Source: Ascidiella aspersa (taxonomy: Eukaryota). Taken from it: a stretch of DNA of 64,000 bases. Below are positions 1 through 64,000 of the stretch, piece after piece; the first letter of the stretch is position 1; each line of letters starts with the position of its first letter. A program made the position numbers and the translations under genes. The stretch is taken from positions 24,676,001-24,740,000 of the forward strand of contig OZ004609.1 in assembly GCA_963924565.1 (NCBI GenBank), given 5' to 3'. The notes under the pieces were generated by a model that was not told the origin of the DNA, made no database searches, and saw nothing but the letters and a program-made list of their open reading frames with translations.

Positions 1-3000
1 TACAGTCCGCGAGGCGGCAACGCAATCGGCCTCGACGATCGGTGAGCACTTGGTAGAAAGAACAGACATTGGGGTTAGCGTGGTTATGACGCACGCTTGC
101 TTTTGCGCCGCGACTCCTTTGTGCACTTTTAAGTGCATTTAGACGCTAAACAAAGCCTGGTATAGTGGTATAAGCCTCTGAAAATTATTACCGTTAAAAA
201 GTGAGTTCTCGCTTTGCAACCCGCGCGACAAAGTATTGATCGATTTGTTTAGGGCACAATTATTTTACCTTTTTACCACTACAAAAATATGCGACACGCT
301 TAACTTGACAAAACGCGCTTAATTAACGATAAAGCCATCGTTGGATACCTTATTATTATCAGTTGTCCTATCGGCAGTGTGCATTCAAGACTCGCATGCA
401 ATGTTTATTTATAATACAACTAGTTTAACTTCCAAAGTTACAAAAAATCCGGCACACTTGAGAATCTCACAAGGTATCAAAATTCTCTGTGGGTTATGGT
501 AATGAATTTCCATAATTGGTCACAAAGTAACGAAGAAAATGTTAATTATTGATTAATAGAGTCGACCCATCTTCGCGTGATGCCTCGGTCCTTTCGAACG
601 GAAACGACTCACAAAAAGTGGTTGAACAAAAGAAGAAAACGAGATTTGCAGACGAAGAACAGGGTAAAATTTATAGTTTATCTTGTTGCATTTAAATGCT
701 TTGTTCGCTTTAATTTGCTCGATGGCGAGAAAACGTGAATAACTTTGGACAACCTTACCATCAATAAATATAAATGACCTTTACATAACCAAGCCATTAA
801 AATGTAAATTAGATTAGCAGTATCAATCTAGCAAAATGTAGCGTACATTACCTTCACTGAATCAAACAATCCAAAAAATAAATTACCTTTAATATAATCG
901 AATTTTTGGAAGCAGGAACTGGTTTAGGCTATAGACCAAATGCTCACGTTTCCATGGAAACACCTGACAAACGCTTGACCTTAATGCGACTGTCATCGAA
1001 CTGTTTTACAGTGCTGACGAACGGCGAAGTGCAACGAAACCCGTCGTGTCTGACCAACGAAAGCACCGAAATGTCGCTTCACTCGTCCGGAATTGCCGAG
1101 GATTCGAACGTAGAGGCGTTGTCGCTACATATACCGGTACGTATATAAAGCTAACACGACAACAGTACACGTTTTAACATGCGGACTTTAGCCACGCATT
1201 ACACTTCATGTGTCTCTGATTAATGTGCTTACCACCAATGCCGTTCTTGTATCTGTGTCGAATCACCTGATCAGAGTTTTTTTTATAATATATACCAAAC
1301 GGAATGCTGATAATATAGGCCTACTAGCAAGAGCAGCTCTTCTCAATCAGACATTGGGATGTGAAGGCTTTTTTTGTCTGCGAACTTCTGACTGTATTTG
1401 CGCTAAATTTGGTTTCGGAAAATACAAGCTTCCGTTTAAAATAAACAATTTAATTTGTTTTATGTGATAAAGTAATAATTAATTACGGTATGACACCCAT
1501 TTTGCCGAATTTGAGCTGCCAGAAGAAACATGTACCAGTTCAGGATTAGTATTGAATGGCATTTGATATTTGTATACCTAAATTTTTTTTTAACAAAAGT
1601 TAGTTGCAAGGTACTAAAATGTTATTATAAGTGGGCCGCGACGTAAAAACGGTTGAGAAGAAATGACCTAGAGCAGTGCTCTTCAACCTTTTTTGGTTTG
1701 GTTATCCCTTAAAGTTTTTGTGACAAACTCATGCGCCCTGTTTACTTAAAAGGTAAATTGAGGTAAAAGGCGATCTGAAAAATCATTATGCTTATTAATA
1801 TCATCATGTAGGCCTATTTAAACCGAGCGGAACTGCCGAAGTTTTAAACACTGTCGGTGAGAGTTCGATTATGGCTGCAGGCTGCTTAAGAGTACTATTG
1901 CATGTCATAAAACAGCATTCAGTGTTAAATATTATTATTTCATTAAAAGTTTGTGACGCATCCTTGTATACTATTTCGTACTGGTGCACCCCATGCATAT
2001 TTTGATGCACACTAGGGTGCACCGTGCACACCGGTTGAAGAGCACTGACCTAAAGCTTAGCGGACAGAAGTCATTTTGACTTTTCAACGATTTAAGCAAC
2101 TAGAGATAATAACAACGAAAAAACTAAGAAACCAGAATGTTTAAATAAGGATATCAATTAACATAACATCAAAATATCTAAAATAATAATCAATTTTAGC
2201 TGAGCCCACCTCCACCCTCGCCAACGTCGCCCCACTGTCCTTCCTCGCCATTGCAACAACTGAACGGTGACTCTCAGTATCCGCAGATGAAATCCCTCTT
2301 CTGGAGCAAGATCGATCAGCGAAGGTCTAGTGCGTCCTCCCCACGTCCGGGAAGGGTCTTCTGGGAGGAGGTGGAGGAGCTGATCGCTTTTAACCAGGAG
2401 GAATTTGAAAGGTGAATAGCACGTTAAGCGTGCTGTTTAGCTGGGTATTTCGCGAAGCCACTTGTAATCCACAAAAAAAACCTAATTCCTTCAAATTAAA
2501 TACAGGCATAAACATTTTCTTCTTAAAACAGTTTGCAAGCCTTGCAGGACTATCCTCTTTCGAGAGAATAATATACACATTAAGTAAGCAAATAACCCTT
2601 TGCCTCATACGTAAAAGCAAGACTTTCGCCTCAGACGTATAAGCGAGGCTTTCGCCTCATACGTATAAGCAAGGCTTTTGACTCGTACGTATAAGCAAGG
2701 CTGGCGTTTTCGATAAACAAGCGTTTAACACCATTCGTACAGATGCCAAATACTAGGTTGGCCAATCACGCCAAACACCTACAGTATAAAGCTTAAACAA
2801 AACCAGCAAGCACCACAATTTCGCGCGACGGTTACACGCTTTTTCCAAACCCACTACAGGCTCTTTAGCCGTCCGCCAGCGGCACAGCCCAGCCCGCGAG
2901 GGAAAAATGGACGAAGCCCGAAAAGCCAGGAACCCGGAAAGCGGCTCAAGGTGCTCGGCGTGGAACGCTCCAGACACGTTGAGATCAGAGCGAGTACAGT

Positions 3001-6000
3001 TCGTCTTCCAGTGGAGGCGATCCACGACGCTGTGATCAATATGGACGACGAGCAGCTGGACATAGACGGGTAATGTCCTTGCCCGTGTTGTAAACAAGTC
3101 ATTTTTGTAATGACTTAAGTCCCAGTCAAGCCATTCGTAAAATAACTTAAGTCCAAGTCAAGTCTTTTCTAATGAATAACAATCAAGACCCAGTCATCGG
3201 TTTCCTGAGTCATTTTCCAACCAAGTCATAATTGAAGCAAGTCAAGTCCTTGTCATAAAAATAAAACTTTAAACTTATAAAACTGGTTACTTCATCTGAT
3301 TATGAGAAATGCCTCAAACGAAAAATAACAAACATAACATATATTAAGCAAATTGTCTTACTTGTATAAATTAGGATATAATTTTATAAAAATGCCTAAT
3401 GTAAACACTTTATTTCAACCCAAGTTGCTTTCCCAAAAGACTTAAGTCAAGTTAAGTCATTTGAAAGCAGTGACTTAACCAAGTCATTGAAACACAGGTG
3501 TTTGGATGATTTGCTTTAATTTATAAAAAGCTTGTATTAAGTAATTTTACAAAAACAAAATGTTTCTGACAGCCTCCAAGCGCTCTTCGACATCCGTCCT
3601 ACTGCTGAAGAGCTAGACGAAATCGCCGACACCCTGAAACTTCACCCGAAAGGAATTCTGGACAAACCGGAGCAGTTCATTTTAATGCTAGCTATGATCC
3701 CCAATTTGGACGAACGACTGGAGGTATTACTATTCATGGGAAAGTTTATTCCAGATTCGTAAATTTTGACTTTCCAACATCACATTTATAATGCTTAGCT
3801 TTTACAATTCGCAGTGCTGGATATTCGCCAAGCGCTTCCCAGACAAAATGGTGGAAGTTGAAGAGCGATTGAACGCGATGTCAGATGCTTGTCAGCAGAT
3901 TGTTCAAAAGTATGTCAACAGCAAGTTGGGAAAAGTAAACTATACGATTAAACCCATAGCCAAGTAACATGCTGCGATACCAAACTTGAGATATCAAGCG
4001 AAAATTGATTGCGGCCTTACTAAACGTAAATTCGACACAGTGGGCAATTTTTGTTCTGCTTGCAATGGATGCCACACTTTTGTCGAAAAATCGGGCTTAA
4101 TAATAATATATTTTAAATTAATAATACAATTGCCACAATGTTGAAAATTCAGGTTGCCAGATATGATGTTATGTTTATAATTATAGCTCAACTTTGCGGC
4201 GTGTGCTGGAAACGGTGCTGTTGCTAGGCAACCACATGAACAAGGGAACGCAACGCGGAAACGCTTTCGGGTTTCACCTTGACATTCTGCCCAAGCTAAA
4301 AGACGTGAAGACTAAGGTGAGCGTCCGTATCAGCGATAAGCCGATATGTAAAAAGTTAAAGGTTGATACATTAATCATATTTTGCCCTTTCTCGGTAATT
4401 CAAACACATTTACCTGCGCAATCTGGTCGAACTATAACTTCTGGCAAACTTGAAAGTTTCTGTGTACTGTCAAATGTATTTGATATACACACCATTGGTA
4501 TTCTTCAGTCATAAGACTTTTATTAATTAACAAAAATACACTATCAAGTCGCTGTGCTTGTTTGTAATGACAATATAAGAATTTCCACTGTCCTCAAACA
4601 AATTCCAGGGTGGCGAAGGAAACCTGCTGCAATACACAGTTAAAACTGTGCGGGAACAGATGAAGGCCGAAGGAAAGCTAAGCACGGAGGTAAATAAATA
4701 TAGGCATATTGTAGGAAAAAAAATAATTGGATTTGGTTCTGTATTATATCGTTGAAAAAGCTATTATTGGAATTTCTTAATGGGTGTGCTTCACACGATC
4801 GCAGTAATAATTGTGTAAAGTGCAACAAATATAACAGTCTCTATTTTTCGGCTTAGCTTTTTACGGCAAATCTTGAGTTTTTTCTTTCAGACTCTCGGAA
4901 GCCCGAGGCTCGACGACACTTGCGGGCTTCCCGACCATGACGTCATAGCTCCTGCTGTTGCGACGTCACTGGGCGAGCTTGGTGACGAACTGGAGACCAC
5001 CGCGGTGGCTCTGGAGCGATGCAAGCGACGTTTTTTGCCCGACATCGTCCGAGGAAGCACGATCCCTGCCGAGAGCGAGATGGCTCAGGAGAAGTTAGAG
5101 GAATTCCTCGAAAAAGGTGAACCACTTGTGGTTTGGGCATAGCTCGCTTATTGTTAGTTAGTTTTTGTGAGTTTCTTTTTTAACTGTGATAGTGCTGGGA
5201 TGTTTTTTGTGCATTTAAACATGTAAATCCGTGGTTCTCGGACGGGCTGTCGCGACACCCTGGGGCGACATTTCTAATGCTCAAGGGTGCCGCGAGATAT
5301 TTGGGAATCTTTAGGAATCTGATTTTTGCTAAACTCTTATAACTTTTTTGTAAAGATTATAGTGGAATAAATCCAATTTTCTGCGTTGTGTAAAGGTGAT
5401 GTGTGTTGTTCCAGTTCCGTTTATTGTGACATTTTAGTAAATTACTTACGGAAAAATCTTATATGAGTGCCGCAATTCTAAGCAGTTTGTTTTAACTTTT
5501 AAGTAAAAATGAATCTTTATGGATATGAAATATGCCGTGAAATAAACCTTAGTATTTTTCTTGTTATTTCTGGCCGGCTAGTTGACCTTTCTTATGTAAT
5601 AACAGCTAGAAGCTGTCCAGCTAACGAGTCAGTTTTGCAATCACATTCCTTACATTTCCAGCCACGTTGAAAATGCGCGAGCAAGCGCAGCTGTACCAAA
5701 GCACGCTGGACACCTGCGACGAGTTCCAGAACTACTACGTCCCGACGTCGAGCTCCGAATCGAAGGTAAAACCGAACAAACCTCATCACTTTCATAACAA
5801 GATACGAACACTAAGCTGTTGCGCCTTGAATCTGTGATCTCGAAATTTAAATTTGTAAGCAGAAACTAAAAACACTGCTGTATTAAAAAAAAATACTGCA
5901 AACCAAAAGTCTTGTTTGACTTACTTAAACCGAATCCAGGGTACAACTGAACAAACCTCTTTATAACAAGATACGTAAATTTTATAACAAGATACGTAAA

Positions 6001-7569
6001 TTAAGCCATTGCGCCTTGAATCTGTGGCCTTGAAAACTATTTTTTAAGCAGAACCCAAAAGCACCTCTGTATTAAAAAATCTTGCATACCAATTAGTTTT
6101 TCTTACTTACCTGATCCGGATGCAGGAACCTCTTACGTCCATGCTCGAGTCAATCGCGTTCTTCTGCGAGGACTTCCGGTTTCAGTGGAGGGAGGAGCTG
6201 AGGGAAGAAATCAAGGAGCAGTTCTACAAACTGGAGCGAGGAAAACGGGTAAGTGGACGCAGATGGTCAACAAGCTTTTGTAAATATAGAACCAATTGGA
6301 AGAAAACTAAAAGTTTTTTATTGCAATATGTATAATTTATGTATGTCCGAAATGTTTACACATGTCATTTGATAGTTTGGATTTTTTGCGAGCGCAACTG
6401 TATAAGTAAACCTATTTCCTTGTGCATAGGTTATTTTATCAATAATTACATAACTCAAAAGACACAAAAGATAAATAGCCAAATTCATGTAAATACATTC
6501 CAGCCAAAAACTAACAATTGAGTAAAAAATAATACGTTTTACATTTTAAATATTAGACCGCAATACGAAGTTGTTAAGTTTCTGTGGCAGCATAAAACTT
6601 GGTTATCAACAGCAACATCACTTTTACCAATATCGTCTTGAAATATGCCGTTGCTACCAGGCATAGTATATTTAAAACAGGTTCCTCTGGCAATATATAT
6701 TATTTTCTACCAACGTTTCGGCTTACTATCCGGCAAGCCTTCGTCAGGGACTGACACACAAAGCCAACAAGACACAAAGTAAAATCACAATAAGAAAAAA
6801 GGAGATAACAATGTGCGAGATGCGTTCAAAATATAAAGCGATAAGACAACGCGCAATTGTTGCTTTGTGTGTCAGTCCCTGACAAAGGCTTGCCGGAAAG
6901 TAAGCCGAAACGTTGGTAGAAAATAATATATATTGCCAGAGGAACCTGTTTTAAATATATCGTCTTGAAATGTTAAGCACAATAATATAAATGGAGCTTT
7001 CCATAGTTGAAGGCTACAGCAAACACACGCGGTTAGCCAGTTAGAGTCGAGCAATTGTAAAAACCTATATATTACTTCCACAGCAACGACTTAACGCACT
7101 GCGCATCACCAGCACGCCTTCGGCTCTCAAGGAGCGCTTTATGGAGCGCAGGCGTCGGGATCGCAGAAGTCGGGAAAACTCGAGGGAAGGAAGAAGCAGC
7201 ACGGAACCGAAACCTCCGCGCCGAATCCTCAACATCGCAATCCCTGGAGAAGCGAAAGAACCGACGCAAAACGGCCACAGCCTGTTCGAAGGGGACCAGA
7301 AACCGGTTAAGGCCGGAAACAGGCCGCGACGCACTTACAAGTTCCTGACGGACGACACTAGCGACTCTTTGGCGACCAGCAACGGCGGGACCGGGTCGCG
7401 TTACGGATCCGCGGGAGGGCGACAGAGAACGCAGGAGGAGGACCTCACGGAGCTGGCCAATCAGAACTCGAAACGCCTCCAGAAGCGGATGATGGAGTGG
7501 AAAGGCGCCAAGCACGCGAACGAAAGGGTAGACGCAAACGCGAAAGAGGGGAAATATGCTGCCAGCTAA
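1..7569 (+). CDS. Formin (FH2 domain), FMN/Cappuccino-like; 5' end lies outside the window
   Basis: Exons 1-41, 560-663, 916-1136, 2200-2411, 2860-3069, 3573-3723, 3815-3909, 4187-4316, 4609-4689, 4891-5116, 5662-5765, 6126-6248, 7084-7569 join in phase with GT-AG ends. FH2 motifs: MKSLFWSKI, RSRHVEI, LDKPEQF, LLLGNHMNKGTQRGNAFGF, ILPKLKDVKT. LDKPEQF, ILPKLKDVK and the SALKERF tail resemble FMN1/FMN2. Confidence 0.9.
1674..2047. mobile_element. hAT-type MITE
   Basis: 15-bp TIR CAGTGCTCTTCAACC/GGTTGAAGAGCACTG; 8-bp TSD ACCTAGAG/ACCTAAAG. Confidence 0.85.
2598..2702. repeat. Four tandem ~26-bp quasi-palindromic units
   Basis: Consensus CTTTCGCCTCATACGTATAAGCAAGG, four copies. Confidence 0.9.
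3083..3497. mobile_element. MITE with GACTTAAGTCAAG subrepeats (same family as 29871-30357, opposite orientation)
   Basis: Begins GTGTTGTAAACAAGTCATTTT and carries many AAGTCAAGTC/GACTTAAGT units matching the reverse complement of 29871-30357. Confidence 0.75.
6645..6959. mobile_element. Penelope-like element remnant: inverted ~98-bp repeats carrying a minimal hammerhead motif
   Basis: Arms 6667-6764 and 6862-6959 are near-perfect reverse complements. Flanking 15-bp direct repeat ATATCGTCTTGAAAT at 6630-6644 and 6957-6971. The minus strand reads CTGACGA-A-GGCTTGC-CGGATA-GTAAGCC-GAAACGTT. Confidence 0.7.
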
Positions 7570-8947
7570 AAGATACGCTTGAATTTATGTGCTACTAGTG
7601 GGAACATTATCTGTGCCAAATAAACAAACAACGCTGTTGCTCCAATATACTGGCCGATCCGTAAAACGTGCTATAACATTTTATAAAGCGGCGTAAGACA
7701 GTATAATCAAATCATGAAACTAAAATAAACAAAGTGTTGAAAATTGTGCTTGGGCATCGATAAAGTATTTTCACGGTAAAATATGAACAAAACATGTATA
7801 AAATTAGTTGCTGCCACCTAATAACTTACATCATTCTTTCGTGTACACGTGTGTAATACTGTATATTTGTTGACTGGCATTTGTGCGTAACTGTACAGCA
7901 TTTGCAAAGAACTAACATTTTCTCGTGAAATGTCAAAGTATATATAGTTTTTTTTTCGCTAAACAACATGTTACTTCGTTGTAAAAAGTTTGTGTAAAAA
8001 AATTCTATTTTCTTCGTCATACCTTTTGGATTTCTTGCCTAAAGCAGAACTTTTAAAGAAGCCAATGTGGTAGTAATTTATTTTATATAGTAAAGTAAAA
8101 GAAAATAACAGTTAAATCTTAAAACCAAAAACAGCAACAGGCACTGCAACACTTATAAACGGCTAAATATGCGAAAAGTCTGGACTTAAATAACAACTTA
8201 AAGAAATCACAGTGTTAGCTACCAAATAACGTATCATATGTCATTGAAAACAGCATAAAACAGTGTTCAGATTAAAACACGAAAACTGGCACAGTAACAT
8301 TAGGACGATTTTATAAAATCACCACCTATATAGTATTACAACAATAGTGAAACAGCTCGTTTGCTAGGTATAGGATGACTTTGTTAGGTAACGGTTCGGA
8401 TTGAGTAATAAACGCTTAGAAAAGGAATGGTACTGCTCGTATAGATGTAATCTATTTGGTAAAATTGGACGCATTTGTACACTGAGGTAACATAACAAAA
8501 CTCTTGAAAGCTGCATAGTGCATGTACAATGCAACATGCGTGAGGACTTTATACAAGTTAAACGTTTAAGAAACACAACCAAACGCCTACACAGCAAACA
8601 TATCACATTTAACACTAAGGAATGGCATGTTTGTCGGAAAAAGCCGGTAAAATAACACAAGGCGGCATAAAAAGCAAGGCTCGAAATTTGGTCGTTTCAA
8701 GAAGCAACGCAAGCAAGCTATTCTAAGTGGCGCTACGCGAACTTGTTATGACATCAATCGTGGATGTGACTACTACAGTTTTCCACTAAAGTGGATTTTT
8801 GTGGATTTTTCTCGGAAAAAGTCCTCCGTCAAGAAGTTGTTTGCCCGGCGTATAGAAAATTGTATATTTTTATTACTTTATAAGGCTTCGACTAAAGGTT
8901 AAGTATATAGGTATAGAGAAAAGGACAAAAAATACAGAAAGTCGAGC

Positions 8948-11900
8948 TCATCTCATTGCCGAGCGGGAGGGAAGCTTTGCCTCTTCATCCGGCTTCGGGT
9001 TATTACGACGCCGTCTCACCGGTCTCCTGTAAGCGTTCCAGATGCGGATCGTCTTGTCCCAGGACCCGGACACGTACTGCGGTTTAGCAAAAAAGTTAGT
9101 TTAAGAAGGACGAGCCGGGAAAATGAAAAAAAATGACATTGCGCTTGATTTCGTGGAACGTATTATTATTTTTTTTTTTGGTCGGCACAAAATTTAGCTA
9201 CAGATGGAACTTCCTTAATTACAACAACATATATTAATTAACAACATATATATTCGAATTAAGGAACTGACGATGCCAGTATAGAAGAAAAATATATATT
9301 CCTTTAACAAAATGTCTGATCCTGGTTTTACTCCGGATTTTAACTTTGCGTTTTATTTGTTGAACGTATATTAAGTTACAACATACTTAGTTGTCTAAAA
9401 ACAAAAACAACTGTTTTACGTGAGAATTTCACTCTATGTTTTCCGTTTAGTGCAGGGGTCGATAAACTTTGTTGCACTGTTGAACAGTTTAAAACAGAAA
9501 TTTATCGCGGACCGAGAACCGTGTGAAAACTTGAATTTGTTGCAACAAAATTCAAACTGCAACAAGTTGAGTTCTAATATAGTGCGTAATAACACAACAA
9601 AGTTACGTATTTTAAAAACCTAGTATAATAGCATTATGAAAAAGAACAAACGACATGCCGACACGTAAAAAAGTATAAACCTACGGACCGGTACGAACTT
9701 CTCGCGGTGTCGACCAGAGGTATAGTAGATCGATGCAAGTTTTGTTATTTAGTGGTATTGGCCATTTTCTATTGTAGAATTACAAATCAACATACGCTTA
9801 AACAAATTCCAAACCTCTAAAATACTGGATGAGACGACAAACTGTACAAATTGATTTCAGGCTTTATTAACACCGCAAAGGCGCCGTTAAAATCGGATCC
9901 TGTTTGTCCTTTAATATAACATGATTTAATAGTCTTTGTTTCGCGACTCGCGCAACTGTTTTTTTTTTTTTGATTTGGTCCAACGGAATTAATTAAGAAA
10001 TAAATTCCACAGTGGCACACAAACTAAATTAACCATAATGGGTTGTTTTAAAAGCTAAAAGCAAATTTACTTGTGATTAATCACAACACACTCACCTGCG
10101 ACCTCTCCACCATGTGGACGATGCTACGGATGTTCTCAGTGTGACCGATGTTGGTTTGCACCAAATTACAGCTCTCCATGTCGTACACCCTTAAGAATGA
10201 GAAAAATAATTAAATAACCAAAATTATATAGTGATGTTGAGCTGGTTAAACAATTTAATTCCTAAAAAGGGTTAAAAAGTCACCATACGTTGAGTCGCGC
10301 TTGCCAACAAAAAAGGCACATATAAGTAGATAGCGGATTGAGCAACTTTAGATATAATAAATCTGTTTTGTGTCTAAAAACCGACAGTCGATTGTCAGTT
10401 TGTAACGGTCTGATCTCAATCTGAAAAAGTTTCGGTAAATGAGATTAACCAGTCGTCAAGCAAACGTGTTATGCACTCTGTTATGGTATTTACATCAAGT
10501 TTATCATTTTTACAAACCGGACAACTGCTGTTTAAAAAAACGTTAAAGCGCCAGAAAGACAATCTTTCGGGTATTTCGCAAGAAACTTACTTGATGACGT
10601 TTTCAACGGCGGCGACTACGCACCCGTTGACCTTATCGATGCAGAGCGCACTGACCGGACCTTGAGTGGACAACACGTGGACACAAGTCATGCCGTCCTC
10701 ACTCTGCAAATTAATACGTTTATATTTATCGAAATAAAAAGGCTGATTTTGTCATATTGATGTTTCTAACAGAAGACTTTTTTATGTGTGTGTGACGACT
10801 GACGAGTGTGTTTGTGTGCGTGAAGCTCGGAGATCACTATACCCTACTTGGTGCCAATTATAAGCTGGGTATGGGCTGAAATCAGAAGATTTCTGCATTT
10901 GTTCAACTTAATTTTATTTCACTCAAAGCATTCATTTTAACTTGTCTGTATTTTTCACAGCTTGCAAGAAAGGCTACTCAAATAGCAATATAGTTGGGCT
11001 TAAAACTACAGTGTTCACTGAATAATATTGACGGTTCCAATATAATAATTTACGATATCCTGAGGACACAATATTCCTAAATAGAAATAGTGTCCACGTG
11101 CATTGGTAAAAGCATCAAACGTTAAACAAACATGCAGTAGAATTGCATTGGCGCGTCAAACCTTACCCAAACCAAAGAAAAAATTATTAAAGTCTATAAG
11201 GGCGTTGGTAAAAGCATCAAACGTTAAGCAGACAAGCATTAGAATTGCATTGGCCCATCAAACCATACCCAAACCTAAAAAAATATTAAAGTGTAAGTGC
11301 ATAAGTAAAAGGCTTCAAACGTTTAAAAAAACAAGCACTAAAATTGCATTGGCCCATCAAATCTCACCCAAATCCTTATGGTTCCGTCTTCCGACCCGGT
11401 GACCCAGTTGTCGTACACGTGGTTCCACCTGACTGCCGTGATCTCGAGCTCGTGGCCCTGGAGCGTGTTGCGCATGCGCATTTCGCTCCCCACCGGACTG
11501 AACTCCCGGATGTAAACCATGCCGTCGCTGCTCGAGTAGGCAAACTCGTTCCTGAGTGAAGTCACATTTACTTTGTTAAAATGTGTGTAAAGTAAAGTTA
11601 AAAAAGGGATAATTTTTCTTGTTTTTTTTATGAACTTAATCGTACTTTAAAAACCCTTTTCACATAGTTCTTTAAAACTCATATAACATTTATTGAGGTA
11701 ACTGAACAAACCTTTATTAATTTACCTTGGAAATAAAAAAATGTTAATTTACCTTCAAATACAAGAAAGCGTTACTCATAAAGTTATAACATTACGTTTT
11801 TTTCCGATTTTATGTAAAAAATCACAAAAATATACGATTTCTCAAAGTCTAATATTCTTTTTAGAACAGATAACAAATGTGTTTTTAAACATTGGAAATA

Positions 11901-13913
11901 ATTGACGACCTAGAACACTACTTCTTTTTATGGTTTCGCAAAACGTTAACATCCGACACAGATACCAAGTCACTTCTCAAATAACGATTAGGGCCTATAT
12001 TTCCGAAATCCATTTATATCTTTCACGTCAATAAATCACCATGTGTAATCAGATTTTAAAACACAAGCGTCACCTCTTCGGGCAATACTCCATGTCGATG
12101 ATGACGCCGTCGCACGCCAGCTCTTCCACAGAGTCCTCGACGTCATCGCCGTACAGATCGCTTGCCTCTAGCGCCGTATTGCGGAAGCGGTCGTGCAGTT
12201 CACCGGTCTCAAGGCACCAGATCAGAATGCGACGGTCCCACCCGCTCGTTATCTGTTCGCGCAGCAAATCCTTCCGTTTTTAACACCAGTTTTTTTGAAC
12301 ACTAAAATTATTACTAATATTTACACTGACATTAACACTAGCACCATAACCATAAAGGTGAAAATGTTTGGCCCAGCGGTTCCCAAACTTTTTTAAAAAT
12401 TTTGCCTGGTGGACCCTTTACGAATATTTTAATATTTCGCGGCCTTATAAAAATTCAAGGGTCAGTTGACCCATGTTTCTTGTAGTACACTAGTGCATTC
12501 ACGATTTTTCCTAATCTAACAACTTTCTAACTAATGCGAACGATTCGCTAATAGCAGGTAGTACAGCATAATAAATGCTTTATGATGTCGCAAACGACAT
12601 CATAAAACACGCTATATGATCGAATAACAAAGCATAACTAAAGACAATAATAACGACAGATAACGTTTAAAACATAGACTAATGTTTAAAAACTTTCGCT
12701 AAAGCCCTATAATGAAAAAGTAAAGACTAATTTCCATTGCGGACCGCGGGAACTGCTGTACGGACCCCAGCTGGTCCGCGGACCCCCGTTTGGGAACCGC
12801 TGGTTTGGCCCTACGTCCAAGTAGCGGCACCGTCTCCTTATTGGAGAACGGACTGGGTCTGAACAATTACTGACATATCAGGCATTCCCGGCCTCCTTTT
12901 CGGCCAGTAGGAAGAAAAATCCACAACACGTTCGCCACTTAGTTTAAATTACTTTCTTTACTTTATTTTAGTTAGTAAAATAATGGCGTTTGGCTTTAAG
13001 CGTAAAGTGAAAACGGAAGTTTTAAACGTTCAACTTGAACCAGTGGCGCACACTTTTAATAACAAAGCTTAAATCGTAGTTTCGTTGTCAGTTTCTGCCA
13101 AGTCAAGGCCGGCAAGTTTATCTCATTTTCGTGACTTTAAAGTCGAACAAATGAAGCCATGTTTGTGCCAATTTGGACAACAGAAAGGCAACAAATGTGG
13201 ACAGTAAGGAAAATACTTTGGTTTGGATTTGCAACAAAAAAAGCTCGATTTTTGCACTAATACAAAAACAATCGATAGCGACCTTTTTTTGGGCACCCAT
13301 AAAAACGAAAGGAACTACAAACCAGGTAAGTGGAGCTGTATAGTTCCTCGTTGTGAACAAGAGCAATCGCTGTGACGCAACTCGCGTGTCCAATCAAAAC
13401 GTTTTTGCAGATGAAGCCCGCCACCCTGTTCGACACCGAGTCACGGGTCATCGCGTCCGCTGGAGGCGTAATGGGTGTCTGGAGGAAACATACAAAAAAA
13501 TTAAAAAATTGGCACTTTGTAGCAAATTGTATTTTAATACTAACCAGTTTTTACAAACCGTCCAAAACCTGTTTGGAAATGCGCAAATAAAATATATTGG
13601 GAAATTAACAACTATATCCTTGCAAACGATGTTATTGGTAAAAATACTATAAGGCCAGTGCAAAAATAGCAGTTAACAAATTTTCTAGTTTTGAATATTT
13701 CGAGATATTGATGGTATTATATTTAAGGTATTTAGGTACAACCAAAACGTCGCTTCACGTTTGGGTGTTAAAACTGATACCTTTGTAAAGGCTTATTTTA
13801 TGGAAAACACCAATTAAACCAAGCAGAACTTGCCATTGACTTCATGGCATTGCAAATGTTTTACTTTTAGGCCAATTGCTTCACACACACATACACACAC
13901 ACAAAACACACAA

Positions 13914-13946
<33 letters not shown>

Positions 13947-16900
13947 CACACACACACATAACACACGTACACGCACATTGCATATTAACGCTTACGTTTC
14001 GTTGTTGGTCCTCTCCTGGTGTCGATACGTCTCGATGATGATCATCTATGTTAAGCTTGTTGTTGGCCTCGTCGCTCAGGATTGTTTCGCCGTTGCCCAG
14101 ATCCGTTCCGGGGTTGTTGGGCACCCGGCTTTGGTCAAGCAGTACGTTGAACTTGCTGCAAACAACGTTGGAAATTTTACTCTACTGAAACTTTATAACA
14201 GCTGAATCAAACATAACTATTTGATTTGCGATTATGGTAAATCTGAAGAAATGCAACGACTTACCGCCCGAGGTGTTTCAACCCAATTTATCGCGTAATA
14301 AACGTTAGAAAGTATTAAATCAATTTATCTGCACGACAGGCCCTGATGTTTTTGCTAAACTTCACTTTAGATGTTCATGCCAAATCGCAATATTTATACT
14401 CAATAACAAATTGGTTTGGGCAAAGTATCTACTAACCGTGGTTATACTAGTTTATCGTTAGCTGGTAAGCTATTACGCTTTTGACTATTTAAGACAGTGG
14501 TTCTCAACCGGGGTGCAGCGGTACTCTGGGGTGCCATTTCTTATGCCTCAGGGTGCCGAGAGATATTTGAAAATATTCAAGAATCTGAATTTTGCGTAAC
14601 TCTTACCATTTTTTGTGTAAGATTAGTGTGCAATAAATCCAATTAAAACTTCCGACGTTGTACAGAGTTGATGTGTGTTGTTCCAGTTTTGTTTTCTTGT
14701 GACATTCTAGTCTAGTGATTTACCTACGGAAAATTTTTGTAGGGGGGCCGCAACCTATTTATTATTTCTTAGGGGTGCCGCAAGCCATAAAAGGTTAAGA
14801 ACCACTGATTTAAGAGGATACGAAAAACAATTTTTCATATTGGTAATAGGAATGTCTGATAATATCGGTTCAGAGCCATTCCCCCTTGCCAAGTGGTAGT
14901 ATCGGTACTCGTCCGACACTAAGGTGGTATCGGTGCCGATCCGATATCAAATTAACATCACCAGGATTTAAAACATGATATTTAAACGATATAATTTCAT
15001 ATTTTTGTTTGTTTTGAGCATATTAATGAGGTATTGGATTAAGGTGTCAGTATCAGACATGTCTAATTGGTACTATAACGATCCTCGATGACAATACTAT
15101 TGTGGCAGCCACCTTAGATTGCAAACGTCAATTGACCATTACTTTAATGACGCGTATGTTCAGATAAAGCTTTAAAACAGTACGTGAAAAAGTCTCTTGC
15201 TTTTTTCATTTGTTTCTGAACTCTGTCTTTGTGGTTTGTTTGTGGTGTTTGTGGTTGGTCTATCTTGTTTTGTGGTTTGTTCCTGATGTATTTTTACTTT
15301 TTACGGCACCCTTGGGGTTCGTGGCCCCAGGTTTGGAACCACTGCACCAAGTGGAATGACTTAGGGGTCAACGTCCACCCTGACCCTAACAAGAAAGTCT
15401 ATATTGCTACCATTTTAAGTCAATGTCATCATTTACTTGTAAGGGAGAGAATATATCTTTATATTTTACAAATTCAGTTTGCCAAACCCGGTAAGTGTTC
15501 AAATAGGTAAAGCAACGGAGACAAACTCACTCTCCGGCCTCGGCGTCATCGTCCTTGTCCGGCGTTAACCGCGTGAGGGCGCTCACGGCCGCGTAGTCGA
15601 AGCCCCACAAGTAGATGTTTCCATCCTCCGACGCCAGCACCAGAAGGTCCAGGTGCTCCACGTAGATGCAGCGCAGCAGAGAGACGTTGGTGCTGGAAAA
15701 TAAAAAGGAGGAAGATGGTTTAGAGATGGTTGGTTTGAGCAGGAGGAGGTTGACATTGCGGCGTACTAAAGTTTATTCGGCTGTAGGTTTGGCACTATAG
15801 TGTTGGTTTGACATGCGTGAAAGGTGTTTTTATTTTTAAAGAGCACGTGACGCGGGTTTCTAATTCAATTTAAAAGATGAACTCTTTACAAACTACGACT
15901 CAGTAATCAGTTTATATTCGTTACGCGGTTTGACGGCCATTTCTGAAGATTCTTTTTTGTTTTATTCATGTTTTTTACCTTGTTTTAACAGCCAAACAAA
16001 CAACAATCTAAGTATTACTATGTCCCAGACTTTGTGTATGAAAAACATTTATGCGGTTTGTTTTCTTGGGATATACAATTTAGCCTTGTCACAATTTGCT
16101 CTTATCTTTCTAGTCCTAACTCAAATTTAATAATTTCATGAGCTTGAGAAAATTCGTTATACGAACTTTTTATGTTCTGCCTTGAAGCAGTACTCTTTCG
16201 TCAGTTTCAAACTATCTGGTATAAGCGTATGTGTTTCATGATTACATGAAACCCACGTGGTTACCGTGATACACGTGACGGCGAAGCAAATCATTAGAAG
16301 TGGGATTGCTTAGAAATGGTATTCGATTCGTATTTGGTAATTATTCTCCATACGCAAAGCGTGTGCATTGACTTTTAAACACATGTATTATTTTCACGGT
16401 TTAGATTATGGCGTTTCGACCACGTTATTGGTTTACAAATAGGTTGAATCCAAGTTTTACCACTAACACGCAACCCAATATGGCTTAAGCCCACTGCAAA
16501 GTAAGGTGCCTTCGCGGCTGTTATAAAGATCGCCCGAAACCGTTTTTTCGGCCAAACAACAAAACGATCGGCTCATTTTCCAAAGGGCTTAGCATTCCGG
16601 TTTAAAACGACTTCAGTGGACAGCCACTAAGGCTGACCATAAGAACGAATGTACACAAGGGCATCGGTCACAATGTGCGGGGGCGTGACTCATGCAACAC
16701 ATTCACACATAAGCGTCGCCGCGTTCGAACGAGGTGAGTCATCGGCGATTTTCTCGCGAGGACAGCGACCCGAAGTTGTGAGGTCGCCGCTTATTTGCGT
16801 TCGAGGTTTGCTGGACGCGTAAACAGGTCGGACGCTGCCCACATATACTTGACACAATATCGGGGCCTTTCATTGCGCTTTCGTGGCGCAATGGATTAGG

Positions 16901-19900
16901 TGTTACGGGCGTTCGGGTTGTCCCGTATGTTAGGTTCACAGCAAACAGTATTTACTGTACTTATAAACGATGCTGTGTTTTGTAACATGTAGAGGGTATT
17001 TGTGAATTGGCCAAACACCTGATGCTAACACAATCGAAAACAAATGCATAGTCTAGTTCATTAAAATAGGTCAGTGGTTAACGACATTATACTTTTCATT
17101 GAAATCGTTTAAATATACAAAGTTAAAAGAAAGAGAAAAACTTTTTTATGTAATTTAACATATAAAAGAGTATTTAGAAAAAAACTGTGATTTAATACTT
17201 TCGGTGATAATAAATCTAATGCTGAAAGGCCGAAATAAATTCGGCCAAAACTGTTTGTAATGATATAAAAAGTATAATCGTAAATCGGCAGAAAAATCAT
17301 TTCAAGTTTAGGTTGTGAATACCCAAGTTTCGAGTAAACTTGTCCTCGGGGCCTTGTGTTAACTGAAAAGTTAAAAGCGATTTAGGCATGAAATATTCAA
17401 GTTAATATTTTTGACAATTTTTTTAACTCCGGATGGTCTTGGCGCAAACATTACAGCATATATTAAGTTTGTTGGCAAAATTTCAACCTACGAAACATTG
17501 CCCTGCACTTCCCTTCACCCGTCTTCGTTACAATGATGAATAAAATTAACATTGAAAAGTAAATTAACTGCCAGCTGATGTGGCCAGATGCACTGGTATA
17601 TGTGGAGACGAATGGCAACAGATATTGTGCTTTCCATGATAGAAATAAACGACATCGATAAACCTAAAAAATAAGTAAACCACTTGTTTTTAGCTGATTT
17701 GTGTTATACATTGTTTCCGAGCATTGCAATTTAACCAAGAAAGCTAATTTGGTAGAAATGGCGTAAAGGTTTCGAAGTTCTGAAAACCCAAGGGTAAAAA
17801 CAACGTCAATCTTTTTTATTTTTTTTCAATCTATATATTTTTATGTAAAACAGCACCAGTTTTCGCCCTCATTCTAAGACTCCGTTGGCATTAAGTAAGT
17901 AGCATAATTATTTTACACAGAACTTTGTAAAGCCGAACCACGCATAACTACAAAACAAAACAACCACTTGTATAAGTGAGATTTGTAATGCAATTTCCTT
18001 TGCGCATTTAAGTAATCGTCATATTATGGAAAAATGCTTTTATGCTATACATTAATACATTTCTTTAGGTTTTGCCCAGTAAGGCTTAAAGTATGTTATG
18101 TGAAAACTCTTGGCAAAAAGGAAACAAATTTGATTGGGAAATACTCTATGAGGTCACTGAATTGCGTCCCAACATTGTGAAATAGATGAGGCGTCATATT
18201 TCTTAAGTGTCGTGTTACAGTTAATACGAGAAGTTTGTCCTCGCTATGTACGTCGCTTATTTACGAAAGAAACTACTCGGCAAAATGGACAGCCCCGTAA
18301 TTTACGGCATTCGCCATATTCCAAGCAAGAAAATCGAACACTTTTAAAATGGCGGTCGCCAGAGGCAAGACAGCAAATCGGCTGCAAAATGCGCCCCAAG
18401 CGTTCCTATACTGTGCATTTAGAAGGCGCTCGTGTGGGGCTTTACGACTCAAATCAGTCCCGAAAACGCTGATTATGCTGGCACAATAGACACGCAAAAA
18501 CAAGGCGGTAGTTCCCGATCAACTTCGAAAGGCGCTTTGTTTGATCGCTTGCACCTTGCATATCAAAGCATGATAATCAACCTGTGTGTCGTTCCAATGG
18601 ATTGCAGGCGTGTTTCGTTTTCGCCCGCAATCCCCTGTTTTACCCTCAAGCCCGTATTTTTAGAACGGGTACAAATTAAAATGTCACCCAAGAAAAAACA
18701 TGAAAACAATATTTATATATTATGTTGTAATGAAAAAAACTACAATATCAGCACCTAATACAAATTTGTTTCAAATTGAAGCTAACTTAAACACAAAGAG
18801 GAATAACGCATGTTAAATAGCGCTTTTCGAATCAAGCCAAATGTTTTATAACAAAAATGCAGACTAGCAATAGATCTTGTTTCAACGAGCAAGCCACTAA
18901 CATGGGCGCACCCTTCCACGCTGGCGCTTCGCTTTGTGGCGACTCGACAAACGGCAGCAGCACGTTGTGGCACGAATTAGGTCAATTATCGCGGCAAGGA
19001 GCGATGCGGCATGGGGCGGCCTTCTCGGTTGCAACTCGAAGCCGACTCACGCAGCGCTAATCTCCAGTTCACACGGCCCGGCGCGAGCTGGCAAACAAAA
19101 TGGTGGGACGCGGTGCCGGGTCGCGGTGCGGCCAGCAGTTTGCCCACTGGCTTTGAGGACGGTCGGTAACATTTACTTTGGCGCCATTTTGCTTGCACAG
19201 AGCCGCCGGCCGCTGTGTCTTCGCATGCATGTGTGTGTGTGTGCCTGTGCGCAGGCTTAGGAACTTCCTGTGTGACGTCGACGGAACCGGTGGCGTCACA
19301 ACGGGGCGAGATAGATGGCGTCTTCTTCTTGCGTTCGCGTCTGAGCGACGGACGGAAGCAATAGCGATTCGCGGCACTTACGGCATTGTGTGGCCTGCCG
19401 ACTGCGCCAGTATGCGTATTGTTGCCGGGACGGTGACAATGCTTAAGGTGCGGGGCTGAACCAGTTCACCTCGGAAGCCGAAACAAAGGGACAACTCAGC
19501 TATTCCACGTATTACGGGAAACGCACACTCGCGCACCGGGACAGTTCGTGAGAATACGACGTTTTTAATGTGCAACGTTTACTAAGCGGACAGCAACACA
19601 GCAGAAGTGGGCTTTGTTTGGGTTAAAAAATATATACTTTTAAATTGATTTTAAATATCGCATGCTTAAAAAGAACAAAACACACAACTTTAAACATTTG
19701 CGTTCCTACGCACAATGACAGTAGTTCAGCAGCAACCTGTCAGGTTTCCGCAACAATCATTGAAATTGGTTCGTGAGCAGTGCATTAAGGCGCAAGGTTT
19801 GGGCGTGTTGTGTAAGTTCTTTAACAAATTGTCCATGGAAAAGGGTTAGGGGAGGATTCGGCACTAACGACGCGCTAAGTCCGTATACCCGAAACATCTG

Positions 19901-22900
19901 TCCGCTGCAACGACAAGGCAGAAACAACAACCACAACAACAAAAAACACAGCATCTGTCGAGTCGAATTTTGGCGCCACAAGCAAAGCCGACCAATCACG
20001 GCGCGCCAAGAGGGTTGACCTACTTTCTAACTTTCGCAGTTCCTTCGATCGCAAGAGGCGAGTTTTGTGTGCTGGGACTGTAAGATCGCAATACATACCC
20101 GGGCCTTATGTTGCCCACGCGGCGCATTGTGTTCGGTGTAGTGTAAATCTGTCAAACACTTTACCGTTTGCAAACTCGTGTTAAATGGAGATTTCTCTTT
20201 CATGCAATCCATGTTTTATTATCTAATTGTGTTAAAATTTCACAATGCTTCAACAATACGGCAAATTATTACGCCGGTATTTTACTAGGACGAAAATAAG
20301 CGCTGCGGGGAGTTTAGAGCAGAATACATAAAATATTGGAACAAATACACATTAAAACTGTTTTTTTCGGGAGCCGTTTAAACGCATTACCGTGTTAGTT
20401 ATCTACTAAGTTTGAACAACAAAATACTGGCACATTTGACACTGATGGAATTGAAAAAAACGACATACTAAGTGACATGCTACATTTAAACCAAACAGCG
20501 CATTTCCACAGTATGCCGAGCTAAGGCGACGAAATTGAGGCCACCAAAAGGACCCGTCAAACCATGTCGATCGGCGTCCACCCGAATTTTGTGTATCCCA
20601 TTCATAAATCAAGCGTCAACCGAGGCGAGCCGGCCCGCGTCACTTCGCTTCCGTCGACCAGCAGCTCGCAGTGCGACATAGCTACGAACAAAGGCCCGGG
20701 CTCGGGCTCCAAAACCGGATCCCGGCCTCTAACCAAAACACAGCGGCGCTTTGGTGCTGTTTGCGTGCATATGCGCGACATGCATAATGCGCTCAGCGGC
20801 GACCTGTGAATCACGAGCAAGCAAAACAGACCCGAGCGATTTGGGCGCGATGCATGCGGGCAGAGTTCCGGCTCAGAAACGCGCCACGGGCTGCATCGGC
20901 TTAGGCGTTGCTTTGGCAAACGAGATTAAGCCATTTTTCTTGGAGGGCAAGGACGGTCGATGTAAGATTGTTTATCATGGGGCGATTGGAAACCACGCTT
21001 AGGGAGGGGCGTGCCTTTGAAGACGTATAAGGATACTGATAAACCCTTGGGAGTACTAAAATAGTTCGGTTTTACCTCTGGAGTACAAACGGCGGGAGAA
21101 TGCGAATGCGTGTGTATTCTGAAATGCTTTCAACGGGTCGCATTCGTTCTGCGAAACAGTCTTTGCAAGGAAAAATACCAATAAATCGCGCTGCGGTGGT
21201 GTGCATAAGCAATATTGCACTACCTTGGGATTTTGGTGCCAAAAGCGGGTGAATAAAGTGAGTAGCGTTTACAGGTTGGGCTGATAACATAAACCAGCTC
21301 TACAAAGAGGGCTCTTCAAAAATACACAACAAACAAAAATTGAATTAATTTGAGTTAAACCAAGTCCAATAAATACAGTTCGCTTCGGTTGCATAATATT
21401 TACCAAATCCATAAATCTTGTTAAGAGGTCGTCAATGACGGCGGTCGCATTCAAACAAATATTAAGTTAAACCGCGTCCAATTGTTTAGCGCAAATCGAC
21501 TCTTGACCCGGGGGCTGCCGTCTTGCAAAGTTTGGCAAGCGGGTGCAAACGGGCACAAAGGCGGTGGGGGGAGATAATCGCGTCCACAGTCAAGGTGCCA
21601 ATCCGGCCGCCTTCTTTCCTGACGCGCCGGGCTCGAGCCGCCAATCGCGCGCGCAAACAAACAAAGCTTGCAAGGGGCCGGCCTGGCAAGCAGGCGCGGC
21701 GATTTTCGAGGAAGCGCGCCACCGGCGATAAGCGATTGGTCTGGAGGGGCGCGAGACAATGCATTTGGGCGCTCGGGGGGCGCTTTATAACCGCTGACCG
21801 CGTCCAAGGTGACATGTCAGTTCGCTCACTGCGTCTTCACAGCAGCATCAGCAGCTTAAGGTTCGGTTTCGGTCCTATGATGCACTAGTTTGGTAAAAGT
21901 GGGAATGCAAAGCGTTGCGTGTATAGTAAACGAATCAGCTCTAAGGTCTTTAACTTGTTCCAGCTAATAGATGGCGGTAAAAATGTAACTCGAGTTCGCA
22001 TTAGTCTCTCCAGCAGCATTTATCTCTGGTTTTCATAAAGTTCCAGATAAACAACGTTTTACAAGAGTTTATAAAGCAAAAAAGTTATAACGTACAGTTA
22101 GTATCAGCCTACAGTTAGCTGTTGATTTAAATGACAATCTTTTCAGTTGGGTCCCAACAAGGAACTTACGATTGAACAGGCTCGCCACCCTCAGCAGCGG
22201 GAAGCCTGTCAAGCGCAAGTCCCACGTGGGGGCGCCATACGCACGACGCTCGCGAGTTTCGAAAGGTCTTCAGAAAAAGCACAGCCCGAGGCGCCCATCG
22301 ATGACGTGTTGTCCCGGAAGGCTTTCTCGGGAGCGATTAGCCCGTCGCCCGGAAAAGGGGACGCCTTGCGGCGTGTGACGTCACGGCGCCGACACGTCAC
22401 AATGCGGCGTGCGCTTTTTTTTCGTTTGCGCGGAGGAAGCGCGACGGCGATTGTTCTTGGGCGCCGGGTTCGACGAAGACAACAGGATGTGAGTATATAA
22501 GCGCGCGCGTGAATCGGCGCTTTTCTCAGGCGCCCCGTTCAGCGGCATAAGCCATCAGCTGTGGATTGCCAGTCGCTTAGTCAGTTGGCGTGGACTTTGC
22601 GCGCCGCTATGAATTAATACGGTGCCACTGGTTTCACAGAGCGAGTGCTGCCTGTCCGCGCTTCTACGCATTGTTGCAGGTCGTCTTTCTCCCAGCAGCG
22701 TTTAGGGCGGCGAGCGCAGAAGTCGACCCAATTTGCGTGACTAGCGGCGAGGGGAGCGCAGCTTTTGTTTAAAGTCGCGAATTGAGGTCGATTTCGAGCG
22801 AGCCCGGCGGATTAGCGCCGACCGTTTAATTGCGACTTCGAGGTCAGCGATTGACGAAAGTCGGTCACAGTTTGGTGTACCAAGAAACAGTAGCACTTGT

Positions 22901-25900
22901 AGTACAGTTAACAACAGCCCGCTATTTCTAGCGACAGGTCGCATGAAACTTCTGCGGAACAGGCCGGCGCCTTTCCAATGGACTAAGCCGACCTGTTTTC
23001 AGAGTTTTATACGAACCGATCGCCTGCGCAACTACAGCAGATGGACGTAACTAGAGGGCAGCGAGCATTTCCTGATATAAGGGAAACACAGCGTCCGAGC
23101 ACAAGGAACTTTCCCAAGGAACAGGCTCGAAACGCGGTCGTTTAGCGCAAAGTCGCAGCCTGTCATTGGGATTTCCCGACTGCTTGGTTCCGCATGAGCG
23201 ACGCTAGGCGACAACCCTAGGGCAATCGCGAAGAGGTGAAATGGGAGCGAGGCTTGTTTACGTTGCGACAGGGCCTGGCGATTGGTGAGCCGACCACTGG
23301 TAAGCAGCCATTCAGCAACAAGTGCTGTACAGTAGGCAGAAAGGCAGTAGCAGCGTTTTTCAACGACAGCGGCCAACGGCATGAACTTTCCCAGGAATAA
23401 GTCTGTCGGAAGACTTGTCCAGAGAAGGTTCCTCCCGAACCGCCGACAGAGCTTGCGTCAAGTTCAGAAGTTTACCGGAAGATTAGATTCAATGTCAGGC
23501 AAAACACTGTAGCCGCAAAACAGTTGTTCATGCATTGGAACATTTTTGGAACGGGCTGTTTGTCAGCGAAAACCAGTCCTTCCTAAAGTGTCCCGTTTTA
23601 TGACCAAACACGCGCATCGAGTTACAAAAAAGATTTCGCAAACCTACGGCCCATCCTCGTTAGTTAGTTTGACATGCAAGCGGCTTCGGGCGGGCTGAAC
23701 TTTACCACGAAATGGTCTGTCGCATTTGTACACCGACCATAACGTGGAGTTCTGACCGCTTTCGACGGCACAAACAACCAGCAGTTTTAGGACAGGAAAA
23801 ACAACCTTGTCCGGTTTTGACGGCGTTGAACTTTCTAAGGAATAGGTTTCAGCCTAATGGAAACCTGTACTTGGCAAGTCAATACTGTCCCGGGGCGCGA
23901 ACGGCTACACATGCATTGGGATGTTCTGTTGAGGGTAGTACTGAGCAGTCCAAAGTACGACCGCGAGTTTGACTTGAAACTTCATCGGAACAGGCCGGGG
24001 TTACTTCATAAGCCCCGCGCTGTTTCTGAAGTTTGACGTCACGGCGGCCATTTTCGGCGATGGAACGTCGCATGTAGCACGCTTTCGACGGTGCAGGAAC
24101 TTCCCTAGGAACAGGCTGTTCACTTGTTTCGAGCCTGTACTATGGAGCTCCCCCGCTGAGAGAGCATTTTCGTCGCAAAATTAATAGAAAATCGCGTTGG
24201 GTATAACTTTTGGAGGCGTTGCAATTTTGGAACATTCATTGGAACGGGCTGGCTCGACCAGGTGTTATGTGTAACACCACAATAAGCTCACCAGCCGTTC
24301 TGGAAGGTTCCCAGACCGCAGTGACCACTGTCTTCACACGCTGACTATATATCCAAAACTAGTGAAGTAGTAATACCCATTTCAAGCCGTTTTCATTTCA
24401 AGTATCCTTGTTTTGACTGGTTGCCATTGAAGCTGCTCGCAGACAGTACAGTCACAGTCGTTTTGTTTGTTTTTTAACAACTAAATCATGGGTTCGCTAT
24501 TGACGTTGTTCAAAAATATAAGCGTTAACGTTTTGAAATAAACATTTTGGCGAGTATTAGCAATGACACGCAGATAAAAACGATAATAATTTATACAAGG
24601 CCAATCGATTCAATGTAGCTTCCACACAGACCTTATCCTTACAAGGTGATGTCTTATTGTGGAGAAGTATTTAGTGTCGACCAGCGCCTTGGCTGTTTAA
24701 CAATGTGCTACATGTAAACACAAAACACATCACACGTTATAAAATTTATTTCACAAAAATATTGCGTTCATTGTAGAGGTTTTAACAGTAAATTTAAAGT
24801 TATCGCCTTAAGTTACGAGTTTTATGCTCAGTGTTCAATTATGAAGCGTAATCAGTAAATTTGCGAACTAGTTTGTTGTTAGTGGTTAAAAGAAATTCAT
24901 ATTTTCGCCACGTTTAAATACTGCGTATGCGCTTTGGCAAAATCACTCCGGTATTATGTTAAATTTCCATTTTACCTAACGTTTATCGCCATAGTGTACC
25001 TTTAGGGCCATATATGTTGAAAGCCGTAACCCGACAATAACGTAATATACAATAGTGAGATTGTTTTAATTTGTTTTATCACGCAAATTTCAGGTTTTGC
25101 GCTTTAATTTACACAGCCGTTAAGTTTGACGTACGCCATAAAAACGACCAATTTGCAAACAGACCAACAGCGGGTACCTTTTGTAGAGCGACGAAGCGGC
25201 GACGAGCGAAGTGTTGAAGGCATAACGAGTGGAAGGCGAAGTTCGTCCGCACTGGGGACTCAAGTGCGACGTCTTGCGGCGAGCCAGACCGCGTTCCTTC
25301 AGTATGCTGTCCAACTTGTCCTTGCACTCTTTCCTTGTCAGGGGCTCCATGCTGCAACGCAGTTGTATGTGTGGCGTTTTGTTTTGCCGTTAAACATCAC
25401 GTAATGTTTAAAAACAGAATACATAGGCACCGAATTCTTAAAAATTCCAGGGCGTATTTTTTTACCCAGTGCAAACATGCTTATTGATTACATAAAAATG
25501 TGCGCTCTTAGATAACTATTTTTGAACTGTTGTGCAACCATTGAAACCATTTAGGCTTTTTCGAAAGCATTTACGTATAATTAAAAAATTGGTTTGAGGC
25601 ATGGCCGCCTCGTGCATGTGCTAATTCAGGGCAAGTTTTTAACACTTTTGTTGCTGAACTAACACTGCTACAGGAATTAATTTAGCACACTAACTGCGCG
25701 CATAACCCGTAATATTCCAGATCTGCAAACCCACGTTCGGCGCCTATAATACATATACACGTATTCTACTTTCACCCGTTTGGTCAAGACAAAGTTCTTC
25801 ACAAAATAACAATAAATATCCATTTACGAAAATACTAATTTTTAAACATATTCCCCCATACCACCTACTTGCCTATCCTGGCCTTTACAAATGTCCCTCA

Positions 25901-28900
25901 CTCAAATGCTTCAATTTTCTCGTTTTGAATGAACATAAATATAATTTTCTTGTTTTATACATACAGTGCAGAAATTTTGCAAACTTAAGCAAACCTTCCG
26001 GAAATAATTGGCACAACTTTCAAACATCATTTAGGACGCTATCTTTTCGCGACACCGAAAAAGCACAAATTCTAGTTCAAGTACCTATACATGAAGTGGC
26101 TGGATTGAAGTCGCTCCCACTTGTAAACGGAGCCATTGCTCGCTCCACTGAACAAAAGCATCGGCACCTTACGAGCTGCAATACACAATGTTGGGTTAGA
26201 ACTGAGTAAGCCGAGAATAGAAATATACGTTTTTTTTATGTTTTTTGCTATGTTTCTGCGTTATGATTTTGAATAAATCTTACAAAATGTTGATGTTTAG
26301 CAAAAGGAGGAGAAAGCTAAAAATCGTTCGTTTACAAGTTCTTGCTGTCTGACCCGTTGTAACCACTTGGTAAAACAGCGCAGAAAGGTATACTATTTGA
26401 GCGCAGCGGCCGGCTAAGGGCAGTTTGTAAATCTTATTGCAGGATCGGGTTAAAAAACAAGATATATAGTATTTAAGACTAGCCTGTCTGCTAATGTTTC
26501 GGCCAAAATAAAAATTAAATCTAGAGTCGACCACCAGCTGTCGTATTTGTTAGGTAAACTTAAAACAAATCATGCAGCCCCGAAAATCCCTTGCACCCCA
26601 CTCACTGTAAGAAATGCTTTCGACGTGGTGCTTGCACTTTAGCGCAGTGAGACAACCCGAGCTATTGAACTTCCACACAAGCAGGTGTCTTCGGTTTGTG
26701 GTGCCTAAAACAGGAAGCTTTTAGTAACAAGCCACCACGATAGACCGCGCTCACCAAAAGCAGAATGAGAAACAGACGATTCCCGTCGAAAAAACAAATG
26801 ACGGTAGCTTGACAAAACCTTGCATATGCGAGGCTGGTCTGTTGGGCTCTGAGCTAAGGCACTGGCAGTTCCTCTATGTTAGAACACTACATATTTATAC
26901 TACGAGCGTACAGCAAACCATTGGCTGTTATATAGTGTTTATTTGGCTGTAATTTCAAAAATGTTAAGAGTATTACTAATAAAAAAACCCTGCTAGCTGC
27001 CTAACCAAACAGGCGCCGGCACAATTTGTCATTAACCGTTTTTTTGTTTTTTTTATATATGTATTTTAGCTATGTTTTCATTAGCCTTCAAATTTCGCAT
27101 AGCCTTGTCGGTAATATAGTAAAGTTAATGGAACATAAAAAAAAAACAGTTAACAATGTCTTGTAAAAGACCAACAAATTTCTACAAAAATCGGTTAAAA
27201 TTTATCGTGAAGAGCGATGACTCACCAACGATTTGCCCAGACTCGGGACTGTACCTCAGCTTAAGCAACCTTTGCGTAACTTCGCCGTCTGACTCTGATT
27301 GAAAGGTGGGAAGAAACTCTGTGACCTAGCAGCAAAATGCACAAACAACCAATATTGAAAGCTTGTAATTGCTAACCCGGGAAAATCCGCAACTCCTTTA
27401 ATAATTTAAATTTTATTGTTCCCATGAGTATGGATAATTAGGATGACCGACTCTGGTTAGCCTTCCAGAAGGCTCTGCTATGTTTGCATCAAATATTGAA
27501 AAAAACACTTAACATCGGTTGGTATTACCTTTATCTTAGCACGGACTGGCTGGTTGTACTCTTTAAAGTAGTGGTTCTCGGACTGTGCTACGTGAAGGCT
27601 TTATTTATTCAAAGTAAAACTAAATTGAGCGAAAATGTTTTTTAAACAGTGTTACGCACTACGCAGTGACGGTAAAACGCCATAAGTTATAAAAGCTAGA
27701 GCAGCCACAACGTTTTTAAACGTTTAGCCCAGGGGTTCTTAAACTGGGGTCCATGGATCCCTTGGGGTCTGTGAACTAATCTTCCACTAAGGACAAATTG
27801 AAATGTTGGTAAGGACAAATTGAAAATGTTTGTGCATTTATGAAAGTAATCAATTTTTCAAAGAAGAGAGTTTAATTATAAAAAAAACGTTTCAGCAATG
27901 AATGTATTTAAGATCTAGTTTACTTAAATTATCAGCATATTTCTGAAAGTCTATTTGCATTGTCACACAAATTTGTGAAGTTTATTTGACTGTGTCGACA
28001 ACTTATGAAGCCATTTCAAAAAATTTAGTGCCTGTACCATGGACCACGCGAAGCAAAAAAAATTAGGGGTCGGCAGTGAAAAAGTTTAGGAAGCCCTGTT
28101 TTAGCCGGTTAACTGAAAAAGCGCAAAGGTCTAAGAACGCAAAATAACGATAAAAAAAATTTCTAAAAACGCAAATGTCCAGCACCAAACGATGATCGTC
28201 CTGCAATATACTAACGTTTTCCCCGGCCTTGGGGTCAAAGAGTGTAGCGTACTGGGCCCCAGAAGCGATCCACACCACCTTGGCTCTCGGGATGTAGCAG
28301 AGGCTTGTGATCGTGTTGAGGAATATGGTTTCCAGTTGGTGACGTAACTGGCCGTCCTGCGACCAAATCTTGACCGTGCGGTCAAACGAACCCGTAAGCA
28401 ACCTATGCGACAGACAAACCACAAATCGTTGCTTTACCTCGGGTAGTTCTGGAGGTTAAACCGCCTGTAAATCGAACTATGAGACCTATTGAGGTTGTAT
28501 TTGCTGATTACTGGCCTATAGACTGTTAAGCTAGTATGTGCCCTACAGACTTAAGCACAATTAATGATTTCGAAAAACAAACAAAAGGCGAACAATACAC
28601 ACAGCATACCTTACATATTCGAGTTTCAGAAAAAGCAAATAGCAGTTTTCAAGTTATCAACCATAAATAATATGGTAAAGTTCGGTTAGTTTTATAAATC
28701 ACCAAAAAACAGGCATAGCTTCATTCAATCAAACATTCTTTAACTTTATTTACCTAAAAAATTGAGGGTCCTTTAACTGATACATTTCAAGGTCATATAT
28801 ATTACTATATTCTTTTTAAATTATTTTAAATCTTATTAAATATTAGCCTTATTGTCTTATTAGCATGCTAAGAAGAGCTATTCAATTACCATGTGTTGTT

Positions 28901-31900
28901 GCCTTATTGTCTTATCAGCATGCTAAGAAGAGCTATTCAATTACCATGTGTTGTTTTCATTGTCCTTGACAAGTATCATGCAGGTTATGCCAGCTTCGTG
29001 AGCATTCTTGTTGCAATAAACCAAATCAAGCCCCTTGGTGCCAGGATACAAAGTGGTATCGTAAATGCAGAACTTCCCGTCAAAACTAAAAAAAAATGTT
29101 ACAATGTTAACCAAAAATTTGCAATAAAAATAACTAAGGTAAATATTTATCTACTAATCATAAATCAAAATTCCTTTAGCATGTCAGTTAATTTTTGTGT
29201 AATGACAAGAATATCTAGTTTAGTTTGAAAAAAAAAATATTAGAAAACTGTATTTCCTGTGCATTTTTTAAGATAGGTTTTTACTAATGAATAGTTATTC
29301 ATATATCTTCTTTGCTTTCCTTTGATGGAGTCGAACCAAAACTGAACAGAGTTTTTGATAGAGTTGAACCAAAACTGAAGTTTTAAACGAACCTGAAGCT
29401 GACAATTTAACGAAGTTCACTCCAAAATTGTGCAACAGCTTATTTTTTAAAGATTCAAGTTGTACCATGACCCATTTAACCATTAAGTGCTTATTAAAGA
29501 TAATTTTAATAAGGGTGTGGTTTAATTTTGCATACCTCAGGTAACTAAAATAAAGTGATTTATATATCTTTTCTATTTAATACTTTATGAAAGCTTAGTT
29601 TAAATACAACCTACAATATATACTTAAATTATAATTATTTAAGACAATTATAGTTGCACAGATTCAGGTTATTCAAGTTACTTTTATTAAACTTGAACTT
29701 TATAAACCAGTTTTAAAAAATAATAGTCAAATTGGATCATTTAATTGCCTCGAACCGAAAGCGTAAATAAACAAGGTTCTTACAAAAAAATTTAATCCAA
29801 ACCATACGGGAACCTAAAAAGTTAAACGGTTGGGCTCAATGTTTAAAACACATTTTTATATCTAAATAACCAGTGTTGTAATGACTTAAGTGCACTTAAG
29901 CCACTGTTTTAAAATGACTTGACTTAAGTCTTCTGACCAGAATGACTTGACTTAAGTCTTTTGGACAAATTACTTGACTTGGACTTGAGTCATTCTGCCA
30001 AACATCTTGGGATTAAAATAAGTGTTTTTTATTAAAATGTATCGCAAGAAATGTATTGCACACTAAACAATTTATTGCTGCATAATTCCTTTGTGTAAAT
30101 TTTTAGTTAAATTGTTGCTCATTATCGGACGAGTTTACCGATTTTAATGGTTTAACAGTTTACTTTTATGACAATAACATGACTTGAAATTGACTTGCTC
30201 TCATAATGACTTGACTGGGACTTGACTTGGGCAACCGATGAATTGGACTGGGACTTGACTTGTTATTTTTGCGAAAAACTTGACTTGTACTTGAGTTATT
30301 TTTCAAATGACTTGACTTGGACTTAAGTCATTTCAAAATGACTTGTTTACAAAACTGTAAATAATATTTTTTAACTTCAAAATGCAATTTCTAAAATAAT
30401 AATATTTTTCTGTTTATTAATGTTAAAAGAAAAGTTAATGTTAAAAGTAAATTGCTCTAATTATTGTGAAGCATAAGAGCTGAGTAAGGTTAGAGATTTA
30501 TGAGCTTAGGTATTTAGGTGAATATTTTATATTCTAATGTGTAACAGATAAACAAGCCACTGCAAATTAAGCTAAATAGATTGGATGTTTATTGTACATA
30601 TATAGCATTCCACAAATTCAGTATATACATTAATAAACCAATGTTCAAAGTTACCCTGCAGTGTAGACTCTTGATTCATGGCAAATTATGCAGGGAACAA
30701 TATCCTTGTGGTGCTGGGCAACAAACGGCTTCCTTCTATCAATAAGATTGCCTGATTTGCGTTGTGGGTCAAGAGTGAAAAGTCTAACAGCACCATTTAA
30801 ACCACATATCACTTGCCGCCTTCTTAGGTTTATGCACATTGCGTAAATTGGAAAACCAATCTGTAAAACATGTATATGTTATAGCAAATTAGAGACATTC
30901 TATAAAAGTATGATATGTTAGGATCCTTGAAAATATACCACAGAGAAATCTAACCTTTATCCTGTCCACAACATTCCCTCCACTTCCCCATGCAATAATC
31001 ATGCCATCATTAGCGCAGGAAAGCAGGATTTTCTGTTCAGTCCAGAACTGGAAGTCTGTTAGCCAACCTCCATGTTCACAACTTGTCAACATCAGTTTGC
31101 CTGTATCCTGCTCCCACCATTTCATAACACCGTCTGTAACAGGTAAACAATGGGAAATGAATATTAAAAAGACAGTTGTGTGTTTTAAAACTAAAACTTT
31201 CATTACATTCCTGCCTATTATGATTTTAAACAGCAGTTTATCAAACAATAATTTTATGTTTTGATGGATTGATCAACTGCTTAGTGTTTGATCACGTTAT
31301 ATGTTTAAAAAATGTTCTTATTTTTCAATGCTCTTTACCTAATGATGCCTTGAAATACCATTTTCACTCTGATTGATATATTACGTTCCAAAGTAATGTT
31401 CTAATATTTTATTTATTTTTAATAGCAGACAGATTGCTTGTTCAAAAGATTATTCTGACTCTCATTTCTATTTATAATTTGTGTTGTTTGTTGATGCTTG
31501 TTTTACTTTTTAATATTATACTTTCTATTGGTTGTTTTTGCATTGTGTTTGTTTGTTATTTCCCTGTTACCCAAATGCCTAAATTTGTTTTGGCACAGGT
31601 GACTTGAAGGTCTTTCTAGGCACCTTGCTGGTCTGGCCATTAGAGGTGTATAGTTTAGTTTTACATTTCAAATTTTGTTTATTTGTGATTATCATTGGGC
31701 ATGGCAAACACACTTACTTACTTACTTACAACATTCCTTTATGAAAAAAAAAACATTTTTTCCCGTCTTATGGACAAATAGGACTTTTGGTAGTAATAAT
31801 TTAAGTAGGGTGAAAATCTCTGGAATTTTAAGAAAACTAAAAAATAGCTACGGTAGCGTAGCATTTCTTAAAACAAATAGGATTCTTTATCTCACCTTCA

Positions 31901-31998
31901 AATCCGACAACAATTTCCCTTCGTACTGGGTGAAATCCAATCGCAGTGATAGCCTTTGTGTGGGTTTCACTTATCATGAACTGCTTTTCCATAGCCAT
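8948..31998 (-). CDS. Multi-WD40-repeat protein, 17 coding exons, 818 aa
   Basis: Minus-strand exons 31998-31896, 31133-30955, 30860-30655, 29085-28945, 28402-28216, 27325-27226, 26704-26606, 26175-26085, 25351-25178, 15692-15531, 14155-13996, 13478-13323, 12252-12074, 11551-11368, 10703-10591, 10189-10096, 9076-8948 total 2457 nt, all phase-compatible. WD motifs: LLTGSFDRTVKIWS, ITSGWDRRILIW, GHELEITAVRW...VTGSEDGTIRIW, YVSGSWDKTIRIWN. Confidence 0.9.
11103..11375. repeat. About 102-bp tandem triplication that includes the exon 14 donor
   Basis: GTAAAAG...TCAAACGTT...AATTGCATTGGC...CATCAAA...ACCCAAA recurs three times. Confidence 0.85.
12374..12802. mobile_element. hAT-type MITE
   Basis: TIR CAGCGGTTCCCAAAC/GTTTGGGAACCGCTG; perfect TSD GTTTGGCC. 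Confidence 0.9.
13882..13975. repeat. (CA)n microsatellite
   Basis: Interrupted CA run next to the exon 11 donor. Confidence 0.95.
14495..14807. mobile_element. hAT-type MITE (partial relative at about 5230-5480)
   Basis: TIR CAGTGGTTCTCAACC/GGTTAAGAACCACTG; perfect TSD ATTTAAGA. Confidence 0.9.
21590..21830 (+). promoter_or_regulatory. Candidate distal Pol II promoter (CCAAT x3, TATA, Inr)
   Basis: CCAAT at 21598 and 21641, ATTGG at 21735, TATAA at 21786-21790 and Inr-like TCAGTT at 21817, about 30 nt downstream of the TATA. Confidence 0.5.
22370..22530 (+). promoter_or_regulatory. Candidate proximal Pol II promoter of the hairpin cluster
   Basis: Perfect CRE TGACGTCA at 22376-22383 and TATATAA at 22494-22500 in CpG-rich sequence, about 440 nt upstream of hairpin 1. 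Confidence 0.5.
22937..23017 (+). ncRNA. pre-miRNA hairpin 1 (5p ~UGAAACUUCUGCGGAACAGGCC)
   Basis: ATGAAACTTCTGCGGAACAGGCCGGC pairs with GCCGACCTGTTTTCAGAGTTTTAT. Confidence 0.85.
23095..23187 (+). ncRNA. pre-miRNA hairpin 2 (5p ~AGGAACUUUCCCAAGGAACAGG)
   Basis: GGAA/TTCC, TCCCAA/TTGGGA and ACAGGCT/AGCCTGT pair; basal stem CCGAGCA/TGCTTGG. Confidence 0.8.
23369..23443 (+). ncRNA. pre-miRNA hairpin 3 (5p ~AUGAACUUUCCCAGGAAUAAGU)
   Basis: GAACTTTC/GAAGGTTC and GGAATAAGTCT/AGACTTGTCC pair around a short loop. Confidence 0.8.
23524..23607 (+). ncRNA. pre-miRNA hairpin 4 (5p ~UGGAACAUUUUUGGAACGGGCU)
   Basis: GGAACATTT/AAAGTGTCC, GGAA/TTCC and GGGCTG/CAGTCC pair; basal stem TTGTTCATG/TATGACCAA. 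Confidence 0.8.
23690..23759 (+). ncRNA. pre-miRNA hairpin 5 (5p ~CUGAACUUUACCACGAAAUGGU)
   Basis: GAACT/AGTTC, CCACG/CGTGG and ATGGTC/GACCAT pair; basal stem GCGG/CCGC. Confidence 0.75.
23819..23889 (+). ncRNA. pre-miRNA hairpin 6 (5p ~UUGAACUUUCUAAGGAAUAGGU)
   Basis: GACGGCGTTGAACTTTCTAAGGAATAGGTTTC pairs with GAAACCTGTACTTGGCAAGTCAATACTGTC around a 9-nt loop. Confidence 0.85.
23961..24047 (+). ncRNA. pre-miRNA hairpin 7 (5p ~UGAAACUUCAUCGGAACAGGCC)
   Basis: AAACTTCA/TGAAGTTT, GGAACAG/CTGTTTC and CGGGG/CCCCG pair; basal pairs TGAC/GTCA and CCGC/GCGG. Confidence 0.85.
24089..24158 (+). ncRNA. pre-miRNA hairpin 8 (5p ~AGGAACUUCCCUAGGAACAGGC)
   Basis: GGAACTTCC/GGAGCTCC, TAG/CTA and ACAGGCT/AGCCTGT pair; basal stem CGGTG/CGCTG. 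Confidence 0.8.
24217..24323 (+). ncRNA. pre-miRNA hairpin 9 (5p ~UGGAACAUUCAUUGGAACGGGC), long structured loop
   Basis: GGAAC/GTTCC, GGAACGG/CCGTTCT and CTGG/CCAG pair; the loop contains a GGTGTTA/TAACACC sub-hairpin. Confidence 0.75.
27730..28098. mobile_element. hAT-type MITE
   Basis: Imperfect TIR CAGGGGTTCTTAAAC/GTTTAGGAAGCCCTG; TSD GTTTAGCC/TTTTAGCC. Confidence 0.8.
28846..28955. repeat. 55-bp tandem duplication spanning the exon 4 donor
   Basis: 28846-28900 and 28901-28955 differ at one base. Confidence 0.95.
29871..30357. mobile_element. hAT-type MITE with GACTTGACTT subrepeats
   Basis: TIR CAGTGTTGTAA/TTACAAAACTG; TSD TAAATAAC/TAAATAAT. Confidence 0.8.
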
Positions 31999-32079
31999 CT
32001 TGGCTCTTAAAGGTTAGCAATAAAGTAAATCTTAAATTATATAACAGGCTATCCTGACACGTACTGCATGGGCAAAATC

Positions 32080-32175
32080 GAGCAGCAACAACAACATTAA
32101 ACAAAACGCAACTTCGCTGGATCGTATGGCTTCGGTTGTTGCGATGGTAGTGTGAGATTCGTTGTAGCGAAAACA
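32080..32175. promoter_or_regulatory. Likely WD40 gene promoter with a degenerate RFX X-box-like motif
   Basis: GTTGCGATGGTAGT at 32138-32151 (three mismatches to GTTRCCATGGYAAC) and a GCAAC half-site, just upstream of the ATG exon. Confidence 0.3.
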
Positions 32176-32367
32176 GACATCCTGAACAGCGTAGCCTACA
32201 TGAACATGATAAAATAAACGTCAGGTCCTGGGACAAAAATGATTACCTTACTTCACAAATGTGGTTATTCAGTTAACATTGTCTTGCATACGAAAGGCGT
32301 AGGCCGATGGAAATGCAACTGTTTATTGTCACAAAACATATTTGTAGATGGCGATATAGGCCTAATA

Positions 32368-32697
32368 CACGGGTTCTTAACCGGTGAGCCACAGGAGCAT
32401 TTTAAATTGGGCCACAGAGTATTTGGAAATTATAAAGTGTAAAAATTTTAGTTTTATTTGTTTAATTCTTTAGTTCATTTTACAGTACATTCTCAAGCTC
32501 CGCATTAACATGCAGTGGCGTTATGTGAGGATTATATATAAAATGTTCTTCTTTTTTTCACATATTGAAGTTATTTTTGATTTCTTACACATTTCAGTTG
32601 ATAATAACCAATTTAAGCACAACTTTTTAAGAAGCGAGCCACGGAATATTTTCAAAACAAAAGTGGGCTACAACCATAAAAAGGTTAAGAATCCCTG
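32368..32697. mobile_element. Degraded hAT-type MITE
   Basis: Ends CACGGGTTCTTAACC and GGTTAAGAATCCCTG; the TSD is only partly conserved (GCCT). Confidence 0.6.
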
Positions 32698-33332
32698 GCC
32701 TCGTTTCCGTTCAGGTAGGCTTCAGTTTTGATGGTTTTCTTACTTCTATTTTTGGTTTGTTAAATATGTTTAACAGTATGTTTTACAGAAGCGTTATATT
32801 ACGATGCGGGTCAGAGGAATACAGAGAAAGTATCGGCAGATTTCCGCTATGGAAATTAGGTTTAAAACGACGGGAAATTACGCTTGGACGACATGGTTTA
32901 AACACGTCTAATGTCTGGGTTTTGTAGAGTTGTTTTAAAATTATTTTAAAAAGAAGAACTTGGGATGGTTGAGCCTACCAAAGCTTTTTTTAGTTTTTAA
33001 TATTGTAATACATTTATATAATAAAGTTTCACCTGAAATATTGCATATGGTTTAATGACGTTGTCAGTAACATTTATAAAACCTTTATCAGAGATGACGT
33101 AACAAAGTTACTTCAAAACGTTAGTCACAAAGTTACATCTATAATGAAGCGTAATTTTTTGCAAAAATAGTACCTACCCGATAATTTGAACCGAAATACC
33201 GCGACCCTATCCGATACCGCAAACGTCAATAGTAGGCTATGCCCTTCCAATCAAAACAGATAATATAAAAACGTTTAAATGTCATTTTCCCCAGATTGTT
33301 AGGTCAAAAAAAAGATAACGAACCTCCAGTTG

Positions 33333-33578
33333 ATGAATACGGGCTGTTGACCCACTTGGCTTGAGGTTGTATATTCGAACAGGATGCCGCATACAATAGT
33401 TCTATGGTCGGTTCTGGCCCTGCTCACCTCTTAACCTGTGTAACTCAGTTGGTAGAGGAAAGGCCCCGGTATGGTGAGAGGTCGTGAGTTCGAACCTTAC
33501 CGCCGGCTTGCATTATGATCCTGAATAGGCTATCTTTATTGACTGATTTCGATAAGCCTTTATGTAGGCGACCGGGGT
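33333..33578 (+). mobile_element. tRNA-derived SINE-like insert or tRNA pseudogene
   Basis: A box TAACTCAGTTGG (about 33441) and B box GAGTTCGAACC (about 33487); the anticodon stem does not pair. Flanked by the 12-bp direct repeat AACCTCCAGTTG at 33321-33332 and 33579-33590. Confidence 0.6.
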
Positions 33579-34995
33579 AACCTCCAGTTGTATTTTATCG
33601 TTTTTACATAAATTCACCTTTTAAGAAAAAATTGCTCTGTTAGACAAATTATGACCGAAATCCCAACATTAGTTTGTTTCGAAGCGATACCGATACTGGT
33701 TTAATATCAGACGAGTATATTGACATTACACTTACATCGGATATCGGCTACGATCCAATTTTATCCGAAAACCCCAATTAAGGTGTGCCAATGTTATATG
33801 TTTGCTCTTTTTTATGTTAGAATGGGGCGAACTGGTTTGTATAAATTTAACAAAGGTAAACTAAGTTGATATAGAAGCAGAATACCAATGTTATACTTTG
33901 TAATTATTATATTTAAATGCTTAACATTATAAAGTGAAATTTTTTTTACCAAATAAAATATTCAACGCTAGACGGCAGTATTGGTCAAGGAATGTCAACC
34001 AATGAAAGCGTCCTTAAATGACACTAATTAATTGTTCTTAGCGCGATTGAGGTTAACCTACAGGTGAAAGAATTTAAAAAGCCTACACAAGTTTAGCCGC
34101 CATAATTTAAAAAAGTAAATTAAAAGATTAGCTGCAAATTTTGGGTTGGTTTTGTTAGCAATGTTAATCAAGACAAAATATATTGAAATATATGTATACA
34201 GAATTTGTAAGCTCAGTGTGTCAAATAAACGCGCGCGTTTAAAACGCACAGTTAGTTAAAAATTCCGCCAGAGTACCTACCACAAAGCGACGTGGATTAG
34301 GCCCATAATCGCATTTGTTCGCTTTTAATTTGCGTATAAAAATAAATATTTGATGAGGTATTCAAACCGCCCTTAGAATGGCCGCCCCTCAACTTCGCGT
34401 TGGTCGCCAGTGCCATTAAGCCTGTAGATATGTTAAGTTGTCGGTGGAAAGAAGGTACAAGGAGAGTGTGGTGTTACACAGAAACGTTCTAGGAAAGCTG
34501 CGGTGGTTCAGTTCCTGCCGCGCTATTTACTTAGGAACTTGTTGGTCTGTCCAAGACCTGGTTAAACACGAGCGAGCGACGGATCTTACACGACACAGCC
34601 ATCAGTTGTAGGGCAGCAATGACGCACTCTCGTCGCTGCCCGGTAATCAAAAGCTCACGGGCCAGATATGCGCGCAAGCCAGTCGTGATGCCAAGTGCAA
34701 ATCAAAAAACATTTTTTTACGGAAGGAGGATGTGCGGATTTGGCGTGTATCAGCAGTGGATGCGAGAGGCGAAAACGCACGGAAGATAAAGCATTATTAA
34801 AGGATTTGCCACACTTTTCGCGAAAGCTCGTCTTTGACCTGTGACCGCCTTGTCTTAAATCTAAAGGGAGTTGCGTGTTGACAACAAATGTTCTAGGTCG
34901 GCGATATTTTGCCACGCAGTGGCGGGAGTGTGAGTGTAATTTTTGGGGTGACAATGGCGTCACATTATCACGATATAAGAACTCGAGAACTAGAT

Positions 34996-35237
34996 CAGTG
35001 TTTCTTAACCACGTAAATGGTTCACCCCTTGGTAAATAAAAATTTTTCAGGGGTGAACCAACCAAAAGGCGTGAATAAGGGTGAACCGTCAGAAATGGAT
35101 GATAGCTTGCGAAACAACCTGAATCATTTTGTGCTGTTATATATGCACGATATAGTTTTATCATATCATAAGACAAGGGTTAATGAAATCTGGAGATAGA
35201 TCATAGGGACAAAACTAAAAAAGTTTAAGAAGCACTG
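34996..35237. mobile_element. hAT-type MITE
   Basis: TIR CAGTGTTTCTTAA/TTAAGAAGCACTG; perfect TSD AACTAGAT. Confidence 0.85.
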
Positions 35238-36887
35238 AACTAGATCATATGACCTGAATATAGATAGACGGAGCTGTAGCCATTTATACTAAAAAAATTC
35301 GGAGCAATAGGCGTGTCAAATTAAGTGGAGTGCTGTCCTCCAAAAAGGTACTCCAATATGTTTTTGTTGTGTTGTTTCTATAAGAAGCTCCTATAAACGT
35401 GTAGACACGGAGATAATCCAGATTAGCTTACGAACGCTACGTTCTCCAACACGACATGTTGCGCTGAAAATCAATTGATCCACAGTTAGCTATGTTTAGT
35501 AAGAAAAAATATAATCTGTTCGGATAATGTTTGTTTTTATAATAAATATTAAACAAGGGCACTAAAAAAAATTGGGTATCTGTACTAGCCAAGCGTCGGA
35601 ACTCGAACAGGGCTGTTTTTTGAACAATATGCCATAAGATCTCAACCACCTGAATTGACTTGCAGAGAACAATCGGTGACGTAAGACGTCATTCAACCCG
35701 CACTAAGACGACACTCCATCGGCTAAACCAGCTGTTCCGAGAACAGCCCTCGTTAAATAAGAGGTTTTGTTACAGAGGGCTGTTCTCGGCCAAAGCCGTG
35801 CCAACTTAATCCCTGCCTGAAAGAAATTGTTCGAATTGCAAACTGCAATTAATTCTTAGGTAGGAAAATGTTCAATTTTTTTATTTTGCTCTAGTCCAAC
35901 GACCGAGGCGAGTAGGGTTAAACTAGAAGGAAGTTATTCAAAAATATTTTCTTTAGTTAAGTTTTCGATTGTTAAACAAGTTTGCAATCTTAATAAAGCA
36001 AACATACTTTGTGGTAATCTGCATAAGGTGGGAACATGTAAAGGCATTGTAGACATGGTTATAATACAGAGACGCAACACATCTGCTCGTTTGTATTTAA
36101 GATATAGAAGATGCGCAAGGTGTTCACAGTGGCATAGTCACAATTAAAAGACATCAAAAATTTTTAGCTATAGATCCAAACGCGCTTGGTATATAATACA
36201 TGGAGAATCCCAATGTGTCCTATTTGTTTCTTCACGGTTTTAATTGGAAACTCACGAATGTTTTCACTGCGCGCCTCATAGATTTCGACATAAGTGATCC
36301 ATGCGTAAAATTTCTTCATTTACCTGGGACAGTCGATCACAAGCTTAATTGCCTTTTCGATTATTTTGCCGCCGAGACGAGAGCGCCTGCAGCCGGTACT
36401 TCTAATTAAAACCGTTTTGAATGTAGGCTCTATAGTCGCCTTTTTATAAACTGGCTGTCGACCAATAAAAGTTACTTTTTTAAATAAAATTATTGTCACG
36501 CTATTATAAAATCTCCATAGCGCTGGTACGGCCAACTGATCTGTTAAGTTGCGGCCACGACCCAGAGTCAGCACTCAAGGATTCGCTTCGCAAGGAAAAG
36601 ACAAAGTCGTTAGAGCGTAAGGGTGGAAGATCATTGCTGTAATTCCCGACGGAGTCGAGCTGTGAAGAAAACGGTTCGTCGGATTGGGGCAGTGACGAGA
36701 AAAACGACGCCTTGGACTGTGATAAACTTTCGAAGCCTGTCGAAAGGCTATTTGCTATATAAAAAGAAGGAAAATTAGTATTCAGGTGAAGAGAAAAAAA
36801 AAAAAAGAAATCGCAAGATCCAAGCATAGTACCGTAAGCTGCTGCAACAGTTCGCTGCTTGACCAACAATCAACTGTTTCAATCGGC

Positions 36888-39800
36888 ATGGAATCCACGC
36901 GTTTGCAAACCACGAGCGAGTTTGACAGCGCCACAGTGCCGCTATACATCGCGACGACGCCGGTCTATGGCATGTTCTACAGCAACGCATCCGATGGCAA
37001 CAACAGCATCTTCAATGCAAACGCAACTGATCCTGGAGTCGAGGTCCAGGGGCAGTCGCTCTCCGCAATCCTGGTGCCGATCTTTTTCGGCGTCATCTTC
37101 TGCGTAGGCATCGTAGGAAACTCGCTGGTGATCACCGTGATGCTGAAGATCTATAGATATCAGCCGCAGGGATTGAGCAACACGAACCGCTTTATTCTCA
37201 ACCTGGCCATCGCCGACCTGTTCTTTTTGGTCTTTTGCGTTCCCTTCCAAGCTCCGGTGTACAGCATGGACGCGTGGCCCTTCGGCGGCTTCATGTGCGT
37301 GTTCTGCGAGGTCTGCCAAAAGGTGGCAATGCTGGCGAGCATCTATACTCTGGTGGCGCTGTCTTTTGACAGGTAAGTCAAAACGAATGGGTCCCTATTT
37401 ATTTTTATCGTCCTTTTAGCATGTACCAGTCTCATTTGCTTTAGTAGGCTTAACAATAGTTTGCCCGAATAAGTCCACTTTACTGCACGGAGGGTGGGCG
37501 TGCGCCGTGCGTTTAGGCGAGCAGCATGCCGATAGTGCTTTGTGTAATATTACCATTTCGGTAACTATAAAGATAATAGTCTATAGTCTCCAGGAAACGA
37601 ACGGTTCGATCAAATATGACAGATTTGAAACATTAGTACCACAATATATGTTGTAGATTAATGGTTTTGTCTTGAATATTTAATTTATTTAATCTGCCTT
37701 TTATTTATGTTTTTCATTAAAACACGGATAACTTGTCTTATTGCATAGGCTGGCAAGCGAATTCCTCGAAAATCTCTCCCTATAATTTAACACCACGACA
37801 AACATATTTGTCAAATTTTCTAGCTAAACAACAAATTTTGTATCATGGTACTCAACGAACGGTCGACGAACTATAAATGATTTGCATATTGCAGTTAAAA
37901 CTTATCTACATAAAGAATAAACCATTAAACATGAAAAAATCTAAGCAGGGCCGTATGTGAATATGCTTCAAAAAGTTGGCGTTTGTCGAAGTTTCCCTTT
38001 AAATTTAAAGCCATTTTCACATGCCCAGTTTGCGGGCATGTGGTTAAGGTCACGGGTTCACCTTGTACTTAGTTCATAGGAACGACACAGCGACTGCTTA
38101 CTGACAACGCATTAATATCGCCTTTAACCTTGGATATAACAAAGCCCAGTACGCTGTATGACGAGACCGCTGCAGCCGATCTAGTCTACAAAGGGCGTCT
38201 ATCAACCCGAGTTATGTGTCGACTGCCCGACATTTTCAAACCGCAATGCGACTCGGGAATGTCCGCCTCCGTGCGTTGCAGTCGATCGCAAATCTTCATT
38301 GAGACGCGCCGCCCTTTGGTTCGAACTCCGACAACTGTGAGTTGTAACGCGCACGTAGCTTGGCAAAAGTCGTTTTGGGCTGCACCGTTCAACATATAGA
38401 GTCATGACACCGCCGAAAAATCGATAATGTCGAACTTCGACGCTCGAACCATGTAATATACTGTGGCTGAAAAATTATCACCTTTTCACGGATAACAGCT
38501 ATAGTCAGTTTTAGGTGGTATGACGTAACGCTAAATAGAGTGTCTATCAACTAAGATATTTTTGCTGAATGTGGCGCTTTTGTCATGTGGACGCTTCTAA
38601 GTGGACGCATCAGTAAACTTAAAGTACGACTGAACAAACATTCCCAACATGGTAAGAGCGATAACGTTTTGATTTTCCAAATCGCATGTGTAGGTTCGCA
38701 TTGCTACAAGCGAAAAAAAAACTTAAGCAACAAAGCTTAAATAAATGTTTCGTATAGACAAGTTATGACGCATTTGCGGCTAGGAAGCTGACTGTTTATG
38801 CTTTCGATGTCAGCTCGTTGCACCACCATTACCGAAATACTCTTTCTCCAGTAACAAAATGTCACATTGAAAGGAAGCATTCTCTTGTGCAAATAAAATT
38901 TCAAAATGCCACAATAAAAAAACGTGCGAAATATTTGAGAGGTGCGAATAATTGAGAACGATGTTGCTCTGCCCGAACGTGTTGACTTGTACGCCCATGG
39001 TTAGACCACCTATACATTAAGCCGATCGATCTCTATAAAAACTGTGGTAGGTTTTCATGACGAGGCAAAACCCAGCCGTTCCTAAGTCGGCACGCTGATT
39101 TTAACTGGAGTCACTTTTGTACCTGTATTTTAATCGAGTCCTTTGTTTGGTCCAAAGCTTAAAAACTTTGCAGTGCTTCAAAAGCTAAACTTAAAAAACA
39201 TCTATAGGAAAATAGTGAGTATAATGAAATTTCAACCTCGAGCAAAAAAATCTTGGTCGTAGTTAAAGTGTACTGTGCAAATTTTTGAACAGGGCCGGTT
39301 GAGCTACAATCAAAATTTTGAAATTTTGAACAAAAAGTCAAAACAAATTTTCTTAATTGAGTAATAAATACACAGGATAGGTTTGGGTTAGACGTAATAG
39401 GAATATTAAAACCCATATAGAGGATAGGTAAACTTATGGGAGTTTCAAAGATCTCTTTGTTTATTTTTAACATTTATTCATTTAAAAGTTTTAACAATTT
39501 CAATAAAAATGCTTAAAACCAGAACCTTCAATAAAATCTAAACATATTTTGCTTTTTAACTTTTCGGCAATTATTGAAGCCGTTAGCATTCAAAAAAATT
39601 CGACTATATTTTCGAAACCTATTAATTACGAAATACAAACACGTCCGTTCGGCAATAGCGGAACCTGCGAAATCTCGCTTGAGTGGGGCGCGTGAGCAAC
39701 GATTCGCGCGATTTGCTCGGAACACGAAGGACAAGTAAACCGACATGAGACAAGATGTGACCTGTTCATAATGTTAATACGTACGGGGCATTGATTGGAG

Positions 39801-42800
39801 CGCCTCTGCAGTCAGGCGCTATGAAATATTGATTGCAGCAACAAGCCTGCATGTCGCGGCACGCGTTGGGCCTCGCACCGACTGCCAAGTGCATTAATCA
39901 AGTTGTTATCGCTTCCGTTCCGCCATTTTTATTCAATTGCGAAAAAGCCATGCGCTTTTCGCCTATGTCGAATTTTTTCAACACGCGCCCTGGCTGCGCG
40001 ATAAATAAGTTAATATCCTCAATTATGAATTATTTAAAACTGCCACAAGTCGATTTAAGTGAATCGCATCCCACAAGTGCGCGGTACGCCATTAGATCGT
40101 GTTTGATGACCTTTCGGCTGCCTTTAACCGAGCGCTCGTTTTCTTGTAAATGCATGTGCTCATTACCTCTTCCAAATGCGTATCTAAAGTTACCACCCGT
40201 ATTTTGATCTTAACTTCATCTCAAGGTTGTCGCAAACAAATATTATAAGTCGCGATTAATCGACGGTTGAAAGCATCTCCTAGTTGACAAATCACCTTTT
40301 CAAAACAAGAAATCAGGTCGATCGGCAAGCCGAACTACTGTTTTCTGGCAAGTGATTAACGACCTTCGATTTTATCGCTAAGAAAATCTATTTGCAAACT
40401 TCGTTTCAGCAATTGACGCTTTTATCTTCAAACGAATCGCTTTAAAGTTAAAGCTAAACGATTCCCTTGCGAACATGATTCGGTGATAAAGATCCGAGAG
40501 ACGATTTTTATCCTACTGTCTATTATTTGAAGGCTTAGATAATTTTCGGGCCCCGTGCTTTATCCACAAGGGAAAACGAGTAATACCTTATCGTGGTTTT
40601 TGATCGCGGCTTTGCAAAGCCCAAGCAGGAACTTGCCATTAAAGCCGAAACCAAAGGGTCGTTTTTCAAAATCCACAAGATTAACTTCGTTTTAAAAAAC
40701 TCGTATTTTTTTGGTTGGTTCTTAAATGAAAGCCAGTGATAGTCTTTAGAAAAAGATTTTCATGACTTCTCTTACAAATCTCAGATTACTCTAAGAGCAT
40801 TTCTCAGTATGAGACCTAATTATAAATATTTGATGTTGCGCGGTTTTTGTTGGCGATAATCAGGTTATGCTACATGGATCAAAACCACGAAATGGTGGCC
40901 ACAAAACTGTGTTAAACAGATCTTTTGATTTAAATCTTTGCTGTAAGCAAGTTACAGCTGTATTATTCGTAATGGCTTCTCAATCGCACGTTTTTATACA
41001 TGAGAAGTTTACACATATCCATACTTTACCAACTATTGCTGCCACACGACTTGTAAATCTGTCCAAGAGCACTAAATTGCATAGCACGGAAGATGGCTTC
41101 ACTTTGGAAGAAAGCCTATTGGCCGTGCAATTGCATGAATGTTTTATTCGACATTTTTTAAGGTGTTTTGGGGGATCAAAACGGTCCCCCAAATTTCTCC
41201 AGCGGTTTCCCAAATTTTGGACTTGCAACTTTTTGGTATTTAAATGAAACACTTGCGGTCTCTTAAAAGTACTTAGCGGCCACCCAAACCAAACCTTAAA
41301 AAAACCCTGTACATGAGTATGCCAATTTGCGTCCCAATGTATAACGGCTTGGCTTCAGTATTCTTCTTGGTCCTGAAAGGTTCTTCGCTGTCGTTTACGC
41401 CACATCCGCCAAGCAACTGCGAACAAGGGCAAACGCAACGAGGGGACTCGTCTTCATCTGGGTAATCTCAGTGGGAATCGGCATTATGGCGGTAGTCACA
41501 CGGGTCGAGGTAACTATAATAGTGTTTGTAGCTTTAATATCGACATAATGTGGAACTACTCACTGAACGAATCCCAGCTTCAAGAATTTTTTTCGGTTAT
41601 TGCCGCTCTCGGCAGAAAATTTCCGACATTGGAAAAACGAAGAGAACGGTATTCTCATATACGTACTTGGACAAAGGTCAATGCCTTTGTTACCGCAAAA
41701 ACACAATGGGGTTAATTGTTTTTCAAAAAATCGGGTAAATAACCGCAGGTATACACAGTGATGTTAAATCTTCTGTCATGTTTACTCTGCGGGATCAACC
41801 ATATTCCAATCGATTCGCGATTTTACACACCAATACAACTCTTTTTATATATTTTGACCTTATTGGGTAGATCCATATATATGAATAGGCCAGTTTTGAA
41901 ATGTTTGCCAACCGAACACCTTTAACAAACACACTGTGCTTTTAGGAATGAATTCATTTAAATTTATGTTCACCCTTGAGAAAAAACGGAATTGTCTTAT
42001 TGAGCGAACGTTGAACTTTCTTAATTATATAACACCTTTCTACTTTTTCTGACCCAATTCAATTGTTTCTTTTATTGCACACCCACGCCCAACTTAAGCT
42101 CGGCGAATTCAAATTAAAAAGTAACCTGATGAAGATTAAACTAAGTTTAGGCCTACAGCCGAAAAATCAGTTTGTTTGCGGATATTAAACGATAAATATA
42201 TTTCTCTCCTAAAAGCATTATAAGTATCTTAACTGGAATGAATATTAAATACTGATAATTAAAATGCTTTTTGAAGCGAAATAAATTTATTATATAACAT
42301 CCAAACAAACTGAGTTACGGTTTAATAAGTTATGTACTTAGTTTTTGGTATTCGAAAGAAATTAATGATTATTTACCTGATAAGTCTTGATATTTAAGTT
42401 AAAATGCCTGCAGGACCTCGATGAGAGTTTGGTTTCGAGAGGTTTCAAGTGATGAATTTTATTAAGTAAGTGATAAATCATAATTGAGTTTATAAAAACA
42501 TAATTGAGATTTATAGGATTTCTTGCACTAGGTTTTGTATTGTGTGAGTTTATTTTCACACCATTCAAAACGTTCTCAATGAAACACATAACTCCATTTC
42601 AGTAATAATTTGTATTGATTCCAAGCGTCGCGAGGCAAACTTCCATTACTGTGCCCAGTCGTTAATTTAACCACACTTCGCGCCCATTCAACTGTGATGA
42701 TTTAAATAGCGATTCGGAAAAAATCCCATTTATTCTGCTTGGCCTTATTATCGTAACGCAAATTGCGACCAATCGACTTCAAGAACATTCCAGAAGATGA

Positions 42801-45800
42801 ACTTAATTTAACCGTGCGCCTCATATGTTTGGAGCCGATGCCAGATGCCAAGTGAAAGTATCGGTACTCGTCCGATACTAAGGCGGTATCGATACCGATC
42901 CGATACCAAATTAATCTAATAATTTCAGCAATAATTTGCAATCGTAACGATTTATACAGTGAAGTAAATCAATTAAAAAATATTGGACCAACAACTAAAG
43001 TTAACTTAACTTCTTAACGCTAAATCAAATTGTGATCCTAATAAGCAGTATAGAAAGTATCCTTTAATTTTTCAATTTCATTTATTTTTCTTATTCGAGA
43101 ATAATAAAAACGCCAAGTAATATCGCTGGCGATACTTTTTGTCTAAAGTTTAGGGTATCGGTATCAGAATTGTCAAGTGTCGGACATACCTAGTTTTGAC
43201 CGTTAGTCCTTGCACACGAAAATTAGGACCAAAAAATGTAACGAGCTGTACAATTAACGAGAATGTAAAAAATGATGCAGCGTATTGTGTTATTCTTTAT
43301 ACTTTAAACTTTTTCTGTTGGCTGCATTTGCAGACGGTTTGGAACAACAAAAAGTGCTAACGCGTTGTCCCTTCACTGGTTTAAATAGCATTTTTTGTGG
43401 AAACGCAAACATAGTACACTTATCGGTTTGCAGTACCACCATTCTTGCTGGGCAAAACAAATTTTGACACATTAGCAAGTCATGAACGCACTACAACATA
43501 CGTCATCCCACTTTAGCATTTTGCTATCTTGTGTCGCAGCGGCAAATATTTGCGTAAGATATCGCGCAGCTTACAAAACCAACACTGTTGGAATCTTATA
43601 ACTCGTATAACTAACAGCTAAAGGTGATTATCGATGTGTATATTTACAGAAAAATATTACCGTTACGTGACTATGTTAGCTAAACCAAGTCGTTCAACTA
43701 AGGGCAAAATATAACTATAAGCTTGGCGAATGAACTTCCGATAAGGGCGATGCATTTAACGCGTTTCTCGTGATTCTGCTATTAAAATATTTTCCCATAT
43801 TATGCAGTGCGTATCGATTGGTGACATTTGGACTCGTGACTAAAATAACGGCACATTGAGCGAGACACTTTGTCGATACGACGACCTTCCACCTTAATCA
43901 CGGTTCAGTTAGCTTTAATTGGAACGAACAGCACGTTTAGGTCACCTTCCGATGACGCCAATTTTCGACCAACAGCAATAAATGAAAGCGAAGGGTCATG
44001 TTGACTATTAGAGAGAACCTGGCGAAAATATGTCCGAAGATTATTCCAAAAACAAATCGACTTGCACTACGCAAAAAAGGTTTCGTGTCTTAAATTGAAA
44101 AATATTCAACTCAAGCAACTTTTTTATATCATTTTTATAAAAGTAAAAACTAGGGCAATTTAGAATAAAACAAGGACGATAGTAAAAGTATAGGGTCTAT
44201 ATAACGTGTTGACTTTCCATGCTTAATATTGGTACAAAATATTCAAAACATATGCACTATACGTTAGATTTTTCGCGTGACATTGAAAAATTTACTTAAC
44301 GTTGCGTTTGTGTATGTTATAAAGCACAAAACTGCCGGAAATTCTTTTTGTTAATTATTACGCATTTTTCCCCGAAGTTCGAGTACGAAGGCCTGACGCT
44401 GTGCGTGATCAACTGGAACATGTACCAGTGGTATCGCTGGTATCAGCTTTCCATATTTCTGCTGGGCTACGTGCTGCCCTTGCTCGTCATCCTCAGCTGT
44501 TACGTGGGCGTCCTGTGCGCCATGTGCCGCAACGCCAAGTCGAACAGCGCCATCATGCGGAACAAGAGCGCCAGGGGATCACGGAAGAGAGTTACCAAGA
44601 TCGTTGTCATGGTGGTGGGTTATTCTCGCTGGACAGTCGATTTTTGATAGCATATAATGCGAGTATTTCCATATAGTTGACCTACATTTGGGGTACAGCA
44701 ATTAATGCTCGCTTTGTACCACCCCTAAGGTTACTGCGCCCTTGAAACATATAAACAGAGGCTAATAGGAGTTTTAGGTATCAATAAAGAGGGGAAGTAA
44801 ATTACAGCTCAGATGACGACTGTTTCTATCATTTCTACTTGGTCCCTTTTAAAATAAACTATCTTTAAAAAAAAAAAAAAAAATTTTAAAATGAAATTAT
44901 TTACTATATTTTTTATAAATTACTGATTAAATATAAATTACTGATTAAATGCATATAAATGACTGATTAAATGTAATATAAAACACAAAATTGTTATGGC
45001 ATTAGCGTTTAATTGTCTCCCTTTTACCCAGAAATACTAGATCACCCGAGAACTTATGCAACACACTGACGAGGGCAATAAAAGAGTCATTTTTTGCCGA
45101 ACTAAAATAGGCAATAGCAATTCATTTTTTATTCATTTGTCTTGAGTTCGACTAGCTTACCTGGGCTCAATTGCATTTCGCAATATTAGAATCCGACCAC
45201 CTATAGATCGATCGATCGGGCTCTTAAAGGCTGAATAAAGAATGAGGGCCGCGGTTTTGAGCTCGCTCGCCGCATTCAAATTCAAGTTATCGTTTGGACT
45301 ATACCAAGGTGCCAACCTCGCGTCTGAAGTAAAATGTCAAAAACCAAACTTCGCCGCATTTCGGTGCGCCCGCCCCTTCCTAGCGCCGCTCCTGGTGCAT
45401 TATTAATACCGTTTTACTTCTGCCGCGGCGTTAAGGGCTGACGAATCGAACCGCTCGACCCTTGACTAATAAATTCGCCGACTTTTCGTGCATTTTAATC
45501 AAACAACTGATAATCTTCAAGGCAACGGCGGACGGGTTTTGACAACGCAAGGATTGTCTCTATAATGCTTTACCTGGTCACATATTTCTGGAACAAAATA
45601 CCTAAATTCTATACATATTAGTTTCATACTAAATGAAATTATATTAAATTGTGTTTTTTATTAACAGAAAAGATTTTAAACAAAGCTTTGAAAACAGATT
45701 CAGCTCACGTCGAGCAATTTGCAACATAACGTAATTTCCAGTGAAATAAAACTCATACAATAAAAACCTTAAAATTCATTTGATTTACGCATAAGTTTTG

Positions 45801-46584
45801 CCCTTTGATATTCCTATTACGATTACATAAACTTCTGTTAATTTTAATAGCTGTTCCATAAACCTTTGTTATTTTTAAATAGCTGTTTTCATTTTTGCTT
45901 CGAAAACAGGTGATCGTGTTTGCGATCGACTGGTTCCCGCACCACCTCACCACGCTCTGGCAAACCTTCGGCAACTTTCCGTTCACTTCGGCCACGTTTG
46001 TGCTCAAGATGTTGGCGCACTGCTTGTCGTACGCCAACTCGTGCGTGAACCCGCTCGTCTACGCCTTTGTGTCACAACGCTTCCGCAGCGACTTCAAGCG
46101 CGCCTTCACCTGCCGTGACCTAACCGACGCCGTGCTGAGCATGAAGGCGTACAGCCGGCGCATGGTGCGCTCGCTTAGCGTGCACCTGCGCACCAGCAGA
46201 GCCAGTAGTCAAACGCAAGCGGGTGAAACAGTGCAACACGAGGTGCTCCAGCCCCGACCCCCTACCATCAACTCGTCGTCCACAGCCAGGGAGTACGCCA
46301 ACAGTGATCGGGTGCGCTACGGCCGCGGAAGCGACCCAGTGACCTCGGTAATTGTGCTCACTCCAACTCTGACCAATAAAAGCCAGTCGAAGACCTTTGC
46401 CGCCGACTTAGAAACGGAAGACTCGCCCAGCGGCGACGTCATTCTGGCGCCGATCCACGACAACGAAGACGAATACGTCGATGACTTTCAACAACGTCTG
46501 TCTCTGGTGGATTTCGACGAAGAGGCTGACGGCCTGATGGAAGACGCCAGCGACAGGGAACCGAACGCCGTCTCGTGCGTGTGA
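36888..46584 (+). CDS. Galanin-receptor-like class A GPCR, paralog 1 (508 aa)
   Basis: Exons 36888-37372, 41380-41509, 44378-44614, 45910-46584. Motifs GIVGNSLV, FILNLAIADL, CVPFQA, DRF, WFPHH (the galanin-receptor TM6 His pair) and LAHCLSYANSCVNPLVYAF; N-terminal N-glycosylation sequons. Confidence 0.9.
42830..43195. repeat. Dispersed repeat family (GTATCGGTACTCGTCCGA...CCGATCCGATA); other copies at about 14848-15066 and 33680-33770
   Basis: A near-identical ~58-bp core is shared between 14898-14955 and 42858-42915. Confidence 0.7.
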
Positions 46585-49500
46585 ATTCCGCTGCACGTTT
46601 GTGCGATTTCGAGATTAGCAAACAAACCCCGTTATACTCAATTGCCGTGTTTGGAACATCTCTCCATGGCGCTTTGCTATAGGCAGAAGCTGGAGAACGT
46701 TATCTTTGCCATTTGCTTAAAGTTAAAACGACACTTTACTATTGTTAAACTTTCAAGAATGTTGGATATACAACCATGTTCGGACTATAGGTGCTGGAGG
46801 AACCAATGTACATATATCTATGTTGTCTTGGGTATTTCAGTTGAAAGGGCCTCGTGCACTAATATATATATTATTCTCATTGCTTGTTTTGTAGACCTTA
46901 GACCACAATGTGTCGTTGTCGTTTTCACGTTCCGATCAAATTTATCAGATTGTTTACAATTGTATATTGTATATGAACCATTTTCCGATAAAAACAATAC
47001 AAAACCCTTTTTAAAACCATCAGTGTATAGTGGTCTATCACGGTTTGCCAACCAACATAAAAAAATAAATTTTCTGTAGTTGTGTTTTTAGAATTATACA
47101 TTGAAATATAGGAGACTTTAAATTACAAATGTGACTAATTGTCATTTGAAATACCAGGACCGATAAGTTTGCTATTTGAGTCTTGCAGAGTTACAATTAT
47201 GTCGATTAAATGTTATGTGAAAATACGAAATAGATAATTATACTGTTGCTGCCAGGCAGTCTATCAACTAAAATGGTTCTCCTAAAAATACTTAAATGGT
47301 TCTCCTAAAAAACACTTGTATTAGGCCCATGAATGAAGACATTTTGATTACATATTCGTGTATTTATTCTTCAGAGCAAAATGGCAACTTAGCAGCAATG
47401 ATATATAAACAGCCAATACAGTTGTTGTTGTTGGTAACTATTTTGTCATGTTTAACCTCGTATTAAAACGCAACCTATATAGCCATGGTTCAGTCATATC
47501 CTCCTGTTCGCAAGATGTTTCATCTACGTAGAAGTCTTAGTCTGATTCCACTCAGGTCCGTAGAATAACAAAATAGTTCAGTGGAAGTTCTACGTATAGT
47601 GCATTCCAAAGTCTTGGCCGGTATAGTCGTATAGTTTTAAAATGCACTGTTGGCAGACAATTTCTATTTTAAACAAGCGAAGTAAGGGCACAGCGTGAAC
47701 AGCGATAATAATATAAGTTAAGCTTTTAAGAAACTAGGTAAAGTTTAACCGAGTTAAGACGAGGCGTATACACTAAAACAGATCGACCGAAATATCTGGA
47801 TGTAGCCGACAGCAGACGTTTGAGTATTTACTTGTGGTCTATTCTATCTTAAAAAATAAAGAAGTATTTTTGGCTCATATGAAAAAATAAAGAAGTATTT
47901 TGGCTCATATGACCAGGGGAAACGTACACTTACTCTTTCTTGCTCTATTGTGTTATTATCAATCGATTAGCGACCTCTTTTCTAAAGCGTGACCAATGTT
48001 CCAAATTATATTTTCTTACAATATACGTCATACTCCAACTGTAAGATTTGCAATCTGAAGGATTATACATATTGCAATATAACGCGTATTGCATGAATGT
48101 CTGTCCCCATTTGTAAAATGACGCCAGTTAATTTGAATTAAACTGTTATTCAATTTAATTAGATCACTACAATTGTTTTTCGAAAATATGAAGCAATAAG
48201 TAGACTAAGGTAATATGCTCTTAAATGTTTGTCAAACTTGATATAAGCGTGGTCAAACGTCAAAGGCGATTGGCATCCTTTAAAAAACCAATTTAAATCT
48301 CTAAATGAACCAAAACATGATCCAATTTGTATTTTTTTTTTGCCAAAATATGTTTTGCAAGAACAAAATTCCATTCCATATACTAAGCTAAAGATTTTAT
48401 AAACCTTTTCTGGTTTACCAATACCCATGAGTTGTAAAATATTATCCGGAACCTCCGGTAAGTTAACACAAAGCAGAATGATAATATCGTAACAAAAATT
48501 TAGTCCCCAAATGAAAAAAAACAACTCAATTCTTACACGCCTTGTTAAGGACTTAAAAACTCAAATGTCAACAAGGTAACCTACAAATGAACCCTGGAGG
48601 TCCGCCAACTCCACAGCTTTACTATCACTGCACTTAGGAAAATGGCAAATGCGCTTGATCCTCAAAATATGATAACATAAAAAATATTATAGCTCCAAAA
48701 ATGATATCACATTAATATAGGTGAAAACATTTAAATATGTTGTGTGTACAAAGATAACCAGACTCATTTTTTTCCACTTTTTTATACGATTTCGTTTGCA
48801 GTAAACTGTTTATTTTTTGTGACCACGACAAAGGCGTCCCCTCCCAAAGAAACACCGCGATTTAGGATGCTAAAAAATACGAATGAATTATTAATTTAGG
48901 CCATCACTACGTTAGGTTAACTGTTACAAGTGCGACCGAGGGTTGTCAAGTTTATCTCTCCAATCTCAATTTAAAATGCAGCAACGTAGTTAGTATAGCT
49001 GGATTACAAAGTCTCGACAAAAGGGCCAACCTCCTTTACCGCGCCATGTTGTTGTACGATTGGACGAAACAAGGAACCAAGCACGTTTTTCAATAAACAC
49101 ATCATACAAACTGTTTAAAGATGTATTTTTTTTCACCACAATCTCTCTGATGTGGATAACACACGTGTGCTTATTGTGTATAGAAAACATCGCAATGTTA
49201 TTTCCTGCGGTAAAACCACCACAGCGAGTTTCAGGCGTCGATCAGGTCAAAATATTTGTTTTACCACAAACAGTGGGCCAACTATTATCATTATATATAG
49301 GAAGGCGTATTGGTTTTTACCAACGCTGCTTCGTAAAAAGTATAAAAATAGGAAAAGGAAAAATCGGCGCGAGGGCGAAATGTCAAAGCAGTCGACATTT
49401 AATGCATTGAAAAATGCGAAATCGGATGAGATTTTCATCGATTTACCTCCAATCAACATCAGCCCCGTGTCCGACGAGGTTGCCATTTAAGCCATCTGCG

Positions 49501-52290
49501 TCTTTTCGCTGTCGGAGCGGTGACACAGTTGGACGAGTCGGCACACCGCGGTCCCGGGCAAACTTAATTGGACTGCCCACAGACCGAGTTTCCCTGGCTT
49601 TCCGCGGGTCGATCGGCTCGATTTGGACACAATGCAAGAATCGATTCATATCAATTCGCCTTCTTATTTAACTCCCTAAATAAAACTGGAGGATCGAAAG
49701 TATAGAGAGGGTCGTTAAGCGGCAACTCACCTAAGCGCTTACTGTACAGCGATAACACCATCTGTTAATCGAGTTGTGATTTTGTTAAGGCTCGCTTTAG
49801 ATTAAGGTTCAATAAGTTGTGTTTTATATCCTCGGCGTACAACATAAACGCTTAGCTATTGTACTTTAAGAGTCTAAACAGAATTAAATCAACTTCTTCA
49901 TGGCGTTAACAGACACTTAGTTTTAGGTTTTAAATACCCGTACTTAACCTTTAGAGAGACAAAAACATATCCATTTAAATCTAAAAACTCATTCGGTCTG
50001 TAACCGATGCCAATTCATTCATTAAAGTGTCACCTGTCTAGGGAACTTTATCCCAAGACGCATATTATCTCAACAATACAAAGATTGGGTGGCTGTTGCG
50101 TGATTACTTTAATTTCAAAAGTGTGCGTGTTGGGTTGGATCCCTTGCCATGTCCTTAATAACAACCCCGGTTAAATAAAGAACTTGTAAGTATTTTCCCG
50201 GCAAACAAATAGGTGCAAGCGCCACTATTTTTAGACTCTTAGCAAATATCCACAATCGAGCTTGGATAAAATTGTATTTTTTGCTGGTTTTAGGCTATAC
50301 ATAGCTGGTTTTGAATTGATCTGCTATTTATGGTGCGCACCTGAATCAATTCATTGTTTTTTATCACAACGTTCTGATATTTTAACAAACAAGGTTAAAG
50401 GCTAGAACAATTGCATATTTTGCACAGGCAGCTGGCGCAGCTGAACACACTGCCACTGCATATCGCTTGTTCGAATTACCTTTAATGGAGAATTTCCAAG
50501 TACAAAGAAGTCTGATTTGCGTATTTGTATGGCAATAGAGTCAGGATTTATGGACTGTTGCCCCTTAGTTGCATTTTTGTTCCAACAAAACAAATTTACC
50601 ATAAACTAAATGCTATTTACAGATTATATCCGATATAGTGCAATTTGTGGAAAATTTACTTGTCACCAGTTTCAAGAAGTATGAATATCATAACTGCGCA
50701 GTGCTGTTGCGTGGAAATTGAAAAACGGCGATAATGCTAACAACATGTTTCGTGCTGTCCTATTGATTGAAATGTTGGCTTACATCGGCTGTCTACAGGA
50801 AAACACAAAATCGACAAACCAAAAGGCTTCGATCAGTTGACTCACATCGCAAATACTCACAACATCCTCATATAGCCTATTACACGAAATCAACAACGGG
50901 TTTTTGGTGGTGCTTTGAGAAAGGGGAGTTTGGCAAATACCTGACGCTTTTTTTTGTTTTGCCATTATACTTCTTGATTATTAATAAAATATTAAGGACG
51001 CAGAATCGGCTAGAAAAACATATACCCATGTCTGCACCGCTATTTTCTCACAGCTGATAGGTATTTCGGGGTTGTGCGTCATTCGTAGAAACGCAAAGCA
51101 AATACATAATACGGCCCTTTATCTAGGTGGAGTTGAACATGCGATAACAACATCTTGACCTTGTGTTGATGTTTATCTGGGCGTCGCAATATCCGTATCC
51201 ACACACTGTGGGAACGCAGCGGGACCGCATTGCGTTGTTGAGCGATTTTTGACAAAATGAAAAACTGATCGGATCCATAGCAAGATCTATACAAGTGTTG
51301 ATACGATCACTTTTGACCGTTTTTATTATAATAGCGCAGGTATCTAGCATCAGTATATCGGTTAGGGAACCTGAAAGCTTCGGGATATCTGATAAATTTA
51401 AGTTTAAAATGTAAAAACATATAAAATACTATAGGATTTTTGCTTGTTCACTAAAAACGTCATAGAAACAGTAGCAAAAAACTTGTCGAAAAAAACGAAC
51501 GAACGAAAGACAATTTTATTTAAAGTGTTTGTTTTGATGAAAAAACATAGCAATGTTTAATTGGGCTTAGGATGAGTAAAGCAACGATTGCTTATTTGGC
51601 AGAACAAAAAAATTACATATTTGGAGGGTCCGATGAAAGTCATTAAGCCTGTCACATCTTTATGCACTGAACAACAAATGCTTTCCCATAATAAAAATAT
51701 AACAAAGAACATTTGTGAACAATGTCAAAAAATAAAACGCGGGGAGTCGATAGGCCTATTGAAGTGGCGAAGAAATCCCCCGTCGGATGGCAGTCGCGCA
51801 TATCCTGTGGGCAAAATTTATGGCGAGAAATAAACAAAAATGTTATGCTGCACAAATGCTGCGATTCGTATAAAACTTAACTTTTTAATGTACTGTCTTT
51901 AAAAACCAAGACATACATTCAAAATTGGCCGGCTTGTGTTGAGGTAATTCTGCCCAAGATTGGCATATAATGCGAAAAAACGTTAGAAAAGAAAATCCAA
52001 TTAGTATGATCCTTTATATTACGAAAAGAGATTGAGGTCAGCATTTTGATTCAGTTTAAGAGGGCTAGTTTAAAACAACGAGGGGAAATGAACAACAGAC
52101 CAAGAAAAGAGTTGGGTATAGAACTGTATTTCCAAGATCTCTTCCATCATGGTCAAGCCAACGCCTGGTTGAGGAGATAGATTTGTTTACACGTCAACTG
52201 CATACACCGTGTTTTTGCCCGGTTTGCGGTGCCCGGTGCAACCGCCCCGGAGGTGGCGTGAGGCGCGAATTTACATTGCTTGTCACTTCC

Positions 52291-55200
52291 CTACAACTTA
52301 TCATCAGTCATCGAATTAAACCCGCCCGCGATCTCGTCGCTGCGTGACCGCCCGTAGCTGTTGCTGATCGTGGGTGGTCGTGGCTCGAGCGCCACCCTAC
52401 GGTCGTCGTGTCGCACTTCGCCTGGAACATTGCGGCGCAAGAAACTCGTGTGGGTGTGCACGTATCGGATTGACCTGTAAAGAAAAAGGCGATTGCCGTT
52501 GAACCGCCGAGCGATCATACCTTGGTCGGTGTACGTAACAAGAACGTTTTTTCATTAACCTTCGCAATCACAAGACTTCACTTAACCAGCAATAGGCGCT
52601 TTTGTTTTTTGCTGAACTGTGGAGCCAATGGAGCTCATATTTAGCCAAAATTTAGATTTGCCAATAAAACACGAACCTTTCTTTTTTCAATAAAGGACAG
52701 GTAATCGAAAAAGAAAGGATCAAGTGTAGCGTGTTATTTAAATCTAAATCAAAGTAATGTTGGGACCTTATGTGGTTACAACAAACGGCGAATTACTTTT
52801 GTCTGGCAAAATTCGCGCTTCGACCCCCGGAATGAAGAAATCTACTCTAGGAGTCAAATTTATCTCACGTTTAGTAGACTGTAGAAAGCAGTAAATGGGA
52901 TTAGTTTACGAAATATTTATATTCTGAACACTATGATTTGTTTCGCACAAAATAAATAAAAATACGAACATAACGCACCACTGGCGAAAGCTACCAGCCA
53001 ATGGTCCACAGGTGAAGGCCTTGCGAAAGTCGCGCCGAAAATCGGACGACACGAACGCGTAGATGACGGGGTTGACGCACGAGTTGGCGTAGCTGAGGCA
53101 GTGCGCCGACACTCGCAGGCAAAACGTGGCCCTCGTGAAGGGAAAAGTGCCGAACTTGAGCCAGAGCATGGCCACGTGATGCGGCAGCCAGTCGAGGGCG
53201 AAGACGATCACCTGGAGACAAAAAAGGCGAGTTGAATAAAAAAAAGGCGAGTTGAATCCAGGGCCGTATTTTCGGCCCGAATCACTTACAACATTGTGGT
53301 ACACCCAATATATGACTAACTCGAAAATATTAAGAGACTAAATGCAAAATAGCAACAAACCTTAACTATATAACATCTAGATAATTATTTTTCAAAAATA
53401 TTTGTAAATATTATTATCAATTTGCCATTTTTTGCCTTAAATCCGTTATCTTAAAAATGATTAGGGCAAAACAAATGTAGGCTAATGTAAATCCGACATC
53501 AATTGCTTTTATGGTGCACTCTTTTCCTGGATGCCCTATAAGAACGTGCTTATATTCTTCTTTCGTGTGTCAAACACGGATCAGCTCTGTTGACGAGAGC
53601 CATTTCAGAGTGTCATTGTCGAGGTCCCTGAGGCCTCGTTCCCCATGGGGTGGACGGTAGGTGGTACATTCCTCCACGATGTGATCCGCAGTTTGGTGTT
53701 GGGCGCCACATATGCAAGCTGGATTGTCGGTCAAGCCCCACTTCAGCATCGACGCTCCGAAACAGCCGACTCCAGTGCGGAGGCGGTTAAGATTAACCCA
53801 CTGTCGCCGTGGAAGGTCCAGGCCTGTTACTTCATAAGGGCTGTCTATGTAGCGATGTAATCTTGTTTGTGGTGCTGCTGACCACCTCTCCGTCCACCGG
53901 TTCTTTACCCAGGTGTCCTTGGACATGCCATCTCTGACGACCTGTAGCATCGTCTTTGCCTGGGCAGCAAAGGAGTGCCTCGATTTTAGGCGTTGATGGC
54001 AAGTCTTATTAGTGAGAACTCTGTGCAGTAGATGTTGTTCGTTGCAGAGCGCTTTTCTACAGAGGGCTAGGGTCGCTGCCTCTCGGCGGATGTCAGGCGG
54101 TGCTATGCCGGCCAGCACGGGCAGCTGCTCGGTTGGCGTGGCACGTAGGCAGCCAGATATGACACGCAACGCACTATTAAGGGTAGTGTCCACCTTCTTA
54201 GCGTGGCTACTTCGGCACCACACAGGGGCACAGTACTCAGCAGCGGATAGCACCAGTGCCTGGACAGATATACGCAGCACCTTAGTTGAGCCTCCCCACG
54301 CAGTACCGGCCAGACGGCGTATAAGCGCAATGCGAGCGGTTGCCTTCGCCCTGACGCTGTCGACGTGATGCTTGAACGTCAGCGTTCTGTCAAGCTTGAC
54401 CCCGAGGTATGTGGGGGTAGCATTATGCTGCAACAACGTGTTGTTGACTCGGATGTTTGTAGTACGCTTGGCTTCCCTGTTATTTAGGTGGAACATTGTG
54501 GCCATAGTTTTCCCCATGCTTAATTTTAGTCTCCAGTTCTTGAAGTAGGACGACAGGATCCCCATGTCTGCGGTTAGACCTTCTTCGGCTTCGCCCCATG
54601 TTGGCTTGCTGAATAGAATTGCAAGATCATCTGCATAGCCATATTTCTTCGACTGGGTGGCGGGTAAGTCGTGAATATATATGTTAAATAACATAGGAGC
54701 AAGGACGGAACCTTGTGGTACGCCATTCCTCAGCTTTCGAGTCCTACTGCATTGACCGTTAATTGTGTGGAGCTGAAAGCTACGGTTACTCAGCATGTTT
54801 AAGATGAAGTTGACCATATGCATATCTGGGATCATCTTCAGGAGCTTTAGGTGAAGACCACGCAACCAAACGGTGTCATACGCAGCCGTGAGGTCAATGA
54901 ACACGGCTCCGACTTTTTCACCAGCCTCAAACCCATTCTCTATATCTTGGCACAGTAGGGTAACCTGATCTGTGGTAGATCTACCACTGCGGAAACCCGC
55001 TTGCTCCTTGGGCAATTGTGGATCGATAATAGGATTTAGGCGCGTGTGGAGAAGTCGCTCCAACATCTTGTAAGGAACACACAATAGCGATATAGGGCGA
55101 TAACTCTTCGGGTCGCCTTTTGGTTTGTTTGGCTTCGGTAAAGCTATTACCTTCGCCCGACGCCAGATCTTGGGTAACCTGCCAGTTCGAAGACAGGTTG

Positions 55201-58200
55201 AGAAGAAAGAGGTTAGCCATGAGGACATTTTCCTTCCTTGATGTTTAATAAACTCTGGATGAATTCCATCGATGCCTGGTGATCTGCCCACTTTAAGTTG
55301 TTTGGTGGCTTCCGCAAGTTCTTGGTCGGTGAAGTCGATTGAAAGGTTGGAGTTACAGGTGGGGGACGCACGAATTTCTTTGGTCTTGGCATTAATTCTT
55401 CTGCTGAAGGACCTGTCTACATTAGGGCAACGGTTGTTGCTGAGAAGTTGGGCGGCAATCGCATTGGCCGTGATGGGGCATTTACTTGGTTTTGCCGACC
55501 TTCCAGTAAGCCTGTTGACTGTTTGCCAGGCTCTACGACTGGAATGAGTAAAGTCTATTGACTTCACTGTTTCATTCCATCTCTCCCTTCGTTGTTCGTT
55601 TAGTCTGCGGATGAGATCATCGGCAGCCCTTTCTCGATCATGGATGGATTCCGCCTCGTTTTGTGTGCGAAGTAATTGCTCGCATTCTTCGTCCCAGCAA
55701 GGAACGTAGCTCCTTCGAAAGCCGCGGGGAATGTTATTCTTCGCAGCAGAGGTTATAGCCTTGCAGAAGGTGCTATAGGCGCAGTTGATGTTGACTGAGT
55801 TCGGGGACGGCAAGCCAACAGCTATCGCATCGAGTTGTTGACTGAATCTTTTCCAGTTGGCTTTGCGGAAATTCCAACGCCTCACGGGATTCCCTTCAAT
55901 AGGCTGAACTAACGCTGGGGTTAGAATCAGCGATGGACGATGGTGAGAATGGGGGAATCTATCCAGAACGCGCCTCTCCGGCATTGGCTCACCGGCGCAG
56001 CTTTTAAAAAAGGCCAGGTCGGGATTGGTGTCGGTGTTCCAGCGCGCGGAGTGGAATGTCGGCTGCTCTTTCGGATCGAAAAGTAGAGTGGCGTCAATGG
56101 ATGAAGCCCATTCGATAAGGGTGTCGCCGTCTGCATTGCTGACGCTATAGCCCCAGTCAGTGTGATGGCAGTTGAAGTCGCCGACGTAAAGAGCTGGTGC
56201 GGTGACATCTGGAAGTGAGTCGAGATACAGTCTGCTGGGTGGTGGCTTGTAGATGTTGACGATGGTAGTGTCTTGTACCTTGGTTGTCAGCCACTCCACA
56301 GTTGTATTGTCGTCAGACTGCGCCATCGCTGACCAAGGTATATCATTCCTGATAAAGGTTGCGATGCCATGGTGCTTGTCCAGTGTGAATCCGGCCAGGT
56401 TGAAACCCGGTATCTTCAGGACGCTAGAGTTGGTAGCATGCGTTTCCTGCAGGGAAATTATCGCAACTTTGTTGTTGTTGGCGATATGTGTAATGACGCT
56501 GAGTTTGGCGGTTGTAAGGCCCTCAACATTTAGCTGTAGCAGCGCCAAGTCTTGGCTTTCGACGAACGTTGTTTTTGCCGCCTGGCCTAAAAAGGCCACA
56601 TGCTTCCTTGGACTTGACGCCGGGTCATGATTCATTTGACGTGTTTGACGGTTTAAAGACATTGGTTTCGCTTATGTTAGCTACTTATAGGGGATGCCAC
56701 GTAAAGGCTGTCTTTATACCCCCCATATTGCCTAATGGTTAATCCAGCCCTGGCTATTCCTAATCGCGACTTTGTTTTTAGCAGATACCAGCCCTTGTTT
56801 TGTCAATATTACTTATGTTTTCGAAAGATGGCAAACTGAAAAATTAAATTTTTTTTAAATTTTTTTGAACAAAAATAAAATGTGAAAAGGTTACAAAATT
56901 TAGTGTATTTCTTCAAAACTAAAACTATGCTAAGAATACATACATGATAAATAACCTTTCACAACTATAAAAAGCTAATATCTGCCAAGAAACTTTTTAC
57001 CTCATCAAGAATGTATTAGACACTTACAAAGTAACTTAGTTTAGATAAGAATATATTATCTTATCTAAAGTAAGTTGCTATCGTGATTACAAGGTTATAT
57101 TATATTCGCGTTTTACTTAAGTTCAAACCAGTTCGTAAGACAATAAATATTTCAAAAGCACTTCCCACTATATATAGTAGCATTTATGGTATCCCAGGTA
57201 ATTTATCGGTTTCAGAGAAGTTTATATCAGTAAATTAAAATTTGAATTACACTGGAAAATAAGTGAAGCCACGTTTAATGTTTAACTGTTTACAAGAAAA
57301 TATCTAAAAAATTTTTTTCTTAACACAAATGTATAAACTCGCATCATAATATATGACCGAAGTCAAACTATTTTTAAAAGATTTTGGCGAGTAAAAAGAA
57401 ATATCCAACTTCGAACTACAATAAATTATAGGGTTGAATATTGATTTGATTCATCGCCGAGGCTGCGTAACTCTGTTCCTTAGGATACAAATTAAGTGTT
57501 AGAGATTTTCTTTTGGAAAAGCATCTGTCGTAGATTGGAAACCGACTTTCGTGCTGCTGTCACTATAAATTAAATTCCTGGGTTCAACGGCATGTCCCAA
57601 GATAAAACGTTTAGATCAGCCCTTGTTAACCTGGGGTAAACTTTCCCCAAGGGGTAAACTTCCTTGGTTTAGATTTAGAGGGTAAATACAAGAATAGGTA
57701 TTCAAGCTCTGAATATTCTGTTTCACGTTTCTTCAACTAACCTATGGTGCGAAGCGGCTTCTGTGCATTGCCTAGTATAAAATCTCAAGCACGAAACCGA
57801 CTTGAATCTGATATTCGTTGTGCATTACCTATACTAGGCCTACTTTACCAGACATTGAACAACTCGTTGCCAAAAAGCAAGGGCAGCTGTCGGACTGAAT
57901 ATAACTGATGTAATTTGTTACTTACGTTTTTTTTATTAAATGAACACCACTTAAATTGGGGATAAATCTGATATTTATCTTTGTTAAAAAGGTTAAAACA
58001 TACAAAAAAGGTTAAGAACCCCTGGTTTAGATAAAGGAAGGCAAGCGAAGACGCTTTGCATTGGCGACCGTTACTCACAAGGGTGACGACGATCTTGGTT
58101 ACACGCCGTTTCGTCTTCTTGGTTGCTAAAGACCTCCGACGAGCGGACCTTTGCGCACTCTTGCACATGACGTTGAGCACTTGCAGGTAGCAGATCACGA

Positions 58201-61200
58201 TTACGGTGAGCGGCGCAAGGTAGCCCATCACGAAGATCACGAGGTGATACCAGCCGAACCACTTTGTCACGCAAAGCATCTTGCCCTCGTACTCCAGCTG
58301 TGAAAATACTTGTATCAATATCCACTGTTGAGGCTTTAAATGGCTTGCAACACCCATATGTAAAACTACATATCGATCAATAAAGCCCTATAAAGTAATA
58401 CGCAACCCCGGAAACTAAAAGAACACGGATTGTCACAAAGCCAAATTTAAAAGCCTTAAATTAAGTTTTTTAAGATGTTTAAACATTAAAAACCTGGTAG
58501 TAGAAATTTTGCCAAACGCGAACATTTAAATTATATCTGTCACAAAGATAGGCCGAATTGTTTCAAGGGTCAAGGCGTTAACGTTGTGGTACTACGGTAA
58601 AACTTTAATCGAATAAGTTTAGGCAGAAACCCTTTTTCAATAATGTGGAATTTAATTGGTGGTTTTAAACGACGTTTCTTTGCGGTGGCCTTTTTTAATA
58701 TAAAAACTTAAATTGTTAAATCATTTGTCTTTTTGTCTAATTGTATATGATTGTAATATGGTTTAGGTCTAATACACCAAAATTGGGAAGGTTGCGTAAT
58801 TTTTTTTAAAACTGAACAGGAGTCGCGCCAACAAAAATGTTGGGAACCACTGGTTTACCGTAATTGATTTATAGAAACACGTAAACGGAACTAAAATCAA
58901 TATAATTATTCTTAGAGCACACGTCATTACTTTAATTGCGATCCAGCTGTGGCACTTTACGTGCAAAATATTTTTGATTTTCCGACACGGCACTAATGAG
59001 CCCTTAGGTGCTGATTCGTTACGTTGGTCCCGATGGTAATAAACAAAATGAACGTTTCGTTTTGTGGGCGATATTATCGTTGTCGCTTGTACTTGACATG
59101 AATCCATAATGAGGGTGCAAGGCTGCTGGTAAAATATTATGCGACGCAGGACCATTCATTTTTTATGCATGAGCCGTAGCTTACATGCCAAACTGTAATG
59201 GGACTATTTGTAAATTTGAAAGTGCATATCGAGCTTACCACCCCAATGTCGGTATTATGTTGTCGCCACTAAGTAGGCTATAGTTTTTTATTAACGGACT
59301 GGCAGACAGTGTTGTAGGCCAGTGCTTAAACTTTTTTAGTTTCGTTCACCCTTAGCATCTATCTCCAGATTTCATTCACCCTTGTCTCATGATATGATAA
59401 AACTATCTCGTTTATATATAACAGCACAAAATAACTTAGGTTGCGATTTTTGTTAAGATCGACTCAAGCTAAGTTTTACCATTGCAAATCTACAATTTCT
59501 CGAGCCCAGAAATATAAAGCAACAAACGCACAAAACAAAGTCACCAAATTGTTGTACTTATACTGGGGCTACCATATTTTTAGCGCCCAAAAAGAGGACA
59601 TTTTTTGCCTGCAAGTAAAACGATAGTATGAATTGTTACGTTCGACAAATACGTGCCATATTCACACCTTTTTTCAGCAGCGGCACCCTTTGTAATTTTC
59701 CTATGACTTGCACCCCTACGAAAAACAATTCGAAATTTTTAATTAATAATCACTAAGACAACATGAAAATAGTGAAGTTTGTTGTTGGTCGGGCGAAGCG
59801 CGAAAAAAATTGGATTTGATTGGTTGAATTGGCGCTAAACTGTAAAATTAGGAGGCTTTTCGCAAAACATTTCGTCCCCCTGTTGCTAGCCTGTTATCCA
59901 ATTATATAAAATGTGGATAAAAAATAGTTCAAACGGTGGATGACTTTTATCGTTTATCTATAAGTTAGAAACATTATAGGGTTGTACCTTCGATGATATG
60001 AAAACATGAAATGGCACTCAAAGAGACGTTGTGCTCAACAAAGTAAACAAAATTAGATAACAGAAGATTCGCAAATTTTTTTTGGCAGTTTTAATGTTAA
60101 AGTTGGCAAAAACAGAGTTTGTACAGTGCTGTAGGAGTGTACAACCAAAACGAAAACGATACCATTAGAATCATTGCAAAAAAAAATATTAACTTAGAGC
60201 TCGCCTCCCCCCCCCCCCTACGAATTGCTTGGAGCCCCCCTAGAAACCCTTTTCAAACCAGCAATTTAGCATCTTTCATGGCTTAAATACAACCTCTCGC
60301 CTAAAAGTCTTGTTAAAAGTATAAGCAACTAACTCGAAATGGGAAAAAGAGGACATTTGGACATTTTTGAGCGTCCTCGGAGGACTATTCAGTTTTCTTT
60401 AGAAAAGGGGACAACTCCTCCTAAAAGAGGACATATTATGGTAGGCCCAACTTCTAAACTTAGTGCAAACCAACTTAACTATTACAATAAGCAAAAAAAC
60501 ACCAAAAAACAACAGTTCAGCAGTCGATTTACTTCAGAAAGTTGTTTACTAGTGACTATAGGATGCTCCTGAACTTTCGTTCACCCTTATTCACCCATTT
60601 TGGTTGGTTCACCCCTGCAAAAATGTTATTCACCCTGAGGTGAACCATTCACCACTTTAAGAAACACTGTTGTAGGCTGAAAATAAGTAAATTGCATAAA
60701 ATTTTAGTCGCACACATAAAGTAATGATACTTTCATGTTTCCAACATTTATGGTGCTTTTAGTATATTTTCGTATTTGCAAAAATTGTGTGGGTATTAAT
60801 ATACAAACTGATATTTATGGTTGTAGAAAAACCATGCGGTATATATGATTTTTTTATTAACCATTGCTTCATGGAATAGCCCATTTAGAAATAATAATTT
60901 TTCTGTTGAAATGATATAGTAGTTTACAATTTACTTAGTAGTACAATCGAGTTTAATGCTCCTTCGAAATCCACGTTAAACATTTTTATATACTTTCCGC
61001 TCTGACTATAGTGTTTTGCCAGGTTGCAATGCATCATTGAAATAAAGGTAATTTGGGAAAGACTGGACAAAATATAATTAAACCCAATGGGTTCACAAGA
61101 GATATCACAACCAACAACCGACTGATTTACCCCGGTTTTTGACATGAGAGAAGGCAAACCCAGCGCGAACGCGATAATCCAGATTGCGATCATTCCCTTG

Positions 61201-64000
61201 GAAGCGTTTCGTTTGGTTCTCCACTGCTTTGCGGAAGTCGCGTACACAACAGCAAGGAATCTGGTCGTGTAACAAAAATACTATTTAAGGGTTAAATATA
61301 AGAAAGCCTATAGATAAAGGAAACTATAGGCATATCACGTCACAATTTAGATATCAATGCAGACCAAGCCTCAATACACCTTTTTTAGGCCATCTGACAA
61401 CCTTGAACCCAAGATTTTAGTGGTATTGAGTCAATATGTGTATCGGGGATTGACAAAAATGTTAAAATGGTGAACAGTTTTAAAGTCGTTAATAAGGATT
61501 ACCGAATGTTTCAATACACAGGAACCGCTCCACAAATATTTATTTAATGGAAAGTACGATAAAGTAAAATTGTCTTTGACTACAAACAAGGTCAATCTGG
61601 TGTTTGTACCCGAAAATGCTGCTCAATCTTTCCTATCGATGTTTTGAGATGCGTCTGGTAAATGTGTAAGGAGGTCAAATGCGCTCTGGCATTTCCGCGG
61701 CCTTTATTTTTCTTGAAATGTTTCCGGTATTTGTATCGACCAAGATCTCGTCAAGCGACGCGGCAAAATTGAAGAAGATCGATAGCTTTCGCGACGCAAG
61801 TCTTGCTTCAGTAGCCGAGGCGCGGGCGGCGATTTGACAAAGCCTAGTCCCGCCGAAAAAGCGACCAGAACGCGAGGTTGCGCTAGTTTTGTTGCGTACT
61901 AACTAACGGGCGAGTTTACAACTTCATGCGCATACACTCTATTGGACTTTGGCTGGAATTGCGACCATATCGAATGGCATTGACGAATCCGACATCAATT
62001 ATTCAGCGCCCGACGCCGGCCGGGACGCTTGCACCGTTTTGGGCCAAAAGCCGTGTGCATGATGTGGCTGACATCGGGGCCCGGACATACACAAATATCT
62101 CTTGCGCCTTTGCCAAGACACTCTTTCCAGCGCCCTAAGAATGATCAGTTCTGGCCCGGACCGTTGGAACCCTGAGTTATGTGGAAGCCTTGTAATTTCT
62201 CTCCGAAACCGTCAGCTGCGGTACAACGAGGTAAAATCGACTGTCGAAAGTTTGGCCGCGAACTTGCGCATAACACAACCACTTTTTTAAAAAAAAACAA
62301 GATCCGATTTGGACACATAGCTCTATGCTCTGCTTTTCGAAATGCCAGAAAAATCTTTCCTCAGGGGAAATACTTCATATTATATTAAATGCCAAGCTGC
62401 CTCAGCCTATACTTAGCCTAATCGACTGATTCATATTATATCGATCACTGAATTTAAGATTTGGAAAGATGACAAAATCGATTGATTAAGATCATCATGC
62501 ACAGTCAAAGAAAACTGTCAAAACCACATTGCCCGAAACCGCAAAACAAGCACTTAAACTAGGCTAAACGACGAGCTTAGCGTAAAAATCGATAACAGAT
62601 CCGCACATATGAACTAAAAAACAAGCGCAGAGATTTGTCATAAAACCCATATGCCATTTTTAAGTTAATATATATTAGAAGAATATTATTGCAAGCATCA
62701 GGATCAAAGTGTTTTTAAAAACGAAAAGCATATAAAATATTTTGACCAATTCTGCCAATCTACTGTTGCTCCTGTAATTATACAATGTAATTAATATGTC
62801 TTTTGTCAACATTTACATTTAAATATATTTTATCACTTGTCGATGGTTAAGTTACACAAAGAAGGTTCATGCGAAACAATGGATTAAAACAGGGGTCGGC
62901 AACCTACGGCCCGCGGGCCGGATCCGGCCCGCCGATGTAATTCGTCCGGCCCGCCGCCTTCTTGACAAATAAGACACGAGTCCGTTCCACAAACTTTTTG
63001 ACTATTTTAACTACGTAAGTGCGAAAATTTTTCGCGCTCCGCGCGACATCATTCTACGTCCGGTTTGTTTACGTTTTGATGTTGTCTTTTCACCTAGATC
63101 AGCGCTTCTTTGCCGTTGCGCCGTGGAAGGCAGCCAAGTGCGTCACGGAAAACGTATTCAAAATGTTGGACGTATATTTTTTTTATTTTTTTTATTTTCG
63201 GCAATGTAATAAAAACTTGCAAGAAATTTAAAAGAAATACCGGTATGCCAAAAAAATCGCGCTCGCTTCGCTCGCCAGGTGTGCCAACACTCAGCTAGAT
63301 TAACTTTAAACGTCAGCACGTTACCTAAAAGTAGTTTTATAACACTTTTCGTTAGTAGGATGGATGACGACGTGTCAACTCGATATTTATACCAAACAAA
63401 CGCTTCTTTTCGCTCTTTGCACCAACACTTTACAGCCTTCTTAAATGTTATTACGATCCGAGATCCGGCTGATTCACATTTCTAACATGAAAATAACACA
63501 ATTCTTAGTTATCATTTTGTGCGGCTCGCAGAGACCTTTCTGAGTTTGGTTTTGGCCCGCGACTAGAAAAAGGTTGCCGACCCCTGGATTAAAAGAACAA
63601 ACATCTGGCCGGCAGTGTTAATCCTTATGACGGCAATGGAGCAATAAAACAGCAAAGGGATTATAGTTCTGGGCTAAAATATATAGTTTTGGGCTAAAAT
63701 GTAAAGCTTCTTCTTACCTGTCGAAGGAAAGGGCCGCCAGGGTGTAGATGCTAGCCAGCATGGTGACCTCCTGGCAGACCTCGCAGAACACACACATGAA
63801 GCCACCGAAGGGCCAGCCGTCCATGCTGTACACCGGAGCTTGGAAGGGAACGCAGAAGACCAGGAAAAAGAGGTCGGACACGGCGAGGTTGAGAATGAAT
63901 CGGTCGGTGATCCGCAAGCCGCGCGGATGATTTCTCCTCGTGGTTACCATGGCAGCGATCACCAGGCAGTTGCCGCACATGCCAACAAGAAAGATGAGAC
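52291..64000 (-). CDS. Galanin-receptor-like class A GPCR, paralog 2 (N-terminus beyond the window)
   Basis: Minus-strand exons >64000-63718, 61260-61131, 58297-58079, 53211-52979, 52474-52291. The first three intron positions match paralog 1. Motifs WLPHH, SAHCLSYANSCVNPVIYAF and C-tail EPRPPTISNS (paralog 1: QPRPPTINSS). Confidence 0.88.
53570..56662 (-). CDS. APE endonuclease + reverse transcriptase + C-terminal CCHC motif (1030 aa), no RNase H recognised
   Basis: Endonuclease: LQLNVEGL, SLQETH, GDFNCH, PDLAF, SHHRP. RT: YRPISLL, QAGFR, DLTAAYDTV, GVPQGSVLAP, YADD, YLGV. C-terminal CICG...HIVEEC. Confidence 0.95.
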   Translation of the reverse strand: MSLNRQTRQMNHDPASSPRKHVAFLGQAAKTTFVESQDLALLQLNVEGLTTAKLSVITHIANNNKVAIISLQETHATNSSVLKIPGFNLAGFTLDKHHGIATFIRNDIPWSAMAQSDDNTTVEWLTTKVQDTTIVNIYKPPPSRLYLDSLPDVTAPALYVGDFNCHHTDWGYSVSNADGDTLIEWASSIDATLLFDPKEQPTFHSARWNTDTNPDLAFFKSCAGEPMPERRVLDRFPHSHHRPSLILTPALVQPIEGNPVRRWNFRKANWKRFSQQLDAIAVGLPSPNSVNINCAYSTFCKAITSAAKNNIPRGFRRSYVPCWDEECEQLLRTQNEAESIHDRERAADDLIRRLNEQRRERWNETVKSIDFTHSSRRAWQTVNRLTGRSAKPSKCPITANAIAAQLLSNNRCPNVDRSFSRRINAKTKEIRASPTCNSNLSIDFTDQELAEATKQLKVGRSPGIDGIHPEFIKHQGRKMSSWLTSFFSTCLRTGRLPKIWRRAKVIALPKPNKPKGDPKSYRPISLLCVPYKMLERLLHTRLNPIIDPQLPKEQAGFRSGRSTTDQVTLLCQDIENGFEAGEKVGAVFIDLTAAYDTVWLRGLHLKLLKMIPDMHMVNFILNMLSNRSFQLHTINGQCSRTRKLRNGVPQGSVLAPMLFNIYIHDLPATQSKKYGYADDLAILFSKPTWGEAEEGLTADMGILSSYFKNWRLKLSMGKTMATMFHLNNREAKRTTNIRVNNTLLQHNATPTYLGVKLDRTLTFKHHVDSVRAKATARIALIRRLAGTAWGGSTKVLRISVQALVLSAAEYCAPVWCRSSHAKKVDTTLNSALRVISGCLRATPTEQLPVLAGIAPPDIRREAATLALCRKALCNEQHLLHRVLTNKTCHQRLKSRHSFAAQAKTMLQVVRDGMSKDTWVKNRWTERWSAAPQTRLHRYIDSPYEVTGLDLPRRQWVNLNRLRTGVGCFGASMLKWGLTDNPACICGAQHQTADHIVEECTTYRPPHGERGLRDLDNDTLKWLSSTELIRV
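56654..56724 (-). ncRNA. HDV-like self-cleaving ribozyme at the LINE 5' end
   Basis: Minus strand GGGGGGT-A-TAAAGACA-GCC-TTTACGT-GGC-ATCCCCT-...-CCAA-TGTCTTTA. P1 GGGGGGT/ATCCCCT with a G1.U wobble; P2 TAAAGACA/TGTCTTTA; P3 GCC/GGC with a 7-nt L3; J4/2 CCAA. Confidence 0.75.
57617..58024. mobile_element. hAT-type MITE
   Basis: Right end GGTTAAGAACCCCTG, degenerate left end CAGCCCTTGTTAACC; TSD GTTTAGAT on both sides. Confidence 0.75.
59320..60669. mobile_element. Long non-autonomous hAT element whose ends match the 34996-35237 MITE
   Basis: Perfect TSD TTGTAGGC. 59320-59435 and 60575-60669 resemble the reverse complements of the two halves of the 34996 element. Confidence 0.75.
62890..63586. 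mobile_element. hAT (Charlie/Buster-like) non-autonomous element
   Basis: Perfect 15-bp TIR CAGGGGTCGGCAACC/GGTTGCCGACCCCTG; TSD GATTAAAA; subterminal GGCCCG repeats. Confidence 0.9.

What the first reader, a model, noticed from the sequence alone, without database searches (positions are those of the whole stretch)
22944..24250. Seed diversification and block-duplication history within the cluster
Seen: predicted seeds (nt 2-8) form four related classes: GAAACUU (HP1, HP7), GGAACUU (HP2, HP8), UGAACUU (HP3, HP5, HP6) and GGAACAU (HP4, HP9). The order HP1-HP2-HP4 is repeated as HP7-HP8-HP9. Eight of nine arms also keep a GGAA(C/T)(A/G)(A/G)G 3' block. Inference: one ancestral hairpin radiated by single seed substitutions and the block then duplicated, giving overlapping target sets. 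The conserved 3' block suggests supplementary pairing or a processing determinant.
Basis: partly seen in the sequence, partly recalled or inferred. Interest (0 to 1): 0.75.

Follow-up and report, generated by a model that had tools for sequence, protein, structure and literature searches.

The report
Sea-squirt microRNA cluster with diversified seeds
This is a tandem cluster of ten related microRNA hairpins in a sea squirt whose target-recognition "seeds" differ by single letters, and it is a new example of an arrangement already described in the model sea squirt Ciona, not a new kind of thing.

Summary
The nine hairpins, the four heptamers and the 8-of-9 GGAA(C/T)(A/G)(A/G)G block are all present on the + strand.

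- A tenth hairpin lies at 22157-22226 (GGAACUU).
- A paralogous 17-hairpin cluster lies on another chromosome (G000:C1:3923518-3925583, minus strand) and carries three of the four classes.

The hairpins belong to the ascidian mir-4000 / mir-4018 / mir-1502 group:
- HP6's 5' arm is 20 of 20 identical to the published Halocynthia roretzi miR-1502.
- Each of the three Ciona-built Rfam models has its best genome-wide hit in one of the two clusters, all below gathering score.

The seeds form a star: GGAACUU is one change from each other class. The classes still group when seed columns are removed. The order A-B-C recurs, with 15 of 22 forward transitions (permutation P 0.003).

Block duplication is directly visible only in the second cluster. 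In the window, HP1/7 and HP4/9 pair and HP2/8 does not clearly. With the paralogues added, no pair is exclusive.

No small-RNA data exist, so 5' ends are inferred. Hendrix et al. 2010 described the same architecture in Ciona. The scan holds another first-reader note on this same stretch.

The parts
22157..22226 (+). HP0. Class B, presumed 5p AGGAACUUACGAUUGAACAGGCU.
   Evidence: R1 scores it 49.3 bits. Fold -37.7 kcal/mol on +, -49.7 on -. Seed.
22941..23011 (+). HP1. Class A, seed GAAACUU (mir-4000-like).
   Evidence: (45.9 bits).
23101..23179 (+). HP2. Class B, seed GGAACUU.
   Evidence: (45.7 bits).
23378..23435 (+). HP3. Class D, seed UGAACUU.
   Evidence: (40.1 bits).
23533..23597 (+). 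HP4. Class C, seed GGAACAU (mir-4018-like).
   Evidence: (41.1 bits). It is the best genome-wide hit of Rfam mir-4018, at 27.6 bits.
23692..23756 (+). HP5. Class D, seed UGAACUU. The only one of HP1-9 without the exact 3' block.
   Evidence: (40.5 bits).
23823..23884 (+). HP6. Class D. This is miR-1502.
   Evidence: Its 5' arm is 20 of 20 identical to the H. roretzi miR-1502 mature sequence printed in PMC5399378. It is the best genome-wide hit of Rfam mir-1502, at 36 bits.
23972..24038 (+). HP7. Class A, seed GAAACUU.
   Evidence: (43 bits).
24092..24154 (+). HP8. Class B, seed GGAACUU.
   Evidence: (50.7 bits).
24225..24314 (+). HP9. Class C, seed GGAACAU, with a long apical extension.
   Evidence: (42.4 bits).
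21786..21790 (+). TATA-like motif upstream of the cluster. A possible promoter of a separate + strand transcript. Inferred only.
   Evidence: Motif positions. Further TATAA motifs lie at 22070 and 22086. No RNA reads support any of them.
24537..24542 (+). AATAAA, 223 nt after HP9. A possible polyadenylation signal. Inferred only.
   Evidence: No RNA reads support it.

Best explanation
The stretch is a polycistronic cluster of ten paralogous microRNA hairpins on the + strand. It lies between WD40-repeat exons that are on the - strand. The hairpins belong to the ascidian family group that Ciona annotation splits into three families:
- mir-4000: seed GAAACUU, class A here.
- mir-4018: GGAACAU-like, class C here.
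- mir-1502: UGAACUU, class D here.
A fourth class B (GGAACUU) is one substitution from each of the other three.

Inferred mechanism: one long transcript is cut by Drosha and Dicer, and the conserved 5' arms become guide strands that start at the mostly-U base just before the heptamer.

Evolution: the four seed classes arose by single substitutions before the family split into two genomic clusters. This one has 10 hairpins on C3. The other has 17 hairpins on C1 carrying classes A, B and C. Both arrays then grew by tandem duplication of single hairpins and of A-B-C units.

Shown here: the hairpins, the seed classes in the homologous register, the second cluster, the class lineages, the non-random order, and block copies in the C1 cluster.

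Inferred, not shown: processing, 5' ends, transcription, targets, and that the window's two A-B-C runs are one duplication event.
For: Hairpins and strand
- Ten + strand hits to R1 score 40-51 bits, against at most 18 bits on the - strand.
- 11 of the 13 consensus pairs show compensatory changes.
- Among 27 hairpins, nt 4, 5, 6 and 8 are invariant, nt 2, 3 and 7 are two-state, and nt 1 is U in 19 of 27.
- Positions -3 to -1 and 9 to 12 vary freely. This is a seed-type conservation profile that exists only on the + strand 5' arm.
- 5' arms are 42-82% identical, against 19-61% for 3' arms.

Family assignment
- HP6 is 20 of 20 identical to the H. roretzi miR-1502 mature sequence.
- The genome-wide best hit of each Ciona-built Rfam model falls in one of the two clusters. 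mir-1502 hits HP6 (36 bits), mir-4018 hits HP4 (27.6 bits) and mir-4000 hits c04 (28.6 bits).
- The Rfam mir-4000 consensus begins uGAAACuU.

Second cluster.

Only two loci in the genome
- In the pattern scan, 11 of 26 matches fall in the two clusters and the other 15 are singletons, against 17 control matches.
- With model R2, all 13 hits with E below 1 fall in the two clusters.

Classes as lineages. Order. Block copies.

Constraint within the species
- Of the 19 listed differences in a second individual or haplotype across 22100-24350, 2 fall in the hairpins (31% of the bases) and none in a 5' arm. Binomial P is 0.036.

Precedent
- Hendrix et al. 2010 (passages read) describe two Ciona clusters of 25 and 11 microRNAs.
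- Their families differ by one seed nucleotide and are shared between the two clusters.
Against: - No small-RNA library was available, so no mature product, 5' end or arm choice is shown.
- An RNA-seq run of the same species label gave 0 reads over 21300-24575. Only about 6 in 100 of that run was read, and primary microRNA transcripts are short-lived.
- All Rfam matches are below the curated gathering scores: 36 against 66, 27.6 against 66, and 28.6 against 58. The gathering-threshold scan of the window found nothing.
- Four of the ten hairpins fold better on the - strand. HP0 does so by 12 kcal/mol.
- The C1 hairpins were listed with a seed regular expression, so seed invariance there is partly by construction. 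The independent energy scan found hairpins only at those places.
- Trees rest on 40-63 columns and most forks are weak.
- The polymorphism table left 4 rows unshown.
Confidence: 0.8

Rival explanations
1. The repeated order in the window is not a block duplication inside this cluster. The A-B-C unit is older than the split into two clusters. HP1-2-4 and HP7-8-9 are then two inherited units, or the result of separate single-hairpin duplications or gene conversion.
For: - With the C1 paralogues included, c06A joins HP1 and HP7 (87/94), and HP1+HP7 is not the best grouping.
- HP2 pairs with HP0 rather than HP8 (66/84).
- There is no spacer similarity in the window. The only internal match is the 24-nt 5' arm of HP1 and HP7.
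- HP3 interrupts the first run.
- A-B-C runs also occur in C1.
Against: - None of HP1+HP7, HP2+HP8 or HP4+HP9 is rejected (p-AU 0.29-0.48).
- Two ABC triplets among the window's seven A/B/C hairpins arise in only 1.5% of shuffles.
Confidence: 0.35
2. At least one class is processed in a different register, so the real seeds differ from the reader's. For example, class D might start at the conserved U of UGAACUU, giving the seed GAACUUU.
For: - nt 1 is U in 8 of 8 class A and 8 of 8 class C hairpins. In class B it is A, A, A, A, U, U, C, C, and in class D it is A, C, U.
- In class D the next base is always U.
- The Rfam mir-1502 consensus (UugACUUU...) aligns to HP6 starting one base later than the H. 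roretzi mature sequence.
Against: - The conserved block is exactly seven bases and is followed by variable nt 9-12 in all 27 hairpins.
- The printed H. roretzi miR-1502 starts UUGAACUU. That paper derived it from a match of at most two mismatches to a miRBase mature sequence (methods passage).
Confidence: 0.2
3. The functional transcripts come from the - strand, in sense with the WD40 host intron, or from both strands.
For: - HP0, HP1, HP3 and HP9 fold better on the - strand. HP0 gives -49.7 (z -5.4) against -37.7.
- Rfam mir-1502 scores both strands almost equally (36.0 and 35.7 bits).
- Hendrix et al. report antisense reads at three loci of the Ciona 11-microRNA cluster.
Against: - The invariant heptamer sits at nt 2-8 of a 5' arm only on the + strand.
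- R1 gives 40-51 bits on + against at most 18 on -.
- Six of ten hairpins fold better on +.
Confidence: 0.12
4. The hairpins are not microRNA genes. They would be a hairpin-forming tandem repeat or the remains of a mobile element.
For: - No expression evidence.
- No Rfam match at gathering score.
Against: - Only two loci exist in 308.6 Mb.
- Tandem Repeats Finder finds no array.
- Conservation is seed-shaped, not uniform.
- One member is identical to a published microRNA.
- Relatives in Ciona savignyi were detected by northern blot and in situ hybridisation (PMC5831862, passages read).
Confidence: 0.04

Closest known systems
The two large Ciona intestinalis microRNA clusters of Hendrix et al. 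2010 (Genome Biol 11:R39, PMC2884542). One holds about 25 microRNAs in about 4 kb (Ci-mir-2200/2201/2203). The other holds 11 (Ci-mir-2200/2201/2204/2217).
   Same: - Two dense tandem clusters.
- One has three families and the other four.
- The families differ by a single seed nucleotide.
- Families are shared between the two clusters.
- The hairpins are symmetric.
Here the counts are 17 hairpins of 3 classes in 2.07 kb and 10 hairpins of 4 classes in 2.16 kb.
   Different: - This is a different ascidian. The Ciona-built Rfam models score only 21-36 bits.
- Hendrix et al. took the clusters to be recent and specific to C. intestinalis.
- Their sequences are in a supplement I could not open, so direct homology is untested.
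- That miRBase later renamed those families mir-4000 and upward is my recollection, not a tool result.
The csa-miR-4018a / 4018b / 4000f cluster of Ciona savignyi (Zhang et al. 2018, PMC5831862).
   Same: mir-4018-type and mir-4000-type hairpins are adjacent in one cluster and thought to share one precursor. Classes C and A are adjacent here.
   Different: - That cluster has only three members.
- Expression was shown there: mesenchyme-like cells of tailbud embryos and larvae, lost at metamorphosis. A Mapk1 reporter assay was also done.
- Nothing of that kind is known for this locus.
The miR-1502 family (Rfam RF03735; Ciona mir-1502a-d; Halocynthia roretzi miR-1502 in PMC5399378).
   Same: HP6's 5' arm equals the printed H. 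roretzi mature sequence at 20 of 20 positions. HP6 is the best genome-wide Rfam hit.
   Different: - The score of 36 bits is below the gathering score of 66.
- The Rfam consensus seed region (UugACUUU) differs from UUGAACUU.
- The literature treats miR-1502 as a family of its own, not as one class of a larger cluster family.
The vertebrate miR-17~92 cluster and its paralogues (recalled, for analogy only).
   Same: A polycistron of related hairpins falling into a few seed families, with paralogous clusters elsewhere in the genome.
   Different: No sequence relation. Those paralogues came from whole-genome duplication.

Membership tests
Canonical animal microRNA gene | An imperfect hairpin with roughly 22-nt arms in a stem about three helical turns long. 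| tested here: met
   All ten fold as single hairpins, -28 to -45 kcal/mol with extended basal stems. 11 of 13 consensus pairs show compensatory changes.
Canonical animal microRNA gene | Sequenced 5p and 3p products with uniform 5' ends and 2-nt offsets. | not testable with these tools
   No small-RNA run was offered.
Canonical animal microRNA gene | Conservation strongest in the seed of one arm and weakest in the loop and flanks. | tested here: met
   nt 4, 5, 6 and 8 are invariant in 27 of 27. nt -3 to -1 and 9 to 12 are variable. 5' arms are more alike than 3' arms.
Canonical animal microRNA gene | Evidence of transcription. | tested here: inconclusive
   0 reads over 21300-24575 in one RNA-seq run, of which about 6 in 100 was read.
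mir-1502 (RF03735) | Score at or above Rfam's gathering score (66 bits). | tested here: not met
   HP6 scores 36 bits. It is nevertheless the best hit in the genome.
mir-1502 (RF03735) | Mature sequence matching a published family member. | tested here: met
   20 of 20 with the H. roretzi miR-1502 printed in PMC5399378 (against the sequence).
mir-4018 (RF03660) | Score at or above Rfam's gathering score (66 bits). | tested here: not met
   HP4 scores 27.6 bits and is the best hit in the genome. The consensus seed region gGGuaCAU compares with UGGAACAU here.
mir-4000 (RF03485) | Score at or above Rfam's gathering score (58 bits). | tested here: not met
   The best hit is 28.6 bits at c04 in the C1 cluster. 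In the window there is one hit, 21 bits at HP4.
mir-4000 (RF03485) | The same seed as the family consensus. | tested here: met
   The consensus uGAAACuU equals UGAAACUU in all 8 class A hairpins. This compares with a consensus only.
Ciona-type paired seed-variant clusters (Hendrix 2010) | Two dense clusters whose families differ by one seed nucleotide and are shared between the clusters. | tested here: met
   Classes A, B and C occur in both clusters.
Ciona-type paired seed-variant clusters (Hendrix 2010) | Sequence homology to Ci-mir-2200, 2201, 2203, 2204 and 2217. | not testable with these tools
None appear in the main text.

The most novel reading that the evidence does not exclude
The two-cluster, A-B-C-unit architecture could be ancestral to ascidians. 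Hendrix et al. instead concluded that it was a recent Ciona intestinalis invention. On this reading mir-4000, mir-4018, mir-1502 and an unnamed GGAACUU class would form one old superfamily. Its seeds were fixed early, and the array kept turning over by unit duplication.

A bolder add-on concerns the conserved 3' block. It starts at nt 12-15 and often reads GGAAC, which repeats the seed core. That could let one target motif pair in two registers.
Probability: 0.35. Interest if true: 0.55.

Novelty: new member of a known kind. Interest (0 to 1): 0.38.

Why it matters
**Seed evolution.** The locus is a compact natural experiment in how microRNA seeds diversify. There are four classes one substitution apart and 27 copies in two clusters.

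**Annotation.** Standard annotation misses the whole family. The Rfam gathering-threshold scan of the window found nothing, because the three relevant models were built from Ciona alone.

**Age of the arrangement.** If orthologous clusters in other ascidians confirm the order, this would revise the published view that such clusters are recent and Ciona-specific.

**Possible function.** In Ciona savignyi, relatives are active in larval mesenchyme before metamorphosis. The locus therefore names candidate developmental regulators in a second ascidian.

Tried and rejected
- **Rfam at gathering threshold.** 0 matches in the window. Only the permissive scan gave leads.
- **Tandem Repeats Finder.** It found no array in either cluster. 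The copies are too diverged.
- **Sequencing data for 5' ends.**
  - No small-RNA run was offered.
  - The one RNA-seq run gave no reads on the cluster.
  - The run labelled organism B is about 99% identical in 151-225-nt contigs, so it gives no cross-species comparison.
- **Metagenome scan.**
  - A class A pattern gave 22 single matches, about what chance predicts.
  - R1 found no hairpin cluster in those loci; the best score was 15.2 bits with E 0.16. Rejected as chance.
- **Literature string searches.**
  - The HP6 5' arm found only the H. roretzi paper.
  - The c04 5' arm found nothing.
  - No sequences of mir-4000, mir-4018 or Ci-mir-22xx appear in the main texts read.
- **Supplements.** They are closed. 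Additional file 5 of PMC2884542 and the additional files of PMC5831862 and PMC5399378 may hold mature sequences that would settle homology and 5' ends.
- **Within-class trees.** Built to date the window's pairs against the C1 paralogues. Unresolved.
- **Model R2.** Built from all 27 hairpins, it came out without base pairs because the alignment was poor. It was used as a sequence profile only.
- **Other hairpins between HP0 and HP1.**
  - 22375-22475 is not better than shuffles (z -1.3).
  - 22710-22810 is modest (z -2.9).
  - Neither carries the family motif, and neither was counted as a member.
- **Target-site enrichment in 3' UTRs.** Not attempted, because there is no gene annotation for this genome here.
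- **Host gene.**
  - WD40-type open frames lie on the - strand at 8951-12279 and 28063-31248. One passes Pfam's cut-off at 41.3 bits.
  - I did not show that they belong to one gene.
- **Caveat on genome searches.** Only 150 of 20750 and 150 of 29026 first-look candidates were scored.
Full report
**What is in the sequence**

Window 22100-24350 is G+C-richer than its flanks: 52% in 22001-24000 against 34-42% on either side. On the + strand it holds a row of hairpins whose 5' arms share the plan (U)-G(A/G)AAC(U/A)U, then 3-6 variable bases, then (G/U)GAA(C/U/A)(A/G)GG(C/U).

All nine hairpins of the finding fold as single long hairpins, -28 to -45 kcal/mol over 71-112 nt. A tenth, HP0 at 22157-22226, lies 784 nt upstream of HP1 and has the same plan.

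A covariance model built from the ten (R1) scores them at 40-51 bits on the + strand. Nothing else in the 64-kb window exceeds 18 bits. The alignment's consensus stem has 13 pairs, and 11 of them show compensatory changes. The window has no N.

**Check of the observation**

- GAAACUU: HP1, HP7
- GGAACUU: HP2, HP8, and also HP0
- UGAACUU: HP3, HP5, HP6
- GGAACAU: HP4, HP9

The motif GGAA[CT][AG][AG]G is exact in 8 of 9 of HP1-9. It is absent from HP5 and from HP0. The order is B ... A B D C D D A B C, so the A,B,C run is repeated, with HP3 inserted in the first run.

**What it is**

The scan's own notes call this genome a sea squirt.

- *Rfam, window.* At gathering threshold Rfam finds nothing in the window. 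The permissive scan of 22400-24800 gave 6 matches:
  - mir-1502 on HP6: 36.0 bits on +, 35.7 on -, gathering score 66.
  - mir-4018 on HP4: 27.6 bits on +, 21 on -, gathering score 66.
  - mir-4000 on HP4: 21 bits, gathering score 58.
  - A chance-level lncRNA hit.
  - The three microRNA families were all built from Ciona.
- *Published mature sequence.* The Halocynthia roretzi survey (PMC5399378, passages read) prints the mature miR-1502 as UUGAACUUUCUAAGGAAUAG. This equals HP6's 5' arm at 20 of 20 positions.
- *Rfam, whole genome.* Across the 308.6-Mb genome each model's best hit falls in this family:
  - mir-1502 hits HP6.
  - mir-4018 hits HP4.
  - mir-4000 hits a hairpin of a second cluster.
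  - All are below gathering score, so by Rfam's rule they are not members. I read them as diverged relatives.

**A second cluster**

R1 run on the genome found two weaker hits on contig C1. A filter-free search, a folding scan and a seed scan of that place show 17 hairpins. They are 110-140 nt apart, on the minus strand of G000:C1:3923518-3925583. There are none in the 10 kb on either side.

Their classes in order are B A C A B A C B C A B C A B C C A. Class D is absent. Five of them hit Rfam mir-4000 at 16.7-28.6 bits, and its consensus starts uGAAACuU, which is class A.

No third locus was found:
- A pattern for classes A-C gave 26 matches genome-wide against 17 for the reversed control. Eleven are in the two clusters and 15 are singletons.
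- A profile of all 27 hairpins (R2) gave 13 hits with E below 1, all in the two clusters. It also gave 4 hits elsewhere at E 2.3-4.6.
- Both model searches scored only 150 first-look candidates each, so these are lower bounds.

**Seed register and strand**

Over the 27 hairpins:
- nt 4, 5, 6 and 8 are invariant.
- nt 2 is G 24 times and U 3 times.
- nt 3 is G 19 times and A 8 times.
- nt 7 is U 19 times and A 8 times.
- nt 1 is U in 19 of 27: all 8 of class A and all 8 of class C.
- The three bases before and the four after vary freely.

It exists only on the + strand 5' arm.

Caveats:
- The C1 hairpins were listed with a seed expression, so invariance there is partly by construction. The energy scan found 16 of the 17 independently and found no hairpin without the motif inside the array.
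- nt 1 is not U in most of class B and class D, so a one-base shift in those classes is not excluded.
- Energy does not settle the strand. Six of ten hairpins fold better on + and four on -. HP0 gives -49.7 against -37.7.

**Seed radiation**

GGAACUU is one substitution from each other class, and the others are two apart.

The classes are more than labels. After removing nt 1-8 and the bases that pair with them, a tree of the 27 needs 6 label changes against a shuffled mean of 14.6 (as low in 0 of 200). Class A is then one side of a branch with weak support (49/85), and two of the three class D hairpins sit with class B.

Classes A, B and C each have members in both clusters, so the seed changes predate the split into two clusters.

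**Block duplication**

In C1, blastn gives collinear matches:
- c10A with c13A: 77% over 71 nt.
- c11B with c14B: 72% over 76 nt.
- c12C with c16C: 76% over 70 nt.
- c13A with c17A: 76% over 88 nt.
- c15C with c16C: 21 identical bases.

That is direct evidence for duplication of an A-B-C unit.

Across both clusters the cyclic order A>B>C>A holds in 15 of 22 transitions (P 0.003). For the window alone it is 5 of 6 (P 0.05), or two ABC triplets (P 0.015).

In the window the only internal match is the 24-nt 5' arm of HP1 and HP7.

Trees of the window's hairpins:
- With seed columns: HP1+HP7 at 85/96, HP4+HP9 at 91/94, HP2+HP0 at 66/84. HP2+HP8 is not rejected (p-AU 0.41).
- Without seed columns: HP1+HP7 at 40/56. 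HP2+HP8 is recovered only when HP0 is left out (62/31). HP4 and HP9 are adjacent but not sisters (p-AU 0.43-0.46).
- With C1 paralogues: c06A joins HP1 and HP7 (87/94), and no window pair is exclusive.

A single local block duplication is not shown either. The units may be older than the two clusters.

**The 3' block**

The block starts at nt 12 (7 hairpins), 13 (11), 14 (8) or 15 (1), so it covers the nt 13-16 region used for supplementary pairing. That role is established knowledge, not tested here.

The exact motif holds in 12 of 27 hairpins: 8 of HP1-9 and 4 of 17 in C1. The looser (G/U)GAA..GG is general. Its role was not testable.

**Constraint and expression**

A second individual or haplotype (run X2) differs from the window by 38 letters and 59 gap letters over 21356-24634.
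- Of the 19 listed differences in 22100-24350, two fall in hairpins, which make up 31% of the bases. They are 22224 at the edge of HP0 and 23410 in the loop of HP3. None falls in a 5' arm. Binomial P is 0.036.
- Four rows of that table were not shown.
- RNA-seq run X4 (about 6 in 100 read) has 0 reads over 21300-24575. This is uninformative for a short-lived primary transcript or a stage-restricted gene.

**Surroundings**

- WD40-type open frames lie on the - strand on both sides, at 8951-12279 and 28063-31248. One passes Pfam's cut-off at 41.3 bits. The cluster is therefore probably antisense inside an intron of a WD-repeat gene. I did not show that the exons belong to one gene.
- TATA-like motifs lie at 21786, 22070 and 22086, and an AATAAA at 24537. 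They fit a separate + strand transcript but are unsupported by reads.

**Comparison with what is known**

- Hendrix et al. 2010 (PMC2884542, passages read) describe two clusters in Ciona intestinalis:
  - A second cluster of 11 microRNAs in four families, with families shared between the two clusters.
  - Antisense reads at three loci.
  - They judged the clusters recent and specific to that species.
- Zhang et al. 2018 (PMC5831862, abstract and passages) show a csa-miR-4018a/4018b/4000f cluster in C. savignyi.
  - It is expressed in mesenchyme-like cells of tailbud embryos and larvae and lost at metamorphosis.
  - Mapk1 is a reporter-validated target of miR-4000f.
- That the Ci-mir-22xx families are today's mir-40xx is my recollection. 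The sequences are in closed supplements.

The kind of system is therefore known. What is new here:
- Its presence as two clusters with the same logic in a non-Ciona ascidian.
- The link of mir-1502 to the mir-4000 and mir-4018 types.
- The recurring A-B-C unit.

**Verdict**

This is a new member of a known kind, of moderate interest.

Noticed in passing
G000:C1:3923518-3925583 (L012 7519-9584, minus strand): A paralogous cluster of 17 hairpins about 122 nt apart. Classes in order: B A C A B A C B C A B C A B C C A. There are clear block copies (c10-c12 against c13-c16). The scan's findings index lists no microRNA note for this place.
   Followed up: yes
window 22148-22237: HP0 folds much better on the minus strand (-49.7 kcal/mol, z -5.4) than on the plus strand (-37.7, z -2.7). 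It might be processed from both strands, or from the host intron.
   Followed up: partly
window 22710-22810: A stable + strand hairpin (-42.6 kcal/mol, z -2.9) lies between HP0 and HP1 and lacks the family motif. It may be an unrelated microRNA or chance. A variant in run X2 lies inside it at 22742.
   Followed up: partly
window 23908: Run X2 carries a 26-letter insertion here, between HP6 and HP7. It resembles the adjacent sequence, suggesting a local tandem duplication polymorphism.
   Followed up: no
window 24565-24800: Contig depth jumps to 1171-2646 in the DNA runs, with many partly fitting contigs. This points to a dispersed repeat just downstream of the cluster. The weak Rfam Six3os1_3 hit at 24663-24744 lies within it and is probably chance.
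   Followed up: no
window 22941-24314 (5' arms): The pentamer GGAAC (or GAAC) occurs twice in many 5' arms, once in the seed and once about 12 nt later in the 3' block. The guide strand would therefore carry an internal direct repeat of its seed core.
   Followed up: partly
window 8951-12279 and 28063-31248, minus strand: Open frames with WD40 repeat matches lie on both sides of the cluster (one at 41.3 bits, above Pfam's cut-off). This is probably one multi-exon WD-repeat gene with a roughly 12-kb intron holding the cluster.
   Followed up: partly
window 13817-14205: Open frames here translate to runs of alternating Cys-Val or Thr-His. This indicates a (TG)n/(CA)n microsatellite.
   Followed up: no

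Follow-up and report, generated by a model that had tools for sequence, protein, structure and literature searches.

HDV-like ribozymes are published for the 5' ends of R2, RTE and L1Tc/ingi retrotransposons, as the initial annotation of the present locus stated. They are described as liberating the elements from co-transcripts, with a proposed support of translation initiation (PMC6765202). The ribozyme of the trypanosomatid L1Tc is active, 77 nt long and HDV-like, with a P1.1 of one pair where one or two are allowed (PMC3185411). R2 and RTE/Baggins, which are other LINE clades, carry ribozymes associated with 5' processing from a host co-transcript and proposed cap-independent translation; R2 is site-specific and often has long inserts in J1/2 (PMC3774820, PMC6765202). 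Vingi elements, such as Vingi-1_Acar, are described as compact, with bipartite derivatives and a single ORF that combines an AP endonuclease (APE) with a reverse transcriptase (RT) and has no RNase H (PMC13708176, PMC5786205).

The element studied here is a Vingi-like LINE on the minus strand, at positions 56724-53557 of the window, i.e. the whole 64-kb stretch of Ascidiella aspersa contig OZ004609.1 that was analysed. We hold it to be very probable that its first 71 bases form a conserved HDV/CPEB3-type fold, which likely cuts the element RNA from the host transcript, and that this fold contains the first AUG and would have to open for it to be read. As with L1TcRz/Pr77, a dispersed APE-type LINE of the ingi lineage begins at base +1 with a short HDV-like ribozyme, and a one-pair P1.1, sensitivity to upstream bases and two-ended non-autonomous derivatives are further points in common; the present element differs from L1Tc, as the latter is described, in its animal host, absence of RNase H, length of 3.2 kb, GAA tail and an ORF start inside the ribozyme (PMC3185411, PMC4035085, PMC3383444). 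Its best Rfam match is the mammalian CPEB3 ribozyme (RF00622), likewise intronic and in sense orientation, from which it departs by a score below gathering, a smaller P4, a U-A instead of C-G in the P1.1 of its own family (family A) and its place within a mobile, polymorphic element. Self-cutting 5' heads are a known kind of device; less familiar is that ribozyme and start codon overlap, and do so repeatedly. Searching the literature by title and abstract, we found no report of a Vingi ribozyme or of an AUG within such a ribozyme, though Ruminski 2011, Kojima 2011, Eickbush 2010 and Jimenez 2015 may describe either. With this locus the range of 5' HDV-like ribozymes comes to include a Vingi-like LINE of an animal; the covariation is unusually clean and comprises a natural U-A/C-G swap in P1.1.

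The LINE is 3.17 kb long. Its single ORF (53570..56662, minus strand) encodes 1030 aa, with matches to Pfam RVT_1 and two endonuclease families and a C-terminal CCHC-type motif. Pfam gives no RNase H match in this ORF at an E-value of 0.001, nor at 0.01 in one ORF of family B, a sister family of the same genome whose protein is 51% identical. A GAA-type tail (53557..53564, minus) forms the 3' end. This architecture (single ORF, APE and RT, no RNase H) agrees with how PMC13708176 describes Vingi, and the clade label used here is one of architecture; neither Vingi nor Ingi is the label of any of 120 homologues among the matches listed. Copies of the LINE head are dispersed over the genome. Family A is young: two full-length copies are 99.4-99.5% identical to the window copy, and four copies, the window copy included, have open frames of at least 1032 codons. 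We also noted short two-ended derivatives, RIME/NARTc-like, that join ~92-117 nt of the head to the 3' end (L018:1501-1650, at G000:C3:4809691, and contigs in runs X11 and X14). Separately, contigs of run X3, which is labelled as another organism (B), are ~99% identical to the element over window positions 53606-56571 and leave the GPCR exons uncovered; they may reflect horizontal transfer, a close relative or contamination.

The limits of the element are given by an empty allele. In run X1, one contig passes directly from 53551 to 56725, leaving out 3173 bases and with 5 letters shared, and L090, an empty copy of the host repeat, has the 5-bp target site once. The target-site duplication (TSD) is therefore 5 bp, with copies at 56725..56729 (5') and 53552..53556 (3') on the minus strand, and G56724 is element base +1. 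The TSDs of other copies agree: among nine 5'/3' pairs tested, six have a clean TSD of 5 to 12 bp abutting G1 (L003 and L004, counted among them, are one duplicated insertion), two are imperfect and one lacks a detectable tail. Furthermore, of the 21 other genomic matches to the head, 11 have their first base at query position 6 or 7, where position 7 is G1. Since the X1 contig carries the empty allele, the insertion is polymorphic, which offers a natural comparison of filled and empty alleles for the effects of an intronic ribozyme. The insertion sits inside a small host repeat, within an intron of a GPCR gene.

The ribozyme fold spans 71 nt (56654..56724, minus), numbered from G1 = 56724, with the predicted cut immediately 5' of G56724. 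It is a nested double pseudoknot of the HDV/CPEB3 type, in which P1, P2 and P3 follow the HDV order. P1 has seven pairs (1-7/30-36; 56718..56724 with 56695-56689), the first of them a G.U, with another G.U at 6/31; the initial annotation had put this helix at the TSD boundary, and the fold reading, the X1 contig and L090 all confirm it. Beyond J1/2 (positions 8-9), P2 is made of seven Watson-Crick pairs (10-16/64-70; 56709..56715 with 56661-56655). It had been described as eight perfect pairs, of which the eighth, U9-A71 (U56716-A56654), is possible in the window copy; several older copies have C9, so it is safer to read P2 as 7 bp and J1/2 as 2 nt. P3 (17-19/27-29; 56708-56706 with 56698-56696) is closed by the 7-nt loop L3 (20-26; 56705-56699), the whole hairpin covering 56696..56708, and L3 equals the Rfam CPEB3 consensus loop except for one base.

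P1.1 (56688..56703) is one pair, U22-A37 (U56703-A56688), adjoining U21.U38, and P4 (56670..56681) is a hairpin of three pairs (44-46/53-55) with a 6-nt loop and pair probabilities of about 0.9. Both had been called weak or atypical, and both are indeed small; P1.1, however, is of the single-pair CPEB3/L1Tc type and has changed in a compensatory manner. In HDV-like ribozymes, the J4/2 that precedes P2 has its catalytic C within a C-N-R-A motif. The CCAA of J4/2 (positions 60-63; 56662..56665) fits this motif, stands where the annotation had placed it, downstream of P3 and L3, and has counterparts (CGAA, CUAA or CCAA) in the same register before P2 in the sister families. By analogy with known HDV-like ribozymes, C56665 is the predicted catalytic cytosine. 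The Rfam CPEB3 alignment takes instead the CGAA at positions 55-58 as J4/2; we rejected this choice, since the C of that CGAA closes P4, and in the sister families J4/2 stands immediately before P2.

A strict HDV descriptor, composed after the site was seen, finds this site alone when both strands of the window are searched, whereas 40 dinucleotide-shuffled windows yield no site. A search with HDV-like models, which the annotation had suggested, did return matches, at 22.1 bits for the CPEB3 ribozyme (E 0.007) and 19.2 bits for HDV-F-prausnitzii (E 1.3), both below their gathering thresholds of 35 and 44. We regard the fold as one that would work like the CPEB3 ribozyme, and do not file it as a member of RF00622. 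ViennaRNA, used without pseudoknot folding, gives P1+P3+P4 or P2+P3+P4 depending on the flank, and its energies are no test of the fold. At position 39 the window copy has the minority base, the other base being present in 79 of 101 DNA reads. Where runs X4, X7 and X11 show a variant head, the differences affect position 39 or the loop of P4 and spare the stems. In RNA run X16 (about 6% read, 182 reads) the depth over 56580-56763 is 0.5, with no pile-up of read starts, and is too shallow to define 5' ends.

Sister families allow the pairing to be followed over larger distances. Families B and C of the same genome and F and G from metagenome contigs were found by protein search; D and E were added by a core pattern and not by protein homology. 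This pattern gives 73 overlapping matches in the genome and none in its reversed control. Across seven families, 98.4% of 124 stem cells are paired, and two-sided changes are seen at 12 of 18 pairs. None of 500 shuffles attains this, and slid controls are 43-54% paired. With D and E left out, the five protein-found families give 98.8% of 86 cells, again two-sided changes at 12 of 18 pairs, and 0 of 500 shuffles. These figures describe five to seven families with one copy each, picked as the least decayed, and a shuffle control that ignores relatedness. MAFFT misaligns P4 and J4/2; because of this, gaps removed some cells of two P2 pairs, and P4 did not enter the count. Of the metagenome loci, 22 in number, 16 were scanned for the ribozyme and four have a core-type match (L159, L160, L177, L178); two spurious matches were ignored, and the decayed folds of L163, L167-L169, L175 and L180 were read by eye.

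The compensatory changes that the annotation had asked for in P1 and P2 are present. In P1, all cells are paired in the seven families and four of the seven pairs change on both sides; in P2, all seven pairs do so in the five protein-found families. Thus pairing, and not sequence, is what the families have in common in these two helices. At the cut site of HDV-like ribozymes, a 7-bp P1 begins with G in a G.U or purine-pyrimidine pair; here the first pair of P1 is G.U in six families and G-C in the seventh. P1.1 is U-A in family A and C-G in the six others; on this comparison the swap is a compensatory change, and as such it points to selection. The L3 loop of the CPEB3 consensus and the GU after P1 also occur in families B, C, D, E and G. 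Taken with the boundary, the covariation bears out the claim of an HDV-like fold at the exact 5' end of the LINE, cleavage being predicted.

Three arrangements outside the main series are of note. In a metagenome copy (L160:1310-1425), the full ribozyme head is immediately preceded by a partial tandem duplicate of itself. Family D is a multi-copy, minimal HDV-like fold of ~58 nt, without a P4 helix and with a shared 7-base motif upstream (G000:C1:814617, C4:21528875, C5:15476420 and others, L111, L114, L144-L153); it spans at least three non-coding, AT-rich repeat subfamilies with only the ribozyme in common, and no LINE protein match was found in it. Family E (L113, at G000:C1:5174240, minus) consists of one complete HDV-like fold; its P4 3' strand contains an AUG, but no LINE ORF follows.

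The first in-frame ATG of the ORF (56660..56662, minus) has as its A the last base of J4/2 (56662), and its T and G open the P2 3' strand. This overlap, noticed in the initial annotation, proves to be real and recurrent. Four codons upstream of the ATG there is a stop in the same frame. Of 15 family A copies examined, 14 retain the ATG, a conservation that the ribozyme structure would also force. A second in-frame AUG, at codon 10, occurs in young copies of family A and in family F. Codon 10 is not ATG in L007, L009, L010, L013 or the high-depth contig of run X4, and hence the embedded ATG is the only one before the endonuclease there. In four of the five assessable families (A, C, F and G) the ORF starts inside the ribozyme: family F (L159) has its ATG in the same register as the window copy, and families C (L098) and G (L169, L175) have it in the P4 3' strand, reading through J4/2 and P2. 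In family B the ORF begins 14 nt beyond P2, which shows that the clade can do without an embedded AUG. Of 19 loci at which the AUG position was checked, six have a ribozyme-internal AUG that leads into the ORF and two (family B) a downstream one; L163 gave no output, and the rest are broken or without ORF. An AUG in L3 of L109 was set aside as decay.

In most family A copies a three-codon upstream frame runs from position 37, and it is abolished by base 39 of the window copy. Over window positions 56380-56760, run X4 (organism C) contains another related head, whose J4/2 reads CUAA and precedes an AUG in the same register. An N-terminal MS is present in 8 of 28 close homologues, compared with 10% after internal Met, a weak and non-independent signal that was not used as evidence. 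The AUG at 56662 may be the one used, and the fold would repress it. We further put forward, with considerable reserve, that the Vingi-type ribozyme might be a dual-coding switch, whose catalytic strand and P2 or P4 double as first codons. Each RNA would then be in one of two states, a folded one that is cut, end-protected and template-ready, or an opened one that is translated. If true, protein synthesis would be tied to prior self-cleavage and limited by it.

The proposed course of events would be as follows. The fold starts at the very first base of the element and is kept across families by compensatory changes. During read-through transcription, C56665 would cut with Mg2+ on the 5' side of G56724, as expected from L1Tc, R2 and CPEB3, leaving an uncapped RNA with a 5'-OH whose end is tucked into P1; this cut would fix the 5' end common to full-length new copies. 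J4/2 and the P2 3' strand overlap the start of the reading frame, and the cleaved RNA may be translated cap-free from the embedded AUG once P2 opens, the codon-10 AUG being an alternative in young copies. With a 71-nt leader that is both ribozyme and start site, the start of translation on an uncapped retrotransposon RNA becomes testable by a few point changes. The window copy itself would be a recent passenger of the GPCR intron, probably cut more slowly than in the best context of the family and with little effect on the host.

How fast the window copy cuts is where the main reservation lies. Its U-A P1.1 is weaker than the C-G of the six other families; J1/2 is short, and would be 1 nt if U9-A71 forms, a spacer reported to allow little self-scission in the Agam-2-1 ribozyme (PMC4908430); and its native flank is able to extend P1 by three pairs over the P1.1 bases, an extension that slows the L1Tc and R2 ribozymes (PMC3185411). 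For these reasons fast cutting in the window copy is doubtful. The minority base at position 39 adds to a possibility of modest but appreciable weight, namely that a real, inherited ribozyme has become slow or dead in family A or in the window copy, which would then be an inert passenger. Against this, the family is young with its precise 5' end kept, and the P1.1 change is compensatory, as selection would have it. Alternatively, an internal promoter overlapping the fold could be the chief source of the precise 5' end, with cleavage secondary: the first 77 nt of L1Tc are promoter and ribozyme together (PMC3383444), and the copies are dispersed over the genome. We find this quite improbable, as shared P1/P2 pairing with unshared sequence fits selection on RNA structure. 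That a G-rich 5' end should show these pairings by chance, as the sub-threshold Rfam scores might suggest, is next to impossible: the shuffled windows are devoid of sites, and the compensatory changes in P1, P2, P3 and P1.1 refute it.

Cleavage, if it occurs, also concerns the host gene. The element lies in sense orientation in an intron (53212..58078, minus, from splice signals read in the sequence) of a rhodopsin-family GPCR gene, whose flanking exons at 58297-58079 and 53211-about 52990 match 7tm_1. Splicing is blocked when an intronic ribozyme is fast, and modulation of the host mRNA is described for the Cpeb3 ribozyme of the mouse (PMC10919898); in the same way, the ribozyme might sever the GPCR pre-mRNA before splicing and lower the expression of the inserted allele. 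We judge this unlikely, for the next exon is close (G1 is just 3512 nt from the 3' splice site), the flank is unfavourable through its extension of P1, and the insertion is polymorphic and not fixed. The suggestion in the initial annotation that the host transcript would be severed accordingly found no support, and a small effect is expected. A liberated element RNA with little consequence for the host stays our preferred reading.

The GPCR gene, peptide-receptor-like as judged by eye, extends over window positions 52990-64000 (minus) with at least four exons and runs off the window end; run X16 (the same 182 reads) has no reads on its exons. In the same intron, at 57014-57092, lies a near-perfect AT-rich inverted repeat with arms of about 30 bp. 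An Rfam match to mir-8536 at this position was dismissed as an unrelated AT-rich hairpin, and the repeat is probably a MITE-like remnant.
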